From the NCBI GenBank assembly GCA_016204255.1, contig JACQLA010000003.1, positions 106,255-170,254 on the forward strand: DNA of 64,000 nt. The letters are read 5' to 3'. Under the pieces are notes generated by a model. That model ran no database searches, was not told where the DNA came from, and worked only from the letters and a program-made list of their open reading frames with translations. This stretch comes from Candidatus Microgenomates bacterium (GTDB lineage Bacteria > Patescibacteriota > Microgenomatia > JACQLA01). How positions within the stretch are numbered: the first letter of the stretch is position 1; each line of letters begins with the position of its first letter. Below are positions 1 to 64,000 of this stretch, piece after piece. The translations under genes were made by a program, and so were the position numbers.

Positions 1-1833
1 TTTTTCCGGATCCGCTGAAACTAAGGGAATATTCTCTGAAAGACTTTCCTGCTGAATTTCTAATTTTTGCTCTTGCAGACGCGGTAACATCTCTGAAATC
101 ACTTCACTAAATATGGTTTTTAAATCTACCGGCTTCATTTCGATGTTCAACCTCCCGGATTCAATCCTTGAAACATTAAGTAAATCATTAACTAAAGCGA
201 TTAATCGATCGGTAGAAGAGTAGGCCCGGTCTAAATGCAGTTTTTGTTTCTCGGTTAAAGAACCATCTTTGCCTTCAAGAAGCAGCCAAAGATAAGATTT
301 AATAATTGTCATGGGGGTTCTCAGCTCATGTGAAGCCACGGAAACAAATTCGCTTTTTAAGCGATCAAGTTGTTTGAGTCTTTCGTTGGCAACTTTAAGG
401 CTGGCGGTGGCCTGGCTAACCTCTTTTTCCAAAGTGATATTAAATCTTTTTATTTCTCCGTAAGAAAGCGCGTTTCTTACGGCGACAGCGGCATCTGAGG
501 CAAAAATTTTTAAAACATTTATATCTTCTTTAGAATAGATATCACCCGAAGACTTTTCTCCCAGCAAAATTGCCCCGATCGGTTTTTGTTCAATGATCAG
601 CGGTAAAACAACGCTGAAATTATTTTCGCGCATCGTTTGTTTAGATTCGGACTCCGGCATTTCTTCGAAAATTAATAAATTTTCATCGTTGTGTGCATCA
701 ACCGAGGCATTAATAAGTTTATTTATTTTCATTGGATCGAAATCTTGTTTTTGGCCGGTATCGGCCGTTTTGATCCAGGTAATTGTCGAGTCCTGAATCA
801 GCGAAAAATAACTCCGCGAGACTTTCATTTGAGAAAGCAATTCGCTTAAAAGACGATCGGCCAATTCGGAAAGATTAAGAGTGGAGTTCATTATCCGACC
901 GAGACGGTTTAAAAGTTCGGCAGAATTGTAGTGACCCCTATAGAAAATATTATCCGTGAATTTTTCAAAAACTCCCAGCAAGGGCTGAAACGAAAAAACT
1001 AGAATTAAAGCAAAAAGAGCAGCAATTATAAGCTGGGCACTATTGTATGTCACAAGAGAGGAACGAACGCTGATCGTGAAAAACGCTGCAGTGTAAAAGA
1101 TGGCAAAGATTAAAAGTAAAAGTGTGTATGCCACGGCTCTTGCCGCAACTAAGTGAATATCCAGCCAGCGATGACGGATAATGGCGTAGGTTATAAAACC
1201 AAACCAGATTGTTGTTAGCACCTGCCCGACCCAGTTCAAACCAAAATATCCGAATGTCGGCAAGGTTAGATTGGTAAACATCGCCAAAAGAGAAATAAGA
1301 AAAGTGCCGCCGAGAACGTATTGGATCTGTGTTCGCAGTAACGGATCAATGTCATGCTGAAAATATTTGTAAAAAAAGACTGCGTAAAAAGCGCCGAAAA
1401 GACCGGCAATATGAAGAACGTAAAATGGATAAGCCCAACCAAAAGCAATAATTTTCTCCTGATTCGGAGAAGATTTAATTCCTTCGATAACCGCCCCGGG
1501 ATAAAGGGAAAGAATGGCGGCTAAAAAGGTTGAAACTAAAATGCCGACAACCAACCGCTTATTTACCTTTTTTTGAACAAAATAAATTCCGAATAAAAGA
1601 AATGATGGTGCAGTAAAACTGGCGGAAAAGTATAAAACACGCGCCCCCAGCTCCGTAGAATCGCTACCGGCCAATCGGTAAAAAAGCATCGAGGCGCACC
1701 AAAATGCGACAGCGCAGGTGGCTATTTCAAAAAACCAGTTGGCAGTATTTTTTTGCAAGCGAAAATGTATAAATAATGCCAAAAGGAGGTTGGCCACAAA
1801 CGAGGTAAAAACAAGGGTATTGATTGGGTCCAT
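1..1833 (-). CDS. Sensor histidine kinase, partial (polytopic N-terminal membrane region, GAF-like middle, HisKA H-box; ATPase domain lies beyond the left edge)
   Basis: Minus-strand frame from ATG (1833-1831) is open to position 1 (611 codons translated by hand, no stop). About 8 hydrophobic helices in the first ~270 aa, then H-box FVSVASHELRTPMTIIKSY (His codon 330-328). Missing from the ORF track only because it runs off the window. Confidence 0.8.
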   Translation of the reverse strand, partial: MDPINTLVFTSFVANLLLALFIHFRLQKNTANWFFEIATCAVAFWCASMLFYRLAGSDSTELGARVLYFSASFTAPSFLLFGIYFVQKKVNKRLVVGILVSTFLAAILSLYPGAVIEGIKSSPNQEKIIAFGWAYPFYVLHIAGLFGAFYAVFFYKYFQHDIDPLLRTQIQYVLGGTFLISLLAMFTNLTLPTFGYFGLNWVGQVLTTIWFGFITYAIIRHRWLDIHLVAARAVAYTLLLLIFAIFYTAAFFTISVRSSLVTYNSAQLIIAALFALILVFSFQPLLGVFEKFTDNIFYRGHYNSAELLNRLGRIMNSTLNLSELADRLLSELLSQMKVSRSYFSLIQDSTITWIKTADTGQKQDFDPMKINKLINASVDAHNDENLLIFEEMPESESKQTMRENNFSVVLPLIIEQKPIGAILLGEKSSGDIYSKEDINVLKIFASDAAVAVRNALSYGEIKRFNITLEKEVSQATASLKVANERLKQLDRLKSEFVSVASHELRTPMTIIKSYLWLLLEGKDGSLTEKQKLHLDRAYSSTDRLIALVNDLLNVSRIESGRLNIEMKPVDLKTIFSEVISEMLPRLQEQKLEIQQESLSENIPLVSADPEK

Positions 1834-1847
1834 GGGCAGTATAATTT

Positions 1848-2984
1848 TTATCTAACTGCTCTTATCTTATCAAATTGCTGCTTAGTTATATACTCTCCGA
1901 AAGCCTGCAACGGCGCCGGTCTAAAACCTACCTCCTGAGATAATCTCCTCATCCACTCCACGTTCTCCGGCCGAACCGGCCCAATGGTTCTAAGATCGTA
2001 TTTTCGGGTGGCAATAAGTGCCAGCATTTCAGCGACGCAAGCCCAATCGTCAGCAGTAGGTAGGCCGTAATCAAAAGGCCGCGCCATCCCTGTTCTAGCG
2101 ATGGGATGTACTATCAAAGCTTGTGCGCTTTCGGCTTCCTCTCTTGAGATGTTGGGTGGCTGTGAATCGTCGATAATAACGGCACCTTTTGATAATTGAT
2201 CTCGAAAGATAATAGGTTTGGGTGCAGTTGTTGCACAAATGATAAAATCTGCTTCTTTCAAGGCCGTTAAATCGGACGTAACCTGAATATTTCCTTGTTT
2301 TGAATACTTGTTTGATCTTCCTATTTTTTGTGGCCGGTCGATTAAGATCATTCTCTTATTATCATCTTTAAACAATTGAGCGCATGTTGAACCGATTGAG
2401 CCAGCCGCACCCACGACGGCTAATGTGGACTGCCTCAAGTCAATATCTAAGATACTGGCCACTTCAGTTCTAATCTCACTGATCAAATTTACCGTGTTTC
2501 CATGACCGGAAGTTGCATACATACCCGGAACTTCTCTTTCGATATCTTGGCCATAGCGAGTCAGCATTGCGGTGAATTCTCCTAGTCCGATGAGCTCAAC
2601 GCCATATTCTTCTTTGGCAATTCTAGCCGTTTTAATAATCTGTCTTTGGGCAAAATGTGGGTCTGCCAAAGCATGTTCAGGAAGAAACGGTGCGCAGAAA
2701 AGAAAACACGGTAAATCTTCACCTTGCTGATTTTTAAGGCCCGTGTAATTACATATAACAAAAGGGTCAAGTTCCTCAAATTCCCTACAACCCTTTACCG
2801 GATCAACAGTAACCAAGCCCGGAAACTGCAACAAAATATCATTCCAACCCCGAGGATGAATTATAAAACCGCCTAGACCTTTTTTGGCCAGTAAATTTCT
2901 TCGGCTTCGCTCGCAAACCTCACGCATGTAAGCGGGAATATCTTTATCGGCCAAAGACGCAGGCAATGTTTCCTTCACGACCAT
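1848..2984 (-). CDS. NAD(P)-binding oxidoreductase of the acyl-ACP reductase (AAR)-like family
   Basis: 378-aa ORF. From-memory alignment to cyanobacterial AAR: LIGLGEFTAM~ISALGGFTSI, Rossmann motif TLAVVGAAGSIGS~TVAVVGATGDIGS, EADFIICAT~EADFIVWVA, catalytic-Cys context DDWACVAEMLAL~QMFACFAEAMLL, C-terminal EVGFRP~RHGFQP. Confidence 0.6.
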   Translation of the reverse strand: MVVKETLPASLADKDIPAYMREVCERSRRNLLAKKGLGGFIIHPRGWNDILLQFPGLVTVDPVKGCREFEELDPFVICNYTGLKNQQGEDLPCFLFCAPFLPEHALADPHFAQRQIIKTARIAKEEYGVELIGLGEFTAMLTRYGQDIEREVPGMYATSGHGNTVNLISEIRTEVASILDIDLRQSTLAVVGAAGSIGSTCAQLFKDDNKRMILIDRPQKIGRSNKYSKQGNIQVTSDLTALKEADFIICATTAPKPIIFRDQLSKGAVIIDDSQPPNISREEAESAQALIVHPIARTGMARPFDYGLPTADDWACVAEMLALIATRKYDLRTIGPVRPENVEWMRRLSQEVGFRPAPLQAFGEYITKQQFDKIRAVR

Positions 2985-3120
2985 AAACCGCTAGATTATC
3001 ATAATTATAGGATATTTTCAAGGATTAGTTTTATTTTAATAGTTTACAATATAGAGCGTGAATATACTATGAGAGCACTTGACCCTTGTACCCCCCGATC
3101 ATTTATTTTAGAATTAACCA

Positions 3121-4308
3121 ATGCCGGATGAAGCTTATCAAAAAGCACCTACACCTTCCGATGAAGCCGAACGCTTAGCCTCCCTTTATGAGCTAAAAAT
3201 TCTCAACACTCCTCCGGAGGAACGCTTTGATCAAATCACTAAAATTGCCACCCATTTGTTTAACGTCCCCATCTCCACATTAACATTGGTTGACTCGGAA
3301 CGGGAATGGTTTAAATCGTGCCAGGGTTTATCAAGTAGCGAAGGCGCACGGGCGATTTCTTTTTGCGGACACACGATTCTTACTGACGAGATATTCATCA
3401 TCCCCGATGCCCTGAAAGACCCGCGATTTGCCGGAAATCCGATGGTTGTGGGCGAACCATATATTAGGTTTTATGCCGGCGCGCCCCTACACGCGGCAGA
3501 CGGTAAAAGAGTCGGAGCATTTTGCATCAAAGATCGTAAACCCCGTAAAATGTCCCCTACTGAAATAGACTTATTAAAATCACTTTCCGCTTGGGCAGAA
3601 CTTGAGTTAAATTCGCAGGAACTCAGCCTAGCCCTGGAATCGCGTAAAAAGGCGGAGACTAAAGTAATTGAACTCAATGCAGCCCTACGTCTTCTTAATA
3701 AGATTTTAAGACATGATGTTTTAAATGACCTAACCGTAGTAAAAGGGTTTATCGAACTCTATGTTGAAGGCAAGGGCGGGATGGAAAAGATACAGGCCGC
3801 AATTAACGCCGTTGAACGGGGCATTAGACTGATTGAGCAAGTTAAAGCCCTTGAAAGTGCGATTTCAACCGGTAAACCCCTACAAGTTTATGAATTAGAT
3901 ACAATTTTAAAACGCATTATCAATCTATTTCCCGCCATTCAATTTCACATCGACGGTAACGGTCAGGTTTTAGCCGATGAAGCATTGGATTCGGTAATTG
4001 AAAACATCGTTTTCAATGCCCAAATACATGGAAAAACAAAAAAAGTTGATTTTATAATCTCGGAAAAAAATAATTTTATAGAGATCAAAATTGCCGACTA
4101 TGGAATTGGAATTCCCTCAGAAGTTAAGGAGAAATTATTTACGGAAGGGTTTAAATATGGCGAAGCCGGACATACTGGCCTAGGTCTTTACATTGTCAAA
4201 AAAACTTTAGAGCGATATGGAGGAGATATTACAATCGAAGACAATAAACCAAGCGGCACAATATTTATTCTCACATTACGAAAATCTCCTTCCAATGCGC
4301 AAAAATAA
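3121..4308 (+). CDS. Cytoplasmic GAF-domain sensor histidine kinase
   Basis: 395-aa ORF. N-terminal GAF-like region, helical linker, H-box-like ILRHDVLNDL, HATPase N/G boxes (ENIVFNAQIHG, DYGIGIP, GHTGLGLYIVK). No TM segment. Confidence 0.8.
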   Translation: MPDEAYQKAPTPSDEAERLASLYELKILNTPPEERFDQITKIATHLFNVPISTLTLVDSEREWFKSCQGLSSSEGARAISFCGHTILTDEIFIIPDALKDPRFAGNPMVVGEPYIRFYAGAPLHAADGKRVGAFCIKDRKPRKMSPTEIDLLKSLSAWAELELNSQELSLALESRKKAETKVIELNAALRLLNKILRHDVLNDLTVVKGFIELYVEGKGGMEKIQAAINAVERGIRLIEQVKALESAISTGKPLQVYELDTILKRIINLFPAIQFHIDGNGQVLADEALDSVIENIVFNAQIHGKTKKVDFIISEKNNFIEIKIADYGIGIPSEVKEKLFTEGFKYGEAGHTGLGLYIVKKTLERYGGDITIEDNKPSGTIFILTLRKSPSNAQK

Positions 4309-5887
4309 ATTTATACTTTTTTCCCCAAAGTTCTTATCATCAAACCTCGACAACCTTTTAAAACCTAAAACCTTCGCTCTTTTTCTTTTTGTTTTAATTT
4401 TTGCTCTTGGCCTTAAACTTACATATCAAAAAACCGTTTCCTTTGGCTGTTTTGACGATTGCGCCAATTACAGTGTCGGTTATTTCATGACTAAGGGCCG
4501 GGCAATCTACACAGAAATCCCGTTTAACCACCAACCTCTCATGCTTTATTTAAGTTATCTAATTCAGACAATTCTCAAGCCCGTAAGTCTTACCCAGTTG
4601 CTTCTTTTTCACCGTTTCTCTCTTTTTATTTTTTCTTTATTAATGGGGCTTTTGATTCTCTGGAGGTTTCGCTTATCGGGATTTGCCTTCATTTTATTTT
4701 ATGAATTGACAAAATATTATCTTTTCGGTGAACGTTTTTTGGCCGAATCATTTATTGTTTATCCGCTGGTTTATCTTTTTGGACTCATGTGGCATCGGCT
4801 TGGCGGTAAAAATATTTTTCCCATCGATTATTTTTTAGCGGGTATTTTTACCTGGTTTGTTATCTTTTCCGCCACCCCCTATATCCCCCTTGCACTTATT
4901 CTTTACATTCTTTTTTTGGGATGGGGTTTATCGAGAATTAAAATTGTCTCCCTACTTCTTTTTTCCTTATTATCCCTAAGCATCCTTTCAACGATTTCTT
5001 TACCCGATTATTTCTTCAACATTTTTACAATCAACTCTCAAACCGTAGGGAAATCAGAAATTAGCAATAATTTGTTACAAGACTTGGGAATAATAAAAAG
5101 CTTTGGATATCCATTTGTTCTTTTCTTTGGTGGAGTATGGAATGAATTTCGAGTTTTCCTCGTTGTGTTAGATTTTATTTTTTTGATTTTATTAGGGCTT
5201 GTGATGGGCTTTGTGAAAAAACGACTGATTATTGGCGGACTTTTTATTTTAGGGTTGGCAAATATTCGCGTCGTTATCCCCGGGACAATTTTTTATGAAG
5301 GCTTTCATATGATTCAATGGTATGGGATTTTTTTGATGATGATTTTTTTAATGGCTGAGACTATTCGGCCCCAGAAATACCGGAGGTTAGTTATGATCTC
5401 CCTGGTATTTACTCTGGCTTTGCTGATGCTTCCGCCAGGATCATATCTTCGGAAAGGAGTGGATCGACATCAGGAATTTATGGCTGGGTATGGAGGTTAT
5501 TTGGCAACAGGAGAAATTATTAAAATTCTGGCTGAATCACAAGATACATTATTTTTAGATAATAATCGCCACGATATCGTTTATTGGTTGACCAACCTAA
5601 ATTCTCCCTATAAATATTCATGGTATACATGGATGATGCCTGATTTTAAACTTTATAGCGAAGCAAGAAGTGAGATGTTTAAAACCGACCCTCCTGATTT
5701 TTATTATGGTTTTTGCATGCCCGGCCAGAATCCGGCGAAAAATCTGCCAGTCGACTATGCTGAGCTCTATTTTGCCGGCCGCCCAACTTGCTTATATATC
5801 AGGGCGGAAAAAATTCAAAAGATTGCGAAGGAAAAGTGGGAAAAGGCAAGGGGACTGCAGTATAGTATTGATCTTCCAAAACCCTAG
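4295..5887 (+). CDS. Polytopic membrane protein, GT-C (ArnT/PMT-like) glycosyltransferase-like
   Basis: Track frame 4217-5887. I prefer ATG 4295 (MRKNKF...), overlapping the kinase stop by 14 nt. About 12 hydrophobic helices plus a ~130-aa soluble C-terminal tail. Family assignment by overall shape only. Confidence 0.5.
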   Translation: MRKNKFILFSPKFLSSNLDNLLKPKTFALFLFVLIFALGLKLTYQKTVSFGCFDDCANYSVGYFMTKGRAIYTEIPFNHQPLMLYLSYLIQTILKPVSLTQLLLFHRFSLFIFSLLMGLLILWRFRLSGFAFILFYELTKYYLFGERFLAESFIVYPLVYLFGLMWHRLGGKNIFPIDYFLAGIFTWFVIFSATPYIPLALILYILFLGWGLSRIKIVSLLLFSLLSLSILSTISLPDYFFNIFTINSQTVGKSEISNNLLQDLGIIKSFGYPFVLFFGGVWNEFRVFLVVLDFIFLILLGLVMGFVKKRLIIGGLFILGLANIRVVIPGTIFYEGFHMIQWYGIFLMMIFLMAETIRPQKYRRLVMISLVFTLALLMLPPGSYLRKGVDRHQEFMAGYGGYLATGEIIKILAESQDTLFLDNNRHDIVYWLTNLNSPYKYSWYTWMMPDFKLYSEARSEMFKTDPPDFYYGFCMPGQNPAKNLPVDYAELYFAGRPTCLYIRAEKIQKIAKEKWEKARGLQYSIDLPKP

Positions 5888-6015
5888 TGAGTGGGTGCAT
5901 AAATACCGCACCGCAGTCAAACCACCGAGTTTAATTATATTATTCCAAACAACCAACCATAGGCAACGCATGACGAAATTAATAATTAAGAACTCCTACG
6001 AGTCTCCGTAAAAAG

Positions 6016-7923
6016 TCAGTGGTTGCCCACCTCATCGTTCCCTTGTTTTTCTTTCCATTGTTTGAATCTTTCTTGCACATCCTTTTCAGTATCGGGATCA
6101 ACATATTTTGGATTTAACAAAACTCGTACGCCATACGGCATTACCCCTTGATTTATAATTTGTTTCAATTCAGCTGGATTTAACCGTTTTCCTTGAAAGC
6201 CGGTTTCAAGAATTTTGACAACGACATCCATCATCGCTGCACAGTGTTTATAGCGATTAGCGATTGAGGGTGTTAACCCATGAGCTGGCATGAATTCTCC
6301 TTCTTCAAACTTTGCTTTTAAATTTTCAGCATCATTAAAATAATCTAAGAAAGTTCTCATGATGGGATCTTTTAAGTATTCTTGTTGAACTCCAAATCTT
6401 ACACCAGTTTCATCAATTTTTCTCCTACGATCTCTGTCATTTCTATTCGGAGTTCCGGCGGAATAACGCTCATAGTTTTCCCGACCATAAGCATAATAAT
6501 ATTTATGGAACACACCATCAATACCATTTTTTTTCGGATGTGGATTCTGCCACATTCCTTCCACTCTTTTTTCATTTTGAGTAGGAGGTTTCCCTGAGAC
6601 TGATTTCACATCAAGGCCATATGCTCCTAAACCGGCTCCAATTTTTTCTGCTAAATAGCTGGGGTGAGTTTCTGCACCTTGAAATCCATTTTCAATTATT
6701 TCACAGATGCCCCTCATCATCAATTCAGCTGAATAACATCTCTGGGATAAGGAAAGATCAGGAAAAGCATCAAGAATCATTTCATAATTTCCTGTTTGAA
6801 GAGTTTGTAAAACTGTAGAGCTTTGATTACTTAGAACCGATAAATTTCTTTGAAGCTCCCTTGAGTCAATAACAGTTCCGAGAAAGTGCCTAACCATTGG
6901 ATGCTCCCAATTTTTTTCCGGTATCCCAAAAGCTACCGCCTTTAAATCAAGCTGAAAATCTCTTCCAACTTGCTCCCAATGGCATTCTTCCTCTTCATCC
7001 ACTTTAACTTCTGCATTTCTATCAGCTGTTGGCCTTTCAAGGATGGGTGGAACATACGGCTTAACATCAACATGTAGATTATATTTATCAAGCACGTAAT
7101 TTAATCCATAGATTATTTTATCAAGAGAAAAATATCCTCCTACGTGCTCGCAAAGCATTTCATTAGCTGCGCCAAGAATTTCTCTAATATATTCTGACTG
7201 AAAACCGTCTTCCGTCTGACAATATCCCTCTTGTAAGGGCGTATGCAACCCAACTTGATAGGCTCTCCGCATTAAATCGGGCATATTGTTTAAAATGTTT
7301 GCGAAATCTCTCATATATGGCAGATGAGCATAATAAGAGGCTGGTTGAACTCCTTGCCCTTTGGATTTTTTATAGAACATGACATATGATTTTCTATATT
7401 CTTCTTCGGCTTCTTTTGTCCGTTCTTTATAGTCCAACTGATATTGATTAAGCCTCTCGTGGTATTTGGAACTAGGATCATAGTAAGAAGCGTATGGATT
7501 TCTGTCATAATCCGAAGGTAAATCCGCCGTATATAAACCGTATGCCTCAAAAGCCATATCAAGGTTTTCTTTCATAAAATCAGGGTTAATTTCCCTTACG
7601 CCCAATCCTTCTTCTGTCATCGCCATAGCGATCGTAATTAAATGCGCAGCGCGCGCGTATCTATCAGTTAAAGATGGTTTTATCGAAGGTTCTAATTTAT
7701 CTTTAGTTCTCTGTTCAGGCTTAAGACTCTCAGCGAAACCAGCATTTACGCTCGCGTTTCTTAAAACCCCCAGAAAATCATCTAGGGCTACATGAAGACG
7801 TAGATAAGCAACTGTGGTTGGAACTTCTTTAAGCACGGAGGGTATGCCTAAACGTTGGGCTACAGCACTAACTCTTTCAGCTTCACCGGGGAAAAATGGT
7901 ATACTCCCTTGCTCTTTTGCCAT
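6016..7923 (-). CDS. Orphan 635-aa soluble protein with three to four copies of a 46-aa repeat
   Basis: Long ORF with no TM or signal peptide. Gapless repeats at aa 86-131, 393-438 and 554-599 share invariant R3, E19, G21, P29, Y43, G44 (e.g. ...ENGFQGAETHPSYLAEKIGAGLGAYGL / ...ETGFQGKRLNPAELKQIINQGVMPYGV). A degenerate copy lies near aa 243-288. No family recognised. Confidence 0.7.
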   Translation of the reverse strand: MAKEQGSIPFFPGEAERVSAVAQRLGIPSVLKEVPTTVAYLRLHVALDDFLGVLRNASVNAGFAESLKPEQRTKDKLEPSIKPSLTDRYARAAHLITIAMAMTEEGLGVREINPDFMKENLDMAFEAYGLYTADLPSDYDRNPYASYYDPSSKYHERLNQYQLDYKERTKEAEEEYRKSYVMFYKKSKGQGVQPASYYAHLPYMRDFANILNNMPDLMRRAYQVGLHTPLQEGYCQTEDGFQSEYIREILGAANEMLCEHVGGYFSLDKIIYGLNYVLDKYNLHVDVKPYVPPILERPTADRNAEVKVDEEEECHWEQVGRDFQLDLKAVAFGIPEKNWEHPMVRHFLGTVIDSRELQRNLSVLSNQSSTVLQTLQTGNYEMILDAFPDLSLSQRCYSAELMMRGICEIIENGFQGAETHPSYLAEKIGAGLGAYGLDVKSVSGKPPTQNEKRVEGMWQNPHPKKNGIDGVFHKYYYAYGRENYERYSAGTPNRNDRDRRRKIDETGVRFGVQQEYLKDPIMRTFLDYFNDAENLKAKFEEGEFMPAHGLTPSIANRYKHCAAMMDVVVKILETGFQGKRLNPAELKQIINQGVMPYGVRVLLNPKYVDPDTEKDVQERFKQWKEKQGNDEVGNH

Positions 7924-7973
7924 ACCGGGATTATATCAAAAAGAGGGAAGATATACAAACTATAGGTCTTTTG

Positions 7974-8048
7974 GGTGATGTACCGGATTCGAACCGGCAA
8001 CCTTCAGATTCACAGTCTGATGCTCTAACCAGTTGAGCTAACATCACC
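7974..8048 (-). tRNA. tRNA-His (GTG) with encoded G-1
   Basis: Hand-folded cloverleaf: G-1 opposite C73, acceptor GUGAUGU/ACAUCAC, D stem GCUC/GAGC, anticodon arm UCAGA-CUGUGAA-UCUGA, T arm GCCGG-UUCGAAU-CCGGU. Confidence 0.9.
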
Positions 8049-8492
8049 ATATAATTTCAAAACTTTCTTAGCCCATTGTACGATATCTTCAACCCGTGCG
8101 CCAGTAGGTTGCAATTTTGTCCAAAGTTCTAAGTTTTCGATTCTGTTATCATTTCGCGCCCCGTTTTTATGATGAACACTTTCAAAAGGTAGCAAATATC
8201 TACCTAACTTTTGTTCAAGTATAAGGCGGTGCTCAAATACTCTCCCGCTCTTATCAGCAAATGGGTGAGCCCTGTAATAAACATACAAATATCCTCTTTT
8301 ATCTACATGCCTCCTATTAGAGTAGGGATATTGCTTGCTTTGATAATAACATAGTTTACAAACTCTTGATTTCCTCTGTTTTAATCGTCCACACGCGCAA
8401 GGTCGTTTTCCCAATTGCCCCCTGCATTTGGGACATAATCGATGCCGGCTGGATGCTACATATCTCCTTTTACATTTATTGCACTCTTTCAT
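8025..8492 (-). CDS. HNH endonuclease with N-terminal Cys-rich zinc ribbon
   Basis: Track ORF 8025-8564. Likely start is M25 (ATG 8492, MKECNKCKRRY...). Several CxxC pairs, then an HNH_3-type motif SVHHKNGARNDNRIENLELW. The last 8 codons and the TAG stop lie inside the tRNA-His gene. Confidence 0.8.
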   Translation of the reverse strand: MKECNKCKRRYVASSRHRLCPKCRGQLGKRPCACGRLKQRKSRVCKLCYYQSKQYPYSNRRHVDKRGYLYVYYRAHPFADKSGRVFEHRLILEQKLGRYLLPFESVHHKNGARNDNRIENLELWTKLQPTGARVEDIVQWAKKVLKLYGDVSSTG

Positions 8493-8671
8493 AAAAACTA
8501 TGATAACAATTTGTGGAGTTGTTGTCAATTTATTTTTTAAAATAACTATGATATATATCTCCACAAGATATGAATTCCAAAATTCTCTTTCTCAATTCTT
8601 ACAACGCGCTTATGTAAATTTTAATTTCATAAACTATTCTTTTAAAAAGAAAGGAGGATAATATAGGCATT

Positions 8672-8914
8672 TTGGGATGGATAATTTTCGGTTTGGTTGT
8701 CGGCATTTTAGCTAACGTCATTGACCCGCATCCGGCCAGAGGGGGAATCCTTGCGGCGATTGTTTTGGGTATCGCCGGGGCCATAGTTGGAGGCTTTCTG
8801 GGTAGTTTGATTTTGGGAATTGGCATAAGCGGCTTCAATCTCAGCTCTCTTGCGATAGCCCTTCTTGGCTCATTATTTCTTTTGTTTCTTGGCCGCACTA
8901 TCAGCCATACTTAA
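8672..8914 (+). CDS. GlsB/YeaQ/YmgE-family small membrane protein
   Basis: 80 aa, TTG start 14 nt after GGAGG. Gly-rich TM helices (GWIIFGLVVGILANVI...GGILAAIVLGIAGAIVGGFLG) typical of the transglycosylase-associated family. Confidence 0.75.
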   Translation: MGWIIFGLVVGILANVIDPHPARGGILAAIVLGIAGAIVGGFLGSLILGIGISGFNLSSLAIALLGSLFLLFLGRTISHT

Positions 8915-9037
8915 ATCCGACTAACTTCCGGAAGGCCATCGCGTATAGGGGTTAAATGTAGGTTGATTGGCTTTTTTGCGTTTATTGACATCTTATCCTG
9001 AATTTCTTATAGTGAAGTAGGGGCAATCAGAACGAAA

Positions 9038-9310
9038 ATGCGGTATAAAAGTTTATTAGCAATTGTCGCTCTTCTACTTTTGCTAGCCTTTGTTAAACTA
9101 TTAATTTTTCCGAATAAAATTTCGTACTTCGTTAATACCCCAGCAAACACTTGCCGAGTCCCGCCGACTGGTATTTTTTATAGTTGCAAGGGTCGAACGT
9201 ATTTCGAAATGTGTAGCCCATCCTATGGGGACTTTTGTCAGCAATGCGAGTCAAGATGTTTTGGAATGGTTGAAGTAAATGGAGAAGCAATTTCGATCCT
9301 TCCATTTTAG
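9038..9310 (+). CDS. Small secreted Cys-rich protein, hypothetical
   Basis: 90-aa ORF with an N-terminal hydrophobic signal or anchor and 6 Cys. No family recognised. Confidence 0.4.
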   Translation: MRYKSLLAIVALLLLLAFVKLLIFPNKISYFVNTPANTCRVPPTGIFYSCKGRTYFEMCSPSYGDFCQQCESRCFGMVEVNGEAISILPF

Positions 9311-9470
9311 TTATCAATAACCTTTTATTTATCGAAAGTGAATTCCTGGGTTAACTGCCGGATCTGCGGGGATGTTTATTTCGTCTTCGAAAGCAAATAC
9401 TTTTCGATTTTCAGAAAATTTTTCACAAAGCGCGTGCGTAGAATTGTTAGTTAGCTGAAAAAGTCGATTT

Positions 9471-9546
9471 TGGTGCGCCTGGAGGGAATCGAACCCCCAA
9501 CCTACTCCTTAGAAGGGAGTTGCTCTATCCGTTAAGCTACAGGCGC
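9471..9546 (-). tRNA. tRNA-Arg (TCT), CCA encoded
   Basis: Cloverleaf: acceptor GCGCCUG/CAGGCGC, anticodon arm ACUCC-CUUCUAA-GGAGU, T loop UUCGAUU, 3' ACCA. Confidence 0.9.
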
Positions 9547-9657
9547 GTGCGAATTCATTTTACAAAATTTGGCCCTCCTTTGCAATTTCCTCATTGACAA
9601 AAAGCCAGGCAGGATTTTATGATTGTTTCCGCGTCGAAAGACGTTTTTTAATTTCCC

Positions 9658-10128
9658 ATGGAAAAACTTAGAACTTACACACCAGAAATTATAAGCCCTG
9701 CAGTAGTGGAAGAGTTTAAAGATTTTATCAATATTCTTTATCGCGCAACCTCTCATCCTGATAATCCGCGAGTTAAGGGGTTTAAAGACGGCTCCAACTG
9801 CCAACGTTTTGCAGTTGACGTTTTACGGGGTTGCGGTTTTACGATTCCTCATTTACGCTCTTTAGAACTCTGGCAAGATAATCCATATACATATTTGGCG
9901 GATCAGCCGGAAAAATATGATTTGGTTTTCTTCACGCCAGACTGGGAAACCGATATGCGATTTGCCCATGTTGGTGTGATAGCCGAAGTAAATAACGAAG
10001 GTAACTTTTGGGTAATTCATAATTCAAAAGAGGTGGGACGATCAAAAATCTGGTCCCTTAATCGTTTTGCGCAAACCGACCGCTATCGGGTTTTAAGAGG
10101 AATAAAGCGACCAGCTAGACTCGGTTAA
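9658..10128 (+). CDS. NlpC/P60-family (papain-like) hydrolase, cytoplasmic
   Basis: 156 aa. Order Cys (GSNCQRFA), then YDLVFF...FAHVGVIAEV, then WVIHNS, matching the C...H...H pattern and GDLVFF/HVGIY/IHA context of NlpC/P60. Confidence 0.65.
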   Translation: MEKLRTYTPEIISPAVVEEFKDFINILYRATSHPDNPRVKGFKDGSNCQRFAVDVLRGCGFTIPHLRSLELWQDNPYTYLADQPEKYDLVFFTPDWETDMRFAHVGVIAEVNNEGNFWVIHNSKEVGRSKIWSLNRFAQTDRYRVLRGIKRPARLG

Positions 10129-10178
10129 CTACTGAGGAATTTCAACCTTTATCGAATTCTTGCAAACAACGGCAATAT

Positions 10179-10313
10179 GAAGGCGGAGACGCCGGCTGCG
10201 CCTGATGGGGGAGAGGGCTAATCCGCCAGCAACCTCGCAGGAAGGTGTCGTGCTAACCAGCCAGGAACCCTGCGGTGGTAAGGGCCACGAGAAAACGTAG
10301 GTCGCGGAAGGAG
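10179..10313. ncRNA. Candidate structured RNA of unknown class (GC-rich island between convergent genes)
   Basis: No ORF. By hand count 87 of 135 nt are G+C, in an AT-rich genome. Local helices: GGCG-GAGA-CGCC (10182-10193), CGCAGG (10236-10241) with CCUGCG (10269-10274), GUGG-UAAGGG-CCAC (10275-10288). Strand and class undetermined. Confidence 0.3.
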
Positions 10314-10340
10314 TTTATTCAATTCACCACCAGCATTCGA

Positions 10341-11783
10341 CTAGAGCGCGTCTCTGATAACTTCAGTCGAAGTGGGCATCGGGGTTTGCCGCGCCTGGTC
10401 TTTGAGTTTCTTATACTCTTCCTCGCTGATGGCGTGTCCGTTTGGCGGTGAAGTCTTATAAGAATTTAATGTTTGAGAATTAACACAAGTTCGTCCTTTT
10501 GTTTCAAAATTTATACAAAGTTGATAATCTTTCCCATCCGGCTGAAGAATATATTGATAAGGAAATTTTGTTTTGGGATCGGTTGGTACAGTTTTTAAAT
10601 ATTGAGGCGCTAGTTGACTAAGGCTGGGAGGATAGTAACCGGTTGCCAAAAAATACTGATTAAGTGCCTGTTGAATCTGTATCTGGTTTACTATTCGTAC
10701 CGGATCATTTTGGGTTTTATTAATTTGTTTTGCGGGATTAAGAGCGACAGAGATTATAGCAGCAACGATACTTAAAGGAATAATTAAAAATCCGAAAATT
10801 CCGGCCAGGATTAGAATTAACTTTGTCTTTCCCGCAATAACAGCCATTTCGCCTTTAATTGATTTCGTATGCTTATAGAGAAGGAGCAAATAAACAGAGG
10901 TTAACGGCCCAATAAAGAGATTTGTAAACAAATTTAGAAAAGGGAATATAATCGCCGCAATTATGTAAAACAGACCATTAAATAGTCCAAGAACAAAAAG
11001 CCTCCAGAGAACCGGCCACCATTTCCCCCGGACATATTCACGGCTTTTTAAAAGGGCACCCAAACCACCAGTGTTTTCCAAAACCAGTAAATATCGGGAA
11101 AAAGTAAACCAGACGGAAAAAATTATTCCGGGAATAATAAAAAATATAAATCCTCCCATGACAATCAACCCGGATAAAAGGGACAATAAAAATAGCGGAA
11201 TTATTTTGGATCGACCCTTTTGATAAGAATCTTTTACGCCAATTTTTTCCCCGGCGCCATTGATGGCAAAAATCAGAGCCGCCTCACTCCAAAACTGAAC
11301 AGCTATTGTCGCGATAATTATTATTACTGTTAGAGGAATCAGAAAGAAGAGTAATCCGGGGGAAAGAAAATTGGGTAATACGTTTACGGCAGCATTTGGT
11401 AAATTTGATTCCAATGAAGTCTTTTGAAAGAAAACGCCAGAACTAATTCCCAGGCCGGCTATCAAACCCCAAATTAAAAGTTGAGCTAGTGTTGGAATTA
11501 AAACAATAACCAAAAACGTGCGCCAACTTTTTTTATAAATTTCCCATGCTTCTTTCAAAAGAGCAATTGGGCCGGGAAGCTTACCATCGACAGTTGATGA
11601 AACAGTATTTGATGGCGGTGGAGAAGGAGGTGGTTGATCCGATGACGAAATTTTCTCTTTAAAGGCCTCCTCAATATCCTGCTCCTTCCAGCCGGCAGCA
11701 ACGAGGTTATTTTTTATCTCCTCGTCGGTTTTTCCTTTTTGCAGCTGATCTTTAATGTAATTTGTTAACTGCCGATCTGGCAT
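10341..11783 (-). CDS. Polytopic membrane protein with C-terminal pilin-like (GspG/PilE-like) domain
   Basis: 480 aa. Soluble N-terminal helix, Pro-rich linker, about 8 TM helices. The C-terminal 100 aa (IQQALNQYFLATGYYPPSLSQLAPQYLKTVPTDPKT...YQL) follows the pattern of type IV pilin / T2SS pseudopilin globular domains. Confidence 0.6.
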   Translation of the reverse strand: MPDRQLTNYIKDQLQKGKTDEEIKNNLVAAGWKEQDIEEAFKEKISSSDQPPPSPPPSNTVSSTVDGKLPGPIALLKEAWEIYKKSWRTFLVIVLIPTLAQLLIWGLIAGLGISSGVFFQKTSLESNLPNAAVNVLPNFLSPGLLFFLIPLTVIIIIATIAVQFWSEAALIFAINGAGEKIGVKDSYQKGRSKIIPLFLLSLLSGLIVMGGFIFFIIPGIIFSVWFTFSRYLLVLENTGGLGALLKSREYVRGKWWPVLWRLFVLGLFNGLFYIIAAIIFPFLNLFTNLFIGPLTSVYLLLLYKHTKSIKGEMAVIAGKTKLILILAGIFGFLIIPLSIVAAIISVALNPAKQINKTQNDPVRIVNQIQIQQALNQYFLATGYYPPSLSQLAPQYLKTVPTDPKTKFPYQYILQPDGKDYQLCINFETKGRTCVNSQTLNSYKTSPPNGHAISEEEYKKLKDQARQTPMPTSTEVIRDAL

Positions 11784-11889
11784 TTTGATAAAATTTATTT
11801 AAAAAGCGTTAACTCAAGCTTATGTAAACCTATAAGAAAAGTCAAGTAGTGCTCGTGTGTATTTTGACAGGGCGAAGTATAATAACCAA

Positions 11890-12450
11890 ATGTCTGAAAA
11901 ACATTCCAAAATACCCATTATTTTTGATATCAAAAACTTTCTGAGTAAACCTCCAGGCCAACTAGCCGAGGTCGGCCAACTTCCTCGTATGCCGGATATT
12001 GATCTAATACGATGGTTGCCTACGTTAAATTACGATGCTGGACTGGTCCTTCAAGACTCAACGTGGTATGTTATTCGGGCAAGCACCATGGGTCTACCAC
12101 GCTGGCAAATGCCTCATAACTCGGAGATTTTACTTCATTCTCATCCTTATGACGGAGAAGACGAACAAAACGATGGGGGATCGATTCCGAGTATTAGCGA
12201 CTATCTTAATTGTTCCCCAACAGCAAAAAACCTAATCGTTTCTCATAGAGGAGTAACGCAATATTGGCGCGTTATCCCGGAGAAGCATCATCTTCTTGAA
12301 ATTGAAATTCACAGAACAAACTTCAGATTTGGCAAAGGTTCAAAAACCGAATACCTAAAATTTCTGGATGAAATTGGCGCAAAATTTACTGTTTATCCTT
12401 GGGAAGAGATTGATGAGGAAAAATTATCCCGGTTACTAAACACGCGTTAG
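11890..12450 (+). CDS. Hypothetical protein with a loose JAB/MPN-like His-x-His...Ser-x-x-Asp motif
   Basis: Track ORF starts at GTG 11857. ATG 11890 (MSEKHSK) is more likely. LLHSHPY...SIPSISDY resembles a JAMM motif but with atypical spacing. Confidence 0.45.
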   Translation: MSEKHSKIPIIFDIKNFLSKPPGQLAEVGQLPRMPDIDLIRWLPTLNYDAGLVLQDSTWYVIRASTMGLPRWQMPHNSEILLHSHPYDGEDEQNDGGSIPSISDYLNCSPTAKNLIVSHRGVTQYWRVIPEKHHLLEIEIHRTNFRFGKGSKTEYLKFLDEIGAKFTVYPWEEIDEEKLSRLLNTR

Positions 12451-12531
12451 AAAGAAAAAATTAAGCCATGACGCTAGTAACGGGGAAATAATTATCTAAG
12501 ACATCAATTTTGCTAATTATCATCTAAGCTC

Positions 12532-13242
12532 TTATTTTAGTAATCTTACGGCTGTAATTTGTTGTTCTATTTCAGACCAGTCAAAGTTGTCGAAAGCTAA
12601 TACTAATGCTTCAGTTGTAGATATAGGACAATATCCCCAAGCCACGGGATAATCGGATATACTAATACCATTAATAACTAAACATTTCCACCCATTGTAA
12701 GAATATTCGCGCTCAGAATAATCTTTAGTTGTAGAACCCGTAGAAATTGGATTTTCGCCCAGGATTTTATAAAGTTCATTATGCCTGGAACCTCCAGCAT
12801 AAGCTGTCAAATAGAAATTTTTATTCCATCCTAATCGACTTGATTTACCGTCGCGATTAATCCATTTTCCCGATAAATCAATCACTTTTTCCTCACCTTT
12901 TGCATCGTATCTACTTGCATCGTATCCTACTTCAAGTCGGCCGGTGGTATCTATTACTGTTTTCCAATCCGAGGGAAGACGATAAATAAGATTTTTTGAT
13001 GATTTAGTGGTAGAGGTTGTTGAAGGTGATGGGGATACAGTTGTATTTCGAGCGGAAGAGGTTTCTTTTGTAGTAGTCGTTTGTGGTACCTGCTTAAATC
13101 CCGGATTCGATATATTTGAACTTTTTGACTGTGTTCCTAAATAATATACGCCCCCAAAAACAAGAACCAAAATCGTTATTCCAAGTGCTATTAGAAAGTT
13201 GCCTCGTTGATTAAGTGAGTTTTTTGTTTTTTTAAATGCCAT
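12532..13242 (-). CDS. Membrane-anchored or secreted hypothetical protein
   Basis: 236 aa. N-terminal TM (FLIALGITILVLVFGGVYYL), Ser/Thr-rich linker, globular C-terminal domain. No family recognised. Confidence 0.55.
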   Translation of the reverse strand: MAFKKTKNSLNQRGNFLIALGITILVLVFGGVYYLGTQSKSSNISNPGFKQVPQTTTTKETSSARNTTVSPSPSTTSTTKSSKNLIYRLPSDWKTVIDTTGRLEVGYDASRYDAKGEEKVIDLSGKWINRDGKSSRLGWNKNFYLTAYAGGSRHNELYKILGENPISTGSTTKDYSEREYSYNGWKCLVINGISISDYPVAWGYCPISTTEALVLAFDNFDWSEIEQQITAVRLLK

Positions 13243-13315
13243 ATTCTCATTATTTCAGAAAAATTACTTATATGCAAATATTGTCATTTTCTGCACATTC
13301 TGGTTTACCACCATA

Positions 13316-13389
13316 TGGAGCGGGATACGGGAGTCGAACCCGTCTCTCCACCTTGGAAGGGTGGCATTGAACCGCTCAACTAATCCCGC
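13316..13389 (-). tRNA. tRNA-Gly (TCC), CCA encoded
   Basis: Cloverleaf: acceptor GCGGGAU/AUCCCGC, anticodon arm CCACC-CUUCCAA-GGUGG, T arm ACGGG-UUCGACU-CCCGU, 3' UCCA. Confidence 0.9.
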
Positions 13390-13464
13390 TTCGTCGCTTC
13401 GCTCCTCAGCGCAAGCGCCAGAATATTTTAACTTAAGTTGGGAATAAAAACAAATGAAGCAAAG

Positions 13465-13914
13465 CTAAAAGCCAACGATAGTATCGCCGATTTGAATTCC
13501 TGAGGAATCGGCAACTCCGGCATTAACCTCCAGCACCTTATCAACCACTGCTTTTGGAGAAACCAATGGCGGTTGGCCGCTATCTTGAGGGTAGGGAACA
13601 TTTTTTGTAATATCTACCACTTGACTGCCATTAATCCAGATGAAATCCAGCGGAAACTTCATGTCCTTCATCCAAAAACTGTATGCGGATTTTTGCGGAA
13701 AAACAAAAAGCATTCCTTCGTTTTGGCCAAGTGAGGGGCGACCAGATAAACCTTTTACTTTTTTTTCAGTCGTATCGGCAATTTCAACCGTTATTTTTGC
13801 TTTACCCATGGTAATAACTTTTTTTCCTTGAATCTGGAGTTGAAATTGCACAATCAAACCCGCAAGCGTAAGTGCGATGAAAATAAGAACAGGTAAAAAT
13901 AGTTTATTTTTCAT
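13465..13914 (-). CDS. DUF192-family protein
   Basis: 149 aa. Signal anchor, then GLSGRPSLGQNEGMLFVFPQKSAYSFWMKDMKFPLDFIWI, typical of DUF192/COG1430. Confidence 0.8.
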   Translation of the reverse strand: MKNKLFLPVLIFIALTLAGLIVQFQLQIQGKKVITMGKAKITVEIADTTEKKVKGLSGRPSLGQNEGMLFVFPQKSAYSFWMKDMKFPLDFIWINGSQVVDITKNVPYPQDSGQPPLVSPKAVVDKVLEVNAGVADSSGIQIGDTIVGF

Positions 13915-13917
13915 AAG

Positions 13918-14898
13918 TTATTTAGCAGTATAAGGAAAAATTAAGGTTGCATTACTATAACTTGTAATTACCTCTTTATTGGAGGGAGTAAGATTGTTTA
14001 AATCTCCCGCTTCAACTTTTACGATGTAAGGATATTTAACCCCCGGTGTTGTTGTTGCCCAACCGGTATCCGTTGAGTTAACAGAGTTAGGAAACAAATC
14101 CCATCCACCACTTTCATTTTGTTGATAGAATTTAAATGGCGCGAGGAATAATGCCTTTTCATTCTTATCATCATAGTTAAAATTACTGTCTTTATTAGCA
14201 TCTTCAAAGGCAAAAACCGAAATATGAAAATTCATTTCTTGTCTTTTTTCAAAACCAACCACAGCAAAATTATTTTTTTCTGAAACAATGATTGGTTTTG
14301 TAGTAGGGTAATAATCCTTAGTTGGCATTGGATTAATTACCAACTGATGGGGTTCACTGACCTGAATTAGGGCGGAAGCCCAACCTGATTCAGTTGAGTT
14401 AATTTTATTAAGAGGTGTGCTGGAAAAAGGGGAGTCATAAATATTTACTGGCATAAATCCTAAAGCATTATCATCCGGCTCGCGAACTCCATTCCCATTG
14501 TGATCTTCAAATGCAAATATCTGAACGGGGATACTCTTTTTACCAGTAGTCTCACCCAATACCTGAGCTTTTACCGATTTAACGATCAAATCAAACGGTA
14601 TACCGCTTTTCAATGTCAGAAATATTGAACCACCTTTGTCTGCTGGTTTGGTGGGCGGACTGGTGGGAGTAGTTGAGGGTTTTTTTGTAATTTGTGGCGG
14701 ATTTTGCGGAATTGACTGACTTTTTCCCAAGATAAAATAATAAGCGCCCGTGCCCGCCGTGATAGAAAAAATTAAAAGGACTGCAATAATTATAATCTTT
14801 TTAAAAGAGCTGGATTGTTTTACTGGAACAATAGGTTGCTCAAGAGGGGAAGATGATTGCAGAGGTTGGGCTTGCTGATTTGTATTTTCTATTTCCAT
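13918..14898 (-). CDS. Membrane-anchored secreted protein with two SdrD-B/Cna-B-like repeats
   Basis: Track ORF extends to 14976 but its first 26 codons overlap a tRNA-like 3' half. ATG 14898 (MEIENTNQQ) is preferred. TM anchor, Pro/Thr linker, duplicated FAFEDxNxxxxxxxDD modules. Confidence 0.6.
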   Translation of the reverse strand: MEIENTNQQAQPLQSSSPLEQPIVPVKQSSSFKKIIIIAVLLIFSITAGTGAYYFILGKSQSIPQNPPQITKKPSTTPTSPPTKPADKGGSIFLTLKSGIPFDLIVKSVKAQVLGETTGKKSIPVQIFAFEDHNGNGVREPDDNALGFMPVNIYDSPFSSTPLNKINSTESGWASALIQVSEPHQLVINPMPTKDYYPTTKPIIVSEKNNFAVVGFEKRQEMNFHISVFAFEDANKDSNFNYDDKNEKALFLAPFKFYQQNESGGWDLFPNSVNSTDTGWATTTPGVKYPYIVKVEAGDLNNLTPSNKEVITSYSNATLIFPYTAK

Positions 14899-14951
14899 AC
14901 TATTTATTATTACAAGGAAAAAATACAAATGCAAGAGGAACCAGAAATCAG

Positions 14952-14986
14952 TCGGGGTGGCGGGAATTGAACCCACTGCTTCTCGG
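14952..14986 (-). other. 3' half of split tRNA-like gene X (anticodon-stem 3' strand, variable loop, T arm, acceptor 3' strand, A73)
   Basis: Reads CCGAG-AAGCA-GUGGG-UUCAAUU-CCCGC-CACCCCG-A. Pairs 5/5 and 7/7 with the 5' half at 15129-15158. Confidence 0.55.
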
Positions 14987-15040
14987 TCACTAAAAATTGC
15001 GAGTCAACTTTCAGTGTAAACCTTCACCCAGAAAAATCTG

Positions 15041-15113
15041 TCGGGGATACCCGATTTGAACGGGTGGCCTCTCGCTCCCAAAGCGAGCGCTCTAGCCGCT
15101 GAGCTAATCCCCG
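15041..15113 (-). tRNA. tRNA-Pro (TGG)
   Basis: Cloverleaf: CGGGGAU-UA-GCUC-AGCGGCUA-GAGC-G-CUCGC-UUUGGGA-GCGAG-AGGCC-ACCCG-UUCAAAU-CGGGU-AUCCCCG-A (73 nt). Confidence 0.9.
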
Positions 15114-15128
15114 ATTTTTAAGGGCAAA

Positions 15129-15158
15129 CCGAGCGTTCTACCGATGAACTACACCCCG
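15129..15158 (-). other. 5' half of split tRNA-like gene X (acceptor 5' strand, D arm, anticodon-stem 5' strand)
   Basis: Reads CGGGGUG-UA-GUUC-AUCGGUA-GAAC-G-CUCGG. U8, GG in the D loop and a 4-bp D stem are all canonical. Confidence 0.55.
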
Positions 15159-15195
15159 CCGACTGCCAAGGAATTTGACGCTCAGCTACTTTTTG

Positions 15196-15280
15196 TGCCG
15201 GGGGCGGGACTCGAACCCGCACGACTTATGCAGCCAAAAGATTTTAAGTCTTTCGTGTATACCGATTTCACCACCCCGGC
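15196..15280 (-). tRNA. tRNA-Leu (TAA), class II
   Basis: GCCGGGG-UG-GUG-AAAUCGGUAUA-CAC-G-AAAGA-CUUAAAA-UCUUU, long variable arm, GCGGG-UUCGAGU-CCCGC-CCCCGGC-A. Confidence 0.9.
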
Positions 15281-15354
15281 AAAAAATAATCCCTCGTGCC
15301 TGCCTTGTCGAAGCCTCCGGCGAAGGCAGGTCTACCAGTTCCACCACCGCGGCG
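15281..15354 (-). other. tRNA-Leu-like 5' fragment Z (acceptor/D-arm-like start, 8-bp hairpin, no T arm)
   Basis: Reads GCCGCGGUGGUGGAACUGGUAGAC (Leu-type 5' end), then CCUGCCUU-CGCCGGAGGCUUCGAC-AAGGCAGG, then GCACGAGGGAUUAUUUUUU. No T arm or acceptor 3' strand follows. Confidence 0.4.
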
Positions 15355-15472
15355 CAAAAGATTTGACGCGATCCAGTTGATCGCTAGTTCGCCTTTGGCG
15401 AAGAAATCTTTCGTGCTTGCCCCGTTAATTGCAAAGCAATTTTACGGGGTATACCGATTTCACCACCCCGGC
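15355..15472 (-). pseudogene. 5' fragment Y of tRNA-Leu(TAA) (positions 1 to about 45) with hairpin insertions in the D loop and anticodon loop
   Basis: Identical to the intact gene over GCCGGGGUGGUGAAAUCGGUAUA, CACGAAAGA and AAAUCUUUUG. Interrupted by a 34-nt hairpin (15415-15448) and a 39-nt double hairpin (15365-15403). Lacks variable arm, T arm and acceptor 3' strand. Confidence 0.6.
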
Positions 15473-15511
15473 CCGCCTAGACCCGCGTCGACGCGAGGCT
15501 AACTACGCCCC
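15473..15511 (-). other. tRNA-like 5' start (GGGGCGUAGUU) fused to a GC-rich palindromic module
   Basis: Reads GGGGCGUAGUU-AGCCUCG-CGUCGACG-CGGGUCUAGGCGGGC. The module shares AGCCUCG...CUAGGCGGG with the insertion at 39813-39844. Confidence 0.3.
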
Positions 15512-15581
15512 TTCCACTCAAATCAGCAGTTTATAGTCTCATTTTACTAAAACCGGAGTATGCTTTCAACAGGAGAGGAAA

Positions 15582-16100
15582 CTACACGCGTGTGGTTTTA
15601 AAAAGAAGATCTTTGGCGTGCTCTTCAATATCAATAAAATCATCGGCCATTTCGCGCAGGTTTCTTGAGGCACTATGGCCAAAAGCCATTACTTCTACCA
15701 AACAACCTAGCGATTGCTGAAGATAATTGACCACCGGGACAAAATCCCCATCGCCACTAATCAAAACTATTGAATCGACTTTAAGACCTAAACGAATTGC
15801 GTCCATGCCAATCCCCAAATCCCAATCACCCTTTTTTGCTCCGCCAGGAAAAACCTGCAGATCCTTTTCCTTAATCTCAAATCCGGCTTCATTAACCGCC
15901 TCAAAAAAGGTTTTCTCTTTTTCCGAAATATCAGTTTTAATCACATAGGCAATAGCCCGCGTTAAAGTACGGTCAGAAACCGCCAATTTCAAAAGATTTT
16001 TAAAATTAATGCGGGAATTGTAAAGGTTTTTAGCCGAGTAATAAAGATTTTGCACATCCACCAAAACCGCTACTCTTTGATTTTTATTTCTTACTATCAT
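15582..16100 (-). CDS. NYN-domain (LabA-like, PIN-like fold) protein
   Basis: 172 aa. RVAVLVDVQNLYYS ... ISGDGDFVPVVNYLQ are the acidic motifs of NYN/LabA ribonuclease-like proteins. Confidence 0.8.
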   Translation of the reverse strand: MIVRNKNQRVAVLVDVQNLYYSAKNLYNSRINFKNLLKLAVSDRTLTRAIAYVIKTDISEKEKTFFEAVNEAGFEIKEKDLQVFPGGAKKGDWDLGIGMDAIRLGLKVDSIVLISGDGDFVPVVNYLQQSLGCLVEVMAFGHSASRNLREMADDFIDIEEHAKDLLFKTTRV

Positions 16101-16104
16101 ATTT

Positions 16105-16395
16105 TTACCTCATTGGAAATTTTTGTAATAATTGTTTGCAATAATCATAATCTGTGAATTTGCCGCTTTGCTGGCTTAGAATTTGCGAACAGCGCTGTCT
16201 TTCTTCGTTAAGCATTTTTATCTCGATTAAGTTTTGATTAGCCTGACGCAGTTTAGGGCTAATACTTTGAAAATAAAACCATCCACCCCCAAGCAAAACT
16301 GCAATGATCAAAAGCAGAAACAAAATAATTTTAGTTCTCCAGCTAAACCGGCTCTTTTTTTGTTTCTGACTAGGTTGCTGATCAAATTCTACCAT
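16105..16395 (-). CDS. Small single-pass membrane protein, hypothetical
   Basis: 96-aa ORF with one TM (IILFLLLIIAVLLGGGWFYF), 4 nt upstream of the NYN gene. Confidence 0.5.
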   Translation of the reverse strand: MVEFDQQPSQKQKKSRFSWRTKIILFLLLIIAVLLGGGWFYFQSISPKLRQANQNLIEIKMLNEERQRCSQILSQQSGKFTDYDYCKQLLQKFPMR

Positions 16396-16408
16396 ATGCT
16401 ACGAAGCT

Positions 16409-16465
16409 TGTCATTCTGAACGATGTGAAGAATCTCGAGATCCTTCGCTAAAGCTCAGGATGACA
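16409..16465. repeat. Inverted-repeat element, short member (TGTCATTCTGA...TCAGGATGACA)
   Basis: 57-bp near-perfect hairpin. Termini match the family listed in the findings. Confidence 0.75.
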
Positions 16466-16530
16466 AATTTATACTCTTTTATACTCTCATTATACTACGT
16501 GTGCGGATTTAATTTAATACTGTGGAGAAA

Positions 16531-17208
16531 CTAATTTTCGGTGATTTCAACGGACTGAAGAGTAATTGGTTGCGTGGGCTTAGACATTTCGCCCATGGAG
16601 CTGGCTTCAACTGGCGATTCAGCAATTTTATCTAATATTTCCAGTCCTTCAATAACTTGTCCGAAAATAACGTAGTTTTTCGGCAAATCATAATCTTTGT
16701 GCATGATAAAAAACTGGCTGCCGTTGGTGTTGGGGCCGGCATTGGCCATCGCCACGGTTCCGCGTGTATATTCACCCTCAAACGGCTCATCATTAAATTT
16801 ATATCCCGGCCCTCCTGTACCATCACCCTTTGAATCGCCGCCTTGAATCATGAATCCCTTAATAATTCTATGAAAAACGGTGTTGTTATAAAAATCTTTG
16901 CGGGCTAAAGAAACAAAGTTGTTAACGGTAATCGGCGTCTTATCGGCATTCAATGAGATTGTAATTATACCCTTTGACGTTGTCAAAATTGCGGTATATT
17001 TTTTGTTTTTGTCAATTTCCATATTCGGAGATTCTAACATACTTTCGGTTGGAGCGGAAGTTAAAGCCGGTGCGATCTCGGCCTGGGTAGGGGAAAGAGT
17101 TTGAGAAATCGCTTCCGGAGAGGTTTCGCTTTTACTTTTCAAAAGGAAAAAGCCAGAAGCGGCGGTAACTAAAATAATGGCCGCCACAGCCAAAACCATT
17201 TTATTCAT
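16531..17208 (-). CDS. Cyclophilin-type peptidyl-prolyl cis-trans isomerase, membrane-anchored or secreted
   Basis: 225 aa. N-terminal TM, then FHRIIKGFMIQGGD...GTVAMANAGPNTNGSQFFI cyclophilin signature. Confidence 0.9.
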   Translation of the reverse strand: MNKMVLAVAAIILVTAASGFFLLKSKSETSPEAISQTLSPTQAEIAPALTSAPTESMLESPNMEIDKNKKYTAILTTSKGIITISLNADKTPITVNNFVSLARKDFYNNTVFHRIIKGFMIQGGDSKGDGTGGPGYKFNDEPFEGEYTRGTVAMANAGPNTNGSQFFIMHKDYDLPKNYVIFGQVIEGLEILDKIAESPVEASSMGEMSKPTQPITLQSVEITEN

Positions 17209-17263
17209 GATTCAAAAGTATAAACTCTTCACCCGGAATGTGTCAACCGTTTAAAAACTCTCT

Positions 17264-17350
17264 TGTCATTTCGAGGGAGCGCGTAGCGACTGAGAAATCT
17301 AGCGTAGCGCACTATCGTGCTAGATTTCTCGCCTTCGTCTCGAAATGACA
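17264..17350. repeat. Inverted-repeat element (TGTCATTTCGAG...CTCGAAATGACA)
   Basis: 87-bp hairpin with inner GAGAAATCTAGC/GCTAGATTTCTC arms. Overlaps the 3' end of ORF 17312-17563. Confidence 0.75.
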
Positions 17351-17563
17351 AGAAGTGTTGAACGGTATTTCTTTCAATTCGTACCAATCTTGCGGGTCGC
17401 CATCATTATTAAAAATATGTATACTTTGCGCTTCAAAATTTAAACCTTTGTATTTTTCTCCAATTTCTTTAATTAGTTTTTCTTTCTCCTCAATAGCAAC
17501 AGATGATCTATACATTAAGCTAAGATGAGGCATATATGGCGGCTCAGCCCGCCTCAAATCCAA
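17312..17563 (-). pseudogene. C-terminal remnant of a 2H phosphoesterase (LigT-like)
   Basis: 83-aa ORF carrying only one H-x-S/T-x motif (PHLSLMY) of the two expected. Its start overlaps the corA stop and its last 13 codons are supplied by the inverted-repeat element. Confidence 0.35.
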
Positions 17564-18645
17564 TCTTTCATCCTAAAGTAAAGATACATTATTATTGTCG
17601 GTATGGCCGCTACTATAAGAACAACCATAAATGCTGTGTAATTCCCGAAAAATAACCAGGGAGATCCTTCTTCTATCCCGCCGGGGAGCCGGATATTCAT
17701 CCCGTAAAATGTACCCACAACTGTGGCGGGGATTGTAAAGGTAAAGATTATGGTCAAAACCGCTAAGACTTTATTTGTTTTTTCCGAACTTATGATAAAA
17801 TCAGCGTCTTTATAAATCTCTACGGTTTCTCTAGCTTCCTCCAAAGTATCCCAGGTTTTGTTAATCTGGTCCGCTATATTTTCAAAGTAAACCGACAAAT
17901 TCACTTCGCTAAACTTATTTATCCTGGTGGACATCTCATCCAGCAAAATTCTTAGAGGACCGATTGCCCTCCTGGAACGCAGTATTTTGTGCCGCAATTG
18001 TCCTATTTTATAAGCACCTGATACTTTATCGTCAAAAACAATATCTTCCGTTTCATCAACTTCTTTTGAAACCGCTTGCAAAAGATTTGGCAGCTCATCG
18101 GTTAAACGGTTAATAATTGTGTAGAATAGGTGAGCAGAGGAGCTATCAATATAAGCCTCGCGCTGTTGGGGGTTTTCTTGGCAATCTTTAAATATATTAG
18201 AAATGATACCTGAGTTTTCATGGATACTAACAAGATAGCTTTTTCCTAAAAAGAAACAAATTTGACTTATAGAAATACCTTTTTCGCGACTATACTGAGG
18301 AAAGCGAAGTAGCAAAAAAATGTACCCGTCTTCATCATTTTGTTCAATTTTTGGAAATTGTCCCCCAGAAATACAATCTTCAAGATGCAAAGGGTGAAAC
18401 GGGTATTTTTGGGCAAGCTGGGAAATATCCCGCCGGGTAGGATTTTTTACATCTACCCATATAATTTTGTCGTACTGAATAGTTTGTAGTCCCTCACCCC
18501 GGGGATTAGATTCTAAATCTTTTTCCCCCAGTTCTCCGACACTTAAGAAATTTAGGTAATATTTCAGTGCGCCGGCAAGTTTTCTTTGCGGCTTACCAAG
18601 CATAATTTGTATCTCTTTTAATGTCTCTTTAAGTGTTTTTGCCAT
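17554..18645 (-). CDS. corA: CorA-family magnesium/cobalt transporter
   Basis: YGMNIRLPG (GMN motif) between two C-terminal TM helices. Track ORF starts at 18783 but ATG 18645 (MAKTLKETL) is more plausible. Confidence 0.9.
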   Translation of the reverse strand: MAKTLKETLKEIQIMLGKPQRKLAGALKYYLNFLSVGELGEKDLESNPRGEGLQTIQYDKIIWVDVKNPTRRDISQLAQKYPFHPLHLEDCISGGQFPKIEQNDEDGYIFLLLRFPQYSREKGISISQICFFLGKSYLVSIHENSGIISNIFKDCQENPQQREAYIDSSSAHLFYTIINRLTDELPNLLQAVSKEVDETEDIVFDDKVSGAYKIGQLRHKILRSRRAIGPLRILLDEMSTRINKFSEVNLSVYFENIADQINKTWDTLEEARETVEIYKDADFIISSEKTNKVLAVLTIIFTFTIPATVVGTFYGMNIRLPGGIEEGSPWLFFGNYTAFMVVLIVAAIPTIIMYLYFRMKDWI

Positions 18646-18894
18646 ATATTTTTCTTTGAAAGTAGATAATTTGGCTTTTTTAAATAAGCCACCGAAGGCT
18701 GAAAGCCTATGGCGTGGCGAAGTCGAAGCAAATTGAGCGTAGGAATGAATGCTTATTTTCTTTTCTTCTACGCTCGCTGGCATTAAGTTTAGTCCCCTGC
18801 TAAAGCCTTTGTCAATACTCGACTCTAAATTTAGGCAATCATTCTTTAGGCTGCTATAATGTCACCCCAAACCTGAGCTTGTTGAATAACTTCC

Positions 18895-19003
18895 GTCATT
18901 TCGAACGAAGTGAGAAATCTAGGCACGAAGTGCTGTTCAAAACGCTTCGCTGGATCTCTCGCGGGAGTTTACACTGAGTGAAACGAATGTGCTCGAGATG
19001 ACA
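18895..19003. repeat. Inverted-repeat element (GTCATTTCGAACGAAGTGAGAAATCTAGGCACGAAGTGC...GAGATGAC)
   Basis: 109 bp. The left arm is nearly identical to the copy at 38043. Confidence 0.7.
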
Positions 19004-19080
19004 AATAGTAAAATGTTTTTCAACAGTCTGCATCTACCCCTTGACAACTTATGACCTATTTTGTTTTACTTAAATAGCTA

Positions 19081-20064
19081 ATGAAAAAGAAATCTGCCCG
19101 AAATCATTCGCCAGTTAAAAAATCCGCGAGGAGAAATAACGCTCCTTATCTTTCTACTTTCTACATCCGCTATACAATCGTAGCGGGAATTGCCCTATTA
19201 TTTCTTTTCACCGGCCTCACATACAGTCGAATGCAAGAAAGCAAGGTCTTGGGAACTAAAGCTTATCTTGTTGATCGCGGCGAAGGCGAAGATGATTCCC
19301 GTGACAGCAATAAAAGTGGATCGGTGACTAGAAAAGAAAGTTCAAGCAGTGACTCCCGTAGCGCTCGGTCCGTAGAAAACGATGAGGATGATGAAAGAGG
19401 GGGACATCGAGGAAGAAATGATGGAAAAATTGAGGTAAAAACCTCAGATAATCATGCTAAACTCGAACTCAGGACCGCTAATACTAAGATTGAGATGGAG
19501 AATAAAAACGGCCAACTGAAACTAAAAGTAAAGCAGGAAGATGAGGACGAGATAGAAATTGAGGACGATTCACTGGAAGAAATAAATGACGAGTTGGAAG
19601 ATGATGATATTCATATTGGCACAACTTCAGCCGGATTTACTGTCAGAAGAGGAAGAATTGAGGCGGAAACTCATTTTCCACTTTCGATTAATCTTGCCAC
19701 AAATGCTTTAACTGTTACAACTCCTGCCGGAACGAAGGTAGTTACAATATTACCCGACCAGGCAGTCCAAAACCTCATTAGTAACAATATTATGAATCGT
19801 ATTCGAATCGAAAATCCCGCAACTCCCAGCGCAGGCGCCACTCCCTCCGCAAGCGCTACTTCATCGGCAGGAATTAAAAAAATTAAACTAATTCAAACCG
19901 GCAATAAACTTGTCTTTGAAGTAAAAGGAGTTAGCGATAAGAAGTTTTTGGGAATCCTGCCTGTTGAAATCAATAGAACCGCGCTGGTCCAGGCTCAAAC
20001 CGGCCAGGTGGAAAGCGTTAGCGAAGATCTGTTTAACCGATTCCTCGATTTGATCTCTTTCTAA
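19081..20064 (+). CDS. Membrane-anchored acidic hypothetical protein
   Basis: 327 aa. Basic N-terminus, one TM, very acidic low-complexity middle (EDEDEIEIEDDSLEEINDELEDDD). No family recognised. Confidence 0.55.
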   Translation: MKKKSARNHSPVKKSARRNNAPYLSTFYIRYTIVAGIALLFLFTGLTYSRMQESKVLGTKAYLVDRGEGEDDSRDSNKSGSVTRKESSSSDSRSARSVENDEDDERGGHRGRNDGKIEVKTSDNHAKLELRTANTKIEMENKNGQLKLKVKQEDEDEIEIEDDSLEEINDELEDDDIHIGTTSAGFTVRRGRIEAETHFPLSINLATNALTVTTPAGTKVVTILPDQAVQNLISNNIMNRIRIENPATPSAGATPSASATSSAGIKKIKLIQTGNKLVFEVKGVSDKKFLGILPVEINRTALVQAQTGQVESVSEDLFNRFLDLISF

Positions 20065-20071
20065 TCAGAAT

Positions 20072-21361
20072 TTATTCTATTTTTCCACTTACTTGGTAAA
20101 CCGTATTGTCTTTCTTACTCATAAATATTAAATGCATTTCCGCATTATTGGCGATAAAAACATCGAAAATAAGAACGCCATCGGTTAAATCGGGATAAAC
20201 TACCTGACTCTTGGACCAACTTTTTCCCGAGTCTTTGGAGTAGGAAAAATAGATCGGCTTTTTGCCTTCTTCGCGATAATCATTCCAGGCAGCCAGTAAG
20301 TATTTTCCGTTTTTACTAACCGATGATTTTAAGTTCATTCCGTGCAAAAAGATATCTTCCGGCATTCTTTGCTTTTCTTGAGTCCCGGATTCATAGAATA
20401 CTAACTCATCTTCATAGGATAAAACCCGGTCGTTAATTCTAATAGGTGCAGAAAATCCTCTACCATCTTTTTTAAAACGGGAGAAATAAATATCATCCCG
20501 ATGAATATATTCGGTTGAAGGGAAAAAATTAACCGGATTTGCAAATGTTAAAGATTTTGGTTTGAAAAAACTATCATGCCATATAACATAAACGTTGCCT
20601 TCTTCGTCGGCAAAAATCCTGTTTTCAAAGGGCAGGGAACGTCCGAACCCTTCACCCGGATTGCCGCTGAGATTTTCCGTCAGGATTTGCCAGGTTTCCT
20701 TATTTTTATCCTTCCTTAAAACAGTCAACCTTTCGTCAGTGTATGACGCCCGGTAACCCAGCTTCCCAAGCACGCCGGTTATTTCTTTGGTGGTATCGAT
20801 CAAGGAAGTATATAGAGTGCTTTCATCATCAACCGTAAAGGAAAAATAGCGACCCAAAAATGGATTGGCGAGATTATTAACAATTCCTTTATCAAGCCAG
20901 CCGATCCCATCCTTTGAATAAAGAAGCCGATAGACATAATCATTTGAGTAACCATCTTTTAACAAAACCCAGAGGCCATCTTTATTTTGCTCAAGATCGA
21001 TACCTCTAATAGTCTCTGCTATCCCAACTGCGGCAAAACCGGACTGGTAGATTTGTTTCTCCTTTGGATTTTTTGATGAACGATAAATAATCGCTGAGGG
21101 TTCTGTTTGGCTCCCGATTGTCGCATATGCGAGGTTAAAACCTCCATCGGAAGAAATTACAAAATCCTGCCCTTTTTGATTAGTATCTTTCCAGCTAATA
21201 CCACCGTCCCCGCTGGTAAAAACTTTTCCATCCGAAGATCTTAATATTAAAAATTTCCCACTCGGATCTCCCTTTAAGTTTATATCCCCGAGTTGATTTG
21301 TGGATGCAATCGAGGTTATTTTTAACGGAATGTTTGATGAAAAAAATTCCACCCGACTCAA
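20072..21361 (-). CDS. BNR/Asp-box repeat protein (sialidase-like beta-propeller)
   Basis: 429 aa. Asp-box motifs SGDGGISWK, YSKDGIGW, SKDSGKSWS. TTG start in the track; the true start is uncertain. Confidence 0.65.
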   Translation of the reverse strand: MSRVEFFSSNIPLKITSIASTNQLGDINLKGDPSGKFLILRSSDGKVFTSGDGGISWKDTNQKGQDFVISSDGGFNLAYATIGSQTEPSAIIYRSSKNPKEKQIYQSGFAAVGIAETIRGIDLEQNKDGLWVLLKDGYSNDYVYRLLYSKDGIGWLDKGIVNNLANPFLGRYFSFTVDDESTLYTSLIDTTKEITGVLGKLGYRASYTDERLTVLRKDKNKETWQILTENLSGNPGEGFGRSLPFENRIFADEEGNVYVIWHDSFFKPKSLTFANPVNFFPSTEYIHRDDIYFSRFKKDGRGFSAPIRINDRVLSYEDELVFYESGTQEKQRMPEDIFLHGMNLKSSVSKNGKYLLAAWNDYREEGKKPIYFSYSKDSGKSWSKSQVVYPDLTDGVLIFDVFIANNAEMHLIFMSKKDNTVYQVSGKIE

Positions 21362-21513
21362 AGGTAAATACCAGGTAATAAAGTGCCAGACAAAAGTAAC
21401 GGTTAAACTTAGAATGAAGGTAATTCAAAATATTTTGGAAGAAAAAAGCCGGTCAAGAAGAGTAAATAAAAAGTGCAACAGGTCAAAAATTATCATGGCT
21501 TTTTTAATTTATT

Positions 21514-22077
21514 TTAACCCAAAAGATGAGAAATAAGTATTTTAAAACCAATCACTATTAAAATTATGCCGCCCAAAATGCTTATCCGGCCTCCAAAAAG
21601 TGTACCAATTCTCTTCCCTAAAAGAAAGCCAATTAAGCAGATTATGTAGGTTACAACACCAATAACAAGGACCGAAATCAAAAGTGGCACTTTTATAAGT
21701 CCTAATGTGATACCGATAATTAAGGCATCAATACTTGTCGCAATCGAGAGTATCAAAAGGTTTTTATTATTCAACAGATTGATTTTCTTTTTATCTTTTG
21801 CATCTTTAAATGATTCGTAGATCATTTTTAGCCCGATAAAACTTAAAAGCCCAAACGCCGTCCAATGATCGAGGGTTGAGACAATGTTTTTCATGGCCAC
21901 CCCAATATACCAGCCGAAAAGGGGCATAACTGCCTGAAATGAACCAAAAAAGAAGGCCACTTTTATCGCGCTTTTCAGGTGGGGATTTTTGTCCTTCATC
22001 CCGCCGGCAATACTCACACTAAATGAGTCCATCGCTAATCCTATGGCAATAAACAAAATCGGAATAAAAACCATCAT
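21514..22077 (-). CDS. mntP: Manganese efflux pump MntP (DUF204)
   Basis: 187 aa, 6 TM. N-terminal IAIGLAMDSFSVSIAGG and a repeated second half, typical of MntP. Confidence 0.8.
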   Translation of the reverse strand: MMVFIPILFIAIGLAMDSFSVSIAGGMKDKNPHLKSAIKVAFFFGSFQAVMPLFGWYIGVAMKNIVSTLDHWTAFGLLSFIGLKMIYESFKDAKDKKKINLLNNKNLLILSIATSIDALIIGITLGLIKVPLLISVLVIGVVTYIICLIGFLLGKRIGTLFGGRISILGGIILIVIGFKILISHLLG

Positions 22078-22145
22078 ATCTTTATTTTACAGTAGCTAAA
22101 TAATTACACAAGACTAGGTGTAAATATAGTAGTATAATTGTAGGC

Positions 22146-23081
22146 ATGGAAATTTTGTTTATATTTCTGACTCTTTTTGGGCTTTCCCTTTTTGAAATAA
22201 TCACCAGCATTGATAACGCGATTATCAATGCTGAAACCCTCTCAACAATGGGCCAAAAGGCTCGCAGATGGTTTTTAACCTGGGGAATTGTTATCGCCGT
22301 ATTTTTGGTTCGCGGTTTACTTCCTTTACTTATTGTTTTTGCCGCAAATCCGAGTATTGGAATTTTAGGATCGCTCACTGCCACATTTTCGAATGATCCA
22401 AAAGTGCTTATGGCGATAGAAAAATCCGCGCCCATACTTTCAATCGGCGGCGGAACTTTTTTAATTTTCTTATTTTTCCATTGGCTTTTTCTTGAGCCGA
22501 AAAGCTTTGGAATCAAGGGGGAAAAATTTTTCCAAACTCAAGGAGCCTGGTTTTTCGCAAGCGTTTCAGTGTTCCTAATGATAATCGTCTGGTTTGCGCT
22601 TCAACGGGAAGAAATGATGGCATTTGGTGCTGTTGTGGGCTCAACCGCTTTTTTTATCATTCACGGATTTCGACAGTTTGCCGAGCAGGAAGAAAAAAAA
22701 TTATTACAACATGGTATGTCAGATATCAGCAAAGTGCTTTATCTTGAAGTTTTAGATGCTACTTTTTCAATTGATGGAGTAATTGGAGCTTTTGCTTTTA
22801 CCTTTTCAGTCTTACTTATTTTATTAGGAAATGGTTTGGGAGCAATTGTTTTACGACAATTAACGATTAGTAATATTGAGCGAATTAAAAAATATCGCTT
22901 TCTTAAAAATGGGGCTATGTATTCGATTCTGGTGTTGGGAATAATCATGCTTCTGGACAGTTTCGGATTCCATATTCCGCCATGGGTTTCACCAATCGCC
23001 ACTTTTGCCACGGTGGGTTATTTCTTTTATAAATCACGGATTAATTTAAAAAACCTCGAACTGGCGCTTAAGCCGAACTAG
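22146..23081 (+). CDS. TerC/DUF475-family integral membrane protein
   Basis: 311 aa, polytopic. EIITSIDNAIINAE and SIDGVIGAFAFT motifs resemble the duplicated DN/D motifs of the TerC superfamily. Confidence 0.65.
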   Translation: MEILFIFLTLFGLSLFEIITSIDNAIINAETLSTMGQKARRWFLTWGIVIAVFLVRGLLPLLIVFAANPSIGILGSLTATFSNDPKVLMAIEKSAPILSIGGGTFLIFLFFHWLFLEPKSFGIKGEKFFQTQGAWFFASVSVFLMIIVWFALQREEMMAFGAVVGSTAFFIIHGFRQFAEQEEKKLLQHGMSDISKVLYLEVLDATFSIDGVIGAFAFTFSVLLILLGNGLGAIVLRQLTISNIERIKKYRFLKNGAMYSILVLGIIMLLDSFGFHIPPWVSPIATFATVGYFFYKSRINLKNLELALKPN

Positions 23082-26000
23082 TTACTCGGCGGGGGGGGTT
23101 TTGAACTCCCGGTGGGCATCGTGGACATAGTTTTTGTTCTGACTCATCACTTCAAATTGATACCGGGTGCCAGGTTTTAAATCGTTTAACGTAAACTCAT
23201 GATCTGTGACTCGCTTTTCTGATTGCAGTGTAAAAGGATATGTTTCATCCAGTCCATAATTTACTTTTGAGTTAGCCGGATGATTTGTCTTCCAGGAAAT
23301 TTTAGCTGAAGTAGGGGAGAGAACAATGACGGATACATCGGAAATAGTGGTAGGCTCTTTAATAAATAAGTAGCCAAACTGAACAATCTTATAACCCGCT
23401 GATTCCGAGATGCCTCCGGTTTTTTCTCCAATTTTAAAAGACAAAGAGGCAATGCCATTGCTGAAAAATACGGCGGTTTGACCAGTTTTATCTACAACAA
23501 AGGTGATGATCTGCTCAAATATCGATGGTCCCTGTGCTTCGGATGATGGCGTAAGATCTTCTTCTTCATTCACTTGTTGCTTCTTGTCTCCAGTCGGTAT
23601 AGGTGTTATTTTAATTTCTTCCTCAACAGCAGTTTTTTCTTCCATCGGCGTCGTAATTACTTTTGAAGGTTCTCCCGATGCGACCACTGAGAGATTAAAA
23701 GAGGTTGGATTACCAGTATTGTTTGCCTTATCAATTCCTTTCATTGTTATTTTGTAATTTCCCACCGGCAAATTTTTATTTGGGATAAAATAAAAAATGG
23801 AGTATTTATCGCTGGTATTTGCGGTGTTATCAGTTATTCTCGACCCATCACCGGTAAAGTAAGAATCAGTCAAAGTAATGGCGGATAAGCTATATAAATC
23901 GTATGATCCCTGATTGTTTTTTGTTTCAAGTGTCACCTCCACGCTTTTGGGACCGGAGGCCGCCTTATTCTCTGTTTTATCACCTACTAAGGGGTCTGTG
24001 ATTTTCCCGAAAATAGTCGGTGTTTGATTATTTGTAGGAAAATTATTTTCGGGTATGCCTGAAAATTTTGTGTCACCAATTTGTATAAATTTGATCCGTG
24101 GACCGGTTCGGTCGACGAATAACGTCCGTGTGTTCGATTTACTATTTGAGGCATTATCTTCAACCGTTATCGTCCATGTTCTTTTTCCCTCTTTGAGTTT
24201 TCCGTCATTATTATCCAAACCCCATCCGCCAGCTGGCGGAGGTGAGGATTTGGTGTGTAGCCAGAGATGGTCATTTGTGCTACTTGAATCCGAAAAGTTT
24301 TCGTACTGGACTAGGTACTTATTTGTCCCGTAATCAGTGGTTCGGTTAGGGGGTATATCGTCAATTATAAAATCGCCGCTATCGCCGTTGTCGACGCTAA
24401 GGATATATTTTGACAGCCCAGAAACAGTATCGGTTGTTCCAGTCCATCTAAATAGTGGCCGGTCGTTGTTTGTATATTCATAATCTCCGGGGCTATCCAT
24501 ATCCAAAGAGTCAGGAGTCGTAGCATCATTTTTGGCAAATGTTAAAGAAAATGAGGTAAAAGTAGGGGTACTGACCGGATCCGTAGTCGAAAGGGTTACC
24601 TGATATTGTACATACCGGTGACCGTCAGAAACACAGGCATTTGAGGATGCATCACTTCCGGAGGAAATCGCGGTACATGAGGAGAAGGCGGTGGCCCCGC
24701 TCATCGAGGAACTATTTGAAGTTCTTATCGCCACGGCGACTGAGGTATTGGTTGGAGTCGTCGCTGAATAGGTCAGTGTTCCCCAACTTGAAATCTGACC
24801 AGTATCAAAAATTGAGGAGGTTAAAGTACCTGAGGCCGGATAATACTGTTCCTCTGAGGCCACTGCGTAGAATGTTGAGGGAGAATTTTGATTATTATAT
24901 TCTGTCAAAATCCATCCGGCAGACCGATTGGTAGAGGAAACGCGTACTTCATCAAGCTTCGCATCGGAATCACAACAACCATCGGGTCGCATTCCTATGG
25001 TGGCATTTAGGCCGTTGTCGGAAAACTGTGAAGCAGGAATTGAAGTTGAATTCGAGTTATCCTGGTTTCCGTCAATGTAGGAACGCAAAATAGTGCTTGG
25101 CTCATAAACCCCAACATAATAGACCCACCGACCGGTAGGAAAGACGTCAGCCGTGGCTACACCAAATGAGGTACTACCATCAGAAGCGATGTAAAAGGCA
25201 CCTTTACTGCTACCACTCTCTACATTCAAACTCCAGGACCTATTTGGTATCAAACCCTGTTTGGCGATAAAACGTCCGTTGTCATTGGTATTATTAAGAT
25301 AAACCCAAGCAGAAAGAGTCATTGCTCCGGTTATATTAAACGCTGACCCATTACCCGCATCTATCTTATCCCCCGTGCTTGAGAAATCTATGCTTCCATC
25401 TATCTGACCGGCTGTCTGATCACCTGCTATCAAGTTGGTGGTGGTTCCATGATTATTATTACCGGTTGAGTCGCTCATCTGAGGAGCGCCCCCAGATGGA
25501 TCTTCCGAAAGGTGCCAGACTCCGGCATAGTTACTATCCCAAGTGCCATTTTTGTTTTGCTGATCAGAGACTCCCGAATTACCGTAATACATATAGATAT
25601 CCGTGTCTGAGGAAGAAGAAACAGAGGTTACCTGCACCCAAGCCACTAGCACTCCTGTTCCGCTGGTATATGATTCGCGTTCATGATTCAGCTTAGTAGT
25701 GCCGTCAGATGAGGTGAATAAAATATCATAACCGTCAGAACGGGCGTTTGCTGATAGATCGCTATCGGTAATACTGACAAGTACGGGAAAATTAGTCAGA
25801 TCAGCTCCGACTTTGGTGGAATCAATAGTGATTTTTTTACGGTAACCCCAAGAGGCATTATACCAGCCGCTTGTAGCAGTAAGAGTAACCTGACTCGGTG
25901 TTGAGCTGACAATACTTGATGAGGAGGAAAACTTTGTAGTGTCCGACCATGAGGTCTGACCGCTTCCTCCACTCCAGTCTGTTTGCGACCAGGGAGATGT

Positions 26001-26099
26001 AGCCGCATAGACTGACCTAATCAAAAAAGGGGAAAGTTGCGCGGTTAAGAAAGACGCGACAAGAAAAACACTAAAAATTCTTTTAACCATACCCAACAA
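23082..26099 (-). CDS. Large secreted surface protein: DUF2341 + LamG/concanavalin-like + Ig-like regions + C-terminal FN3-like domain
   Basis: 1005 aa with a signal peptide. WGYRKKITIDSTKV...FPVLV...DGYDILFT (DUF2341). WHLSEDPSG...GNNNHGTT...GSIDFSSTGDKIDAG...LSAWVYLN (LamG_3). C-terminal SAKISWKTNHPANSKVNYG...TRYQFEV (FN3-like). Confidence 0.75.
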   Translation of the reverse strand: MLGMVKRIFSVFLVASFLTAQLSPFLIRSVYAATSPWSQTDWSGGSGQTSWSDTTKFSSSSSIVSSTPSQVTLTATSGWYNASWGYRKKITIDSTKVGADLTNFPVLVSITDSDLSANARSDGYDILFTSSDGTTKLNHERESYTSGTGVLVAWVQVTSVSSSSDTDIYMYYGNSGVSDQQNKNGTWDSNYAGVWHLSEDPSGGAPQMSDSTGNNNHGTTTNLIAGDQTAGQIDGSIDFSSTGDKIDAGNGSAFNITGAMTLSAWVYLNNTNDNGRFIAKQGLIPNRSWSLNVESGSSKGAFYIASDGSTSFGVATADVFPTGRWVYYVGVYEPSTILRSYIDGNQDNSNSTSIPASQFSDNGLNATIGMRPDGCCDSDAKLDEVRVSSTNRSAGWILTEYNNQNSPSTFYAVASEEQYYPASGTLTSSIFDTGQISSWGTLTYSATTPTNTSVAVAIRTSNSSSMSGATAFSSCTAISSGSDASSNACVSDGHRYVQYQVTLSTTDPVSTPTFTSFSLTFAKNDATTPDSLDMDSPGDYEYTNNDRPLFRWTGTTDTVSGLSKYILSVDNGDSGDFIIDDIPPNRTTDYGTNKYLVQYENFSDSSSTNDHLWLHTKSSPPPAGGWGLDNNDGKLKEGKRTWTITVEDNASNSKSNTRTLFVDRTGPRIKFIQIGDTKFSGIPENNFPTNNQTPTIFGKITDPLVGDKTENKAASGPKSVEVTLETKNNQGSYDLYSLSAITLTDSYFTGDGSRITDNTANTSDKYSIFYFIPNKNLPVGNYKITMKGIDKANNTGNPTSFNLSVVASGEPSKVITTPMEEKTAVEEEIKITPIPTGDKKQQVNEEEDLTPSSEAQGPSIFEQIITFVVDKTGQTAVFFSNGIASLSFKIGEKTGGISESAGYKIVQFGYLFIKEPTTISDVSVIVLSPTSAKISWKTNHPANSKVNYGLDETYPFTLQSEKRVTDHEFTLNDLKPGTRYQFEVMSQNKNYVHDAHREFKTPPAE

Positions 26100-26182
26100 A
26101 GAGGGGTAAGTTTTAGTTTATCCCTCTTACCTCTTTGTATCAAATCCCATCTTAAATTGCAAATGTAAAATATAGAGAAAAA

Positions 26183-26303
26183 TGGTATAATTGACGAAGT
26201 CAATTAGTAGCTGAGTGAAGCGAGGCGTTTTAATTTGACGAAGTCAATTAACAGCCCGATACATCGGGTGCCTAATGTATTAGCCGCTTGAGGCGGTTTT
26301 TTT
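26183..26303 (+). promoter_or_regulatory. typA promoter/leader: extended -10, twin palindromes, short hairpin plus T7
   Basis: TGGTATAAT at 26183-26191. TTGACGAAGTCAA at 26191-26203 and again at 26235-26247. Hairpin CCCGAU-ACA-UCGGG. CCGC-UUGAG-GCGG followed by T7 (26284-26303), 12 nt before the typA ATG. Confidence 0.45.
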
Positions 26304-26314
26304 GTATAAATATC

Positions 26315-28153
26315 ATGATAAATATTCGTAATGTCGCAATCATCGCCCATGTTGACCATGGGAAAACAACGCTGGTTGATGCTCTTTTGAAGCAGTCCAA
26401 AACAAAGCTGCATAAGGACACCGCTGAGTCGTTGATCATGGACAGCAACGAGCTTGAACAGGAGCGGGGGATAACGATTTTTTCTAAAAATGCCTCTGTT
26501 ACCTGGAATGGACCCGCCTTGCCTGACGGAAGTCGAGGCAGGACAAAAATTAACATTATTGATACTCCGGGACATGCAGATTTTGGTGGGGAAGTGGAGC
26601 GCGTTTTGAAATTGGCTGATGGCTGTCTGCTTTTAATTGATGCCAAAGAAGGCCCCATGCCACAAACAAGATTCGTCTTAAAAAAAGCGCTTGAGATGGG
26701 GCACAAAATTATTGTTGTAGTCAACAAAATTGATAAATCCGATGCGCGAGTTCACTATGTGTTAGGCAAGACGCTGGATTTGTTTTTAGAACTTGGCGCC
26801 AATGATGATATTGCCGATTTTCCCATCGTTTATGCCAGCGCTAAGCAAGGAAAAGCGGGTTTGACTGAAAATCTTAGTAGCATGATAGATATTTCTCCAA
26901 TTTTTGATATGATCCTTAAACAGATCCCTGCTCCCTCCGGTGATGCCGCCAAACCCTTACAAATGCTTATAACCTCAATTACAAGCGACCCCCACCGCGG
27001 AAGAGTCGCAATCGGCAGAATCTATAACGGCTCAATTAAAAATGGTGGGGAAATTATACACATCAACCGGAACGCTGAAGCAAAAAGATATAAATTAACA
27101 TCCCTTTCAACATTTGAAGGGCTTGATAAATTCGAGGTAAACGAAGCTTCGGCCGGAGACATTGTGGCTGTCACCGGTATCCCCGAAATAACAATCGGAG
27201 AAACAATCACCGATCCGTCGGCACCCATGGCTCTACCGCTTATCGCCATCGAGGAACCAACTATTCAAATAAAGTTTATGGTTAACAATTCCCCCTTTGC
27301 TGGCAGGGAAGGGGAGTATAAAACTTCACGGGAAATAAGAGCAAGGCTTTATAAAGAACTTGAGACCGATGTTGCTCTCCGCGTTGAAGATGATGCAAAT
27401 GGGTGGATAGTCTCAGGAAGAGGAGAACTTCACTTAGCAATACTTATTGAACGATTACGGCGGGAAGGCTACGAATTTCAAGTAGCCCGACCCCAAGTGA
27501 TTGACAAAGTCATCGACGGAGAAAAGCTGACACCTTACGAGAGAGTAATCATCGAAACTCCTGAAGACTTTAGCGGCATAGTTATGCAAAAATTGGGAGA
27601 GCGGCGGGCGGAACTGCAGGATATGAAAGTGGAGAATGGCATAGCCTATTTGGAATTTGTGGTTTCAACTAAAGGGTTATTTGGCTATCGCAGTGAATTT
27701 ATGACCGATACCCGCGGCCTTGGCATTATTAACGCCACTTTTCATAAATATAACAAGGATAACGGTTATCAAAATGACAAAGATCACGGATCTTTAGTGG
27801 CGTTTGAAACTGGTACTACCCGGCTTTACGGCCTAACTAACGTTCAGGATAGGGGAGCGCTTTTTGTTGGACCTGGAATTGAAGTTTATAAAGGACAGGT
27901 GGTGGGACAAAATGCCAAAGGCGGGGATATCAGAGTTAATGTTTGTAAGACAAAAAATCTGACAAACATGCGATCAAAAGGGGAGGGAGTATCGGTATAT
28001 TTTAAAACACCAAAAAACATGGGCCTTGAAGACGCGCTTGAATATATCGCCGATGATGAGTTTGTGGAAGTTACCCCTGAAAATGTCCGGATAAGAAAAA
28101 TAATTTTAGATGAGGTTGAAGCCCGCCGCAAGCGCTCCCAGGGGATTCAATAA
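26315..28153 (+). CDS. typA: Translational GTPase TypA/BipA
   Basis: NVAIIAHVDHGKTTLVD, DTPGHADFGGEVER, NKIDK G-motifs, then EF-G-like domains. ATG 26315 is preferred over the TTG at 26288. Confidence 0.95.
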   Translation: MINIRNVAIIAHVDHGKTTLVDALLKQSKTKLHKDTAESLIMDSNELEQERGITIFSKNASVTWNGPALPDGSRGRTKINIIDTPGHADFGGEVERVLKLADGCLLLIDAKEGPMPQTRFVLKKALEMGHKIIVVVNKIDKSDARVHYVLGKTLDLFLELGANDDIADFPIVYASAKQGKAGLTENLSSMIDISPIFDMILKQIPAPSGDAAKPLQMLITSITSDPHRGRVAIGRIYNGSIKNGGEIIHINRNAEAKRYKLTSLSTFEGLDKFEVNEASAGDIVAVTGIPEITIGETITDPSAPMALPLIAIEEPTIQIKFMVNNSPFAGREGEYKTSREIRARLYKELETDVALRVEDDANGWIVSGRGELHLAILIERLRREGYEFQVARPQVIDKVIDGEKLTPYERVIIETPEDFSGIVMQKLGERRAELQDMKVENGIAYLEFVVSTKGLFGYRSEFMTDTRGLGIINATFHKYNKDNGYQNDKDHGSLVAFETGTTRLYGLTNVQDRGALFVGPGIEVYKGQVVGQNAKGGDIRVNVCKTKNLTNMRSKGEGVSVYFKTPKNMGLEDALEYIADDEFVEVTPENVRIRKIILDEVEARRKRSQGIQ

Positions 28154-28168
28154 ATCCCTCCCTTCGCG

Positions 28169-29473
28169 CTATTCTTTGTTATTCGTTAGACTATCTCTTA
28201 TATGCTGATGCCTCCATACCTGGTAGTATTGATCCCACTCTTGATCGGATATTTCTTTTCCACTTGCTAAGCGTAAATTAATAATATCTTCTAGTCCATA
28301 ACTTGCTGATGAAAAAATATGTTGTACTTCAGCACCGGTAACCAAAGGTTTTAATCGCTCATCCAGTCTATTTAAAATCCCCCTCATGTGCGCCAACCCA
28401 ATAAAACCGAATATATTAGTAGGCTTTTCTTGACTCTCAGGTTCTTGAGCAATCTCATTTATTAAACGGGCAAATTCTATATCTCTTGAGCTGATTATGT
28501 CCCGGGCATAGTTCACAAAAAATTCTTTAAATTCATCTCTTGAATTGATATATCTATATCCCTGCTTAAAATCATTCACTCGTTTTTTCATTTCATCCGG
28601 CGGGATTTTATTATCTTCGTAGCGAGCCTCAATCTGGTAACCTTGATTTTGTAATAAATCAAGAGCAAGTAAGTATCCCAAGACAAAATTATGAGTATCA
28701 TTATCGGATTGCATAATAATATCAGTTATCTGCCTTATTGTTTTTAAGCTGATTACTTTTTTTTCTCGTTTTAAAAGTGTCGCCATATAAGCCATTGTGT
28801 GAGAACCGTATTGCCGATAAAAAAATTTATGATCTTTTGGCGCACTGCTTGGCATATCAGCAGCCTCGAGTAAGGCAATATTTCTTTCTCCCTGGCGAAA
28901 TGTTCCTCTTATATCATCTGCTAGTAATTGGGCAATATCTAGAATATCGCTAGCCTTTTCAACGCTATGAGCCCCAAATCTTAATGTGCCTTTAAAATAT
29001 TGTGCCGGTTGTCGCTCGTTCGTTTTGCCGAATTTTTCTCTTAATTTTTCTAATAATTCTTCATACTGAGATACTATTTCGGCTTTTTCATCGTCATCAC
29101 TAAACTGTCTAATTTGAAATGAAAGGATATCTTCAGTCATCCGAAAGGCTTCGCCTGATTCGCAGAAATGATCTATTTTTCTAACTGATTTTTTACGCTC
29201 ATGGGAGGGTTTATTTTGGTTTAACATCCAACCGGCAATAAGATCAAATGATTCCTTTTGAACTTCTGACTGTCCTTGATCATAATCGGGAATGACAATT
29301 CGCCCAAGCAAAGAACGATTTTTAATGACCGCGTCTGTCAACGGATTGTTAAAAATTGATGTATCGGCCGTAGGAAGCGCAGGATTCACCTCTCCTTCAT
29401 CAGGATAAAGGTGAGGAATATGTTGATTAAATGGTTTACGTGCTATCTCTTTTGCTACGGACATAACGGGCAA
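28169..29473 (-). CDS. Orphan 434-aa soluble protein, the only gene inside the typA 3'-end insertion
   Basis: Long ORF filling the segment bounded by the two typA 3'-end copies. No TM or signal peptide and no family recognised. Confidence 0.65.
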   Translation of the reverse strand: MPVMSVAKEIARKPFNQHIPHLYPDEGEVNPALPTADTSIFNNPLTDAVIKNRSLLGRIVIPDYDQGQSEVQKESFDLIAGWMLNQNKPSHERKKSVRKIDHFCESGEAFRMTEDILSFQIRQFSDDDEKAEIVSQYEELLEKLREKFGKTNERQPAQYFKGTLRFGAHSVEKASDILDIAQLLADDIRGTFRQGERNIALLEAADMPSSAPKDHKFFYRQYGSHTMAYMATLLKREKKVISLKTIRQITDIIMQSDNDTHNFVLGYLLALDLLQNQGYQIEARYEDNKIPPDEMKKRVNDFKQGYRYINSRDEFKEFFVNYARDIISSRDIEFARLINEIAQEPESQEKPTNIFGFIGLAHMRGILNRLDERLKPLVTGAEVQHIFSSASYGLEDIINLRLASGKEISDQEWDQYYQVWRHQHIRDSLTNNKE

Positions 29474-29513
29474 TTATATTACAAACCACATCTTCAGTCA
29501 ATTGAAAAATACC

Positions 29514-29578
29514 ATAAGAAAAATAATTTAGATGAGGTTGAAGCCCGCCGCAAACGTTCACAGGGAATACAATCCTAA
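29514..29578 (+). pseudogene. Displaced, diverged copy of the last ~63 nt of typA
   Basis: ATAAGAAAAATAATTT-AGATGAGGTTGAAGCCCGCCGCAAACGTTCACAGGGAATACAATCCTAA versus 28091-28153. One 1-nt deletion. Five third-position synonymous differences over the DEVEARRKRSQGIQ codons. One extra Ser codon before TAA. Confidence 0.8.
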
Positions 29579-29590
29579 CCACCGAATGGT

Positions 29591-30235
29591 TTATTTCAAT
29601 CTCAAACTCTCTTCCGCGATTTTTGGTTGAAGTTCTTGGGGAAACAATTCAATTTCCGCTTTCATCCAACCAATAATATCCCTAAGTAGAGGAGAATTTG
29701 GTTCTTCAGTGATAAGAACCTCTTCAAATGCAAGGACATAATGGCGACTGATCTCAGATTGTAAATTGGAATCATCCCTTGAAACCAAGGAACCTAAAAA
29801 TGCAGCAAAACCTTCAATTAACGCGCCAGATGCCGATGCTCCATAACTTGGATATTCCGGATCGATCTTCGCCCAAGACGGATATTCACGAGCCGCCCTT
29901 TCTATAGTTGAAGTGATAATTTTTGCAGTTTCACCAGACGCATAAAACATTTTGCGGGCTTCTTCTAGGGAGGGTATTTTCGTTCCTTTTAAATCCGCGG
30001 CGAAAAAATTAATGTCCCTAAATTCTGGGGGACGACCCGGATTTTCCACCAACTCATTAAGACGCCTGTTTACGTATTCAAAATCCTCAACTCTCTTTTC
30101 TCTTTCATTTGCTTCCAAACCCAACCAGCCCAAAGACTTATTGAGATCAGAATTGACTTCTCCCTCTTTCCTCAATTTCCATCTGGTCACCAAAGACAAC
30201 TCTTCCGCAGCAGATTTTTTTCGATCTTCCAGCAT
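29591..30235 (-). CDS. Orphan 214-aa soluble protein
   Basis: ORF ending 12 nt from the displaced typA remnant. No family recognised. Confidence 0.6.
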   Translation of the reverse strand: MLEDRKKSAAEELSLVTRWKLRKEGEVNSDLNKSLGWLGLEANEREKRVEDFEYVNRRLNELVENPGRPPEFRDINFFAADLKGTKIPSLEEARKMFYASGETAKIITSTIERAAREYPSWAKIDPEYPSYGASASGALIEGFAAFLGSLVSRDDSNLQSEISRHYVLAFEEVLITEEPNSPLLRDIIGWMKAEIELFPQELQPKIAEESLRLK

Positions 30236-30331
30236 GGGTTTAATTTTAGCACATTAACAAATTTGTAATGAAAACCACTGCAAATAAATAATTTTGAGAG
30301 TATAAATTATATGCTGACCCAGGAGGTTAAT

Positions 30332-30460
30332 ATGCCAATAGAACAATATACTTGTACCGTTTGCGGCCAGACGTTTAGTGACGAAGCGTCTCTTCGCGAT
30401 CACATGGTTAAACAGCATGCCACCAAAGAAGTCACTTCTGAAGAAGGGGAAGAAAAATAA
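30332..30460 (+). CDS. 42-aa classical C2H2 zinc-finger protein
   Basis: Not in the ORF track (under 60 aa). AGGAGG at 30321-30326, ATG 30332. MPIEQYTCTVCGQTFSDEASLRDHMVKQHATKEVTSEEGEEK fits C-x2-C-x3-F-x5-L-x2-H-x4-H exactly. Confidence 0.6.
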   Translation: MPIEQYTCTVCGQTFSDEASLRDHMVKQHATKEVTSEEGEEK

Positions 30461-30493
30461 TTTTAAGGCGGTTAGAACGGCAAATCAAACCCA

Positions 30494-31720
30494 TTACGAA
30501 CCCAAACTAAAGGCGGTTTCTTCCAACATTGTGTTGAAATTGAAAAATTGTTTTTCTGATGTGAATTTTTCTTTAACAGTTTTTATACCGGCCTTAATAA
30601 ATCTGTTTCGCGTTGAATGGTCGTTGACTAGCTTTTCTATTTTTTGAGCAAGAATACTTGAATCATCGGGTGGAACCAAATATCCATTATAAGAGTCGCT
30701 AATAATTTCAGGAATACCGCCGACTTTAGTCCCTATAACGGGCACCCCGCAACTCATTGCTTCAATAAATACCTGACCGAATGTCTCATTTTCAGAAGGT
30801 AAAACAAAAAGATCTGATCCTTTATATACTTCAGGCATTTCATGCAATTTAAACATTTTTAGAATCGTATTTTTTTCAACATTATGAAGTTTGATATACC
30901 CCTGAAGCATTTCATAAGCAATGGTAAATTCATCTTTTAGATTTTCCGGCGGCTTACCGATAGCGATAAGCAGCTTTAAATTGGGGTATCGAGGAGAAAG
31001 TTTTGAAAACGCCTGGATTAAGTTAATTATTCCCTTTGCCTGAAGAATATTTTTCTTCCCCCGAATAATTCTAGTCGCTATTAAAATAATTCTAGTATTT
31101 GTTGATAAATTTAATTGTTTTTTTAAATTTTCATGCCCGGCTGTTCTGATGTTAAATTCTTCTGTGTTAACGCCTAGATAGTGAGTTGTCAGATAGTTAA
31201 TATCCGTACCTTTTTGAAAACAGTCACCGGCTACACTTTTACTCACACAGCTAATTCTGTCCCATTTTAGCTCGTTAACAAGCTCTGTCTGAAGTTCGGT
31301 AGTAGCAAATGAATGAAGTTGTAAAATTAAAGGGATTTTTTGAGACACAGCTACCATATTAAGCAACAAGCTGTATGCGGGGGGAAGATCGGTATGAAAA
31401 TTTTCAGCACAAATAATATTGATGTTATTTGTTTTAATAATTCGCGCTACATTCTCTGAAAATACTTGTGCTTTTTTTGAAATTTCTTTTTTAGTTGTTA
31501 CGTTGCTTCTGGATAAAAAAAGATTTTTATCATAGTAAATCGTTACATTACCATCTTTTTCAACACGATCTTCTTTATCAGTAGGCAGCATCAGATACAA
31601 TTGTAATTCTGAAACCTTATTTTTATAGTAAACGATAAGATTGGTGATATAACGTTCTATGCCGCCTATGCTTTCAAAGGGAGAGTTCCTGCTGATAAAT
31701 AAGGGGTTCATGTTACTCAA
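30494..31720 (-). CDS. Glycosyltransferase family 4 (GT-B, RfaG-like)
   Basis: 408 aa. C-terminal LFVLPSENETFGQVFIEAMSCGVPVIGTKVGGIPEII is the GT4 E-x7-E region. Confidence 0.85.
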   Translation of the reverse strand: MSNMNPLFISRNSPFESIGGIERYITNLIVYYKNKVSELQLYLMLPTDKEDRVEKDGNVTIYYDKNLFLSRSNVTTKKEISKKAQVFSENVARIIKTNNINIICAENFHTDLPPAYSLLLNMVAVSQKIPLILQLHSFATTELQTELVNELKWDRISCVSKSVAGDCFQKGTDINYLTTHYLGVNTEEFNIRTAGHENLKKQLNLSTNTRIILIATRIIRGKKNILQAKGIINLIQAFSKLSPRYPNLKLLIAIGKPPENLKDEFTIAYEMLQGYIKLHNVEKNTILKMFKLHEMPEVYKGSDLFVLPSENETFGQVFIEAMSCGVPVIGTKVGGIPEIISDSYNGYLVPPDDSSILAQKIEKLVNDHSTRNRFIKAGIKTVKEKFTSEKQFFNFNTMLEETAFSLGS

Positions 31721-33185
31721 GGAATGTCAGGGCGGTACCTCTTTTTCCTGCTCTTCCGGTTCTTCCAATCCGATGTACATAGTCATCATAAGAGGTAGGA
31801 GCATCATAATTTATTACATGAGTTACATCCTCTATATCAAGACCGCGGGAGGCAACGTCTGTTGCAATTAATATCTGGGCCTGATTTTGTTTAAATTTTT
31901 GCAAAGCTCGCTGACGCTGATTCTGAGATTTGTTACCATGGATTGCAACAGCCTTAAAACCACGTTCGGCTAAAATATGGGACAATTTCTCCGCACCCCA
32001 TTTTGTCCGGCCGAAGATTATAACTTTATTAAATCCCGGTTGAATCAAAAGATCATGCAGCACATCTATCTTTTGGCGATTACCCGACAAGCGCACTATA
32101 TCTTGATCGATATTATCCGCCGCATCCTGGTTTTTTACAGATACCGTTACAGGATTTGTCACAAAACTTTGCAGAATCTCTTTTGTTTTACCATCAACCG
32201 TAGCGGAAAAAAACAATGATTGACGTACTTTTGGAAGAAGTGAAATAAGATATTTAATGTCGTTTATAAATCCTATATCAACCATGCGGTCCACCTCATC
32301 GAGCACAATATTTTGAAAAAGCATCAAATTCAGAACTCTTCTTTCTATTAAGTCCTTCAGTCTTCCCGGGGTACCAATAACAAAATGGGGGTTGCGCCTC
32401 AACCCATATGTCTGTTGCCCGATAGCTGCTCCTCCGACCGCAGCAACAGCCTCAAGACCCATTCCCTTTGCAAATATGGCGAACTCTTCTGAAATTTGTA
32501 TTGCAAGTTCGCGCGTCGGGACAACTATTAAAACTCTTTGGTTTCGATCATTATGGCATTTATTGATAAGAGATATAAGAAAGGCGGCGGTTTTCCCCGT
32601 ACCCGTATTAGCAATACCGATCAGGTCGCGTCCATTAAGTATCTCCGGGATTGCTTTTTCCTGAATTGCCGTGGGAGTGACATAACCGTGATCGGCAATA
32701 TTGCGTTTTATCTTTTCTACTACATTATACCCAGAAAATTGCATACCTGAAGTATTTACCACAGGCTGAACATTTGATTCATTTGCTTTCTTAATAAAAA
32801 GCCTTGGATCAAGTTTTCCATTTTTCCGATTGCCTCTTGGAGCATTTGTTTTCCGATCGGAATAAGAATGGCGATCGCCCCTTGAACTGTAGCTTCTTTG
32901 TCTGAAATTACGCACATCTAACTTCCTGTCTGTCTGTGGCTTTGCTTCATCCACCGCAATTGAACGGCCATCAAGCTGTGAACCGTTTAATTGATTCATC
33001 GCTTTTTTGGCTTCTTCCGGCGTTGCCATTTCGACAAAACCAAAACCCTTGCTTTGCCCTGTGTTTTTATCCACTATAACCGTTGCTGATACCACTTTGC
33101 CGGTTTTTGAAAAGTGTCTTCCGAGCTGTGAATCAGTTGTTGAGTAGTTAAGACTTCCTATAAATAATCTAGCTGTCATTTTCAT
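31713..33185 (-). CDS. DEAD-box RNA helicase with an N-terminal canonical RRM domain
   Basis: RNP2 LFIGSL and RNP1 KGFGFVEM in aa 1-85. Arg/Ser-rich linker. Q motif TPTAIQ, motif I ANTGTGKTAAF, motif II VLDEVDRM, SAT, HRIGRTGRAG. Confidence 0.9.
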   Translation of the reverse strand: MKMTARLFIGSLNYSTTDSQLGRHFSKTGKVVSATVIVDKNTGQSKGFGFVEMATPEEAKKAMNQLNGSQLDGRSIAVDEAKPQTDRKLDVRNFRQRSYSSRGDRHSYSDRKTNAPRGNRKNGKLDPRLFIKKANESNVQPVVNTSGMQFSGYNVVEKIKRNIADHGYVTPTAIQEKAIPEILNGRDLIGIANTGTGKTAAFLISLINKCHNDRNQRVLIVVPTRELAIQISEEFAIFAKGMGLEAVAAVGGAAIGQQTYGLRRNPHFVIGTPGRLKDLIERRVLNLMLFQNIVLDEVDRMVDIGFINDIKYLISLLPKVRQSLFFSATVDGKTKEILQSFVTNPVTVSVKNQDAADNIDQDIVRLSGNRQKIDVLHDLLIQPGFNKVIIFGRTKWGAEKLSHILAERGFKAVAIHGNKSQNQRQRALQKFKQNQAQILIATDVASRGLDIEDVTHVINYDAPTSYDDYVHRIGRTGRAGKRGTALTFLE

Positions 33186-33502
33186 CCTTCCTTAAATTTA
33201 TCGATAATACAAAAATATCTCTGCTCAAAGATGAAGTGGTTTTAGTTGTAAGAAAGATACAAGTGGAAAAAATGAGGTATCTTAATCTTTATTTAAAAAC
33301 TCAATCAAAATGTAAGCAGATGTACTCGTGTACAATCTGCGACTAAATGCATTATACCACAAACCACCAAGTTTATCCAATAGACTATAGGTTAGATATA
33401 AGACAGTTTACTACTTCTTAATACCTAAGGCCCAGCCTAAAGGGATATTAGAAAAACAAACCATTACTTTAAGCTCGACCTTGAAACGATTATTTTTTTA
33501 TT

Positions 33503-34336
33503 TTAGACACTTGAATATAATTTTCTATTTTTAATTTCCTCGACAATATTACCAATCATTCCATCGTAGGAATACTCCGGTAAATGTAAAGATTTTAGCT
33601 TTTCTAAATTATCAGTTTCTATTGGCTCAGTATCGTGTTTATCAATAGGCCTTACTTCAATATTAAATTCACTAAGAATATCATTGGCAATATCGTATCG
33701 GGACTTGAGTTCCGGAACGGCTATCGGAATTATTTCATTTACGATGGGTCTTTCCAGCACACATTTTATTATCTCAGAGATATGCCGAAGGTAGGTGGGT
33801 TGAAACTCCCACGAAGTATCATAAACCGCTTCGGTTTTTTGATCTAAGTTTTTTAAAATTCGATTAAATGGCCGGTCATTTACTGTGTTGGGACTGAAGC
33901 CGATGATTAAAGACGGTCTTAGTATTACATACCCTCTTTCTGTATCTTGCACATATAGTTCACTTTGCCGTTTTGTATTGCTGTAGATGTTGTGAGGATG
34001 TATTGCTGCAAACGAAGACACCAATACTACTTTAGCTCCATACTCGTTTGCCGACCGTACTATAAACTTCGTTGATTCTTGATTTAGCGCTATTGCCGAC
34101 TTAGGATTTGCTTCACACCAACGTGCATTCGCATTTGCTGTAGCATGAATAATAAAATCCGGCTTTAACTTACTTAGTAGATTATTAATCTCTTGCCGAT
34201 CTGTAATATTTAGATGAATAAACTTATCCGAAAGCCTAGTTCCATAATAAGTGCCGGTTATATTAAAATCTCTAGACAGATCAAAAAATAATCTGGCGCC
34301 AACATAACTGCTAGCCCCAGTTAACAACACTTTCAT
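33503..34336 (-). CDS. NAD-dependent epimerase/reductase (RmlD/SDR-like)
   Basis: ATG 34336 (MKVLLTGASSYVGARL, Rossmann GxxxxxG) is preferred over the track start at 34384. YSNTK catalytic Y-x3-K. Confidence 0.75.
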   Translation of the reverse strand: MKVLLTGASSYVGARLFFDLSRDFNITGTYYGTRLSDKFIHLNITDRQEINNLLSKLKPDFIIHATANANARWCEANPKSAIALNQESTKFIVRSANEYGAKVVLVSSFAAIHPHNIYSNTKRQSELYVQDTERGYVILRPSLIIGFSPNTVNDRPFNRILKNLDQKTEAVYDTSWEFQPTYLRHISEIIKCVLERPIVNEIIPIAVPELKSRYDIANDILSEFNIEVRPIDKHDTEPIETDNLEKLKSLHLPEYSYDGMIGNIVEEIKNRKLYSSV

Positions 34337-34441
34337 ATTTGAAGTATACCAAAAGCAACATGGACCACAACTTAAATTCGACACTGTGCCTTACGCCGGG
34401 GAACTTGGTTCTGGACTATATAGAAACTTTTATAATGATTG

Positions 34442-35008
34442 TTAGATTAAATCGCCGAAGAAAATTGTAAATTTTTTTGTCTCCCAATTGAATACCGCTA
34501 AATCAGGCTGCTTCATGTTTTCCACCAATTCAAAAGCGTCTCCTTTTGTATATTGAACGGCAAAGCTGGCTAAAATATTTCCATGGGAGACTATACCAAT
34601 ATCCTTTTTATCTTTTTCTGTAATGAAAATGTCATTGATTGCTTTATTGAAACGTGCTAACGCCTCTTTACCTGTTTCTCCGTTGTTGATGCGACTATTT
34701 TCATTTGAAAAATATTCTTTTGTATTTTTCTCAAGCTGTTCTAAGTTAACAAACTTATTTGTAAAAGAGGTTGTTTCCGTTAATCTGTTATCTATCTTAA
34801 TAGGAATTCCACTATTTTTTGTTGCTAAAATTGCAGTCTCAAGTGCTTTTGGTTGCAAACTAGCATAGATAACATCCAGCTCTTTTATTTTCTTTAGGTT
34901 ATTTAGTTTTTTCGCTAAACTAACTCCTTCTTCAGATAATCCCCAGGTAGTTATGGGAATATCAGGATTAATAAGTGATTTGGAGTGCCTAATGAAAACT
35001 ATATTCAT
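34442..35008 (-). CDS. Histidine phosphatase (phosphoglycerate-mutase-like) family protein
   Basis: 188 aa. N-terminal IVFIRHSKS (RH motif) and VSHGNIL. Confidence 0.75.
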   Translation of the reverse strand: MNIVFIRHSKSLINPDIPITTWGLSEEGVSLAKKLNNLKKIKELDVIYASLQPKALETAILATKNSGIPIKIDNRLTETTSFTNKFVNLEQLEKNTKEYFSNENSRINNGETGKEALARFNKAINDIFITEKDKKDIGIVSHGNILASFAVQYTKGDAFELVENMKQPDLAVFNWETKKFTIFFGDLI

Positions 35009-35086
35009 GAGGTAAGTATATCAAAAGAAGCAGAACACATTTCGCATATCATAAAAACTGGCTCTTATTAACTACGTTGGAAATTT

Positions 35087-35473
35087 TTATTCAGGTAAAT
35101 TTTCGTATCTTCCATCCTTATAGGGCGGGAAGCAGACCTCATAAACAACTAAACTAGAATCTTGAACAGATTGCCACTGCATTCTTTCTCCAATTTTTAC
35201 AGTTATTTCAAATGGCTTTTTAGTAGATTCATTAACTGGATATTCTCGCTTTGTTCCATCACTTTGGATTATTATAAGCTTTCCTTGTCCAGATAGATAT
35301 CCTTCAATTGTTTTTTCGCCTTTTAATACCTTTTGAAGAGGCGTTTTGCTGCGGGGATTTATCTTAATTATTCCAAGATCTTTACTATCATCTTCGTCAA
35401 ATATATATACATCGCAAGTTACACCTTTGGCAACATTAAGAGTTTTAATAAATGTATAGTTTGAAGTCTTCCA
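35087..35473 (-). pseudogene. Cupin-like beta-barrel ORF without a canonical start codon
   Basis: Stop-to-stop open frame of 128 codons, translated by hand (...GYLSGQGKLIIIQSDGTKREYPVNESTKKPFEITVKIGERMQWQSV...VYEVCFPPYKDGRYENLPE). The only ATG/GTG/TTG is near the C-terminus, so it is absent from the ORF track. Confidence 0.3.
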
Positions 35474-35554
35474 CTATATTCAAATGCGGACAATCCTTTC
35501 ATAATCTGATTATATCAAAGAGGGTGCCGTGATATCCAACGCTATAGGAAAAAG

Positions 35555-35625
35555 CTGCGAGGGATGGATTCGAACCATCATAACCACCTCCAAAGGGTGA
35601 TGTCCTACCATTAGACGACCTCGCA
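35555..35625 (-). tRNA. tRNA-Gln (TTG)
   Basis: U1-A72 acceptor UGCGAGG/CCUCGCA, G73, anticodon arm UCACC-CUUUGGA-GGUGG, T arm GAUGG-UUCGAAU-CCAUC. Confidence 0.9.
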
Positions 35626-35676
35626 TTAACTTGGATAGTGCTAAAAGGGGAGCAGACTGCCCTTAAAACGAATTTG

Positions 35677-35747
35677 AGCGGGTAACGGGAGTCGAACCCG
35701 TGCCTCGTCCTTGGCAAGGACGCATAATACCGCTATACTATACCCGC
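35677..35747 (-). tRNA. tRNA-Gly (GCC)
   Basis: Acceptor GCGGGUA/UACCCGC, anticodon arm CGUCC-UUGCCAA-GGACG, T arm ACGGG-UUCGACU-CCCGU. Confidence 0.9.
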
Positions 35748-36431
35748 ACGCTCCAATGCTTGGTTATATAAATTTATCCATTCAATAATTTTTTCTTTTA
35801 ATTCACGGCTATAAACTTGTATCGAACAAACTCCATGATCTACTTTTCTTTTTTTCTCTCTACCAAGAATATACTGAGATTTAACAAATTGTTCTTGCGA
35901 AACTCCAAGTATTTTACTCCAATATTCTTTACATATTTTTTCATTAAGGTCAGGGTAAAGAAGTAACCACAATCTAATTTTTCCTAATTGAATCTGGCAA
36001 CAAACTCTTAAAAAGGCGATAAAAATTTTTAGTAATCGATAATCAATATTAGAAATGCGCACTATTCCATTCTTTAGTCTTTTATCACCTTCTCCCCAAT
36101 AAATCATTAAACCAGGTCCAAAAAGCGGCATTGAGAACAACTTAGGGAATTCTTGGGTCGCTTGATTCCTATAGTTTAAATGAATTCTCCGCCACTTTTC
36201 CTTATTGGCTTGAGCCATTAATTTCAATTTCTCAATCGCTTTTTCCTGAGCCCGCTTTATTAAAACCTTCTTGACTCGAGATGAATAAACATCTGCCTTA
36301 AACCAGTTGGAAAGAGTGCTTTTAGGGATACCCAACTCTCGACTTATTGTGTTATAGCTTCTCTGTTTTTTTCGTAATGTAAAAGCCTTTTTTTTGAGTT
36401 TATTTTTATTTATTGAACTAACGTATGCCAT
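35733..36431 (-). CDS. HTH + LAGLIDADG-like putative homing endonuclease inside a tRNA array
   Basis: 232 aa. N-terminal HTH (RSYNTISRELGIPKSTLSNWF). GPGLMIYWGEGDK resembles a LAGLIDADG motif. The last 5 codons and the TAG stop lie inside tRNA-Gly(GCC). Family call is tentative. Confidence 0.5.
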   Translation of the reverse strand: MAYVSSINKNKLKKKAFTLRKKQRSYNTISRELGIPKSTLSNWFKADVYSSRVKKVLIKRAQEKAIEKLKLMAQANKEKWRRIHLNYRNQATQEFPKLFSMPLFGPGLMIYWGEGDKRLKNGIVRISNIDYRLLKIFIAFLRVCCQIQLGKIRLWLLLYPDLNEKICKEYWSKILGVSQEQFVKSQYILGREKKRKVDHGVCSIQVYSRELKEKIIEWINLYNQALERAGIV

Positions 36432-36482
36432 TATATTTAATGATATAACGTCAGTTTTTATTTTTCAAAGAGCAAAATTTAG

Positions 36483-36555
36483 TGCCGAGGCTCAGAGTTG
36501 CACTGAGATCTCATGTTTTTCAGACACGCGCCGTGACTACCTTGGCTACCTCGGC
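36483..36555 (-). tRNA. tRNA-Phe (GAA) with atypical T loop
   Basis: Acceptor GCCGAGG/CCUCGGC, A73, anticodon arm CGUGU-CUGAAAA-ACAUG, T arm CUCAG-UGCAACU-CUGAG (G at position 55). Confidence 0.75.
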
Positions 36556-36606
36556 ATACCGGAGTATTTTATCCGACTTTGGCTTTCACTTCAAGCCTGT
36601 TATTTG

Positions 36607-36680
36607 TGGGCTTGCCAGGATTCGAACCTGGGACCTTCTCGATGTAAACGAGACGCTCTAACCAACTGAGCCACAAGCCC
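36607..36680 (-). tRNA. tRNA-Val (TAC)
   Basis: GGGCUUG-UG-GCUC-AGUUGGUUA-GAGC-G-UCUCG-UUUACAU-CGAGA-AGGUC-CCAGG-UUCGAAU-CCUGG-CAAGCCC-A. Confidence 0.9.
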
Positions 36681-36685
36681 TTACT

Positions 36686-36772
36686 TGGTGCGGACGAGAG
36701 GACTTGAACCTCCACGACCTTGCGGTCACAGGCTCCTCAAGCCTGCCTGTCTACCGATTCCAGCACGTCCGC
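36686..36772 (-). tRNA. tRNA-Leu (GAG), class II, CCA encoded
   Basis: Acceptor GCGGACG/CGUCCGC, anticodon arm CAGGC-UUGAGGA-GCCUG, long variable arm, T arm GGAGG-UUCAAGU-CCUCU, ACCA. Confidence 0.9.
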
Positions 36773-36922
36773 AAAAGCACACAGACAAGCCTATTCTATC
36801 AAAAATCGCTTGAATTTCCAACAAATCCTACTAAGCTATTCTTCGAGCGATCCCGATTAAATCGGGGAGTCGAGAAGTTAAATTATTGTAGTTCTCGACT
36901 ACACTCGAACAGCAAGAGGACC

Positions 36923-38029
36923 TCATAGTAACTCGAGGGATTTTTTGGGGGCTTGGTAGTTTTGATTGTAAAAAATCGCTTTTTCAAATTCCTGGCGGGC
37001 CAGATCTTTTTTTCCTTGCTCTAAATAAATTTCTCCCCGAATTTGATAAAGTTCGGCAAAAGCGCGATTTCCGTTGGAAAGTATTTTTTCAATAATTTCA
37101 AGGGTGCGGTTAAAATTGCCCGTTTTTTGATAGGCTAAAATCGGCTCAATCTGATACCAAATCATCCGGCGCGGTAAACGCGACTCAACCTCCTCAAATG
37201 CCTGAATGGATTTTGCATATTTCTCCAGATGATAAAAACTCGCGGCCAGGTTAAACACCGGATAAATATTTTCCGGATCAAGCTCCCGCTCTTTTTCCGC
37301 TCTTACTTTAGTCTTTTCCCAAGCGGTTTTCTCATCCCGATCCTCACCTAAAATCGTCTGGACAACTTCTTCCTTTTCTTTCGGATATACAATGATGTAG
37401 GCATAATTAAAAGGCTGCCAGATCGACAAAAAATCAAAATAGGAAAATTTTTTATTGGGTCCCTGATAAGAATCGTCTTGAATGATAACCTTTTCCTTTT
37501 CATCAAAACCTTTGACGATTCGAAAGTGCCCTATATCCTCACCTGATTTAAGCCAGGTTTTTACTACCACCGGGATTCCATTAGCAGTAAATTGTTTTAA
37601 AAGATCAAGAGTTCCGCCGGGTCTGCTGATTGCTGAAAGACCATAGTTTTGTGCCCAGGAAACAAATTCACTGGTAAAAATTGTCTTATCGTCATTGTCT
37701 CCACCCAAATTTTGAAAAGGGCGCATTTTCGCCCCCAGTTCCTGCTGAGAAACATTAATGTTATAAAACGCCAAAATCATCGAGAGTGTCGCCGGGCCGC
37801 AATTGTTGAAGGTTTGATAAACATGATTTTTCAAGGGAATGAGGGCTGAATCACCTGAAGGCTTAAGCGAAACCTTCAAATCCGGCCGAGGGATGAAATC
37901 TTGAGATTTTTCGGGTAAAACAAACTTCGTTTGAACGGCTGGTTGAGATTTTTTAAAAGTGGGCGCAAAAAACCAAAAGGACAAACCACCGATGATTAAA
38001 GCGACAGTCAAGACTAATCTTTTTTTCAT
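36923..38029 (-). CDS. Peptidase C39-like domain protein with C-terminal TPR repeats
   Basis: 368 aa. Signal anchor. YQTFNNCGPATLSMILAFYN (C39_2 catalytic Cys context), GHFRIV His. TPR-like C-terminus. Confidence 0.75.
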   Translation of the reverse strand: MKKRLVLTVALIIGGLSFWFFAPTFKKSQPAVQTKFVLPEKSQDFIPRPDLKVSLKPSGDSALIPLKNHVYQTFNNCGPATLSMILAFYNINVSQQELGAKMRPFQNLGGDNDDKTIFTSEFVSWAQNYGLSAISRPGGTLDLLKQFTANGIPVVVKTWLKSGEDIGHFRIVKGFDEKEKVIIQDDSYQGPNKKFSYFDFLSIWQPFNYAYIIVYPKEKEEVVQTILGEDRDEKTAWEKTKVRAEKERELDPENIYPVFNLAASFYHLEKYAKSIQAFEEVESRLPRRMIWYQIEPILAYQKTGNFNRTLEIIEKILSNGNRAFAELYQIRGEIYLEQGKKDLARQEFEKAIFYNQNYQAPKKSLELL

Positions 38030-38042
38030 TTTTGTACCACTC

Positions 38043-38147
38043 TGTCATTTCAAACGAAGTGAGAAATCTAGGCACGAAGTGCCGTAAAAAACAATTTCTG
38101 CGCTTCGCTAGATTTCTCGCCCCGATTCAATCGGGCTCGAAATGACA
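38043..38147. repeat. Inverted-repeat element (TGTCATTTCAAACGAAGTGAGAAATCTAGG...CTCGAAATGACA)
   Basis: 105 bp. The right arm carries the sub-hairpin CCCGATTCAATCGGG. Confidence 0.75.
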
Positions 38148-38162
38148 AGACAATTTCGTAAT

Positions 38163-39260
38163 TCAGGTTAGTTGTTTAAGATGTTTGTTGAAAAATTCAA
38201 GCGATCTCTGGGCGGCTAAATTAAAAGCAGTGCCGCTTAAATTATGGTCGGCACCTTCATAAGTGTAAAATTCTACCGGCTTGCCAGCCTTTTCTAATGC
38301 CTCTTTTAAACCTTGAGAAAACTCAATCGGGACGGATTCATCGATTGTCCCATGATGAAGTTGCACGGGGCCGGAAATTTCGGAAACAAAGTGAATTGGC
38401 GAGATAGAATTCCAAAAGTCCGGATTTTGTTCAAACGTTCCATATTTCTCAATTAAATTTTGCCTGCTCGGACGATAATTGGCCTGCTCCCTGGCTGAAG
38501 GTTTCCAAGGAGTTTTACGGTTCCAACGATTCATTAAATCATCGTATGAGGCCACAACGCCAGCCCAAATCACTCCGGCTTTAATCTCTTTTGAAACAAC
38601 CATACTTCTTAAGGTGATGTGACCACCCATCGAATGACCCCACATCCCAATCTTTTCCGAATCTATTATCAACTGACCGGACTTATTTTTGAGATCTGTC
38701 AATTTTTTAACAGAAGATATGGCGTTTAGAACATCAACCGTATAGGCCGGTGAGTGGTAAGCCCCTTCCGGGCTGCCGTCAGAATTTCCATGACCACGAT
38801 AGTCCGGCTTGAAAACAACATAACCAGCCCGGGCAAAAACATCAACATAGGCCTCATACCGCTGGGTGGTTTGGTACTGTTCCGGCGGAATATAACCGTG
38901 ATTAAAGATAACCACCGGCCAGCCGGACAAGGGTTTTAAACCTATAGGGATTGTTAATAGTGCATAAATCTTCAGCCCCTCGGATTTGTAAGAAACAAGA
39001 TAGCGATTATAACTTTGGGCCGACGGTAAAGTCTGCTCAATAACCACCTCACTGCCGGGGTAATCACGGGCTCGCATTGCCTCAATCGTTAAAGGATCAA
39101 GTGGAGGTTTGGCAGTTTCCGGACTCTGGGCGGGTTGCATAATCTGACTCCGGGTTAGAATAGTACGTTTTCCCATTAAAACAAAACCTATCAGAGCAAA
39201 TCCGACAACCACTGAAAAAATAAACAAGCGCTTTAGCATATTTTTATTCATACCGATCAA
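38163..39260 (-). CDS. Alpha/beta hydrolase, prolyl oligopeptidase (S9)/dienelactone-hydrolase-like
   Basis: 365 aa. TM anchor, nucleophile elbow GMWGHSMGG, C-terminal HHGTIDESVP and GADHN. Confidence 0.85.
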   Translation of the reverse strand: MIGMNKNMLKRLFIFSVVVGFALIGFVLMGKRTILTRSQIMQPAQSPETAKPPLDPLTIEAMRARDYPGSEVVIEQTLPSAQSYNRYLVSYKSEGLKIYALLTIPIGLKPLSGWPVVIFNHGYIPPEQYQTTQRYEAYVDVFARAGYVVFKPDYRGHGNSDGSPEGAYHSPAYTVDVLNAISSVKKLTDLKNKSGQLIIDSEKIGMWGHSMGGHITLRSMVVSKEIKAGVIWAGVVASYDDLMNRWNRKTPWKPSAREQANYRPSRQNLIEKYGTFEQNPDFWNSISPIHFVSEISGPVQLHHGTIDESVPIEFSQGLKEALEKAGKPVEFYTYEGADHNLSGTAFNLAAQRSLEFFNKHLKQLT

Positions 39261-39398
39261 TTTGTAGTTTTGGGGGGAGTTGGAAGAAATTAAATAGGTT
39301 AGAAGTTAAGTATCTTTAGTGAAGTTTTGCGATAACTCATTTTAACACAAATTATTTTTAAAACAAGTGCCCGTCAAATGCGGCTATCACGTCTGACG

Positions 39399-39483
39399 TG
39401 GTGCCGAAGGTGGGACTTGAACCCACACCCCTTGCGGGACACGGCCCTGAACCGTGCGCGTCTGCCAATTCCGCCACTTCGGC
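39399..39483 (-). tRNA. tRNA-Leu (CAG), class II, CCA encoded
   Basis: GCCGAAG-UG-GCG-GAAUUGGCAGA-CGC-G-CACGG-UUCAGGG-CCGUG, variable arm, GUGGG-UUCAAGU-CCCAC-CUUCGGC-ACCA. Confidence 0.9.
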
Positions 39484-39497
39484 CTGATAACTTAGTT

Positions 39498-39752
39498 TTA
39501 TTTTAAAACGTGCGTAAACAAATTTTTCTTCATCCAACGACGCCCTACAGCTGATTTAAAATATTTTTCTCTTTTGATTACTTCTTCTAAGGTAGCAAAA
39601 AAATCCGAATAAATAATTTCCCATGGTCTATATCGTTTACTGAAGATACTGTTGCCATTATTGTGTTGAATAAGTCTTCGTTCCAGGTTGTCTGTGTGAC
39701 CAACGTATGTTTTTTCAGCTACTCGACTTTTAAGAATATACACGACGTACAT
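39498..39752 (-). CDS. GIY-YIG nuclease-domain protein (UPF0213-like)
   Basis: 84 aa. VVYILKSRVAEKTYVGHTDNLERRLIQHN ... KREKYFK matches the GIY-(x10)-YVG, R and E/N positions of GIY-YIG. Confidence 0.85.
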   Translation of the reverse strand: MYVVYILKSRVAEKTYVGHTDNLERRLIQHNNGNSIFSKRYRPWEIIYSDFFATLEEVIKREKYFKSAVGRRWMKKNLFTHVLK

Positions 39753-39854
39753 TTGCGCGTCTACCCGCCTCGACTCGACCGACGTCGAGTGGGGCGAGGC
39801 GGGTCAATTCCGCCCGCCTAGCCTTGACGTCTAGTCGAGGCTGGCCACTTCGGC
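39753..39854 (-). pseudogene. 5' fragment of tRNA-Leu(CAG) (positions 1 to about 28) carrying two GC-rich hairpin insertions
   Basis: GCCGAAGUGG + 32-nt insert (39813-39844) + CGGAAUUG + 42-nt hairpin (39763-39804) + AGACGCGCA, then A-AUG of the GIY-YIG ORF. The three tRNA-derived blocks (27 nt) are identical to the intact gene 270 nt downstream. Confidence 0.65.
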
Positions 39855-39933
39855 TTACCGACCTAATTTTAACTCAGCCTTGGAAACTTGACAAGTTTTC
39901 ACAAATGTGTAACCATGAAGATTAAACAAAACC

Positions 39934-40530
39934 ATGCTTAAAAAAATAATTCTGGTTGGGCTATGGTTTCCTGCCACTTTTATTGTTCTTCTGATAACGA
40001 TTTTCGCCTCGCAAAGATATTCTCAAGTTAGAGATGGTCATTTGCTGGCTAAAGAAATTATCCGCGAGCATCTTGCCCAAAATGGCTATCAAATCTATGC
40101 CGCCTTGCCCTCAGTTTTAGGCAGCTTTACCACCGCCATCGAAACCGGGGATGCCCGGCCGGAAATAGTCAAACGCTATCTAGAAAAATATGATTCTCCT
40201 CTATTGCCCTACGCCGGTGAAATCGTTCGGCTTTCAGATAAAAATAATCTCGATTTTCGCCTCATTGTCTCGATTGCTCAATGCGAATCAAATGTTTGTA
40301 AAAAAATCCCCGAAGGGTCGTATAACTGCTGGGGTTTTGAAAACGGCGCAACCAAATTCGGCTCCTGGGAACACGCTCTTCAGCGGGTAGCCAAGACTTT
40401 GAAAGAGGGCTATATTGATCAAGGCCTGGTGACGCCCGAACAGATTATGCCCAAATATGCTCCTCCAAGTGTAGCTAAAGGCGGCCCTTGGGCAAAATGC
40501 GTAAACCATTTCTTCGAAGAAATGGAATAA
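39934..40530 (+). CDS. Membrane-anchored SLT/lysozyme-like peptidoglycan hydrolase-like protein (paralog 1)
   Basis: 198 aa. TM anchor. IVSIAQCESN (E-S catalytic-type context). Paralogous to 40782-41381 over ~120 aa (YNCWGFENG~[18 protein letters not shown]~[15 protein letters not shown]~IYAPPS). Confidence 0.55.
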   Translation: MLKKIILVGLWFPATFIVLLITIFASQRYSQVRDGHLLAKEIIREHLAQNGYQIYAALPSVLGSFTTAIETGDARPEIVKRYLEKYDSPLLPYAGEIVRLSDKNNLDFRLIVSIAQCESNVCKKIPEGSYNCWGFENGATKFGSWEHALQRVAKTLKEGYIDQGLVTPEQIMPKYAPPSVAKGGPWAKCVNHFFEEME

Positions 40531-40659
40531 GTCTAACTCATAGTTAAATAATCTATTGGAATCCTTCTACGTTAATTTTTCCTTAAAATAATGCTTGAGG
40601 CCCTAAACATCATCATTCTAAAAGTGGTTTATCTTAAGGAGCGCAGTGACGAAGGAGAC

Positions 40660-40688
40660 TTGACAAACCCATAGTTATTTAGTATAAT
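40660..40688 (+). promoter_or_regulatory. Consensus sigma70-type promoter
   Basis: TTGACA (40660-40665), 17-nt spacer, TATAAT (40683-40688). Confidence 0.7.
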
Positions 40689-40698
40689 CCGCGTTTAG

Positions 40699-40741
40699 AT
40701 CCTGAGGTGGTTTTTAACTAAACTACTTTAGGATTTTTTTT
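40699..40741 (+). terminator. Intrinsic terminator-like hairpin directly downstream of the promoter
   Basis: AUCCUGAGGUGGUUU-UUAACU-AAACUACUUUAGGAU (15 bp including G-U pairs) followed by U9. Confidence 0.55.
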
Positions 40742-40743
40742 AT

Positions 40744-40772
40744 GGCCCGCCGTGTGGCGGGCCTGAATTTTT
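40744..40772 (+). terminator. Second GC-rich hairpin (GGCCCGCC-GUGU-GGCGGGCC) followed by UGAAUUUUU
   Basis: Perfect 8-bp GC stem seen in sequence. The U tract is interrupted. Confidence 0.4.
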
Positions 40773-40781
40773 AACTCAAAT

Positions 40782-41381
40782 ATGACAAAATTTCTGCTCA
40801 ATCTACTTGTTATTTTGGGGCTCACTATCTTCCTCACCAGCCCCATACAAGCTCAAACTACTCTCGCTGACTCTAAGCGGGCCAGCCTCGCTGACTCTAA
40901 GCGGGCCAGCTTTATCACGAGCGGTTTTTCTGCCGAACTGATTAGTGTTAAACCGGTTAAAAAGGCAGATAAGCGAGTTCAACAACTACGTCTTTTCCTG
41001 GCGCATTATAATTCACCCTTAGAGGACTTTGCGCCCGCTTTTATTGAATCTGCAGATAGAAACGGTGTTGACTGGAAGCTGGTTCCGGCAATTACCGGTG
41101 TTGAATCGACTTTTGGTAAAGCCATTCCGGCCAAATCTTACAATGCCTATGGTTGGGCCAACGGTGAGTATTACTTTAAAAACTGGGGCGAATCAATTGA
41201 AATTGTCAACAAAACCCTTAAAGAAAAGTATATTGACCGGGGAGCCAATACGGTGGAAAAGATTGCGCCAATTTATGCTCCACCTTCCCGAACGTGGGCT
41301 GGAAAAGTGAACTTTTTTATGCGTAAAATTGAAAGTTTTGATAAGATTCAAGAGCCGCAAAGCCTTGCGCTTTCCTTGTAA
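40782..41381 (+). CDS. Secreted SLT/lysozyme-like peptidoglycan hydrolase-like protein (paralog 2)
   Basis: 199 aa. Signal peptide, tandem duplicated [18 protein letters not shown]. Paralog of 39934-40530. Confidence 0.55.
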
Positions 41382-41413
41382 ATCCTCGTGTGTTAAAATT
41401 GTTGTGGCCATCC

Positions 41414-41495
41414 GCCGAGGTGGCGGAATTGGTATACGCGTACGGCTTAGAACCGTATGGGGCAACCCTTGGAGGTTCGAGTCCTCTCCTCGGCA
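41414..41495 (+). tRNA. tRNA-Leu (TAG), class II
   Basis: GCCGAGG-UG-GCG-GAAUUGGUAUA-CGC-G-UACGG-CUUAGAA-CCGUA, variable arm, GGAGG-UUCGAGU-CCUCU-CCUCGGC-A. Confidence 0.9.
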
Positions 41496-41616
41496 CTTTT
41501 TACCAAGCTTTTACCGCTGGTCGTTTTTCTTCCCAAAAGGAAACCGGAGAAAAGGCCGTGGAAAAAGCAGATAAAATTTATAAAATAGTTAATCAAAGCA
41601 ACTGATAATAGAAGGG

Positions 41617-42129
41617 CTATCGGTATATTCGGTATTCAACCTCATCCAGCTTCTTTCCTTCGGGGGTTGTTTTTATATATTCGTCCTCTACGACTCCGCC
41701 TAAAGATTCTGGAATTTTTCGGCTGGCAATATTATTTTTATCTACCGGATATTTAAGGTATTTGTAATTGAGATTTTCCCTTGCCCAGTTAACTAGGGCG
41801 GTAACGGCTTCTCGTCCATACTTTTGGCCATGTGCAGATTTTTTGATCCAAATTCCTAATTCCGGTGTTTCTGAATTGATGCTGTGCAAACCAGCACAAC
41901 CTAAAAATTCCCCTGTTTGTTTATCAATAACCACCATCTGTAATTCCTGATCGTTTTGCATGCTTTGAAGAGCTTTATCTATAAAATCGTATGTTTCCTC
42001 AATTGTCGCGGGAGATTTAGGATACATAAAAACTGTAATCTCGTCGGTAAATTCCTGAAAAATTTGATCAGCAAAATTTCGAGAAATGGGCACCAATGAA
42101 AGTTTCTCAAACTCGATAGTGATATTCAT
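41617..42129 (-). CDS. GNAT-family N-acetyltransferase (RimJ/RimL-like)
   Basis: 170 aa. GCAGLHSINSETPELGIWIKKSAHGQKYGREAVTALVNWA is the acetyl-CoA-binding motif A region. Confidence 0.8.
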   Translation of the reverse strand: MNITIEFEKLSLVPISRNFADQIFQEFTDEITVFMYPKSPATIEETYDFIDKALQSMQNDQELQMVVIDKQTGEFLGCAGLHSINSETPELGIWIKKSAHGQKYGREAVTALVNWARENLNYKYLKYPVDKNNIASRKIPESLGGVVEDEYIKTTPEGKKLDEVEYRIYR

Positions 42130-42301
42130 AGATCAAATCTTATCTGAATGCTTTTAAAGAAACAAGTTTTAAAATCAAATTAAAACAAGTCATCATTTGT
42201 AAAAGTTGGTTTCATCATATAAAATAAGGGGCACAAAAATTTAGTTTCGCTGCGAGCTTATTTAATAATTTCCCTGCCTTAAATGCAGGGTTTTTTGTGG
42301 C

Positions 42302-43324
42302 ATGAATAAAAGATCAGCAATCATCGCTTTAATTTTAATCGCTGTTATCTCTGGATCCGTCTGGGGCTGGAAAAATTTTTTTGGAAAAAAAGAACCGGCA
42401 TTTAAAACCATTAAAGTCGAGCGGGGGAGTATTGAACAAACAGTTTCGGCTTCAGGCAGAGTCAAAGCGAAAAAAGAAGTGGATTTAAGGTTTCGGGATC
42501 CGGGAAAGTTAGCCTGGGTGGGCATTGAAGAAGGGCAACAAGTTTTTGCCGGACAGCAAATTGCACAACTTGATCAAAGAGAAATGCGGGCAAATCTTGA
42601 TAAATCACTTTTAGATTATCTAAGCGAGCGTAATGATTTCGATGAACTAACCAAGACTACTTATCCCGGGCAAACACCGCAAACTGCCGCCAACGACACG
42701 GTTAAAAGAATTCTTGAAAAAGAGCAATGGGATTTAAATAAATCGATTTTGGACGTTGAGCTTAAAAATATCAGTCTGGAATACTCGACATTGGTAAGCC
42801 CTATCGGCGGAATTGTTACGAAAGCCACTTTCCCCGTTGCCGGCCTTAATATCCTTACGTCTGAACCCGCCTTCACCATCGCCGACCCCTCATCGACAAT
42901 TTTTTTGGTCAATGTCGATGAAGCCGATATCGGTAGCATCAAAGAGGGTCAGGAAGTTTTGATCAGTCTTGATGCTTACTTTGGCCAAAATTTTAACGGA
43001 CAAGTCAAAAAAATAGCTTTTTCCTCAGTCAGCACCTCCGGCGGGGGAACTGCTTTCCCCATCGAGGTTAATCTGCCGGAAAATTCCGGCCAGCGTTTTA
43101 AAATTGGCATGAATGGAGATGCGGAAATAACCATTGCCCAAAAGGATAATGTTTTAACCATACCTATTGAAGCGCTTAAGGAAAAAGATGGCAAAAAATT
43201 TATTCGGGTTTTAAAAGACGGCACGCCTGAAGAAATCGAGGTTGAGACCGGCATAGCAAGCGAAACAAAAGTAGAAATTACTCGCGGGGTCGGTGAGGGG
43301 GAAGTAATAATTGTTGGAGAATAA
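42302..43324 (+). CDS. Efflux membrane-fusion (HlyD/MacA-like) periplasmic adaptor
   Basis: 340 aa. TM anchor, beta-barrel/lipoyl motifs (VSASGRVKAKKEVDLRF, VSPIGGIVT, ADPSSTIFLVNVDEADI). Abuts the ABC ATPase gene. Confidence 0.85.
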   Translation: MNKRSAIIALILIAVISGSVWGWKNFFGKKEPAFKTIKVERGSIEQTVSASGRVKAKKEVDLRFRDPGKLAWVGIEEGQQVFAGQQIAQLDQREMRANLDKSLLDYLSERNDFDELTKTTYPGQTPQTAANDTVKRILEKEQWDLNKSILDVELKNISLEYSTLVSPIGGIVTKATFPVAGLNILTSEPAFTIADPSSTIFLVNVDEADIGSIKEGQEVLISLDAYFGQNFNGQVKKIAFSSVSTSGGGTAFPIEVNLPENSGQRFKIGMNGDAEITIAQKDNVLTIPIEALKEKDGKKFIRVLKDGTPEEIEVETGIASETKVEITRGVGEGEVIIVGE

Positions 43325-43992
43325 TGATTGTTCTTAAACTTGATCATGTTACGAAGTTTTACAAAACAGGACCGGAAACAGGCTATACAGCCTTAAATGA
43401 CGTCAGTTTCGAAATTAAAACAGGTGATTTTGTAGCCATCATGGGGCCTTCAGGAAGTGGTAAATCCACTTTTATGCATATCGCCGGCTGTTTGGACACC
43501 CCCAGTAAAGGAAAAGTTTTTCTCGAGGGCGAGGATGTATCAAAATTATCAGAAACAGAGCTTGCCCAAATCAGAAATAAAAAAATTGGCTTTGTTTTCC
43601 AAGCTTTTAATCTCCTGCCAAAAACAACAGCCCTAGACAACGTGGCCCTGCCCCTTGTTTATCGCGGACTTCCAGTCTCTCAAAGAAAAGAGATGGCAAT
43701 GGCGGCGTTAAAAACTGTTGATCTTGAAAAACGCGCGCATCACCTTTCAAACCAACTCTCCGGGGGGGAAAGGCAAAGAGTTGCTATCGCCCGAGCCTTG
43801 GTGACCAATCCTTCAATAATCTTTGCCGATGAGCCGACGGGAAATTTAGATACTAAATCAAGCCTGGAAATCATGGAAATTTTTAGAAAGTTAAACCGCG
43901 AGGGACGCACTATAGTTCTGGTAACCCACGAAAAAGAAATTGCTGATCACGCCAAAAGTTTAATCAGGATTCGCGATGGAAGAATTATTTGA
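43324..43992 (+). CDS. ABC transporter ATP-binding protein (MacB/LolD-type)
   Basis: Walker A GPSGSGKST, Q loop, signature LSGGERQR, Walker B IIFADEPT, H-loop VTHE. Confidence 0.95.
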   Translation: MIVLKLDHVTKFYKTGPETGYTALNDVSFEIKTGDFVAIMGPSGSGKSTFMHIAGCLDTPSKGKVFLEGEDVSKLSETELAQIRNKKIGFVFQAFNLLPKTTALDNVALPLVYRGLPVSQRKEMAMAALKTVDLEKRAHHLSNQLSGGERQRVAIARALVTNPSIIFADEPTGNLDTKSSLEIMEIFRKLNREGRTIVLVTHEKEIADHAKSLIRIRDGRII

Positions 43993-45187
43993 AACCATAA
44001 AAATTTCCTCAGGAGCGCTAAAAACTAATAAGTTAAGGTCGGCGCTGACTATACTCGGAATCACAATTGGGGTAAGCTCGGTCATTCTTCTGGTCTCAAT
44101 CGGTTCCGGGCTGAAAAATTATATAACCGCCCAACTCCAGGACTTGGGTGCCGACACTTTGTTTGTCATCCCGGGTGAATTTGAAATTGGCCCCGGCGGA
44201 GGCGGAAGCGGGGGACCACCAGGGGCCGGGGTATCTGCATCAAAGTTCACTTTTGATCATATTAAGGACCTCCAAAGAGGACAAACCATTAAGGGAGTCA
44301 TGGCATACACCGAAAATAATGGCACACTAAAATATAAGGCTAAAACCCAAACTGCTCAAATAGCCGGGGTTGGACCTAATTATCAGGAAATCCGCAATCA
44401 AAAGGTTAAGCAGGGATCATTTTTTACCGTCTCCCAGTACAACGCCGGCAAAAAAGTGACTGTCTTGGGTCAAACCGCCGCGGAGAAGCTTTTTGGCGGA
44501 GAAGATCCCATCGGGAAAAAGATAACCATCGCTGATCAACGCTACACCGTATTGGGAGTTTTGGAAAAAAAGGGAGCTTTTGGCAGTATTGATCTGGATA
44601 ATCAAGCCTTTATTCCGGCGACCACCGCTACCCGCCAATTTGATATAGAGCATGTTCAGTCTCTCTGGGTTAAAGCTAAAAGCGCCGATTCAATTAGTCA
44701 AACCAAAAAGGAGATTGAAAAAATCTTTCTTAAAACTCTTAAAGAAGATGAATTTTCTATTTTGGATACCCAAAGTATTTTGAATGTGATTTCAAGTGTC
44801 TTGGGTGTTTTAACGGCCGCTTTGGGGGGAATTGCTGCTATTTCGCTTGTTGTCGGAGGAATCGGCATTATGAACATCATGCTTGTTTCTGTCACGGAAA
44901 GAACCAAAGAAATTGGTTTAAGAAAGGCCGTTGGAGCAACCCCCCGGGCAATCCTAATTCAATTTTTAATTGAGTCTGTTATACTTTCTTTCCTGGGCGG
45001 GGCGATTGGAATCGCCCTAGGTATCGGCGGTTCAATCATCATCGCCCGCTTCTTTACCGCCGCCGTCACTCCCTGGGCCATTATTTTAGCCTTCGGTATT
45101 TCCACGCTTGTTGGTATTATTTTCGGCGTTGCCCCGGCGGCGCGTGCTGCCCGTCTTAATCCCATTGAAGCCTTACGATACGAATAA
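43976..45187 (+). CDS. ABC transporter permease (MacB/FtsX-like)
   Basis: 403 aa. TM1, large periplasmic domain, then three C-terminal TM helices with RTKEIGLRKAVGA (FtsX motif). Confidence 0.9.
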   Translation: MEELFETIKISSGALKTNKLRSALTILGITIGVSSVILLVSIGSGLKNYITAQLQDLGADTLFVIPGEFEIGPGGGGSGGPPGAGVSASKFTFDHIKDLQRGQTIKGVMAYTENNGTLKYKAKTQTAQIAGVGPNYQEIRNQKVKQGSFFTVSQYNAGKKVTVLGQTAAEKLFGGEDPIGKKITIADQRYTVLGVLEKKGAFGSIDLDNQAFIPATTATRQFDIEHVQSLWVKAKSADSISQTKKEIEKIFLKTLKEDEFSILDTQSILNVISSVLGVLTAALGGIAAISLVVGGIGIMNIMLVSVTERTKEIGLRKAVGATPRAILIQFLIESVILSFLGGAIGIALGIGGSIIIARFFTAAVTPWAIILAFGISTLVGIIFGVAPAARAARLNPIEALRYE

Positions 45188-45402
45188 GCTTGACGATAGG
45201 ATTGAATTCCTGTTAAGCTGAAATGGTAAAAGAAAGGGGTGATCATAAAATGACCACGCTCCTTTGGATCATAATTGTTTTGGTCGTCATAAGCATCGCC
45301 TGGTATCTTTTGCGGGCTAAATAACTTTTATCACCACCTAATGCCGGCCCGGATCATGTGCGGTATTTGAGAAAATACGCAAATCATGATAAAATCCCCC
45401 TC

Positions 45403-46239
45403 ATGGCAACAAAGTCGCAAATAAACCGCCTTCCAAACTCAACGTTTGAATTAACCATCACGGTTCCCTGGTCACAGGTAAAATTTTCAATCGATAAGCT
45501 CACCGAGCAGTCTTTAAAGGAGGTTGAAGTTAAAGGTTTTCGAAAAGGTAAAGCCCCAAAGAAAATCGCTGAGCAGAAACTTGATAAAGACCAGCTTTTC
45601 CAGGAAGCAGTCAGACAGATAGTTCCTGAAGCCTACCTCGAAGCTATTAAAACCGAAAACCTTCACCCAATCGTCAATCCAAAAATTGAGCTTTTATCTT
45701 TTAAAGAGGGTGAAGATTGGATTTTTAAGGCATCTGCCTGTGAAAAGCCAAAAATCAGCCTGGGGAATTATAAAGAGAAAATTAAGGAAATAACCGCGAA
45801 AAGCAAAATCGTTGTTCCGGGAAAGGAAAATAACGAGGAGCCAAAATTAGACGAAATTGTCAAAGTAATCCTTGAGTCAGCAGAAATTGACCTGCCTCAA
45901 CTTTTAATCGAGAATGAGGTAAATCGACTTTTGGCAAAAACTTTAGACGAAATCAAGGCTCTAGGTCTCACTCTTGAACAATATTTGTCTTCAGTTGGAA
46001 AGACCCCAGAAGGGTTGAGGGAAGAATATACTCAAAAGGCGGCAAATGACTTAAAGCTAGAGTTTATTTTAGAAGAAATCGCCGAAACCGAAAGTATCAC
46101 CGTCACCCCGGAAGATATTGAAAAAGTGATTAAGGAAACTAAAGACCCTCAGGCTCAGGTTTCGCTACGCGGCAACTCCTATCTTTTGGCTGCTATTATC
46201 CGCCAGCAAAAAACGCTTGACTTCATTAAGAACCTGTAA
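45403..46239 (+). CDS. tig: Trigger factor, short form lacking the PPIase domain
   Basis: ATG 45403 (MATKSQINRLP). Ribosome-binding signature GFRKGKAP. About 278 aa versus about 430 in canonical TF, with the N and C domains joined directly. Confidence 0.8.
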   Translation: MATKSQINRLPNSTFELTITVPWSQVKFSIDKLTEQSLKEVEVKGFRKGKAPKKIAEQKLDKDQLFQEAVRQIVPEAYLEAIKTENLHPIVNPKIELLSFKEGEDWIFKASACEKPKISLGNYKEKIKEITAKSKIVVPGKENNEEPKLDEIVKVILESAEIDLPQLLIENEVNRLLAKTLDEIKALGLTLEQYLSSVGKTPEGLREEYTQKAANDLKLEFILEEIAETESITVTPEDIEKVIKETKDPQAQVSLRGNSYLLAAIIRQQKTLDFIKNL

Positions 46240-46321
46240 TAAAATTATGAAGGTAAGATTAAAAGGCCTTGATCTTATTATTTATCCTGCCTAATTAAAA
46301 ATTTGTGCCTAGGTTAACGCC

Positions 46322-46984
46322 ATGGCAGGCAAAACAAACACAAAAAGACCATCCCCTAAGTGGAATGGTAATTTTTTAGAAGCTTTTAAGGATTTAGCTG
46401 GGAGCGTCGGCGAAAGCTTTACTGATGATTTAATCAAAGGTGGAGCAAAAGACATAGCCGATGATTTTGGCGAGCTTTTGGGCGTTAAATCCATACACGC
46501 CTCCGGGACGCTCTCCTCGGGAGAGCAGTTGGATGTGACGGCGCTTGAAGCAAATTTTCGAGCGGAAAAAAAGTCCAAAGAAAACCCTCAGGGAGCACCG
46601 GAAAAACAAGCTGTTCGCCGAACACCAGAAAACTTTGTTTTCCTACAAAAAGAGAAGGACTTGGAAAATGAGGTCGAAGCTCTCTTGGCCGAAATAAAAA
46701 GAGAAGTAAAACGATTCGAAGAAGCCACAGAGAATTTAGAAGTCGAGGTCGCAAAAATAACCGTTGAAGAAACACCGCCGAATCCTGGTATTTATCATGT
46801 TAATTTTTTTGAATGGTTGCTTGGTATTTTAAAGACACTTAAAGTCAAAGTCGAAAGCGCAAATCTTTGGTTATCAGCCGTTCAGTCACGAAAAGCCAAA
46901 AAGGGCTATTGGTCAAGCTTTAAAAAACACGGAACAAGTTTTGGAATGTCCAGTGAACGCGTCGTTTCAACTCAAACCGGTTAA
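46322..46984 (+). CDS. Hypothetical protein
   Basis: 220-aa ORF with a coiled-coil-like middle and a hydrophobic segment near aa 160-175. No family recognised. Confidence 0.55.
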   Translation: MAGKTNTKRPSPKWNGNFLEAFKDLAGSVGESFTDDLIKGGAKDIADDFGELLGVKSIHASGTLSSGEQLDVTALEANFRAEKKSKENPQGAPEKQAVRRTPENFVFLQKEKDLENEVEALLAEIKREVKRFEEATENLEVEVAKITVEETPPNPGIYHVNFFEWLLGILKTLKVKVESANLWLSAVQSRKAKKGYWSSFKKHGTSFGMSSERVVSTQTG

Positions 46985-47109
46985 CATGCAATCAATTTGT
47001 TTCCTCACCAGCCTTTACCTTAACCTTCTCCTTAAAAGGGGAGTTCTGGCGTGGGAGGAAGAAAAAAGAAATTAGTAATTAGTAATTAGGAATTAAGATT
47101 TTTAAACCG

Positions 47110-47133
47110 CCTCCCGAATCGGGAGGTTTTTTT
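47110..47133 (+). terminator. Hairpin CCUCCCGA-A-UCGGGAGG + U7 (terminator or 5'-UTR stem)
   Basis: Seen in sequence. Similar hairpins at 50961 and 54865, each just upstream of a small orphan ORF. Confidence 0.45.
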
Positions 47134-47149
47134 CGTTTAAAGGAGGAAA

Positions 47150-47356
47150 ATGAATAAAGAAATTTCGCACGGAATGGTCCCATATAGGGCGACGGCGGAA
47201 GTTACCGATCGAAAGGGACCAGAATTCTGGAATGAGACATTAATTAAAGATGTTGTCCTGGGGACAAATGAATCAAGTTGCTCCTTAAAAGCTAACGCTA
47301 TGTACAAAGATCCTAAAGAAGCCCGTAAAAGATTTGTCGATGATATGAACGCTTAA
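47150..47356 (+). CDS. Small hypothetical protein (68 aa)
   Basis: AAGGAGG 6 nt upstream of the ATG. No family recognised. Confidence 0.5.
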   Translation: MNKEISHGMVPYRATAEVTDRKGPEFWNETLIKDVVLGTNESSCSLKANAMYKDPKEARKRFVDDMNA

Positions 47357-47430
47357 AAGTGAAAAATTCGATAAAACGACTCTTTTGAGCTTGCTTTAAC
47401 TTAGAAATATTGCTAAAATTGAAGAAACGT

Positions 47431-47504
47431 GGGCGGTTAGCTCAGTTGGTTAGAGCGTCACGTTGACATCGTGAAGGCCAGAGGTTCGAGTCCTCTATCG
47501 CCCA
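47431..47504 (+). tRNA. tRNA-Val (GAC)
   Basis: GGGCGGU-UA-GCUC-AGUUGGUUA-GAGC-G-UCACG-UUGACAU-CGUGA-AGGCC-AGAGG-UUCGAGU-CCUCU-AUCGCCC-A. Confidence 0.9.
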
Positions 47505-47520
47505 CAGTCTTAAAATAATT

Positions 47521-47757
47521 ATGGATGAAGTACAACGAGGAGCAGACGCGATTTACAAATCCCGCGGACATATCGTCCTTGATAATTTCTTGGGCGGAAT
47601 TGCCTGGGGCTTGGGAACAGTAATTGGCGCCACAGCAGTTATTGGATTTTTAGTGTATCTTTTGAGTCAAATTAATTTCGTTCCCGGAATCGGCGAGTTT
47701 GTCTCTCAAATAATTTCAACAATTAATCAATCTCAAAATCCTCAACTTATTAGATAA
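47521..47757 (+). CDS. Small membrane protein, hypothetical
   Basis: 78 aa with one or two TM segments (GGIAWGLGTVIGATAVIGFLVYLL). Ends 1 nt before thrS. Confidence 0.5.
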   Translation: MDEVQRGADAIYKSRGHIVLDNFLGGIAWGLGTVIGATAVIGFLVYLLSQINFVPGIGEFVSQIISTINQSQNPQLIR

Positions 47758-47758
47758 A

Positions 47759-49498
47759 ATGACAAGTCCTGATCTTTCCACTATGCGACATTCCTGCGAA
47801 CATGTCCTAATGATGGCCATGCTGAAATTCTATCCTGGATTAAAAATGGCCATGGGACCGGCTACTGATGAAGGATTTTATTTTGATTTTGATTACGACC
47901 AAAGAATTTCGGAATCGGATTTCCCCAAAATTGAAGAAGAAATGAAAAAAATTATTAAAGCAGATTTACCTTTTGTACAAAGGGAAGCAACAGCTGAGGA
48001 GGTTCGGAAAATATTCGTCGATAATCCATACAAGCTAGAATGGTTAGACGATATTGAAAAAGAGAATAAAAAACCAATTTTATTCTCAACCGGTGGAGAT
48101 TTTATTGATCTATGTTCCGGACCGCATGTTGAATCAACCGGCAAAATCGGGCCGTTCAAACTTTTATCGATTGCCGGAGCCTACTGGCGGGGAAGTGAAA
48201 AAAATAAGATGCTCACCCGCATCTATGGTACCTGTTTTCCAACAAAGGAGGAGCTGGAAAAATATCTCTGGCAGCTAGAAGAGGCAAAAAAACGAGACCA
48301 CCGCAAAATTGGCACTCAGCTGGGACTCTGGACTTTTTCAGAATTAGTGGGAACCGGACTACCGTTATTTACCCAAAAAGGAGCTTTAGTCAGACAACTT
48401 ATAAATGATTTTGTAGAAAATTTACAATCGAAGCAAGGCATCTCTCAAGTTTGGACTCCTCAAATTACGAAAGCCGAACTGTTTAAAATTTCCGGACATT
48501 ACGAAAAGTACCGCGAAAATATGTTTGAAGTTCATTCTCACTATTCAAAAGAGGAGTTTTTCTTAAAACCCATGAACTGCCCGCAGCATACTCAGATATA
48601 TGCTTCCGCACAAAGAAGCTATCGAGATCTGCCTATCAGAATGGCGGATTTTGCCATGCTTTACCGTGACGAAAAAGTGGGCGAATTAATTGGATTGGCT
48701 AGAACACGATCATTTTCTCAGGATGACTGCCATGTTTTTTGTAGAGAGGATCAAATTATTGAAGAGGCGAATCTGGCCCTGGACATGACAAAAAAAGTAA
48801 TGGAAACATACGGGTTTAATTATCGCTATCGCCTTTCTTTACGAGATCCCGAGCATCCTGAAAAATATATCGGCGAAGCAAAAACTTGGGAAAAAGCCCA
48901 AGAGCTATCTGAACAAATTTTAAAAGACCGCGGTGTTGATTATTTTGTAGGGGTCGGCGAGGCTGCTTTTTATGCCCCCAAGCTTGATTTAATTGCCACC
49001 GATTCTATCGGAAGAGAGTGGCAGCTTTCAACATTGCAAATTGATTTTTTTATGCCGGAGAAATTTGGTTTAACTTACATAGATAAACAGGGCAAGGAGC
49101 AAAGACCTGTTATGCTCCATCGGGCTATTTGTGGCTCTTCAGAAAGATTAATGGCCATTTTGTTAGAACATTACAATGGAGCTTTACCCGTCTGGCTTTC
49201 TCCAGTTCAAGCCAAAATCTTGCCCCTTACCGACCGCCAACTTGAGCATGGAAAAACACTGCTTTCCGCTTTTACCAAAGCCGAAATTCGGGCCGAGCTC
49301 GATGATAGAAACGAAACGCTCCAGGCTAAAATCCGCGATGCCACTTTACAAAAAGTGCCTTATATGGTAATAGTAGGAGATCGTGAAATGAAAGAGAACA
49401 AAATTAGTGTTCGGACACGGGAAGGAAAAGATCTGGGCGCATCCGATTTGACAGAATTTATTAAAAAAATTAAACTTGAAGTTGAAGAAAAGATATAA
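47759..49498 (+). CDS. thrS: Threonyl-tRNA synthetase (no N-terminal TGS domain)
   Basis: Editing-domain HSCEHVL at the N-terminus, class II motifs (FRDE-like YRDEKVGEL, GLARTRSFSQDD), anticodon-binding C-terminus. Confidence 0.95.
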   Translation: MTSPDLSTMRHSCEHVLMMAMLKFYPGLKMAMGPATDEGFYFDFDYDQRISESDFPKIEEEMKKIIKADLPFVQREATAEEVRKIFVDNPYKLEWLDDIEKENKKPILFSTGGDFIDLCSGPHVESTGKIGPFKLLSIAGAYWRGSEKNKMLTRIYGTCFPTKEELEKYLWQLEEAKKRDHRKIGTQLGLWTFSELVGTGLPLFTQKGALVRQLINDFVENLQSKQGISQVWTPQITKAELFKISGHYEKYRENMFEVHSHYSKEEFFLKPMNCPQHTQIYASAQRSYRDLPIRMADFAMLYRDEKVGELIGLARTRSFSQDDCHVFCREDQIIEEANLALDMTKKVMETYGFNYRYRLSLRDPEHPEKYIGEAKTWEKAQELSEQILKDRGVDYFVGVGEAAFYAPKLDLIATDSIGREWQLSTLQIDFFMPEKFGLTYIDKQGKEQRPVMLHRAICGSSERLMAILLEHYNGALPVWLSPVQAKILPLTDRQLEHGKTLLSAFTKAEIRAELDDRNETLQAKIRDATLQKVPYMVIVGDREMKENKISVRTREGKDLGASDLTEFIKKIKLEVEEKI

Positions 49499-49505
49499 AG
49501 ATTAA

Positions 49506-50051
49506 GTGCAAGCAAAAAAGGTTTTTTATCGGTTAAATTTTAATATTACTGCTCCGAAAATCAGACTGATTGACGAGAGCGGTAAGCAGATTGGCATAGT
49601 TGAGAAAGAAGAGGCTTTAAAAAAAGCTCAAGAGCTAGAGATCGATTTAGTTGAAATCGCACCGAACGCTAATCCTCCAGTATGCCGACTAATTGATTTT
49701 AAAAAATTTAGATATTTACAGGCCAGAAAAGAAAGGGAAGAACGTAAAAAGGTAAAAGCGGTTGATCTTAAAGAAGTGCAAATGGGGCCGTTTGTCGCCG
49801 ATCACGATCTGGCCACTCGACTTGAAAGGATTAAAGAATTTTTAACAGATGGCGATCGGGTCAAAGTCAATATTCGCTTTACCGGAAGACAGATGGCCCA
49901 TCCCGAATTCGGCTTTGAGCTTTTAAAAAAGATTAAAGAAAGTCTTGGGGAAATCGCACACGTTGAAAGAGAACCAAAATTTGAAGGACGGGTTTTAAGT
50001 TTGATTTTAAGTAAGAGTCGCGCAAAAAGAGAGGAAAACTCTACAGTTTAA
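49506..50051 (+). CDS. infC: Translation initiation factor IF-3
   Basis: IRLIDESGKQIGIV, IDLVEIAPNANPPVCRLIDF, C-domain KVNIRFTGRQMAH. Non-ATG start, as usual for infC. Confidence 0.9.
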   Translation: MQAKKVFYRLNFNITAPKIRLIDESGKQIGIVEKEEALKKAQELEIDLVEIAPNANPPVCRLIDFKKFRYLQARKEREERKKVKAVDLKEVQMGPFVADHDLATRLERIKEFLTDGDRVKVNIRFTGRQMAHPEFGFELLKKIKESLGEIAHVEREPKFEGRVLSLILSKSRAKREENSTV

Positions 50052-50057
50052 AATTAT

Positions 50058-50255
50058 ATGCCAAAAGTTAAAACAAGAACTGCTGCTAAAAAAAGATTTC
50101 GAATTACTAAAACCGGAAAAATCATGCGCGGCCGTCAATATGGTCGCCATTTAAAAACTAAAAAAAGCGCCAGTAGATCAAGGCGCCATAAAGAACCAGC
50201 AAAGGTTACTGGCAAATCAGCAAGAACAATTAGACGGATGCTGCCTTATTCTTGA
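50058..50255 (+). CDS. rpmI: Ribosomal protein L35
   Basis: MPKVKTRTAAKKRFRITKTGKIMRG... typical L35. Confidence 0.9.
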   Translation: MPKVKTRTAAKKRFRITKTGKIMRGRQYGRHLKTKKSASRSRRHKEPAKVTGKSARTIRRMLPYS

Positions 50256-50448
50256 GAAAATAAGGAGCGCAGCGACGTAATTTTCGAGAAAACAAACTCT
50301 GCTTATGGATAAAGGTAAGGGTCTAGGAAAAAGAAGATTAAATATTAATTTTAGACAGACAAGAAAAAGCCGAAACGCTAACAACGCTAATCGAAATTTC
50401 GGCCGATATCAACGGATGGAGCCGTACGGAAAAAAACCGTAAATTATT

Positions 50449-50799
50449 ATGGCAAGAATTAAAAGGGGCATAACCGCCCATCGCAAACATAAAAAACTTT
50501 TAAAACTGACTAAGGGTTATCGAATGACCCGGCATCGGTTGGTCAAGGTCGCCAAAGAGGCAGCTTTGCACGCGGGTGCTTATGCTTATCATGGCCGGAA
50601 ATTAAGAAAGCGGGATATGCGCCAGCTTTGGATTTTACGCATATCAGAAGCGACAAAACAGGAAGGTATTTCTTACAGTAAATTTGTTGCCGGAATGAAA
50701 AAAGCCCAAATTGAACTTGATCGCAAAATCTTAGCACAACTCATTTCCGAAGATCCCCAAACCTTCAAGTTCATCGTTGATCGCGTCAAACAGGCCTAA
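50449..50799 (+). CDS. rplT: Ribosomal protein L20
   Basis: MARIKRGITAHRKHKKLLKLTKGYRM... typical L20. Confidence 0.95.
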   Translation: MARIKRGITAHRKHKKLLKLTKGYRMTRHRLVKVAKEAALHAGAYAYHGRKLRKRDMRQLWILRISEATKQEGISYSKFVAGMKKAQIELDRKILAQLISEDPQTFKFIVDRVKQA

Positions 50800-50810
50800 A
50801 GAAAGGTGTC

Positions 50811-50839
50811 TTGACAAAGTTAAAAGTTCGAAGTAGAAT
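50811..50839 (+). promoter_or_regulatory. Near-consensus sigma70-type promoter downstream of rplT
   Basis: TTGACA (50811-50816), 17-nt spacer, TAGAAT (50834-50839). Confidence 0.5.
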
Positions 50840-50960
50840 AATTTTTATCTTATGAAAGCTTTAATAACCTTTTTTGGATTTTGGTACTTTTTTACCCCTT
50901 GTCCAAGGGAGGTCAGATTGCTGGTAAAATAACCAAAATTTAAAAGACCAAGCAAAACAG

Positions 50961-50982
50961 CCTCCCAACCGGGAGGTTTTTT
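50961..50982 (+). terminator. Hairpin CCUCCC-AACC-GGGAGG + U6
   Basis: Seen in sequence. Same design as 47110 and 54865. Confidence 0.45.
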
Positions 50983-50997
50983 AGTGGTCGGAAGGGG

Positions 50998-51195
50998 GTG
51001 AAAACTGTGGGAAAAACTGAATGTTTAAGGTTAAATCATACAGGTAATTGTGGCGGGTGTAATATTGTAGAAATTGCCGAAAGAATAGATGGTCCAAGAC
51101 CAACGGAAAACACTCTCACAAAGCTCGCTGGAAAATATTGCCCGGAGGGAGAACGACCAATTCTGCCACCAAAAGAAAAACCATCAATTTGGTAA
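50998..51195 (+). CDS. Small Cys-containing hypothetical protein (65 aa)
   Basis: GTG start 5 nt after GGAAGGGGG. CxxxxxxxxCGGC pattern. No family recognised. Confidence 0.4.
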   Translation: MKTVGKTECLRLNHTGNCGGCNIVEIAERIDGPRPTENTLTKLAGKYCPEGERPILPPKEKPSIW

Positions 51196-51231
51196 TTTAA
51201 AACTGTTTAAATTTTTAAGGAGGTGATAAAT

Positions 51232-51420
51232 ATGGGAAACCATGAAAGACAAACTAACTGTACGGATCTCGGAATAGCGGTAAACAAAGTCGTCATTGCA
51301 AAACAAAATAGTGGTCATGAAACCGAACAGGCTGTAAGAAATTTGGCTGACTTACTTAGTCAAAACCCTGATTTAATTGACGGCCTAGTCTCTCATCAAG
51401 CGGAAGAAACTGTAAAATGA
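51232..51420 (+). CDS. Small hypothetical protein (62 aa)
   Basis: ATG 51232 lies 8 nt after AAGGAGG. The track starts at GTG 51223. Confidence 0.5.
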   Translation: MGNHERQTNCTDLGIAVNKVVIAKQNSGHETEQAVRNLADLLSQNPDLIDGLVSHQAEETVK

Positions 51421-51447
51421 GTTGTTTAAAAAAGATTTGCTCATTAT

Positions 51448-51585
51448 TGTCATTTCGAGCCCCGATTAAATCGGGGCGAGAAATCTAACGAAGCCGTGTC
51501 TGATGTGGCGAAGCGTAAATTGCGGCACTTCGTGCCTACCTGCCTCGCAGCAAGGCGGGGATTTCTCATTTCATTCGAAATGACC
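51448..51585. repeat. Inverted-repeat element, long composite member
   Basis: TGTCATTTCGAGCCCCGATTAAATCGGGGCGAGAAATCTAACGAAG...GGGGATTTCTCATTTCATTCGAAATGAC, 138 bp. Confidence 0.7.
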
Positions 51586-51654
51586 AAAGCTATCAAACGC
51601 TTTTAATCTGCTGTTCTTGTGAGGCAGGCTATTTTTATGTTATCCTATGCGGGT

Positions 51655-52686
51655 ATGCAAGAAAAGTTGATGGGTCTGAAAAATGAAGCCCTGGCAATGA
51701 TTCTGGGTGCTGAAAGTGCGGTTGAGCTTGAGGAAATCCGGATTCAATTTTTGGGGAAAAAAGGAAAATTAACTCTTCTTTTAAAAGAGATCCCCCATTT
51801 GGGAAAAGAGGAGCGACCGATTGTTGGCGCCTTAATCAACGAAGTTAAAAAATCAATCGAGGAGGGACTTGAGGAAAAAAATTCAGGATTGGGCGCTACC
51901 TCTGTTTCTGAAAAAGACTGGATTGATGTTACTCTTCCCGGTCAAAGGCCACCCGAGGGGCACCTGCATCTTTTAACCCAGGCAATTGAGGAAATCACCT
52001 CGACATTCGAAAAAATCGGCTTTACGCGGAGAAGATATCCGGAAATCGAGTGGGATTGGTATGCTTTCGGCAGTTTAAATATGCCCTCAGGACATCCGGC
52101 GCGGGATGAGTGGGAAACATTTTTTATTGATGAAAAACCGCATCCCAAATTAGGACAGATGGTTCTAACACCCCACACCTCGTCCGGACAGTTGCGAGAG
52201 ATGGAGCAAAACGAGCCCCCAATTCGGATGATTAATATTTCCAAATGCTACCGCCGGCAATACGATGTTTCTCACACTCCGATGTTTCATCAATTTGAAG
52301 GGCTGTTAATTGATAAAGGAATTGCCATTACTCATTTAAAAGGCATTTTAGATTATTTTGTCCGCGAATTTTTTGGACCCAAACGGAAATCACGAATCAG
52401 ACCATTTCATTTTCGCTTTACCGAGCCATCGTTTGAAGTTGATGTTACTTGTGATGTTTGTTTGGGTAAGGGTTGCAAGCTTTGCAAAGAAGGCTGGTTG
52501 GAGCTGGGGGGAGCAGGAATGGTTCATCCGCAGGTTTTGAAAAATGGAGGCATTAATCCCCAGGTTTATACCGGTTTTGCTTTCGGTTGGGGCGTGGAAA
52601 GAACTTATCTGATGAAAGAGGGTTTAAAAATTGGAGATGTGCGCCTACTTTACGATAATGACATCCGATTCTTGGAGCAGTTTTAA
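51655..52686 (+). CDS. pheS: Phenylalanyl-tRNA synthetase alpha subunit
   Basis: Class II motifs (HPARDEWETFF, CYRRQYDVSHTPMFHQFEG, GWGVERT). Start ambiguous (ATG 51655 or 51637, GTG 51619). Confidence 0.9.
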   Translation: MQEKLMGLKNEALAMILGAESAVELEEIRIQFLGKKGKLTLLLKEIPHLGKEERPIVGALINEVKKSIEEGLEEKNSGLGATSVSEKDWIDVTLPGQRPPEGHLHLLTQAIEEITSTFEKIGFTRRRYPEIEWDWYAFGSLNMPSGHPARDEWETFFIDEKPHPKLGQMVLTPHTSSGQLREMEQNEPPIRMINISKCYRRQYDVSHTPMFHQFEGLLIDKGIAITHLKGILDYFVREFFGPKRKSRIRPFHFRFTEPSFEVDVTCDVCLGKGCKLCKEGWLELGGAGMVHPQVLKNGGINPQVYTGFAFGWGVERTYLMKEGLKIGDVRLLYDNDIRFLEQF

Positions 52687-52693
52687 GTCTTTC

Positions 52694-52752
52694 TGTCATC
52701 CTGAACGCAGTGAAGGATCCCTGAGATTCTTCGCCTACAGCCCAGAATGACA
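52694..52752. repeat. Inverted-repeat element, short member (TGTCATCCTGA...CAGAATGACA)
   Basis: 59-bp hairpin between pheS and pheT. Confidence 0.7.
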
Positions 52753-52763
52753 CTTAAATAAAT

Positions 52764-54794
52764 ATGAATATTCTCATCCCGGATTCATGGTTGCGAGATT
52801 TTTTAAAAACTAAGGCTCAGCCTTCTCAAATTGCCGAAGCGCTTTCTTTATGTGCCGCTTCAGTTGAGCGAATCGAAAAAATCTCAAATGATTGCCTTTA
52901 TCACATTGAGATTACTACCAATAGACCTGATATGGCCTCAATTTACGGTCTGGCGCGGGAAGCGGCGGCGGTTTTACCCAGATTTGGATTTAAGGCAGAA
53001 TTAAAATCTTATACTCAAAAATCGCCAATTATTCTTAAACCCAAAGTCAGTTACTTAGATGTAAAAATTACCGACGACAATCTTTGTCCGCGTTTTGCCG
53101 CTCTTCTTTTGGAAAACATTGAAATAAAGCAATCGCCGCCTCTGGTCCGCGAGCGCCTGGAAAAGTGCGGTATTCGGGCCCTGAATAACGTTGTTGATAT
53201 TTCAAACTATGTGATGTTTGAAATCGGCCAGCCGATGCATACTTTTGATTACGACAAAATTCTGGGTCATAAAATGTTGATGCGGCCTTCCAAAAAAGGC
53301 GAGTCGATTATTACTTTAGACAAAATAAAAAGAGGCTTGCCTGAAGGTTCAATTATCGTCGAGGATGCAGATGGCCGGATTATCGACCTTTGCGGGATTA
53401 TGGGCGGAGCAAATTCGGCCATTGATTCAAAAACTCGCCGGGTCTTACTTTTTGTTCAAACTTACGACCCGGTTAAAATCCGGCAAACTTGCCAACGAAT
53501 GGCTTTCCGCACTGATGCTGCCTCTTTATTTGAAAAAAGTCTTGATCCCGAAAATGTTACTCCGGCTCTTATCAGAGCGGCCGAGTTGATTGAAAAACAT
53601 GCTGATGCTAAAACCACAACCGAAGCCATTGATATTTATCCCAAACCGTATAAACCCCTATCCGTAAGACTTACAGTAGAACAAGTGGAGCAAATTTTAG
53701 GCGTTAAAATTCCGTCTCAAGAACTTAAAAAAATTTTAGATTCTCTTAATTTTAAATCTAAATTTGTGGACCAAAATTCCGCGTTAGTGGTAAACGTTCC
53801 ATCCTACCGGGCCCAAGATATTTCTATCCCACAGGATTTGATTGAAGAGGTAGCCCGAATTTATGGTTACCACAATCTTCCCTCATTACTTCCGGTGGGA
53901 GAAATTCCTCAAACTGTTAAAGATCCTAGTTTTTTTTGGGAAGAGCAAACAAAAACGGCTTTAAAATACTGGGGTTTGAATGAAACCTATACTTATTCTA
54001 TGGTTTCTGGCAAAGCGTTAGAAAACTGCGGGATTGATCCCCAAAAGACTTTAAAAATCTCAAATCCTCTGACCGAAGACCTGGTCTATATGAGACCGAG
54101 TCTTATTCCCAACCTTCTTTTAGCTTACCAGCAAAATCAATTTTTAAAAGAAGATCTCAGATTATTTGAGCTGAGCAAGATCTATCTTCCCAAAAGACTT
54201 AATCTGCCGGATGATCAATCGCGTCTTTGCGCTCTTTTATCCGGCGAAAGATTTTTAGAGACTAAGGGGTTAATCGAATCTCTTCTTAACGTTTTGGGAA
54301 TCACAAGTTATACATTTATGCCCAATGATTTAACAAATAACAATCTCTGGCATCGCGATCGAAGCGCAATGATAAAAATTGGGAAGAGCGGGGGAGAATT
54401 AATTGGCATGATTGGAGAAGTAAATCTCTCTGTTTTGACAAAATTTGATATTCGCACGAAAGTAACTATTGCTGATTTGGATTTTACTCAAATTGTAAAA
54501 CTGGCTACCAAAACCAAAAAATACCAACCTATTCCTAAATACCCACCGATTATTGAAGATATATCAATCGTTGCCAATCCCAAAATTCTAACCGGCGAAA
54601 TTATCACAGAAATTAGAAAACAAAGTAACCTTATAAAGGACGTTTCTCTTTTAGACCAATTCGAAACTTCCCGGACTTTCCATATCATTTATCAACACCC
54701 GAAAAAAAGTTTAACCAGCAACGAAGTCGCTAAAGTTAGAGAAAAGATTATTAAAATCCTTCAAGAGAAATTCGAGGCACGGGTTAAGGAATAA
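52764..54794 (+). CDS. pheT: Phenylalanyl-tRNA synthetase beta subunit (no N-terminal tRNA-binding domain)
   Basis: B3_4 (EITTNRPD), B5 and C-terminal FDX-ACB-like regions. 676 aa versus about 800 in canonical forms. Confidence 0.9.
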   Translation: MNILIPDSWLRDFLKTKAQPSQIAEALSLCAASVERIEKISNDCLYHIEITTNRPDMASIYGLAREAAAVLPRFGFKAELKSYTQKSPIILKPKVSYLDVKITDDNLCPRFAALLLENIEIKQSPPLVRERLEKCGIRALNNVVDISNYVMFEIGQPMHTFDYDKILGHKMLMRPSKKGESIITLDKIKRGLPEGSIIVEDADGRIIDLCGIMGGANSAIDSKTRRVLLFVQTYDPVKIRQTCQRMAFRTDAASLFEKSLDPENVTPALIRAAELIEKHADAKTTTEAIDIYPKPYKPLSVRLTVEQVEQILGVKIPSQELKKILDSLNFKSKFVDQNSALVVNVPSYRAQDISIPQDLIEEVARIYGYHNLPSLLPVGEIPQTVKDPSFFWEEQTKTALKYWGLNETYTYSMVSGKALENCGIDPQKTLKISNPLTEDLVYMRPSLIPNLLLAYQQNQFLKEDLRLFELSKIYLPKRLNLPDDQSRLCALLSGERFLETKGLIESLLNVLGITSYTFMPNDLTNNNLWHRDRSAMIKIGKSGGELIGMIGEVNLSVLTKFDIRTKVTIADLDFTQIVKLATKTKKYQPIPKYPPIIEDISIVANPKILTGEIITEIRKQSNLIKDVSLLDQFETSRTFHIIYQHPKKSLTSNEVAKVREKIIKILQEKFEARVKE

Positions 54795-54864
54795 AGTTCA
54801 AGGACAAGATAATGTCCCCAGACTTTTACTTTCAGTAATTTTTCCTGTATAATCGTTTTTGTTT

Positions 54865-54886
54865 CTCCCCAAATCGGGGAGTTTTT
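54865..54886 (+). terminator. Hairpin CUCCCC-AAAUC-GGGGAG + U5, 12 nt downstream of a TGTATAAT box (54846-54853)
   Basis: Seen in sequence. Lies between a -10-like box and ORF 54899, so it may be a 5'-UTR stem rather than a terminator. Confidence 0.4.
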
Positions 54887-54898
54887 AATTAGATTTTT

Positions 54899-55183
54899 AT
54901 GGTTAGAAATACTAAAGAACAGCTTAAAACAGTTAAGTGGGGAGTGAGATTCAACGAATTATGTCATACTCAGCAAGAGGCTTTGAAGAATTTTGCTCAT
55001 AGCGTGACCGACTTATTGCTGGGCGGTAATTCTAACGAATCTTTGGAGGAGAAAGTAACTAATGGAATGAATCATCTATTAGATACTGGTATCTCGGCAA
55101 CTTTAATCATGACAGCAGTGGTTGTAGGTTTCGCGGAGGCACAAGAAAAATCCCAAGAACCGGTACTAGCAATAAAAGGCTAA
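54899..55183 (+). CDS. Small hypothetical protein (94 aa)
   Basis: ORF with a C-terminal hydrophobic segment. No family recognised. Confidence 0.45.
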   Translation: MVRNTKEQLKTVKWGVRFNELCHTQQEALKNFAHSVTDLLLGGNSNESLEEKVTNGMNHLLDTGISATLIMTAVVVGFAEAQEKSQEPVLAIKG

Positions 55184-57774
55184 GGCGCAGGAATCGGGGT
55201 GGGTGAGATTGGTGTTGGCGATGGAGTAGGGGAACAACTATCCCAAGGGCAAAAGACACCGATACGGCGCTCAGCCGCTCCCTCGTTTCCTTTTTCATCA
55301 ATCGCTCTTATCCTTAACTTATGTGCGCCTTTATTTAAATTCACTCTTTCGGAAACAGAATCGCTCTCCCAGGTTTTTCTTTCTTGATCATCAACCTCCA
55401 AAATCATTTTAGTAATTTTTCTGGCCGATTTAGCCTCTGCCTTAACTTCAACATCATAGTCATCAATCTGGGCATGCTCATCGGGTTTGTGAATTTTTAC
55501 CACCACCTCATTCGCATTGGCGTCTGAGGTTTCAGTCGGAGGATGATATTTTTCTTCTCCCGGATAGGCGGTTTTTAACCACTCATCAATCGCCTGTTGC
55601 CAACGGTTAATGCCGTCACCGGAAACCGGATCACTATCTTTAAAAACAACAAAATCTTTTTCATCATAATTTCCGGAGGCAACCTCTATATCATTAGCAA
55701 GCTTCCGGTTAACTTTAGAGATTTTTAATCGCTGATAAATGGAAGAAATGGTTGTTGGCTCAGTGCCCTTGATAAAATATTCCGCCCGGGTAGGATAGCC
55801 ATCCTTTGGCAACCCGCCGGCAAAAGCATCGATAGTCACGGCCACCACACTGTCAGGAACCCTGGGTCTTTCATCAGGTTTATTTTTTAATGCTTCCCAC
55901 ATGATTTTATTCCAGATTGGAGCGGCTCCCGTTACCCCGGAGGCCAGACGCTTATCCATCATGGAGTTGTCATTATTACCAACCCACGTACCTACAACCA
56001 CCGAAGACGTGTATCCAACTGTCCAGTTATCGCGTTTGTCATCGGTGGTACCGGTCTTGACCGAAACAGTTTTGCCGGGAATAACCAACCATGAATTAGT
56101 GCCAAAAACAGTAACTCTTGCGTTGTTATCAGAAAGGATGTGGGAGATCAAAAATGCAACCGATTCGGAAAGCACATTCTTGCCCTTAGAATTTTTATGT
56201 TCAAAAAGAGTTTTATTCTGACTGTCCATAATTTTGAGAATTGAAACTGGCTCATTTCTAACCCCTTGATTAGCAAAAACTCCGTAAGCTGAGGCCAAAT
56301 TTAAAAGTCTTACCTCACCGCCTCCCAAAGTAATAGAGAGCCCAAACCGGCGCATATTTTCTGTTGTCGGTTCAAGGCTGGACATACCTGAATCATAGGT
56401 AGTTTGCAACATATCCTTTACCCCAACCATCCCTAACATTTTAACGGCTGGGACGTTGATGGAGTTACCCAAGGCAAATCTTGCCTGAACTGGCCCACGG
56501 AATTTTTCATCGTAGTTTTCAGGAATATAATCGGGTAAATTCTCACCACCATGAAAAGAGGTCTTAACATCCATAAGTAAAGTTGCGGGTGTATAACCCT
56601 TTTTAAAGGCAGTAGCGTAAGTAAATGGTTTAATCGCTGAACCAGGTTGTCGTAGCGAAAGGGTTACGTTCACCTTGCCATCATAGTCTTCGGCAAAATA
56701 GTTTTTAGAACCAACCATCGCCAAGATCTCTCCGGTTTTGGGATCCAGAACAACAGCCGCACCGTTACCGACTTTAAGACCCTTTGCCTTTTCAATCTCC
56801 TCCGTTACAATTTTTTGAGCCGCCTCCTGAAGATCGAGGTCCAAGCTTGTGGTAACCTTCAGTCCTCCCTGCTCAACGGTCTTTTCCCCAAATTGTTCAA
56901 CTAATTGCTGCTTTATATACATGACAAAATGGGGGGCCTTAATATTTTCGCGATATTCAGAAAATTTGACTTCCCCAAGCTGTTTTTTTGCCTCATCTTC
57001 CTGCTTTTTATCAATATATCCTTCTTCTTCCATGCGGTGTAAAACAATTTCCGCCCGGTCGATATAGGCTTTAGGATTTTGGCCAAAAGGGGAGTAATAA
57101 GTTGGAGAAACCGGCAACCCGGCCAAAATTGCCGATTCGACCAAATTCAAATCCTTAGCTTTTTTACCAAAATAATTTTGTGCAGCTGTCTCAACTCCCA
57201 CCGCGGTTCCACCATAAGGCGCTTCGTTAAGATACATTTGTAAAATTTGGTCTTTTGAGTATTTTCTTTCGATTTGAACCGCCAAAATAAATTCTTTAAT
57301 TTTTCGGGGCAAAGTCCGCTCAGAGGTTAACAAAACATTTTTAACTAACTGCTGGGTGAGAGTGGAGCCTCCTTCCAACTTATGCTTAAAAGCAATACTA
57401 AACATTGCCCGTGCAATTCCGCGCAGGTCAAATCCTCTATGTTTATAAAAATCTTTGTCTTCGATGGCGATTGTGGCCTGACGCATCACCTCGGGAATTT
57501 CATTAAAGTCTACGGGCACTCGATTTTGATCGCCATAAATATCGTAAAGAGTTTTTCCATTGCGATCATAGATAATAGTTGAGAAACCCGAAGTTCGAGC
57601 CACCTTATCTGGCCGAGGTAAATCTTTGCTGTACCAGGCAAAAAGAGCCACGGTAAAAAGAAAGGAAAAAGCAACCAAAAAGAAAATGATAGTGGCGAAA
57701 AAACTAAGAAATTTAATCCGTCGTTGTCGAGCAAGTAGGGGAGAAAATCTCCTCTGGCGTGATTCCCATTGCAT
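55180..57774 (-). CDS. Class A penicillin-binding protein (PBP1A-type transglycosylase/transpeptidase) with C-terminal Ig-like extension
   Basis: GT51 motifs (AIEDKDFYKHRGFD, GGSTLTQQ, RKIKE). TPase motifs SAIKP, SIN (GNSIN), KTGTT. About 150 extra C-terminal residues. Confidence 0.9.
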   Translation of the reverse strand: MQWESRQRRFSPLLARQRRIKFLSFFATIIFFLVAFSFLFTVALFAWYSKDLPRPDKVARTSGFSTIIYDRNGKTLYDIYGDQNRVPVDFNEIPEVMRQATIAIEDKDFYKHRGFDLRGIARAMFSIAFKHKLEGGSTLTQQLVKNVLLTSERTLPRKIKEFILAVQIERKYSKDQILQMYLNEAPYGGTAVGVETAAQNYFGKKAKDLNLVESAILAGLPVSPTYYSPFGQNPKAYIDRAEIVLHRMEEEGYIDKKQEDEAKKQLGEVKFSEYRENIKAPHFVMYIKQQLVEQFGEKTVEQGGLKVTTSLDLDLQEAAQKIVTEEIEKAKGLKVGNGAAVVLDPKTGEILAMVGSKNYFAEDYDGKVNVTLSLRQPGSAIKPFTYATAFKKGYTPATLLMDVKTSFHGGENLPDYIPENYDEKFRGPVQARFALGNSINVPAVKMLGMVGVKDMLQTTYDSGMSSLEPTTENMRRFGLSITLGGGEVRLLNLASAYGVFANQGVRNEPVSILKIMDSQNKTLFEHKNSKGKNVLSESVAFLISHILSDNNARVTVFGTNSWLVIPGKTVSVKTGTTDDKRDNWTVGYTSSVVVGTWVGNNDNSMMDKRLASGVTGAAPIWNKIMWEALKNKPDERPRVPDSVVAVTIDAFAGGLPKDGYPTRAEYFIKGTEPTTISSIYQRLKISKVNRKLANDIEVASGNYDEKDFVVFKDSDPVSGDGINRWQQAIDEWLKTAYPGEEKYHPPTETSDANANEVVVKIHKPDEHAQIDDYDVEVKAEAKSARKITKMILEVDDQERKTWESDSVSERVNLNKGAHKLRIRAIDEKGNEGAAERRIGVFCPWDSCSPTPSPTPISPTPIPAP

Positions 57775-57937
57775 ATGATTACGCTAGCACCCTGTTCGGG
57801 ATACTAATATTGAAGTTTATCAAAATGCAGATTATAATGCAATTACGCAGAGTAATTGCATTAGTAGCTAGGCGTCAGCCTGCGTCTAATTCAATTGTAA
57901 CCCGCCAGGGGCGGGGCGTTTTAATTCAATTACGCAA

Positions 57938-58013
57938 TGTCATTCTGAGTGAAACGAAGAATCTAATTTTAAACCATAGACGTGTGAGATGCTTCGCTTC
58001 GCTCAACATGACA
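57938..58013. repeat. Inverted-repeat element (TGTCATTCTGAGTGAAACGAAGAATC...GCTCAACATGACA)
   Basis: 76 bp. It generates the spurious N-terminal extension of tyrS in the ORF track. Confidence 0.7.
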
Positions 58014-58031
58014 AAAAATAATAGCTTGACT

Positions 58032-59228
58032 ATGGATAATCTCAACAAAATTCTAATTCGTGGGGTGGAGAATATCTATCCCTCTAAAGAATCACTGGAA
58101 AAAATTTTGTTGTCCGGCAAGAAGCTCCGGATTTACCATGGCATTGATCCCACGGGCAAACTTCATCTGGGACATATGGTTGTGCTGAAAAAGCTACGCC
58201 AATTTCAGGACTTAGGCCACGAAATTATCATTTTAATCGGTGATTTTACTGCCAGAATCGGAGACCCCACAGATAAGCTATCAACGCGAAAAAAATTAAC
58301 CAAGGAGCAAGTCGAAAAAAATGCGGCGGATTACAAAAAGATTATCGGTAAAATTTTAGATCTGGGTAAATCCAACATTCGCTTTTTACATAATGAGCAG
58401 TGGTCCAATAAATTAATACCTGAAGATATGCTTGAGCTGGCATCCCAATTTACTGTTTCTCAATTACTTGAGCGGGATATGTTTCAGGAAAGAATTAAAG
58501 AAGGTAAGGAAATTTATGTGCATGAATTCTTATACCCAATCTTTCAGGCTTACGACTCGGTCACAATGGATGTCGACATGGAAATCGGTGGCAACGACCA
58601 AACCTTTAACATGCTTGCCGGCAGAACGCTTATGCGTAAGCTTAAAAACAAGGAAAAATTTGTTTTAACCACTAAATTATTAACCGATCCAACAGGGAAA
58701 AAGATGGGGAAAACCGAAGGCAATATAATCGCCCTGGATGCTTCGCCCATCGAGATATTTGGACAAATAATGCGCTGGCCTGATGAAATAATGGAGTTGG
58801 CCTTCACTCTCTTAACCGACCTTTCCCAAGAAGAAATTGACGGGATTGTCGAGATTCTAAAAAGTGGGACCGAAAATCCGATGAATCTTAAAAAACGCTT
58901 AGCTCGGGAAATTGTAAAAGCGCTTTACTCCGAAGAAGAGGCGCAGAGGGCGGAGGAAGAATTTGAGAAGGTGGTACAAAAAAAAGAGCTGCCAACGGAA
59001 ATAGATATTATTCACTTCCCACCCTCGGTTCATTCACTGTCGGCGATCGATATTTTAGTTGATGGGGAATTAGCTGAAAGCCGATCCGAAGCCAAACGGT
59101 TGATTGAGCAAGGGGGAGTCGAGATTGGTGATCAAAAAATAACAGATCCCCAAACAGAAATTGAAATTAAAGATGATATAATTATCAGGGCCGGCAAAAG
59201 AAAATTTGCTAAAATAAAAAAAGTGTAA
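58032..59228 (+). CDS. tyrS: Tyrosyl-tRNA synthetase with C-terminal S4 domain
   Basis: ATG 58032 (MDNLNKIL). HIGH-type HLGH, FQAYD, KMGKT (KMSKS). S4-like C-terminus (SRSEAKRLIEQGGVEI). Confidence 0.9.
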   Translation: MDNLNKILIRGVENIYPSKESLEKILLSGKKLRIYHGIDPTGKLHLGHMVVLKKLRQFQDLGHEIIILIGDFTARIGDPTDKLSTRKKLTKEQVEKNAADYKKIIGKILDLGKSNIRFLHNEQWSNKLIPEDMLELASQFTVSQLLERDMFQERIKEGKEIYVHEFLYPIFQAYDSVTMDVDMEIGGNDQTFNMLAGRTLMRKLKNKEKFVLTTKLLTDPTGKKMGKTEGNIIALDASPIEIFGQIMRWPDEIMELAFTLLTDLSQEEIDGIVEILKSGTENPMNLKKRLAREIVKALYSEEEAQRAEEEFEKVVQKKELPTEIDIIHFPPSVHSLSAIDILVDGELAESRSEAKRLIEQGGVEIGDQKITDPQTEIEIKDDIIIRAGKRKFAKIKKV

Positions 59229-59354
59229 AGCTTATGAATATTTTTCGCAAACATCAATGGGTTGGAAAAATTATTATCGCCATAGCCACTTTGGCTTTAA
59301 TTATTACTTCCTTTTTACCTCTGTTTTAATCAAGTTTATTTTTAGGGGCCGATT

Positions 59355-61421
59355 ATGAATTTAAGCCTCCAGATACAGGTGGAGAAGTTACCAATGATTG
59401 GGCCGGTTTACGCCCGTAAACTGCATCGCTTAAACATTAAAACTGCCGAGGACCTTCTAACTCATTTTCCCTTCCGCTATCAAAATTTCTCACTTCTTTC
59501 AAAAATCGCCTCAGTTCAGGAAGGCGAAGTCGTAACTATTTCTGGAAAAATTGAGATGATTAAAAATGAATATACACGTAACAGAAGAAGACTCCAAAAG
59601 GCTAAAATTATTGATGAAACTGGAAGTTTAGATGTTATTTGGTTTAATCAACCATTTTTAATCAGAACTCTTCACGCCGGAGACGAAGTGAATCTCTCTG
59701 GCAAGATTCATCGTTCCGGCAATAAGTTAGTAATGGAGTCCCCGGATTATGAGCTGAAAAGAAGTGATCCGATTCATACTGGCCGGCTGGTTCCGATTTA
59801 TCCGGAAACCGCAGGCCTCTCTTCCAAGTGGCTAAGAAGCAGAATTTATCCCCTGCTTAAAAATTTAGGTGACGCGTTTGAAGAATTTCTTCCGACTGAT
59901 ATTCTTGAAAAAAATGAACTTATCGATGAAAAAGAAGCTATCAAACAAATCCATTTTCCGGATAATGAAGAAAGAGCCCAACTCGCGCGCAAACGGTTAG
60001 CTTTTGACGAGCTGTTTCTTCTTCAGCTAAAAGGTTTAAAATTAAAACGTGAGTGGGCGGAAGAGACGGTGGGACACCGGCTTTCTATCAGTAAATACAA
60101 AAAGGAGATAGAAGATTTTTGGAATCGGATTCCCTTTGACCTAACTGATGCCCAAAGGAGAGTTATCGGGGAAATTTTTCATGATTTAAGTAGTGAAAAA
60201 CCAATGAATCGGCTTTTAGAAGGAGATGTCGGATCGGGAAAAACAGTGGTGGCGGCAATTGCTATGTATTTGGCTCATTTAAACGGTTATCAGGCTACAC
60301 TCATGGCCCCAACTGAAATTCTTGCCCTGCAACACTATCAAACAATTTCAAATATCCTAAAACCATTGGGGGTGAAAATTGCCTTGCTCACTGGCAACAA
60401 ACGACTCAAAGAGGAAGATTTGGAATCTAATATTTTTATCGGCACTCATGCTTTACTTTCTCAAAAACTAAAGGTTCAAAATCTTGGGTTGGTGGTTATT
60501 GATGAGCAGCATCGCTTTGGGGTGGAACAACGAGCGGCTTTAAAACAAAAAGGAATAAATCCACATCTTTTAACTTTAACCGCCACACCCATTCCTCGCA
60601 CTATCGCCCTAACCCTCTATGGTGAGTTGGACTTATCATATCTTAACCAAATGCCACCGGGAAGAAAGCCGGTAAAAACTTGGGTCGTACCGGATGGAAA
60701 AAGAGCGGCAGCTTACAATTGGATCAAAAATCAGATCCAAGAAAATGGCAGTCAATCCTTTATTATTTGTCCCTTTATTGAAGAATCAGAAACACTATCT
60801 TCGGTAAAAGCCGCCACAGTTGAATACGAGAACTTAAAAAAAACGGTCTTTCCCAATCTTAAAATGGCGCTTCTACACGGCAAGATTAAACCAAAAGAGA
60901 GGTCGGAGATTTTAGAAGGATTCCGAATGAAAAAATTCGATATTCTGGTGGCAACTCCTGTTGTTGAGGTCGGCATTGATATTCCAGGCGCAACTATAAT
61001 GTTGATTGAAGGGGCGGACCGCTTTGGGCTGGCCCAACTCCATCAGTTCCGTGGTCGGGTCGGAAGAAATGATATTCAATCTTATTGCCTTTTATTTTTA
61101 ACACCTCCGGGCGTTAAAGAAAATCCCATTTCCCCGAGCAATCGGTCGCTGGGGAGACTTAAAGCAATGGAGTCTCACTATTTTGGTGCCGAACTTGCGG
61201 AAATAGACCTCAAACTCCGAGGGGCAGGGGACATTTATGGAATTAAACAACATGGTTTATCCAGTTTAAAAATCGCTTCCTTCTCGGACTTTGAACTTAT
61301 TAGTAAAACGCGTAAAATCGCTGAGGAATTTTTGGAAAATCATCGCTCTGATTTGGAAAAAAGTCCGCTCTTGCAAGCAAAACTCAAAAAGTTTAAAATA
61401 GAAAACGTATCGCCAGATTAA
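59355..61421 (+). CDS. recG: ATP-dependent DNA helicase RecG
   Basis: OB wedge domain, then GDVGSGKT, DEQHRFG, TATPIPRT, QLHQFRGRVGR. Confidence 0.9.
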   Translation: MNLSLQIQVEKLPMIGPVYARKLHRLNIKTAEDLLTHFPFRYQNFSLLSKIASVQEGEVVTISGKIEMIKNEYTRNRRRLQKAKIIDETGSLDVIWFNQPFLIRTLHAGDEVNLSGKIHRSGNKLVMESPDYELKRSDPIHTGRLVPIYPETAGLSSKWLRSRIYPLLKNLGDAFEEFLPTDILEKNELIDEKEAIKQIHFPDNEERAQLARKRLAFDELFLLQLKGLKLKREWAEETVGHRLSISKYKKEIEDFWNRIPFDLTDAQRRVIGEIFHDLSSEKPMNRLLEGDVGSGKTVVAAIAMYLAHLNGYQATLMAPTEILALQHYQTISNILKPLGVKIALLTGNKRLKEEDLESNIFIGTHALLSQKLKVQNLGLVVIDEQHRFGVEQRAALKQKGINPHLLTLTATPIPRTIALTLYGELDLSYLNQMPPGRKPVKTWVVPDGKRAAAYNWIKNQIQENGSQSFIICPFIEESETLSSVKAATVEYENLKKTVFPNLKMALLHGKIKPKERSEILEGFRMKKFDILVATPVVEVGIDIPGATIMLIEGADRFGLAQLHQFRGRVGRNDIQSYCLLFLTPPGVKENPISPSNRSLGRLKAMESHYFGAELAEIDLKLRGAGDIYGIKQHGLSSLKIASFSDFELISKTRKIAEEFLENHRSDLEKSPLLQAKLKKFKIENVSPD

Positions 61422-61449
61422 AAGTTAAAATTCTGGCGCGAAATTTATT

Positions 61450-61656
61450 ATGACTCCCTTACCAAAAAGAAGACATAGTCGTCGGCGACAAGGCAAAAGA
61501 CGCCAGGCAATTAAATTAAATTCGGCAATCGGGCAAAATTGCCCTCAATGTGGTGCTCCTAAAAAACCCCATCTTGTCTGTTCGAATTGTGGTTATTACA
61601 ACGGGAAAATTATCATTGCCAAAAAAGAGAAAAAGTCAAAGACCAAAAAAGTCTAA
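61450..61656 (+). CDS. rpmF: Ribosomal protein L32
   Basis: PKRRHSRRRQGKRR and a CPQC...CSNC zinc ribbon. Confidence 0.9.
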   Translation: MTPLPKRRHSRRRQGKRRQAIKLNSAIGQNCPQCGAPKKPHLVCSNCGYYNGKIIIAKKEKKSKTKKV

Positions 61657-61664
61657 TTTCCAAT

Positions 61665-62045
61665 ATGAAGAGGAAAACTGATCCTCGTCATCTTGCAAGA
61701 AGAGCTGCCGTTCAATCTCTTTTTGCCGAAAGTTTTGTTAAACAAAAAGGTAGAGGCGGTACGGCAAAACTGGTCCTTGATAATTTAGGACAAATCGACG
61801 GTTTTATTTCGCACTGCGCGCCGGAATGGCCAATTGAAAAAATCAATAAAATTGATTTAGCAATTTTAAGATTGGCTGTTTATGAATTGGTTATAGACAA
61901 AACACAACCACCAAAGGTGATTATTGATGAAGCAGTTGAACTCGCAAAGGAATTCGGTCAAGATACCAGCCCATCATTTGTAAATGGTGTTTTAGGAGCA
62001 GTGGTAGAGAAAGCAGATGGAAGAACAAAAAAGAGAAATTATTAA
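61665..62045 (+). CDS. nusB: Transcription antitermination factor NusB
   Basis: ATG 61665 (MKRKTDPRHLARRAAVQSLF). DLAILRLAVYEL, IDEAVELAKEFG. Confidence 0.85.
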   Translation: MKRKTDPRHLARRAAVQSLFAESFVKQKGRGGTAKLVLDNLGQIDGFISHCAPEWPIEKINKIDLAILRLAVYELVIDKTQPPKVIIDEAVELAKEFGQDTSPSFVNGVLGAVVEKADGRTKKRNY

Positions 62046-62262
62046 AATAATCTCTGAGCAGCTAGGTATTCCTGCGGAAGAAATCAGCGAGGAATCCAAC
62101 TTCGCGAGCGATCTAAATATGGACCAACTGGAGTTGACCGATTTAGTTCTTGCGCTTGAAAAAAAATTCGAAGTTGAAATCCCTGCCGAAGAAATTAAAA
62201 ACATCCAAACCGTGGGCGACCTGCTGGAGAATATTATTAATCGTCTAGATGAATCTCCCTAA
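62017..62262 (+). CDS. Acyl carrier protein homolog lacking the phosphopantetheine-attachment serine
   Basis: Gapless match to ACP (KIISEQLGIPAEEISEESNFASDLNMDQLELTDLVLALEKKFEVEIP versus [47 protein letters not shown]). DSL is replaced by DQL. Confidence 0.75.
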   Translation: MEEQKREIIKIISEQLGIPAEEISEESNFASDLNMDQLELTDLVLALEKKFEVEIPAEEIKNIQTVGDLLENIINRLDESP

Positions 62263-62914
62263 GTTTAAGAGCCAGCAACTTAAAGACAGCGCCTTTATTC
62301 ATCGGTCTTTTCTTAATGAAAAACCGGAGTTACATCTTTCCTCAAATGAAAGATTGGAATTTTTAGGCGATGCTATTCTTTCTTTTATTGTTTCCGATTA
62401 TCTCTATCAGAATTTTCCCAAGCACAAAGAAGGGGATTTAACGAGTTTTCGGGCCGCCCTGGTCCGCACCGAGGCGCTGGCCGATTTATCCCAAAAATTA
62501 GACTTGGGAAAATATTTAAAGCTTTCCCGCGGGGAAGAGGAGGGGGGAGGACGACAAAATCCCTCAATTTTAGCCAATACGGCTGAAGCCCTAATTGGCG
62601 CTCTTTATTTAGACCAGGGTCTTGAAGCAGTTCGTCAATTTGTAGAAAAAAATCTTCTACCAAATCTTACCGAAATCATCAAAAGCCAGGCTTATAAAGA
62701 CGCCAAAAGCTTGCTTCAGGAAAGGGCTCAGGAAACAAAACAGCTCTCACCTGTATATCGGGTCTTAAAAACCGAAGGTCCTGACCACGCAAAAATTTTC
62801 CATGTTGGCGTTTTTATTCAGGAGAAGTTAATCGGCACAGGAAAAGGCGCTTCAAAACAAAAGGCAGAACAAGAGGCCGCGAAAATGGCCCTTGAGAAAT
62901 CGCCGAATTTCTGA
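62249..62914 (+). CDS. rnc: Ribonuclease III
   Basis: ERLEFLGDAIL signature, NTAEALIGALY, C-terminal dsRBD (GPDHAKIF...GKGASKQKAEQEAA). Confidence 0.9.
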   Translation: MNLPKFKSQQLKDSAFIHRSFLNEKPELHLSSNERLEFLGDAILSFIVSDYLYQNFPKHKEGDLTSFRAALVRTEALADLSQKLDLGKYLKLSRGEEEGGGRQNPSILANTAEALIGALYLDQGLEAVRQFVEKNLLPNLTEIIKSQAYKDAKSLLQERAQETKQLSPVYRVLKTEGPDHAKIFHVGVFIQEKLIGTGKGASKQKAEQEAAKMALEKSPNF

Positions 62915-62952
62915 TAAACTTAACGATTGTATCGTGCGTATAAAGGAGAAGT

Positions 62953-63204
62953 ATGGCAGTCAAAATACGTCTTTCACGAAAAGGAACAAAACATAAACCA
63001 TTCTACCGGCTGGTAGTTATGCCGTCTCAAAATAAAAGAGACGGAAAATTTATCGAGGTTTTAGGCTTTTATGATCCCAAGGTTCAGCCGCCTAAAATCA
63101 AGGTGGATCAAAAAAGGCTGGAATATTGGCTTTCGTGTGGTGCCCAAAAAACAGAGGGTGTTCGCAAAATTCTCGATCCAAAAACCTCTCCATCCGCAAA
63201 ATGA
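62953..63204 (+). CDS. rpsP: Ribosomal protein S16
   Basis: [22 protein letters not shown]... typical S16. Confidence 0.95.
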
Positions 63205-63434
63205 AAGATTTAGCCCTATTTTTAATTAAATCTATTGTTGATTCTCCCGACGCAGTAACCGTGAATGAAGTTCAGGAGGGAAATTTTACAAGAATCTCTT
63301 TCTCGGTTGCTAGTGAAGATGCCGGTAAAGTCATCGGTAAAAAAGGAAAGATTATAAAATCCCTAAGAAACGTCATAAGAATTTTAGCCCTCAAAGAGGG
63401 AAAAAAGTTTTCTCTCGAGCTTAACGAAGCTTAA
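63201..63434 (+). CDS. KH-domain RNA-binding protein (YlqC/UPF0109)
   Basis: ATG 63201 overlaps the rpsP stop (ATGA). [17 protein letters not shown] is the KH GxxG loop. Confidence 0.85.
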
Positions 63435-63442
63435 CAGCTCTA

Positions 63443-64000
63443 ATGCACATCTCCATTTTAACTCTTTTCCCGGAAATGTTTCAGGGACCATTTGATTTTT
63501 CAATCATTAAGCGTGCCGTTGGAAAAAATCTTTTAAAAATTGATTTAATTAATATCCGCGCTTTTTCTTCCGACCGGCATAAAACGGTGGATGATCATCC
63601 TTATGGCGGAGGGGCGGGAATGGTACTTAAGGTTGATGTTTTAGACCGCGCTCTCCAATCATCCCTCCGCAACGAGGTTAAACCCGAAACTAGGTTAAAC
63701 CTCGTAAAAACAAGGAGAAGATCTGCCAGAAAAACGCGGATAGTTCTTCTTGACCCACAGGGAAAAACATTTACACAAAAAAAGGCCTGGCAATTGGCCA
63801 AACTTAATGAGCTTATTTTAATCTGCGGGCATTACGAAGGGATTGATGAAAGAATTAGAAAATTGGTTGATGAAGAAATCTCTATCGGCGACTATATTTT
63901 AACTGGTGGAGAAATTCCAGCAATGGTTGTTGTCGACGCGATAACAAGGCTCATCCCTGGCGTCCTCACCAAAAAAGAGGCCACTCAATTCGAGTCCTTC
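63443..64000 (+). CDS. trmD: tRNA (guanine37-N1)-methyltransferase TrmD, partial (runs off the right edge)
   Basis: [44 protein letters not shown]. Carries a ~25-aa basic insertion ([19 protein letters not shown]). Confidence 0.9.

Follow-up and report, generated by a model that had tools for sequence, protein, structure and literature searches.

An HNH endonuclease gene ending inside tRNA-His, a probable homing-type cassette of Microgenomates bacteria

Why should the reading frame of a nuclease end inside a tRNA gene? The question is raised by a contig of a Candidatus Microgenomates bacterium, of which a stretch of 64,000 nucleotides, referred to here as the window, was analysed. In it, the ORF of an HNH endonuclease runs straight into the co-oriented tRNA-His gene (Table 1), whose 3' end on the minus strand is placed at 7973 by ARAGORN and at 7974 by Rfam. 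Read from its ATG at 8492, the ORF closes with TAT GGT GAT GTT AGC TCA ACT GGT TAG, and the stop codon, TAG at 8027..8025, belongs to the D-loop sequence GGTTAGAGC of the tRNA. The original prediction held that the ORF reaches 24 nt into tRNA-His and meets no alternative in-frame stop ahead of it, and reading through the ORF translation bears out both points (overlap 8048..8025). It had also ascribed the last eight codons, together with the stop, to the tRNA. This is right for the stop, but only seven codons (GDVSSTG) are encoded by the tRNA, the preceding Tyr codon (8051..8049) lying outside it. As regards the start, the mechanical ORF list opens the frame at GTG 8564; the first codon of every homologue aligns with ATG 8492 (M-x-x-C), and the public record gives the gene as 87 aa only (P0067). 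Annotation pipelines evidently cut short or mis-start HNH genes of this kind.

Table 1. Features of the HNH/tRNA-His locus and of two further ORF/tRNA pairs in the window.
Feature	Position	Strand	Basis
tRNA-His(GTG), functional copy including encoded G-1 at 8048	7973..8048	-	ARAGORN 7973..8047; Rfam tRNA 72.4 bits; G-1 by sequence reading
HNH endonuclease ORF, 155 aa, N-terminal Cys4-type zinc ribbons and HNH_3 core	8025..8492	-	Pfam HNH_3, PHROG
HNH/tRNA-His overlap, 24 nt, codons GDVSSTG and TAG corresponding to tRNA -1 to D loop	8025..8048	-	sequence reading
sigma70-type promoter, TTGACA (8528..8523)-17 nt-TG-TATCAT (8505..8500)	8500..8528	-	promoter scan, 11/12 matches
CTCCACAA motif in promoter spacer, reverse complement of relic anticodon-loop motif	8511..8518	-	conserved in 14 loci and the window
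TTGTGGAG, last recognisable remnant of relic tRNA-His 5' part (anticodon loop)	8559..8566	-	alignment with better-kept relics
HTH-containing ORF, 232 aa, ending 15 nt inside tRNA-Gly(GCC)	35733..36431	-	AF2 pLDDT 93
tRNA-Gly(GCC)	35676..35747	-	ARAGORN, Rfam
promoter-like TTGAAA-17-TATCAT, directly after tRNA-Phe	36440..36468	-	read from sequence
GIY-YIG ORF, 84 aa, ending 14 nt before tRNA-Leu(CAG)	39498..39752	-	Pfam PF01541
tRNA-Leu(CAG)	39399..39483	-	ARAGORN, Rfam

The extension into tRNA-His is real and not a matter of chance, since the same junction is found in 17 independent loci and the tail encoded by the tRNA (G[DG]VSS..) closes the protein in 84 of the 120 best clusters. Of these loci, 16 come from GTDB species genomes of Microgenomates and one from a metagenome contig (L160), and the sequence common to all 17 loci is ...TATATG/GTGRYGTTAGCTCA, the slash marking the junction. 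No description of this nuclease/tRNA layout was found in the literature searched.

The family originally proposed for the ORF was confirmed by the HMM comparison suggested along with it. The match to Pfam HNH_3 (PF13392) reaches 39.7 bits (cut-off 24.8, E = 3.7e-10, residues 88-128), and among PHROG HNH endonuclease families the best match is phrog_20891 (5.9e-30); assignment of the product to HNH_3 nucleases of phage or homing type is supported by these profiles. Across 26 homologues with 60-80% identity, H107, H108, N110, D115, N116, N120 and eight cysteines are invariant. With dN/dS at 0.08-0.2 and synonymous sites near saturation, purifying selection evidently keeps the ORF intact. Members of the family are numerous among viral contigs and in PHROGs, and its nearest viral-contig relatives likewise adjoin tRNA or tmRNA genes. 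The AF2 model (pLDDT 79) has its closest PDB structural match in I-HmuI, which is weak (E = 0.19, TM 0.3); a sequence-level search of PDB with the protein gave no match. In the model the last helix (134-148) ends at the tRNA boundary, and the seven-residue tail encoded by the tRNA is predicted to be disordered (pLDDT < 50 for residues 152-155). The overlap may be a mere by-product of an insertion flush with the tRNA.

The -10 box of the promoter ends 7 nt before the ATG, and no Shine-Dalgarno sequence is present. On account of this short distance, the nuclease mRNA is probably leaderless. A promoter whose -10 ends 6-11 nt ahead of the start codon was found in 14 of the 17 loci. Within the ORF no promoter is conserved; L003 and L006 show weak promoter-like matches ~64 nt ahead of the tRNA. 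The ORF abuts the tRNA and thus leaves no room for a promoter serving the tRNA alone. Together with the lack of a conserved promoter inside the ORF and the conserved one just upstream of its start codon, this strongly implies that the ORF and tRNA-His are co-transcribed, as the original prediction had presupposed.

Upstream of the ORF lies a relic of the 5' part of tRNA-His. It spans tRNA-His -1 to about 45 and is located ~60 nt upstream of the start codon, at the native promoter/leader. Relics vary from nearly intact to almost erased, that of L014 being identical to the 5' part of tRNA-His at 45 of 47 positions. The window retains only TTGTGGAG, recognised by alignment with the better-kept relics of L014, L008, L004, L007, L012 and L002; a direct-repeat search of the window alone returned just short two-copy families, so the relic is visible only by way of the other loci. 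In composition the relic is mosaic: its anticodon arm matches the local copy, and the 5' part belongs to another tRNA-His type than the adjacent functional copy, a combination not predicted by any simple one-step insertion model. A relic of the tRNA 3' part was searched for downstream of functional tRNA-His, and none was found.

An empty-site allele, which had been named as a check of the original prediction, was found in L203. This locus keeps tRNA-His, its leader and its neighbours, and has no HNH gene. It is syntenic with L014 over > 5 kb upstream, and a DUF1905 gene is common to both downstream. Between L203 tRNA-His and the functional copy of L014 identity is 96.6%, and homology extends to the promoter and leader, which in L014 stand ahead of the relic. 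Compared with L203, the functional tRNA of occupied loci is essentially unchanged, the differences being restricted to the upstream context and the relic. A functional copy differing from native genes so as to give immunity was also considered and was rejected, the tRNA of L203 being virtually identical.

The CTCCACAA motif in the promoter spacer is missing only in those loci where the relic motif is missing too, and makes a candidate operator or recognition motif. The second arm of the TTGTGGAG/CTCCACAA inverted repeat falls between -35 and -10 and would therefore be transcribed only from the upstream native promoter; evaluated as an RNA hairpin, the repeat yielded no informative covariation. 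CTCCACAA is present also in cassettes of a sister subfamily of the nuclease, which is linked to a different RNA gene: in 7/7 loci it lies 37-44 nt 3' of the tmRNA gene and carries the same promoter module with CTCCACA.

The best explanation, to which we assign a probability of roughly 0.6, is that of a compact, site-specific cassette of the homing-endonuclease type which has colonised the tRNA-His gene in a subset of Microgenomates (CPR). Two traits of free-standing homing genes are found here, namely a fixed position relative to the target gene (17 tRNA-His loci, and 7/7 tmRNA loci in the sister subfamily) and an empty site in a relative (L203 compared with L014). The nuclease would recognise tRNA-His gene DNA, with TGTGGAG/CTCCACA as the candidate recognition motif, which both lineages have close to the left junction and a second time in the promoter spacer, and would have spread, or would still be spreading, by break-induced copying. 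Transcribed through the nuclease gene, tRNA-His would then be released by RNase P, and this release would make the insertion harmless to the host, much as self-splicing does for intron-borne endonuclease genes. After cleavage the nuclease mRNA would be left without a stop codon and later ribosomes would have to be rescued by tmRNA, genes for which exist in these lineages; nuclease output would consequently be limited to translation preceding processing. Since the single tRNA-His would depend on the transcription unit of the cassette, imprecise deletion of the cassette would be selected against.

Several observations were counted against homing: the near identity between the functional tRNA of occupied loci and that of the empty site in L203, the mosaic structure of the relic, the weak promoter-like matches in L003 and L006 and the weak similarity to I-HmuI. 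Moreover, we see no sign of recent horizontal spread, since HNH divergence tracks that of the neighbouring gene and near-identical strains are all occupied. Judged from these comparisons, long vertical inheritance with occasional loss fits as well as active homing does.

Nuclease genes located 5' of co-oriented tRNAs, a pattern first noted within the window, recur well beyond it. The GIY-YIG ORF next to tRNA-Leu(CAG) is as predicted; it scores 64.5 bits against PF01541 (cut-off 22.6) with 77/78 profile positions covered, and its homologues end 8-10 nt before other tRNAs (L123, L019). The layout at tRNA-Gly(GCC) is confirmed as far as the overlap is concerned, but the nuclease nature of the ORF is not. 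For the 232-aa product, Pfam gives only a weak HTH and a PDB profile search likewise HTH alone; Foldseek found no match at E <= 0.001 in PDB or BFVD, and PDB gave no LAGLIDADG match. Its weak BFVD matches (E > 0.1) are to giant-virus RNA polymerases and to proteins annotated as homing endonuclease or LAGLIDADG, and its GLMIYWGEGDK stretch bears a mere resemblance to LAGLIDADG. The claim of three unrelated homing-type nuclease folds thus finds no support, as this ORF is no demonstrable nuclease. The promoter-like sequence preceding it ends 8 nt before its ATG. Because the family occupies one and the same position within a tRNA operon in different CPR classes, the ORF looks like an old, vertically inherited CPR gene and not a sporadic mobile element.

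These pairs permit a broader reading, which we offer as a tentative one. In CPR bacteria, several HNH/His-Me lineages, GIY-YIG and an HTH family would belong to a whole guild of small nuclease genes, unrelated to one another, that use tRNA 5' leaders as a safe harbour, RNase P cleavage playing for them the role of self-splicing. The HNH/tRNA-His cassette would be its extreme form, having invaded the tRNA gene itself and carrying a replacement copy. The leftover tRNA half and the TGTGGAG/CTCCACA copy would then serve as homology arm and operator, and nuclease output would be throttled as tRNA maturation strips the stop from the mRNA, late ribosomes being left to tmRNA.

Could the overlap itself be what selection has favoured? 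According to this explanation, the strong form of the interpretation first given to the locus, the overlap is an evolved regulatory device in which a stop codon inside the tRNA sets translation against maturation and tunes a toxic nuclease to a very low level. Conservation of the overlap and its frame extends over 17 loci and 84 clusters, no alternative stop codon exists, the codon before G-1 is TAT (Tyr) in 17/17 loci and places a U immediately ahead of the RNase P site, and other nuclease ORFs end inside tRNAs too (L002, L190, L201), all of which the explanation would accommodate. However, a stop codon within a tRNA is frozen by selection on the tRNA, so that its conservation is no proof of adaptation, and the tail, disordered in the model, looks dispensable. 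Variants that read deeper into the tRNA (GLEH, VEH) or right through it (P0059) retain the ORF; in the 232-aa family the relation to the tRNA varies from a 15-nt overlap to a 40-nt gap, and GIY-YIG ORFs stop 8-14 nt before the tRNA. An evolved device is accordingly possible but on the unlikely side. Nor does the anatomy impose mutual exclusion of tRNA maturation and nuclease translation, as had been proposed: translation can precede processing, and what we infer is kinetic competition.

Alternatively, a single insertion in the ancestor of a Microgenomates subclade may have been domesticated, the gene having ceased to home and being retained because it serves the host, for instance in DNA repair, in defence or in connection with tRNA-His expression. 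Pairwise identities of the HNH and neighbouring DUF1905 genes are congruent, no discordance being found in the small sample of 21 pairs, purifying selection has been strong over dS > 1, and junction and promoter are conserved. Both contexts of near-identical strains reached via a neighbouring 80-aa gene carry the cassette, so that no recent presence/absence polymorphism was seen between these two. Yet a gene of use to its host would have to be reconciled with the absence of the cassette from syntenic L203 and from tRNA-His of relatives sampled via the neighbouring gene (3/3 lookups), and with its restriction to 16 GTDB species genomes, although these bear labels of several different candidate phyla. 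One copy (L015) is frameshifted, relics of such unequal preservation fit events of different ages or ongoing conversion, and fixation of the sister lineage to another RNA gene is a pattern typical of a selfish site-specific element. On balance domestication seems doubtful. In metagenomes, a scan with a tRNA-His core pattern, whose matches come mostly from unrelated phyla, showed 1 of 121 tRNA-His genes occupied by HNH and yielded no close empty sites.

tRNA and tmRNA genes are classic integration sites, and an HNH family so frequent in viral contigs and PHROGs could be the leftover passenger of a prophage or integrase-type island at tRNA-His. It is very improbable that this is the case here. 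The unit measures only ~0.55 kb, has the same content in 17 loci (spacer, promoter and one ORF, with no integrase gene between relic and tRNA) and is flanked by ordinary genes that differ from locus to locus, nothing phage-like standing out when they were clustered between loci. In addition, what is repeated is the 5' part of the tRNA, and the repeat stands upstream, with no 3' repeat downstream, the mirror image of an integrase att arrangement. Spurious long ORFs ending in tRNAs do exist at high-GC loci, but a chance ORF or annotation artefact is refuted here by clear Pfam and PHROG matches, conserved catalytic and zinc-binding residues, a dN/dS far below 1 and recurrence of the layout in 17 loci. 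An intron- or intein-borne endonuclease was rejected too, the functional tRNA-His being continuous according to ARAGORN and Rfam; a search of the whole window against Rfam gave no group I or II intron at or above the gathering score.

Should the homing-type cassette be the true explanation, selfish nucleases would have, in addition to introns and inteins, a third means of residing harmlessly at the locus of an essential gene: the nuclease gene would hide in that portion of a tRNA precursor which is removed by RNase P, bringing a replacement tRNA if necessary. The cassette would also be a natural, conserved bacterial case of one transcript acting as both mRNA and tRNA precursor, with the stop codon removed by processing, and would open the way to direct tests of how translation, RNase P and trans-translation affect one another. 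Site-specific nucleases recognising tRNA or tmRNA genes may furthermore become useful reagents.

Among known systems, SegB of phage T4 is a free-standing GIY-YIG homing endonuclease encoded in the T4 tRNA gene cluster; its target includes tRNA-coding DNA (the T-psi-C motif), and its gene is co-inherited with the tRNA genes next to it (PMC2330249). Like that of SegB, the HNH gene is free-standing and set among tRNA genes. SegB, however, belongs to another nuclease family and to a phage instead of a bacterial chromosome, and no ORF-tRNA overlap, relic tRNA half or dedicated single tRNA partner is reported for it. Its activity has been demonstrated; that of the HNH/tRNA-His cassette is putative. 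I-HmuI is intron-encoded and owes its neutrality to the host to self-splicing; the cassette has no intron, and RNase P processing of the tRNA precursor would serve instead. The HNH_3 catalytic core is common to the cassette protein, I-HmuI and related phage-intron endonucleases (PDB 1u3e), but the N-terminal zinc-ribbon region has no alignable counterpart in I-HmuI. In mycobacteria and their phages, HNH genes are interspersed in tRNA arrays, which has been taken as a sign of horizontal transfer (PMC6582537, PMC5966550). There, too, HNH genes occur among tRNA genes, but the arrays are large and multi-tRNA, with no fixed one-to-one pairing, overlap or relic described. With integrase-type islands the cassette shares a conserved RNA gene as target, restoration of the complete gene and a partial direct repeat left behind. 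It differs in that its repeat corresponds to the 5' part and precedes the restored gene, in the lack of an integrase and in being one gene long. Finally, in the tRNA punctuation of mitochondria, mRNA ends are set by excision of adjacent tRNAs, and coding regions without an autonomous stop have their incomplete stop codons completed by polyadenylation. In the cassette, by contrast, a complete stop codon forms part of the tRNA, and processing would remove it.

Reading of the sequence bears out the overlap of the HNH ORF with tRNA-His. The 3' end of the ORF is AAA TTA TAT GGT GAT GTT AGC TCA ACT GGT TAG, and because the last seven codons (GDVSSTG) and the TAG coincide with the tRNA from position -1 to the D loop (GGTTAGAGC; G-1 is encoded at 8048), the overlap amounts to 24 nt. 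The original prediction placed eight codons within the tRNA; seven and the stop do lie inside it, the Tyr codon outside. As it also held, no in-frame stop precedes the tRNA, and the family was confirmed by HMM search (Pfam HNH_3, 39.7 bits against a cut-off of 24.8; PHROG HNH endonuclease, 5.9e-30). By family, then, the 155-aa protein is a bona fide HNH_3 nuclease. Its HNH core is preceded by two CxxC...CxxC zinc ribbons. In the AF2 model (pLDDT 79) the final helix stops at residue 148, the tRNA boundary, and residues 152-155, within the tRNA-encoded tail, fall below pLDDT 50. Directly 3' of tRNA-His lies a 635-aa ORF (6016-7923, minus strand), which has no Pfam match and no counterpart adjoining the cassette (promoter, HNH ORF and fused tRNA-His) in the 16 other loci. 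The public NCBI record of the nuclease (P0067, 8025-8285) covers only the C-terminal 87 aa; since an internal TTG was taken as the start, the annotation lacks the zinc-ribbon half.

Features of the HNH/tRNA-His cassette and of the ORF at tRNA-Gly, in window positions
Feature	Position	Strand	Basis or remark
tRNA-His(GTG)	8047..7973	minus	ARAGORN; Rfam 72.4 bits
HNH ORF	ATG 8492 to TAG 8027..8025	minus	sequence reading
Promoter TTGACA-17 nt-(TG)TATCAT	8528..8500	minus	11/12 consensus positions, promoter scan
232-aa ORF	36431..35733	minus	sequence reading
Promoter TTGAAA-17-TATCAT	8 nt before ATG of 232-aa ORF		similar to the cassette's

The junction is strictly conserved. With each GTDB species represented by one genome, a scan yielded 16 HNH loci of at least 60% identity, to which a metagenome source added one further occupied locus (L160). 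In all 16 species loci tRNA-His starts ~20 nt ahead of the ORF end and the junction ...TATATG/GTGRYGTTAGCTCA is identical. In a protein search with HNH, the tRNA-encoded end LYG[DG]VSS[TIVA]G, or a longer read-on, was present in 84 of the best 120 90%-identity clusters and in every match of at least about 60% identity with a complete C-terminus. The longer variants read on into tRNA-His as GLEH, GLER or VEH, and in one relative (P0059) read-through spans the entire tRNA, GTG anticodon included. As a baseline served 298 tRNAs across all examined loci: other long co-oriented ORFs ending inside them were compositionally spurious on high-GC contigs, and in low-GC loci they were again of nuclease type or were related to the 232-aa ORF. 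The HNH/tRNA-His layout is not due to chance. The C-terminus of another HNH relative, P0117 (15 contigs), reads ...EGIEPSF and resembles antisense translation of a tRNA T arm, which suggests a nuclease gene abutting a convergent tRNA.

Empty-site alleles, sought through the neighbouring DUF1905/OmdA gene, do exist: three tRNA-His loci without nuclease were found (L201, L203, L204). L203 shares more than 5 kb of upstream synteny and the downstream gene with occupied locus L014, and its tRNA-His is 96.6% identical to the functional copy there. Alignment of the 260 nt 5' of each HNH ORF with the tRNA-His of its own locus revealed a partial second copy, or relic, ~60 nt 5' of the HNH start codon, beginning at G-1 and reaching about position 41-45, or in L001, L002 and L005 perhaps about position 53. 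It is 45/47 identical to tRNA-His in L014 and well preserved in L008, L004, L007 and L012. Other loci have decayed versions, and in the window just TTGTGGAG (8566..8559) remains. Downstream of the functional tRNA, no relic of the 3' part was found. The promoter and leader of L203 (TTGGTATACTTAGTGCTGTATTTG/GTGG) are homologous to the sequence preceding the L014 relic (TTGATATACTTATACCTGTATTTG/GTGG), which identifies the relic as the original position of the gene. This pairwise comparison shows the cassette, ~551 nt, to be an insertion relative to the empty-site allele. The functional tRNA of the occupied allele is essentially the empty-site sequence, so it would offer the same potential cleavage target. 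Microgenomates tRNA-His itself occurs in at least two types (L203 7904-7978, L204 4485-4557, L201 7881-7956), differing in the D loop (long/short), acceptor positions 6-7 (GT/TG) and T arm (GCCGG/GCGGG); in occupied loci, relics resemble one type and functional copies the other.

Where kept, the first 26 nt of the relic (GGTGGNTGTAGCTCAGTGGTAGAGC) are of the type of empty-site L204, and the corresponding sequence of the adjacent functional copy (GGTGRYGTTAGCTCARYTGGTTAGAGC) is of the type of empty-site L203. The relic's anticodon arm is closer to the local functional tRNA than to those of other loci, the observed sum being reached in 0 of 20,000 permutations. Judged by these affinities, the relic is a mosaic of tRNA-His types. 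Since synonymous sites are saturated between loci, an unselected relic of one ancient event should have been erased everywhere. Its persistence and mosaic structure might reflect gene conversion acting locally between the two repeats, perhaps stimulated by the nuclease; repeated re-insertion is likewise possible, as is selection for a role of the relic as operator or homology arm.

With dN/dS of 0.08-0.2 and synonymous differences near saturation (median pS 0.73), the HNH ORF is, by these estimates, under strong purifying selection, and zinc-ligand and HNH residues are invariant among its homologues. In L014 the motif has HN in place of HH. The ORF of L015 is frameshifted near codon 13 (about 10001-10060) relative to near-identical L010, which points to decay of this copy or to an error in assembly. 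Occupancy is sparse. The cassette is present in 16 GTDB species, which carry labels such as Daviesbacteria, Gottesmanbacteria and Levybacteria, at none of the 3 loci reached by way of the neighbouring gene and at 1 of 121 metagenome tRNA-His genes with the same core sequence, most of these from other phyla. In 21 pairs the HNH gene and the neighbouring host gene have diverged in parallel, and the near-identical strains found both carry the cassette (2/2); both observations count against recent spread. Viral contigs contain at least 476 relatives of the wider HNH family (best 46% identity); the tRNA-His-linked subfamily was not found among them.

The promoter of the cassette is the best promoter-like site of the region. 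It ends 7 nt 5' of the HNH ATG, ahead of which no Shine-Dalgarno sequence is present, and 14 of the 17 occupied loci have such a promoter at the corresponding position; such closeness to the start codon implies that the HNH mRNA would be leaderless or nearly so. The ORF itself contains no conserved promoter-like site (none at scan threshold in the window, only sporadic 9/12 matches in other loci), and because the ORF abuts the tRNA, no space remains for a separate tRNA-His promoter and leader. From this anatomy we infer that the HNH gene and tRNA-His are co-transcribed.

A sister lineage occupies another RNA gene. An HNH subfamily of ~50% identity lies 37-44 nt downstream of the tmRNA gene, co-oriented with it, in 7/7 CPR loci (L016-L022, e.g. 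L018 9548-10462), and more distant relatives, from Actinomycetota and certain viral contigs, adjoin the 3' end of tmRNA or neighbour tRNAs. At the level of gene placement, this shows site specificity to be a trait of the HNH family. Both CPR lineages have CTCCACA between the promoter hexamers (window 8518..8511). Immediately left of the cassette, the same heptamer forms the 3' end of the tmRNA gene in the tmRNA lineage, and its reverse complement TGTGGAG the anticodon-loop part of the relic in the tRNA-His lineage. Relic and spacer motifs are both present in 14 loci and the window and both absent from L013 and L024. We take the heptamer as a candidate for the motif that the nuclease recognises or that serves as its operator. 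Informative covariation that would speak for an RNA hairpin in its place is absent.

Other nuclease genes take similar positions. Beside tRNA-Leu(CAG), the predicted GIY-YIG gene is a clear member of that family (Pfam): an 84-aa ORF (39498-39752) ending 14 nt ahead of the tRNA. Homologues end 10 nt before tRNA-Arg(TCT) in L123 (7957-8327) and 8 nt before tRNA-Ser(GGA) in L019 (16048-16372), and a further one is flanked by tRNA-Val and tRNA-Phe in L209 (1990-2244). Besides its HNH/tRNA-His cassette, the Gottesmanbacteria contig L002 carries an unrelated HNH ORF (about 10800-11340; phrog_2255, 1e-30) ending 10 nt inside co-oriented tRNA-Arg(TCG). Metagenome contig L190 has two different nuclease ORFs that each end in a co-oriented tRNA (714-1290; 5918-6483), an endonuclease-VII-like one reaching 24 nt into tRNA-His and an HNH ORF reaching 11 nt into tRNA-Gln(TTG). 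The general impression thus holds and reaches beyond one window: in these genomes, small nuclease genes are found preferentially on the 5' side of tRNA genes.

The same layout does recur at tRNA-Gly(GCC), where the 232-aa ORF ends 15 nt inside the tRNA. This ORF has the appearance of an ancient CPR gene, passed on vertically, that lies within a tRNA operon. Its family comprises 577 matches, widespread across CPR classes, and the order tRNA-Leu(GAG)-Val(TAC)-Phe(GAA)-ORF-tRNA-Gly(GCC) is found in the window (35554-36772) and in four loci of different CPR groups (L206-L209), which were picked by their homologues of 45-62% identity, except that the Val gene of L207 is GAC and tRNA-Leu was not detected in L209. 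Across CPR groups the operon ORF measures about 225 aa and has an HTH. Close homologues end in AG[IM]V and many distant ones in R[VADE], an ending that agrees with translation stopping, in another frame, at tRNA positions T8-A9-G10; L206, checked for this stop, has a 10-nt overlap. A 227-aa paralogue (L201 3733-4473, minus; 28% identity, hhalign probability 99.5%) overlaps tRNA-Gln(TTG) by 15 nt. In the confident model of the 232-aa protein (pLDDT 93), an HTH is accompanied by an alpha/beta domain and a 50-residue helix; no solved or viral structure matches this model significantly. A LAGLIDADG identity is unsupported.

We propose that the HNH protein is a site-specific DNA endonuclease targeting the tRNA-His gene and that the cassette would have spread by break-induced copying, itself restoring a complete tRNA. 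tRNA-His would be made from transcripts initiated at the cassette promoter; extra ones may start at the native promoter upstream of the relic where this is kept (-10 boxes remain in L004, L007, L008 and L014). RNase P would free the tRNA by cutting after the U preceding G-1, where the Tyr codon is TAT in 17/17 loci, and the insertion would therefore be harmless to the host. The processed nuclease mRNA would end ...UUA UAU, stop-less, and later-arriving ribosomes would need rescue by tmRNA, for which these lineages have genes. In turn, folding of the tRNA would be delayed by a ribosome translating its first 24 nt. tRNA maturation and nuclease translation, originally predicted to be mutually exclusive, would thus compete kinetically; strict exclusion is not expected because translation of a transcript can precede its processing. 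The overlap may be adaptive or may just be frozen by tRNA constraint. On this question bear the survival of variants reading deeper into the tRNA, the range of the 232-aa family from a 15-nt overlap to a 40-nt gap, and the GIY-YIG ORFs ending 8-14 nt ahead of the tRNA.

In open-access papers and preprints we found no description of a bacterial chromosomal HNH family paired one-to-one with tRNA-His, of a stop codon within a tRNA D loop, of a relic 5' tRNA half beside a nuclease gene, of the leaderless promoter module of such a cassette or of the tmRNA-linked sister lineage. Known free-standing and intronic endonuclease genes are likewise associated with RNA genes: the free-standing gene of phage T4 SegB lies among tRNA genes and the enzyme's 27-bp site includes the T-psi-C motif (PMC2330249), tRNA arrays of mycobacteria contain free-standing endonuclease genes (PMC6582537), and CPR rRNA genes carry endonuclease-bearing introns and spacer insertions (PMC8172020; also a passage of PMC10714607, citing Tsurumaki 2022).

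Follow-up and report, generated by a model that had tools for sequence, protein, structure and literature searches.

The stretch of DNA analysed here, 64,000 nucleotides from a Candidatus Microgenomates bacterium and referred to as the window, carries on its minus strand a tRNA-Leu(UAA) gene (15195-15280; called by ARAGORN and Rfam) and, starting 36 nt downstream of it, a second tRNA gene that is split in two. The 5' half (15158->15129, CGGGGTGTAGTTCATCGGTAGAACGCTCGG; tRNA positions 1-31) comprises the acceptor 5' strand, the D arm and the anticodon-stem 5' strand. The 3' half (14986->14952, CCGAGAAGCAGTGGGTTCAATTCCCGCCACCCCGA) comprises the anticodon-stem 3' strand, the variable loop, the T arm, the acceptor 3' strand and A73. 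An earlier note on this DNA had read both halves and the 142 nt separating them correctly, and its count of complete pairing in the acceptor (7/7) and anticodon (5/5) stems holds; the D (4/4) and T (5/5) stems are likewise fully paired, and the conserved residues of the D and T loops are in place. No promoter-like site lies between tRNA-Leu(UAA) and the 5' half, and the whole arrangement, which we call a nest, is probably co-transcribed with that gene. The order Leu(UAA)-Pro(UGG) is also present in loci L033, L085, L098 and L114, with an intact tRNA-Pro at L033. The adjoining genes of the window encode NYN, cyclophilin, CorA and DUF192 proteins and unknowns. The closest relatives identified when orthologous loci were sought through DUF192 homologues (55-63% identity) are not syntenic.

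The 142-nt interruption has no open reading frame and contains an intact tRNA-Pro(UGG) gene without an encoded CCA (15041-15113 in Rfam, 65.7 bits; 15040-15113 in ARAGORN). These calls agree with the complete inner gene recognised in the earlier note; the outer gene receives no ARAGORN or Rfam call in default modes. Two separate insertions make up the interruption. Insert A, between G35 and G36, is an 11-bp leader/trailer stalk with the complete inner tRNA at its apex: the 5' strand CCCTTAAAAAT (15114-15124) abuts nucleotide +1 of the inner tRNA and pairs with 15027-15037, and on the other side a spacer CAG and the 3' strand ATTTTTCTGGG occupy 15027-15040. A recount of GCCCUUAAAAAU against AUUUUUCUGGGU gives the same nine Watson-Crick pairs, one G-U pair and two mismatches that had been counted by hand. 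The stalk is followed by the conserved motif TGAA-GG-TTTA (15017-15026), the central GG of which (15021-15022) we read as G36 and G37 of the outer loop. Insert B, between G37 and A38, is an 'empty' 12-bp AT-rich hairpin (14988-15016, CACTGAAAGTTG..CAATTTTTAGTG), delineated by fold and covariation and belonging to the same repeat family as the stalk arms; our covariance model R1 scores it at 70.9 bits.

This dissection reveals the identity of the outer gene, for which the earlier note could not assign an anticodon. Its loop runs UUUG (15128-15125, positions 32-35), insert A, GG (15022-15021), insert B, A38 (14987), so that the contiguous 7-nt loop is missing, its pieces split by 97 nt and 33 nt, and their sum UUUGGGA specifies Pro(UGG). 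Intact homologues read CTCGG-TTTGGGA-CCGAG; the uninterrupted anticodon-loop DNA of the tRNA-Pro gene is CTCGGTTYGGGACCGAG, and the empty-site sequence expected for this position is CTCGGTTTGGGACCGAG. More than 40 Patescibacteria genomes have intact tRNA-Pro genes whose 5' halves are identical (30/30) to the outer one. The outer 3' half matches L009 and L066 at 34 of 35 positions and also turns up in BLAST as an orphan half, and the outer tRNA, once reconstructed, shares 99% identity with the intact gene of L009. The split cloverleaf is not a product of chance. The inner tRNA is only 73% identical to its own outer gene and 88% identical to the cargo (middle) tRNA of the L015 nest. Judged from these sequences, the outer gene is the resident, lineage-typical type and the inner tRNA-Pro(UGG) a foreign type.

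The 221-nt region has a predicted minimum free energy of -92.1 kcal/mol (z = -5.2; none of 200 shuffles as good), and its predicted fold is exactly a nested double cloverleaf. An independent Logan assembly contig, L271 (SRR4343430), is 100% identical across 15154->13316; because it spans the nest junctions, these are not an artefact of the assembly of one metagenome-assembled genome. The organism is present in the samples behind SRR4343430 and the SRR121134xx runs. Other Logan contigs end at 15129/15131. We rejected heterogeneity of the nest as their source, since these ends are accounted for by paralogous tRNA-Pro genes that have the 30-nt 5' half in common, one example being the GGG isoacceptor (loop CTGGGGG or ATGGGGT). 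When the inner gene is deleted in silico, ARAGORN calls an intron-containing 'tRNA-Thr(tgt)' across the outer gene, which is a boundary artefact. The T arm and acceptor stem account for sub-threshold Rfam matches to tmRNA (13.9 bits) and to Y-RNA (YrlA; 25.9 bits). Noise made a permissive hairpin scan of the window unusable, and it was discarded.

The arrangement belongs to a recurrent family: about 20 distinct loci from Microgenomates genomes and metagenomes share a break site at positions 34-37, always at 34/35 to 36/37, and their cassettes are of two classes. Nests or adjacent orphan halves occur at 7 of the 71 genome loci carrying this tRNA type, with further cases in metagenomes. Some are three to four layers deep or accompanied by stacks of orphan halves: L015 has three layers with mirrored halves, L090 four successive 5' halves, L023 three tandem units of 3' module plus 3' half, and L085 and L098 one extra outermost 5' half each. 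The literature searched contained no case of one whole tRNA within another, and the earlier note knew of no described bacterial case of a nested, intron-like gene. Such Russian-doll tRNA-Pro genes, with up to four layers and in many related genomes, seem to be undescribed.

The stalk helix is kept in five nests, with both sides changed in 3 of 12 pairs; all eight class-1 modules seen carry the motif T[AG]AA-GG(G)-YTYR; and the hairpin of insert B covaries (for example CACUG/CAGUG versus UCCUG/CAGGA). Stalk and hairpin arms form one repeat family (YCCTG/CACTG.AAA...), conserved and covarying in eight modules. The earlier note had considered that the outer 5' half might be a displaced fragment beside a resident copy whose own 5' part, beginning CUGGGUGAAGG, had decayed. 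Displaced tRNA fragments are indeed common in this genome. The CUGGGUGAAGG segment, however, is a conserved cassette module consisting of the stalk 3' strand, TRAA-GG-YTYR and the hairpin, which covaries with the stalk 5' strand and not with the outer acceptor strand; it pairs with the outer acceptor in the window alone (6/7), and not in L085, L098 or L015. Two further explanations of the motif were discarded: a duplication of positions 30-35 (GGTTTR) fails for the middle and outer layers of L015, and for a degenerate D arm or permuted tRNA, an idea prompted by the resemblance of GUG-UAAAGGUUUA-CAC to the D arms of some phage tRNAs, the rest of the tRNA cannot be drawn.

What process could have produced these structures? 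We favour, with a probability of roughly 0.6, the reading that a small palindromic cassette bearing a tRNA gene invaded the anticodon loop of the resident tRNA-Pro(UGG), the inner gene now doing the work and the outer shell being a recent pseudogene. Comparative data thereby support one of the earlier note's proposals, namely that the insertion of a segment with tRNA-Pro on it had destroyed a tRNA gene. The insertion breaks the resident gene and at the same time supplies one with an identical anticodon. Transcription of the inner tRNA-Pro, presumed to be the working gene, would start at the resident promoter and probably include tRNA-Leu(UAA); RNase P would cut at the +1 nucleotide of the inner tRNA, a 3' nuclease and the CCA-adding enzyme would complete it, and the outer halves and linkers would be thrown away as structured leader and trailer. 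The cargo tRNA would also be a fresh copy of the target, so that later invasions may enter the inner gene; by renewing its target site in this way the cassette would give rise to Russian-doll nests. Old shells would then decay through point mutation, deletion and further palindrome insertions. The shells observed form such a series: five perfect class-1 shells, point-mutated shells (L023, L090), truncated or partner-less shells (L057, L092/L118, L116, L124, L137) and shells with extra D-loop palindromes (L019, L076, L023, L116, L098). Inner and outer anticodons agree in 17 of 20 layers, which is expected if the shell is dead and the tRNA essential.

Comparison between nests suggests that the cassette moves and is under constraint of its own, the latter evident in the covariation of stalk and hairpin, the conserved motif and the association of the module with orphan 3' halves. 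The linkers of class 2b (20 + 18 nt) are identical in L019, L076, L080 and L113, and L116 has the 5' linker with the 3' side lost; together these five loci carry four different cargo tRNAs. L019 and L076 agree at 108 of 110 cassette positions and share 86-89% identity in their outer halves; their flanks are unalignable. Identical linkers within unalignable flanks, varied cargo, and an inner tRNA nearer to the cargo of another nest than to its own shell are what we take as putative signatures of mobility. Comparison suggests two possible routes of spread: gene conversion of a homing type, in which the tRNA halves would serve as homology arms, and movement of the palindromic frame through transposition or recombination.

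Several observations weigh against a mobile cassette. There is no transposase, integrase or nuclease inside or adjoining the window nest; no transposase was found, nor a recombinase family common to the surroundings of 15 nests. Neither a target-site duplication nor a clean terminal repeat is seen at the ends, and no pair of empty and filled sites was found within one species. Class-1 nests occupy one syntenic locus in organisms whose PheT proteins are only ~50% identical, which implies either independent invasions of one target or long retention. The varied cargo and constant linkers of class 2b fit poorly with a cassette composed of linkers and a fixed tRNA. Finally, the perfect stems of five class-1 shells (105/105 stem cells paired) and the retention of all seven loop nucleotides, the GG between the inserts among them, also fit purifying selection on the outer RNA.

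The same variability of cargo in a constant context would be expected if no dedicated mobile element existed and the nests were scars of repeated tRNA-Pro replacement by illegitimate or short-homology recombination with incoming DNA (natural transformation) or by duplication at the locus. The stalk and hairpin would then have come from the donor tRNA genes, as their native flanks or processing signals. tRNA genes are recombination hot spots, the inner tRNA is sometimes of the same type as an outer layer (L023, L098 layer 0), and in Logan contigs L269 and L270 an apparently different upstream context is joined exactly at the inner tRNA (15113). We nevertheless consider this origin unlikely. The break point is constant within 1-2 nt across ~20 independent loci, the linkers form two classes, both sharply conserved, and those of 38 nt are identical in otherwise unalignable genomes. 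Moreover, model R1 finds the class-1 module only beside orphan 3' halves and never after un-nested tRNA-Pro genes; it is therefore not a native flank.

Another question is whether the outer tRNA is still made. In class 1 the break follows G35 in all nests except the middle layer of L015, where it follows C34 and the 5' piece TTC is accompanied by a motif with GGG; the pieces UUUG/GG/A (or TTC/GGG/A) nonetheless add up to a perfect 7-nt Pro loop in all five complete class-1 nests, and class-2 nests restore TTCG+GGA or TTTGG+GA. No loop nucleotide is lost, pairing in the outer stems is 100% and the nests differ there by compensatory changes, and each insert sits in the loop of the predicted fold as a compact, hairpin-like structure. 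Protein-dependent splicing could remove the two hairpin-shaped interruptions (35/36 and 37/38), the first of them through release of the inner tRNA by RNase P/Z, and ligate the three loop pieces; two to three mature tRNA-Pro molecules would then come from one nested locus. Patescibacteria are also known to tolerate tRNA introns at 35/36 (PMC13011429). That the outer tRNA remains functional in this manner we judge very improbable, and the production of several mature tRNAs from one locus is equally doubtful. Many loci keep the inner gene intact and have lost or damaged one or both outer halves (L023, L057, L090, L092/L118, L116, L124, L137), relic shells gather extra D-loop palindromes, and the outer gene would be redundant because the inner gene has the same anticodon. 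No bacterial splicing endonuclease is known, and a search for literature tying such an enzyme to Patescibacteria found none. The functional nested or split gene entertained in the earlier note accordingly finds no positive support, given the damaged outer halves beside intact inner genes, the matching anticodons and no known splicing signal being evident. Were the shells spliced after all, a minority reading, Bacteria would have their first case of protein-dependent tRNA splicing.

A dead shell may also have found a secondary use, as a tRNA-shaped leader/trailer clamp that aids folding or processing of the inner pre-tRNA or blocks mispairing between it and the homologous 5' half. The perfect outer stems of five diverged nests, the two compensatory pairs that differ between the outer acceptor stems of L019 and L076, and a predicted minimum free energy structure that holds the two cloverleaves apart are all compatible with such exaptation. 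Loci with 5' halves only or 3' halves only and apparently normal inner genes are common, however, and if resident genes that had already diverged were invaded independently, this would explain the compensatory differences equally well; we regard a role of this kind as improbable.

Among known systems, the tRNA introns of Patescibacteria described in 2026 (PMC13011429) resemble the nest in phylum, kind of host gene and insertion site 35/36, and in both cases standard tRNA finders miss or mis-assign the gene. The only hosts listed there are tRNAs for Asn, Asp, Met, Phe, Tyr and Thr; neither tRNA-Pro nor a nested tRNA is among them (PMC13011429). Insert A lies in the anticodon loop at 35/36, the site typical of group I introns in Patescibacteria. 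The nest differs in having no group I catalytic core, in G instead of U at position -1 (the 5' exon ends in G35), and in an insert of 142 nt that is more than half tRNA gene, too short for a group I intron, and divided into two insertions; no single excision restores UUUGGGA. A cmscan of 14700-15800 at E <= 10 found no group I core (RF00028 or related) or any other intron or ribozyme family, and we reject a group I intron or other known ribozyme.

In Archaea, the Haloferax tRNA-Trp intron carries a C/D box sRNA. Archaeal split, permuted and multi-intron tRNA genes (PMC3218864) share with the nest the separation of tRNA halves in DNA, loop interruptions including 37/38, and a second functional RNA inside. 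The archaeal genes rely for their processing on bulge-helix-bulge motifs together with a splicing endonuclease and ligase of archaeal type, whereas the host of the nest is a bacterium. Inspected by eye, the predicted fold shows a three-way junction with stalk and hairpin on the loop and no evident 3-nt bulge/4-bp helix/3-nt bulge.

The damage compensation is reminiscent of integrative elements. Prophages and genomic islands that use tRNA genes as integration sites, and bring with them a copy of the part they displace, were reportedly described by Williams in 2002. They resemble the cassette in their tRNA target, often the anticodon loop, in compensating the damage, in leaving fragments and in a reusable site. 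Integrative elements are kilobases long, encode an integrase, and restore the gene by duplicating only its 3' (rarely its 5') part, giving direct repeats; the cassette is ~110-140 nt long, carries a whole tRNA gene and leaves complementary halves. Here we find no integrase or kilobase-scale element, and the flanking pieces are not attL/attR duplicates. An att site of a serine or tyrosine recombinase was rejected as well, for a 2-bp crossover predicts ...GTGGGACCGAG at the right junction and GTGACCGAG is observed. Scans of viral contigs gave only chance matches and ordinary tRNAs, and we discarded a phage origin.

MITE-like repeats (Correia, REP-type) share with the cassette short inverted-repeat arms, conserved among copies in our case, as well as 'empty' and 'loaded' versions and nested insertions. 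Palindromes of the cassette family lie elsewhere too, at 15420-15448 of the window and in the D loops of relic tRNAs, where class 2 arms recur. Unlike MITE-like elements, the cassette has no target-site duplication or partner transposase that we could find, its sites are tRNA loops, and its cargo is the target gene itself.

If the cassette reading is correct, the nests would represent a new strategy for a selfish element, one that breaks an essential single-copy tRNA gene, brings a working copy and recreates its own target. They would account for many unexplained tRNA fragments in Patescibacteria genomes, could serve as a marker of recent DNA exchange between these ultra-small and otherwise hard-to-compare bacteria, and point to an activity acting precisely on tRNA-Pro anticodon-loop DNA. 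They also pose a hazard for annotation, as shells may be called intron-bearing Thr, Ser or Arg genes.

A candidate driver, and no more than a candidate, is provided by small, stand-alone nucleases of the GIY-YIG type, which in these genomes invade tRNA genes. In phage T4, the free-standing GIY-YIG homing endonuclease SegB resides in a tRNA gene cluster, and like the proposed cassette such systems are selfish elements associated with tRNA genes (PMC2330249). The window nest (14952-15158) differs in having no such reading frame inside or adjoining the insertion. GIY-YIG reading frames do occur elsewhere: at 39498-39752 of the window, ~0.5 kb from the nest in L085 and directly after the inner tRNA in L116. 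The link between these elements and the nests is only a hypothesis. The series of a 5' tRNA fragment, a GIY-YIG reading frame (84 aa) and an intact tRNA is found in the window, L058 and L061. On these patterns, invasions that leave tRNA genes in fragments are general in these genomes, and the GIY-YIG elements break the tRNA at about position 25/26, not in the anticodon loop.

The minus strand of the window carries, as the earlier note described, a split tRNA with a complete tRNA-Pro gene between its halves. The outer 5' half (15158-15129, CGGGGTGTAGTTCATCGGTAGAACGCTCGG) is followed by a loop piece TTTG (15128-15125), the 5' strand of a stalk (15124-15114, CCCTTAAAAAT), the complete inner tRNA-Pro(TGG) gene (15113-15041), a CAG spacer (15040-15038) and the 3' stalk strand (15037-15027, ATTTTTCTGGG); a motif holding GG (15026-15017, TGAAGGTTTA), a hairpin (15016-14988) and a single A of the outer loop (14987) then lead to the outer 3' half (14986-14952, CCGAGAAGCAGTGGGTTCAATTCCCGCCACCCCGA). 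ARAGORN and Rfam both recover the inner gene (65.7 bits), and the outer gene is called by neither. The minimum free energy fold of the 221-nt region (-92.1 kcal/mol, z = -5.2) consists of two nested cloverleaves on the stalk, with the hairpin. GCA_964420235.1 contains the nest sequence too, and so do independent Logan assemblies, one of which, L271, spans both junctions.

What are the two genes? A scan for the 5' half over one genome per species, with four free positions allowed, returned 71 loci, nearly all from the Microgenomates group of Patescibacteria. Uninterrupted tRNA-Pro genes (loop TTTGGGA, TTCGGGA or xTGGGGx) account for 66 of them, and five are interrupted at the same place as the window. 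Most of the 66 share the window 5' half without a difference. The 3' half is one base off loci L009 and L066, and once reconstructed the outer gene reaches 99% identity with L009. The lineage-typical tRNA-Pro(UGG) thus forms the shell, and the inner gene, at only 73% identity to it, is a different tRNA-Pro(UGG). PheT and DUF192 homologues confirm the host as Patescibacteria, Candidatus Microgenomates; no sequenced genome is closely related, the best non-self match to PheT being 61% identical. Many TPA MAGs among loci L006-L076 are titled 'uncultured Gammaproteobacteria bacterium' yet carry Microgenomates-type tRNA-Pro genes and neighbourhoods, and the titles are probably a placeholder or an error.

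With metagenomes scanned for the 5' half with a non-canonical loop, and with BLAST searches for orphan halves, the interrupted loci total about 20 distinct cases, which sort into two cassette classes. Class 1 (the window, L085 = L087 = L136, L098, both layers of L015, L023 and L130) runs from the 5' half through TTYG, stalk strand a, the tRNA, CNG, stalk strand a', T[AG]AA-GG(G)-YTYR, a 12-13-bp hairpin whose arms look like strands a and a', and A to the 3' half. All five complete class-1 nests retain a 7-nt proline loop in pieces: TTTG, TTCG or TTC before the stalk, GG or GGG in the motif, and A before the 3' half; in the middle layer of L015 the G count shifts together with the 5' piece. Because the pieces sum to the proline loop, with the number of G tracking the 5' piece, the window interruption reads as two insertions. 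Insert A would comprise the stalk, its apical tRNA and TGAA, between G35 and G36; insert B, TTTA and an empty hairpin, would lie between G37 and A38. When the five class-1 shells are aligned with the inner genes taken out, pairing holds in 97.2% of 215 cells, with both sides changed in 18 of 44 pairs; none of 500 shuffles is as good, and slid controls drop to 37-52%. The outer tRNA stems are paired in every cell, and the stalk and hairpin covary.

Class 2 (L041, L063, L057, L114, L019, L076, L080, L113, L116, L124, L137) has one interruption, at 35/36 or 36/37, and GC-rich linkers on either side of the inner tRNA, CCTGCCCGCC... / ...GGCAGGCGGG, or GCCCGCCTGACTTGAAATGA / CAAGTCATTTCGGGCAGG. L080 has a second intact tRNA-Pro(CGG) gene, some 120 nt upstream of its class-2b nest and on the other strand (2273-2345 (-) and 2520-2592 (+)), so that this genome, at least, has two live genes for the isoacceptor.

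What the window shows is a cassette splitting a resident tRNA-Pro(UGG) gene and bringing in another tRNA-Pro(UGG). Among the explanations offered in the earlier note, destruction of a tRNA gene by insertion of a tRNA-Pro-bearing segment is the best reading, given the series of shells from intact to truncated and the signs of mobility. L015 has three mirrored layers. L090 has four 5' halves in series, two of them point-mutated, then one intact gene and only degraded 3' pieces, and L023 has one mutated 5' half with two D-loop palindromes, an intact gene and three tandem units of module and 3' half (R1, the class-1 module covariance model, gives 58 and 57 bits for the first two and no hit on the degenerate third). 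L085 and L098 each carry one extra, partnerless outermost 5' half; L057, L116, L124, L137 and L092/L118 keep 5' halves and lack the 3' half. Further palindromes, from the same two families, have entered the D loops of relic halves. Such a range of intact, mutated and truncated shells is expected of pseudogenes, and suggests that the shells are dispensable and decaying. In 17 of 20 layers the inner tRNA has the anticodon of the outer one, as would be expected with a dead shell and a single-copy essential isoacceptor.

Mobility is indicated by the class-2b linkers, all 38 nt of which are identical among L019, L076, L080 and L113; L116 has the same 20-nt 5' linker and has lost the 3' side. Four different cargo tRNAs are spread over these five loci, whose genomes are unalignable beyond the nest. 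The L019 and L076 cassettes match at 108 of 110 positions between unalignable flanks; identity is 86-89% in their shell halves, where two acceptor pairs differ in a compensatory way. A further sign is the inner tRNA of the window, whose nearest match (88%) is the cargo tRNA of the class-1 nest in L015. The class-1 module adjoins orphan 3' halves only and was never found after ordinary tRNA-Pro genes, and it is therefore not a native flank.

The Rfam search of the nest returned no group I intron core or other family, and the tRNA introns published for Patescibacteria are unlike it, being group I, in other tRNAs and without a nested tRNA (PMC13011429). We found no description of a bacterial tRNA inside a tRNA in the literature searched, no integrase, transposase or common nuclease gene near the nests, and no copy of nest or cassette in the viral contigs scanned.

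One possible candidate for the nuclease behind the cassette is a small GIY-YIG protein. In the window an 84-aa GIY-YIG ORF (39498-39752 (-), Pfam 64.5 bits) begins 1 nt past a tRNA-Leu(CAG) 5' fragment (39754-39854 (-)) whose D loop holds a GC-rich palindrome, and 14 nt separate the end of the ORF from the intact tRNA-Leu(CAG) (39399-39483). This layout is repeated for tRNA-Leu(UAA) in L058 and tRNA-Pro(UGG) in L061: in all three the fragment is broken near position 25/26 and carries the D-loop GC-rich palindrome, the ORF follows directly, and the intact tRNA lies 6-26 nt beyond. Degenerate versions precede tRNA-Val, tRNA-Gln and tRNA-Phe in L036, L076 and L098. Such invasions show tRNA genes in these genomes to be a general target of selfish DNA that offsets its own damage.

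How might the nest be expressed and spread? Transcription would come from upstream; the stretch from tRNA-Leu(UAA) to the shell has no promoter-like site. RNase P and 3' processing would free the inner tRNA from its stalk for CCA addition, and shell and linkers would be thrown away. The cassette might spread by homing-like conversion, in which the tRNA halves would serve as arms, or its palindromic frame might recombine; every new copy would be a fresh target, yielding nests. The window instance is probably a working inner gene within a dead shell. The family, which merits a dedicated survey and an RNA-level test, appears to be an undescribed one of tRNA-loaded palindromic cassettes nesting in Patescibacteria tRNA-Pro genes.

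Some Logan contigs differ at the locus. L269 and L270 (SRR12113424 and SRR12113430) begin to match where the inner tRNA begins and agree with window 15113-13319 at 99.9%, the two mismatches both falling in the D loop of that tRNA; upstream they are wholly unlike the window, carrying a 222-aa ORF with a twin-arginine-like signal and lacking the NYN gene, tRNA-Leu, stalk strand and outer 5' half. Their junction may belong to a genuine strain variant whose breakpoint lies in the tRNA, or it may be a chimera of the de Bruijn graph. The unitig-style contigs L002 and L003 end exactly where the 30-nt outer 5' half ends (15129 and 15131), most simply because this 30-mer is common to paralogous tRNA-Pro genes (GGG or CGG isoacceptors) of the same genome or sample.

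Two tRNA-Leu 5' fragments lie ahead of the intact tRNA-Leu(UAA), on its upstream side. One (15449-15472 (-)) is identical to that gene at 24 of 24 positions and is followed by an AT-rich hairpin of the class-1 family (15420-15448 (-), CCCGTAAAATTGC TTT GCAATTAACGGGG) and a decayed continuation of tRNA-Leu; the other (15330-15353 (-)) is 79% identical and precedes a different hairpin. GC-rich palindromic repeats adjoin tRNA fragments at 15471-15505 and 39765-39850 (-) and also occur at about 51535-51565 (+), sharing motifs (..TAGGCGGGC.. / CCTGCC..GGCGGG) related to the class-2 linkers. L019 and L076 have nothing in common outside the nest but one such repeat of 42 nt, GCCTGCCCGCCGAAGTTCCGAAGGAACGTAGGCGGG. 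A gene for an NYN-domain protein (PIN-like nuclease fold; 15582-16100 (-)) lies directly upstream of the tRNA-Leu/tRNA-Pro cluster. The window holds 13 tRNA genes in its 64 kb, mostly in minus-strand clusters (35554-36772 and 7973-15280), and the order of the Gln-Gly-Phe-Val-Leu cluster at 35.5-36.8 kb (-) is kept in L098 (4517-5523).

Follow-up and report, generated by a model that had tools for sequence, protein, structure and literature searches.

Directly upstream of the intact tRNA-Leu(TAA) gene of a bacterial CPR genome, we identified a stack of three tRNA-like fragments (X, Y, and Z) and, downstream of the same gene, a fourth piece of debris (W), which encloses the intact tRNA-Pro(TGG). 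We demonstrated that these fragments exist, that they are not tRNAs and are unique to the lineage, and that the locus is structurally variable between near-identical genomes, with breakpoints at tRNA genes. The debris belongs to two gene types, i.e., a Leu(UAA) type (Y, Z, and the intact tRNA-Leu) and a Pro(UGG) type (X, W, and the intact tRNA-Pro), and one working copy of each type is interleaved with it. We consider it reasonably probable that the four elements have no function, that they are scars left when Leu- and Pro-type tRNA genes were partially duplicated and recombined illegitimately with one another, and that they are discarded after transcription as a leader. All coordinates given here refer to the window, i.e., the whole stretch of 64,000 nucleotides that was analyzed, and the assignment of the host to the bacterial CPR is based on gene content and relatives.

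Read on the minus strand, the locus presents, in order, a promoter-like site, X, Y, Z, the intact tRNA-Leu(TAA) (15195..15280, called by ARAGORN and scoring 62 bits with the Rfam tRNA model), and then W enclosing tRNA-Pro(TGG). The first-pass annotation had described the stack of incomplete tRNA-like starts upstream of tRNA-Leu(TAA), and both its sequence and its coordinates proved to be as described; the split tRNA W flanking tRNA-Pro(TGG) had been overlooked. Positions 15000–15500 have a GC content of 51–58%, against a background of ~38–40%, and the X-Y-Z stack reaches 55–58% within a genome of ~38–40% GC. The stack is 100% identical in six separate assemblies, i.e., the MAG plus five sequencing runs assembled as Logan contigs, and the agreement among these independent assemblies rules out an assembly artefact. 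The neighboring ORFs encode NYN, cyclophilin, CorA, DUF192, and proteins of unknown function, and none of the ORFs neighboring the stack is a recombinase, an integrase, or the remnant of an element. The protein of the NYN-domain gene adjoining the stack is found in identical form on the MAG GCA_964420235.1 and on Logan contigs from several runs, with Dojkabacteria and Microgenomates MAGs as closest relatives, and a neighboring 326-aa protein is identical to HY439_00865 of 'Candidatus Microgenomates bacterium'.

The promoter-like site (TTGAAA-17-TAAAAT, then TATAAA; 15541..15569, minus strand) matches the consensus at 10 of 12 positions and is a consensus match only. Transcription from it would begin ~20–30 nt upstream of X, and X-Y-Z would then form the 5' leader of the operon. 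The distance from the −10 element to the first tRNA-like start is similar to that found before tRNA-Leu in a Dojkabacteria locus (L007, with ~17 nt from the −10 element to the tRNA) and before tRNA-Pro in a variant form of the present locus (haplotype B, described below). Promoter homology with L007 was rejected, the likeness being merely generic and AT-rich, as was a second promoter immediately 5' of tRNA-Leu, whose predicted start would lie within the tRNA.

Fragment X (15473..15511, minus strand) consists of GGGGCGTAGTT, then of the palindrome AGCCTCGCGTCGACGCGGGTCT, folding into a hairpin of −9.2 kcal/mol, and then of AGGCGG. Its start is of the Pro/W type, since it resembles the first 12 nt of W, with 10 of 11 bases matching the aligned stretch of that gene. 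Fragment Y (15355..15472, minus strand) corresponds to the 5' two-thirds of tRNA-Leu(TAA), preserved as exact blocks of the intact gene. The first block (15472-15449) is identical to positions 1–24 of the intact tRNA-Leu(TAA) over its 24 nt and is followed, at the 3' end of the D loop, by a 34-nt insert (15448-15415) that folds into a hairpin of −14.9 kcal/mol. The second block, ACGAAAGA (8 nt, 15414-15407, positions about 25–33), and the third, AAATCTTTTG (10 nt, 15364-15355, positions about 37–46), are also identical to the intact gene, and they surround an insert of 42 nt (15406-15365) that forms two 6-bp hairpins (−16.0 kcal/mol). This 42-nt stretch takes the place of the CTTA of the anticodon loop, the insertion starting directly after CTT (U34), and only 10 nt of tRNA sequence are left beyond it. 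Y retains D-arm sequence and an intact anticodon stem. The blocks (24, 8, and 10 nt) are collinear with the intact gene and total 42 nt without substitution. Beyond the first block, the 18-nt collinear exact-match chain observed in the 95 nt that follow was reached by none of 5000 shuffles; the collinear matches are not due to chance. The two copies of the 24-nt direct repeat, in Y and in the intact tRNA-Leu, are separated by 168 nt of non-coding DNA.

Fragment Z (15281..15353, minus strand) is a second, divergent 5' fragment of the Leu(TAA) type, and its best matches are tRNA-Leu(TAA) genes of CPR. Its start, GCCGCGGTGGTGGAACTGGTAGAC (15353-15330), matches L026 at 19 of 19 positions and L007 at 22 of 24; Z is closer to these other CPR genes than to the resident intact one, which fits fragments derived from different gene copies. 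It continues with the stem CCTGC(CTT)/(AA)GGCAGG around a 16-nt insert starting with CGCC (15330-15299, hairpin of −14.3 kcal/mol) and with a tail ending in ATTATTTTTT (15298-15281). Hairpins with a perfect stem of 6 bp or more and a short loop number three in 235 nt, against a shuffle mean of 0.27 (P ~0.001). The stems in X, Y, and Z all consist of Watson-Crick pairs only and so offer no sign that selection acts on the RNA. The inserts thus fold into hairpins, as had been claimed, and they are not repeated: no other copy was found in the 64-kb window or in the ~1 Mb of fetched loci, including 11 kb of haplotype B. Within these loci, there is thus no sign of a MITE or any other dispersed repeat, nor of the dispersed repeat family that the first-pass annotation had put forward for checking. 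The hairpin inserts in the D loop and in the anticodon loops appear as unique GC-rich filler.

ARAGORN, whether or not introns were allowed, called none of the three fragments as a tRNA, and the Rfam tRNA model (E<=10) did not detect them either; we conclude that X, Y, and Z have neither a T arm nor an acceptor 3' strand, as had been stated. Z contains a doubtful T-loop-like GGCTTCGA and no recognizable 3' part. No other Rfam family matched the locus beyond the two tRNAs, and, when Rfam 15 was applied at the gathering score, only 13 tRNAs passed. Sub-threshold matches to YrlA and tmRNA are explained by the tRNA-like pieces, and no match to the T-box was credible. Elsewhere in the window, the tRNA-Phe(gaa) gene (36482-36555, minus strand; 55.8 bits with Rfam) presents the T arm CTCAG-TGCAACT-CTGAG instead of the usual GGTTCGAAT-type T loop.

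On the other side of tRNA-Leu, W is a complete Pro-type tRNA body broken in its anticodon loop by ~135 nt that contain the whole tRNA-Pro(TGG) gene. Its 5' half (15125..15158, minus strand) comprises the acceptor 5' strand CGGGGTG, the D arm, the anticodon-stem 5' strand CTCGG, and the loop remnant TTTG (CGGGGTG-TA-GTTC...GAAC-G-CTCGG-TTTG), and it is covered by three independent contigs (L002, L003, and L158). The insertion (14989..15124, minus strand), located between position 35 and position 36/37, is made of a 12-nt spacer, the intact tRNA-Pro(TGG) (15113-15040, minus strand), a 23-nt spacer, and a 12-bp hairpin (15016-14988); the final C of the first spacer (window position 15113) doubles as the first base of tRNA-Pro. 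The 3' half follows (about 14951..14988, minus strand), with a loop remnant, stem, variable loop, T arm, acceptor strand, and discriminator A (GA-CCGAG-AAGCA-GTGGG-TTCAATT-CCCGC-CACCCCG-A), and matches the 3' end of a CPR tRNA-Pro(TGG) at 24 of 26 positions. Both junctions, from the 5' half of W to tRNA-Pro and from tRNA-Pro to the 3' half, are confirmed by the independent contig L158. When the two halves are joined in silico, with the ~135-nt insert removed, ARAGORN finds a perfect cloverleaf; W as it stands, treated as an intron-containing tRNA, receives no ARAGORN call. All four stems are present, and, the anticodon loop being interrupted by ~135 nt, W is not a canonical cloverleaf. The C1-G72 pair, A73, and what is left of the loop (TTTG..GA) are consistent with a Pro(UGG)-type tRNA, and the D arm also resembles that of phage tRNA-Gly genes; the isotype is probably, though not certainly, Pro(UGG).

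The structural variability of the locus was revealed by haplotype B, represented by two contigs from two other runs of the same project (L156 and L157) and by the MAG contig L160 (GCA_964583055.1). L156 and L157 are 99.9% identical to the window over 1795 nt, from the first base of tRNA-Pro to tRNA-Gly, a stretch that includes tRNA-Pro, the 3' half of W, the 326-aa gene, DUF192, and tRNA-Gly. L160 has the same upstream gene and tRNA-Pro as these two contigs and ends at the 3' end of tRNA-Pro, the downstream stretch lying outside the contig. In all three contigs, the region upstream of tRNA-Pro is occupied by an unrelated divergent gene and by a promoter-like sequence that differs from that of the window; the 5' half of W, tRNA-Leu, the stack, and NYN are all missing there. 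The sole two mismatches between haplotype B and the window fall in the D loop of tRNA-Pro, which points to a crossover inside this gene and suggests recombination within a tRNA-Pro gene between the haplotypes. The 3' half of W is unchanged in haplotype B, where it stands as an orphan, and W is consequently dispensable there. Judging from these contigs, recombination at this locus takes place within a single species, inside or at tRNA genes. The ends of contigs accumulate at tRNA boundaries, i.e., at the 3' end of tRNA-Leu, in the anticodon stem of W, and at the 3' end of tRNA-Gly. Next to tRNA-Gly(tcc) (13316-13389), all the contigs that cover this side, one from the MAG and four from Logan, stop within a few bases of the 3' end of the gene (13316-13322), which suggests a second variable or repeated junction; the part of the window below 13316 must derive from another contig or assembly. 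L160 also carries, at 3588-3670, a different tRNA-Leu(TAA) with the loop CTTAAGA (G37), 3.5 kb from the haplotype-B tRNA-Pro. Its 5' end is more like Z than is that of the intact gene of the window, and the species may possess two kinds of Leu(UAA) gene.

Beyond this species, the stack has no counterpart in the loci that we compared. Synteny around NYN was examined at 80 genome loci and in three further contigs: NYN is highly conserved but its neighborhood is not, and tRNAs lie nearby only in L007. The stack is absent from the NYN-linked loci of the 29 closest relative genomes screened for tRNAs. L007 holds the only related Leu(TAA)-Pro(TGG) cluster that was recovered, with clean genes and no fragments. 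In this Dojkabacteria MAG (L007, 4001-4709), a Pro-type tRNA (CGG) directly follows NYN, echoing the NYN...W arrangement of the window, and no tRNA was found downstream of NYN in the other close NYN loci. In a screen of 168 tRNA genes (~1 Mb), a duplicate of the 5' part of a tRNA gene lies upstream at this locus only. A search of metagenomes with a 19-nt D-arm pattern retrieved 62 stretches, which are, with few exceptions, ordinary tRNA-Leu genes of various bacteria; none of the 62 contained a second copy or the present inserts, the pattern itself being too widely conserved to be specific. One metagenome stretch, L103, contains a tRNA-Leu(TAA) broken after CTTAAAA, which looks like an integration junction. 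Synteny of the 326-aa gene was followed in P0135 (72% identity over ~70% of the protein), the only relative of this gene with a fetched neighborhood; there, gyrA lies upstream, and no tRNA was called on the contig.

These comparisons bear on the proposal of the first-pass annotation that the fragments are more than pseudogene debris. A functional reading would hold that the X-Y-Z leader controls the maturation or the expression of the operon, as a decoy or through acceptor competition, or that W is a nested or split tRNA freed by the excision of tRNA-Pro; we regard it as quite improbable. The tRNA-like GC content of the debris and its hairpin enrichment speak in its favor, as do the intact anticodon stem and D-arm sequence of Y, the perfect complementarity of the W halves around a structured insert (with leader-trailer pairing and the 12-bp hairpin, which includes G-U pairs), and the identity of the sequence in all samples. 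The fold stability of the X-Y-Z leader, however, shows no excess over shuffled sequence (z = −1.19); the whole 581-nt region reaches z = −3.9, a value for which the two genuine tRNAs and W are, in our view, chiefly responsible. The identity of the sequence in all samples stems from a single clone-like population and not from selection, and haplotype B does without the 5' half of W next to tRNA-Pro. With an ordinary leader stability and a stack that is absent in L007 and unique among the 168 tRNA genes, the claim of more than debris found no support, and the absence of the fragments from relatives, together with the rearrangement of haplotype B at tRNA genes, is what recombination scars lead one to expect.

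The same annotation had speculated that Y could use the single downstream 3' half. Y lacks a T arm, and, in the minimum-free-energy fold, the acceptor strands of the intact tRNA-Leu pair locally, in a helix lengthened by flanking U/A pairs; this fold contains no pairing between the 5' strand of Y and the 3' strand of the intact gene, whose own local pairing prevails. The idea therefore found no support. As for W, split and permuted tRNA genes are known in Archaea (PMC3218864), and W resembles the split ones in its separate 5' and 3' halves, in the break in the anticodon loop, and in its structured flanks. It differs from them by its bacterial host, by the absence of a bulge-helix-bulge, by the location of its halves 135 nt apart on one transcript with a tRNA between them, and by the lack of its 5' half in haplotype B. 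Indeed, no 3-4-3 bulge-helix-bulge motif occurs at the W junctions in the predicted structures, which present plain hairpins with internal loops. We know of no bacterial pathway that would join such tRNA halves at these positions. We give very little credence to an actual use of the debris, whether of the leader as a cis decoy or folding competitor tuning tRNA-Leu maturation, or of W as a 'tRNA within a tRNA' that would be excised by RNase P and RNase Z and whose halves would be reassembled or ligated.

A distinct clue to the history of the fragments is the common start of the anticodon-loop inserts of Y and Z. The anticodon stems of the two fragments differ (AAAGA in Y versus CCTGC in Z), and both inserts open right after CTT (U34) with CGCC-NNA-GGC. 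This position-locked agreement is unlikely to arise by chance (~4e-5 by our own estimate). The shared start suggests either that the insert is older than the split between Y and Z or that it moved between genes, and one of these two histories, ancestral insertion or transfer, is probably correct. The insertion sites lie at 34/35 in Y and Z and after G35 in W, and the inserts measure 16, 42, and ~135 nt, the last being mostly a tRNA gene. Group I introns, for their part, possess a conserved catalytic core and extend over ~200 nt or more. They occupy position 34/35 in tRNA-Leu(UAA), and position 35/36 is enriched in, and typical of, Patescibacteria (PMC13011429). Y and Z could on this basis be relics of a tRNA-Leu(UAA) with a group I intron at 34/35, and W of a tRNA with an intron at 35/36, the introns having been mostly deleted or overwritten while intron-less copies took over. 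We judge this unlikely. Host phylum and insertion positions agree with the published introns (PMC13011429), the inserts of Y and Z share their motif after U34 despite the different stems (starts CGCCAAAGGCG and CGCCGGAGGC), and a metagenome tRNA-Leu(TAA), L141, is broken right after CTT, at the 34/35 site, possibly by a group I intron. On the contrary, no Intron_gpI match was obtained within 14850-15650, even at E<=10; the inserts are far below intron size (16–42 nt) or contain a tRNA gene; they end in C, as against the terminal G of group I introns; and the proposed P1-like hairpin has a U-A pair at the splice position and not a U-G pair. Moreover, intron loss leaves unexplained both the D-loop insert and the loss of the 3' thirds, Y and Z having no intact 3' exon.

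Integrative elements provide another conceivable origin. In the classical duplication of an att site, a direct repeat flanks an integrase-encoding element, and it is usually the 3' part of the tRNA gene that is repeated. The fragments could be attachment-site scars, integrases of the anticodon-loop class having inserted repeatedly at tRNA-Leu and tRNA-Pro and the elements having later been deleted, leaving palindrome arms behind. This, too, is improbable in our view, if marginally less so than an intron origin. Partial tRNA genes left by the integration of mobile elements are common in prokaryotes (van der Gulik et al. 2023, PMC9897764); Y, Z, and W are all disrupted in their anticodon loops; the inserts are perfect Watson-Crick palindromes of the kind bound by recombinases; and typical 3'-fragment repeats exist downstream of other Leu(TAA) genes (L109 and L133). 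A variable region and an HNH endonuclease gene also lie a few kb away, beside other tRNAs. As in published integration-derived cases, an exact part of the neighboring intact tRNA is repeated, with a variable junction and a non-functional product. Here, however, the repeats are 5' parts (positions 1–24, about 25–33, and about 37–46) instead of the usual 3' parts, only 168 nt separate the 24-nt copies, neither an integrase nor an element remnant lies between or beside them, and the hairpin inserts are unique. The D-loop insert is inconsistent with a crossover in the anticodon loop, and Y, which is identical to the intact gene, lies upstream of the divergent Z, unlike the order expected from serial integration. 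A phage or viral origin was rejected: blastn gave no match in phage records, viral contigs do not contain the 24-nt Leu 5' block, and a degenerate version of the insert motif returned chance matches only. The D-arm patterns of Z and W do match many viral contigs, or tRNA-Gly genes within viral contigs, because D arms are conserved. No donor of the inserts was found in the window, in the fetched loci, or in the phage records.

Two genes located near other tRNAs of the window were also noted. The ORF 8025-8564 (minus strand) encodes a homing-endonuclease-type HNH_3 domain (Pfam 4.7e-10; PHROG HNH endonuclease 6.9e-30), and its 3' end overlaps the 5' end of tRNA-His (7973-8047, minus strand) by ~23 nt; in this tRNA-rich region, its product could act as a free-standing homing endonuclease, from which breaks and gene conversion might arise. 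The ORF 9658-10128 (plus strand), beside tRNA-Arg(tct) (9471-9546), encodes a lysin-like CHAP-domain protein with weak PHROG tail and endolysin matches; this gene and several functionally unassigned ORFs located between tRNA-Arg and tRNA-Gly may mark a small mobile or phage-derived island.

To account for the whole locus, we favor repeated partial duplication combined with illegitimate or short-homology recombination between these two similar types of tRNA gene, which would have produced three 5' two-thirds fragments upstream of the working tRNA-Leu and, by the same process, one whole Pro-type gene (W) broken in its anticodon loop by a segment carrying the working tRNA-Pro. The order of events and the recombination mechanism are what we infer from the present arrangement. 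If the promoter-like site is active, the fragments would be co-transcribed with the operon as a ~250-nt leader; following established tRNA processing, RNase P would cut at the 5' end of tRNA-Leu and free this leader, which would then be degraded. W, for its part, is unable to mature, its anticodon loop being broken. A partial parallel is offered by the tyrT/rtT repeats of E. coli, in which tRNA segments are reiterated beside a functional gene, are co-transcribed with it, and probably come from unequal recombination. The units of tyrT/rtT are regular, arranged in tandem, and include the tRNA 3' end, whereas the present locus shows no tandem-repeat structure or periodicity and assembles 5' parts from two tRNA types.

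Several observations stand against simple scars. The stack is GC-rich (55–58%) and hairpin-rich (P ~0.001), whereas old neutral debris is expected to drift towards AT; the debris is thus either young or constrained, and its tRNA-like GC content may reflect a recent origin or constraint. Y has two or three structured insertions and yet no substitution in its 42 nt, which is unusual for plain decay, and the first-pass annotation had used this as an argument against decay. The argument is a weak one: 42 matching nt have little power and are compatible with a divergence of several per cent, the probability of no change, (1-d)^42, being still 0.12 at 5% divergence. Finally, no donor has come to light for any insert.

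If the fragments were functional, they would represent the first nested or split tRNA, or the first tRNA-mimic leader, described in bacteria, and a working 'tRNA within a tRNA' in W would be the bacterial counterpart of the archaeal split tRNAs; nothing here favors these possibilities. In practice, the locus is a warning for annotation and assembly, as standard finders overlook a disrupted tRNA of the W kind and assembled contigs break off at such sites. Read as scars, X, Y, Z, and W would constitute a compact record of the duplication, breakage, and replacement of tRNA genes in a reduced CPR genome, in which tRNA genes would serve as recombination breakpoints between co-existing strains.
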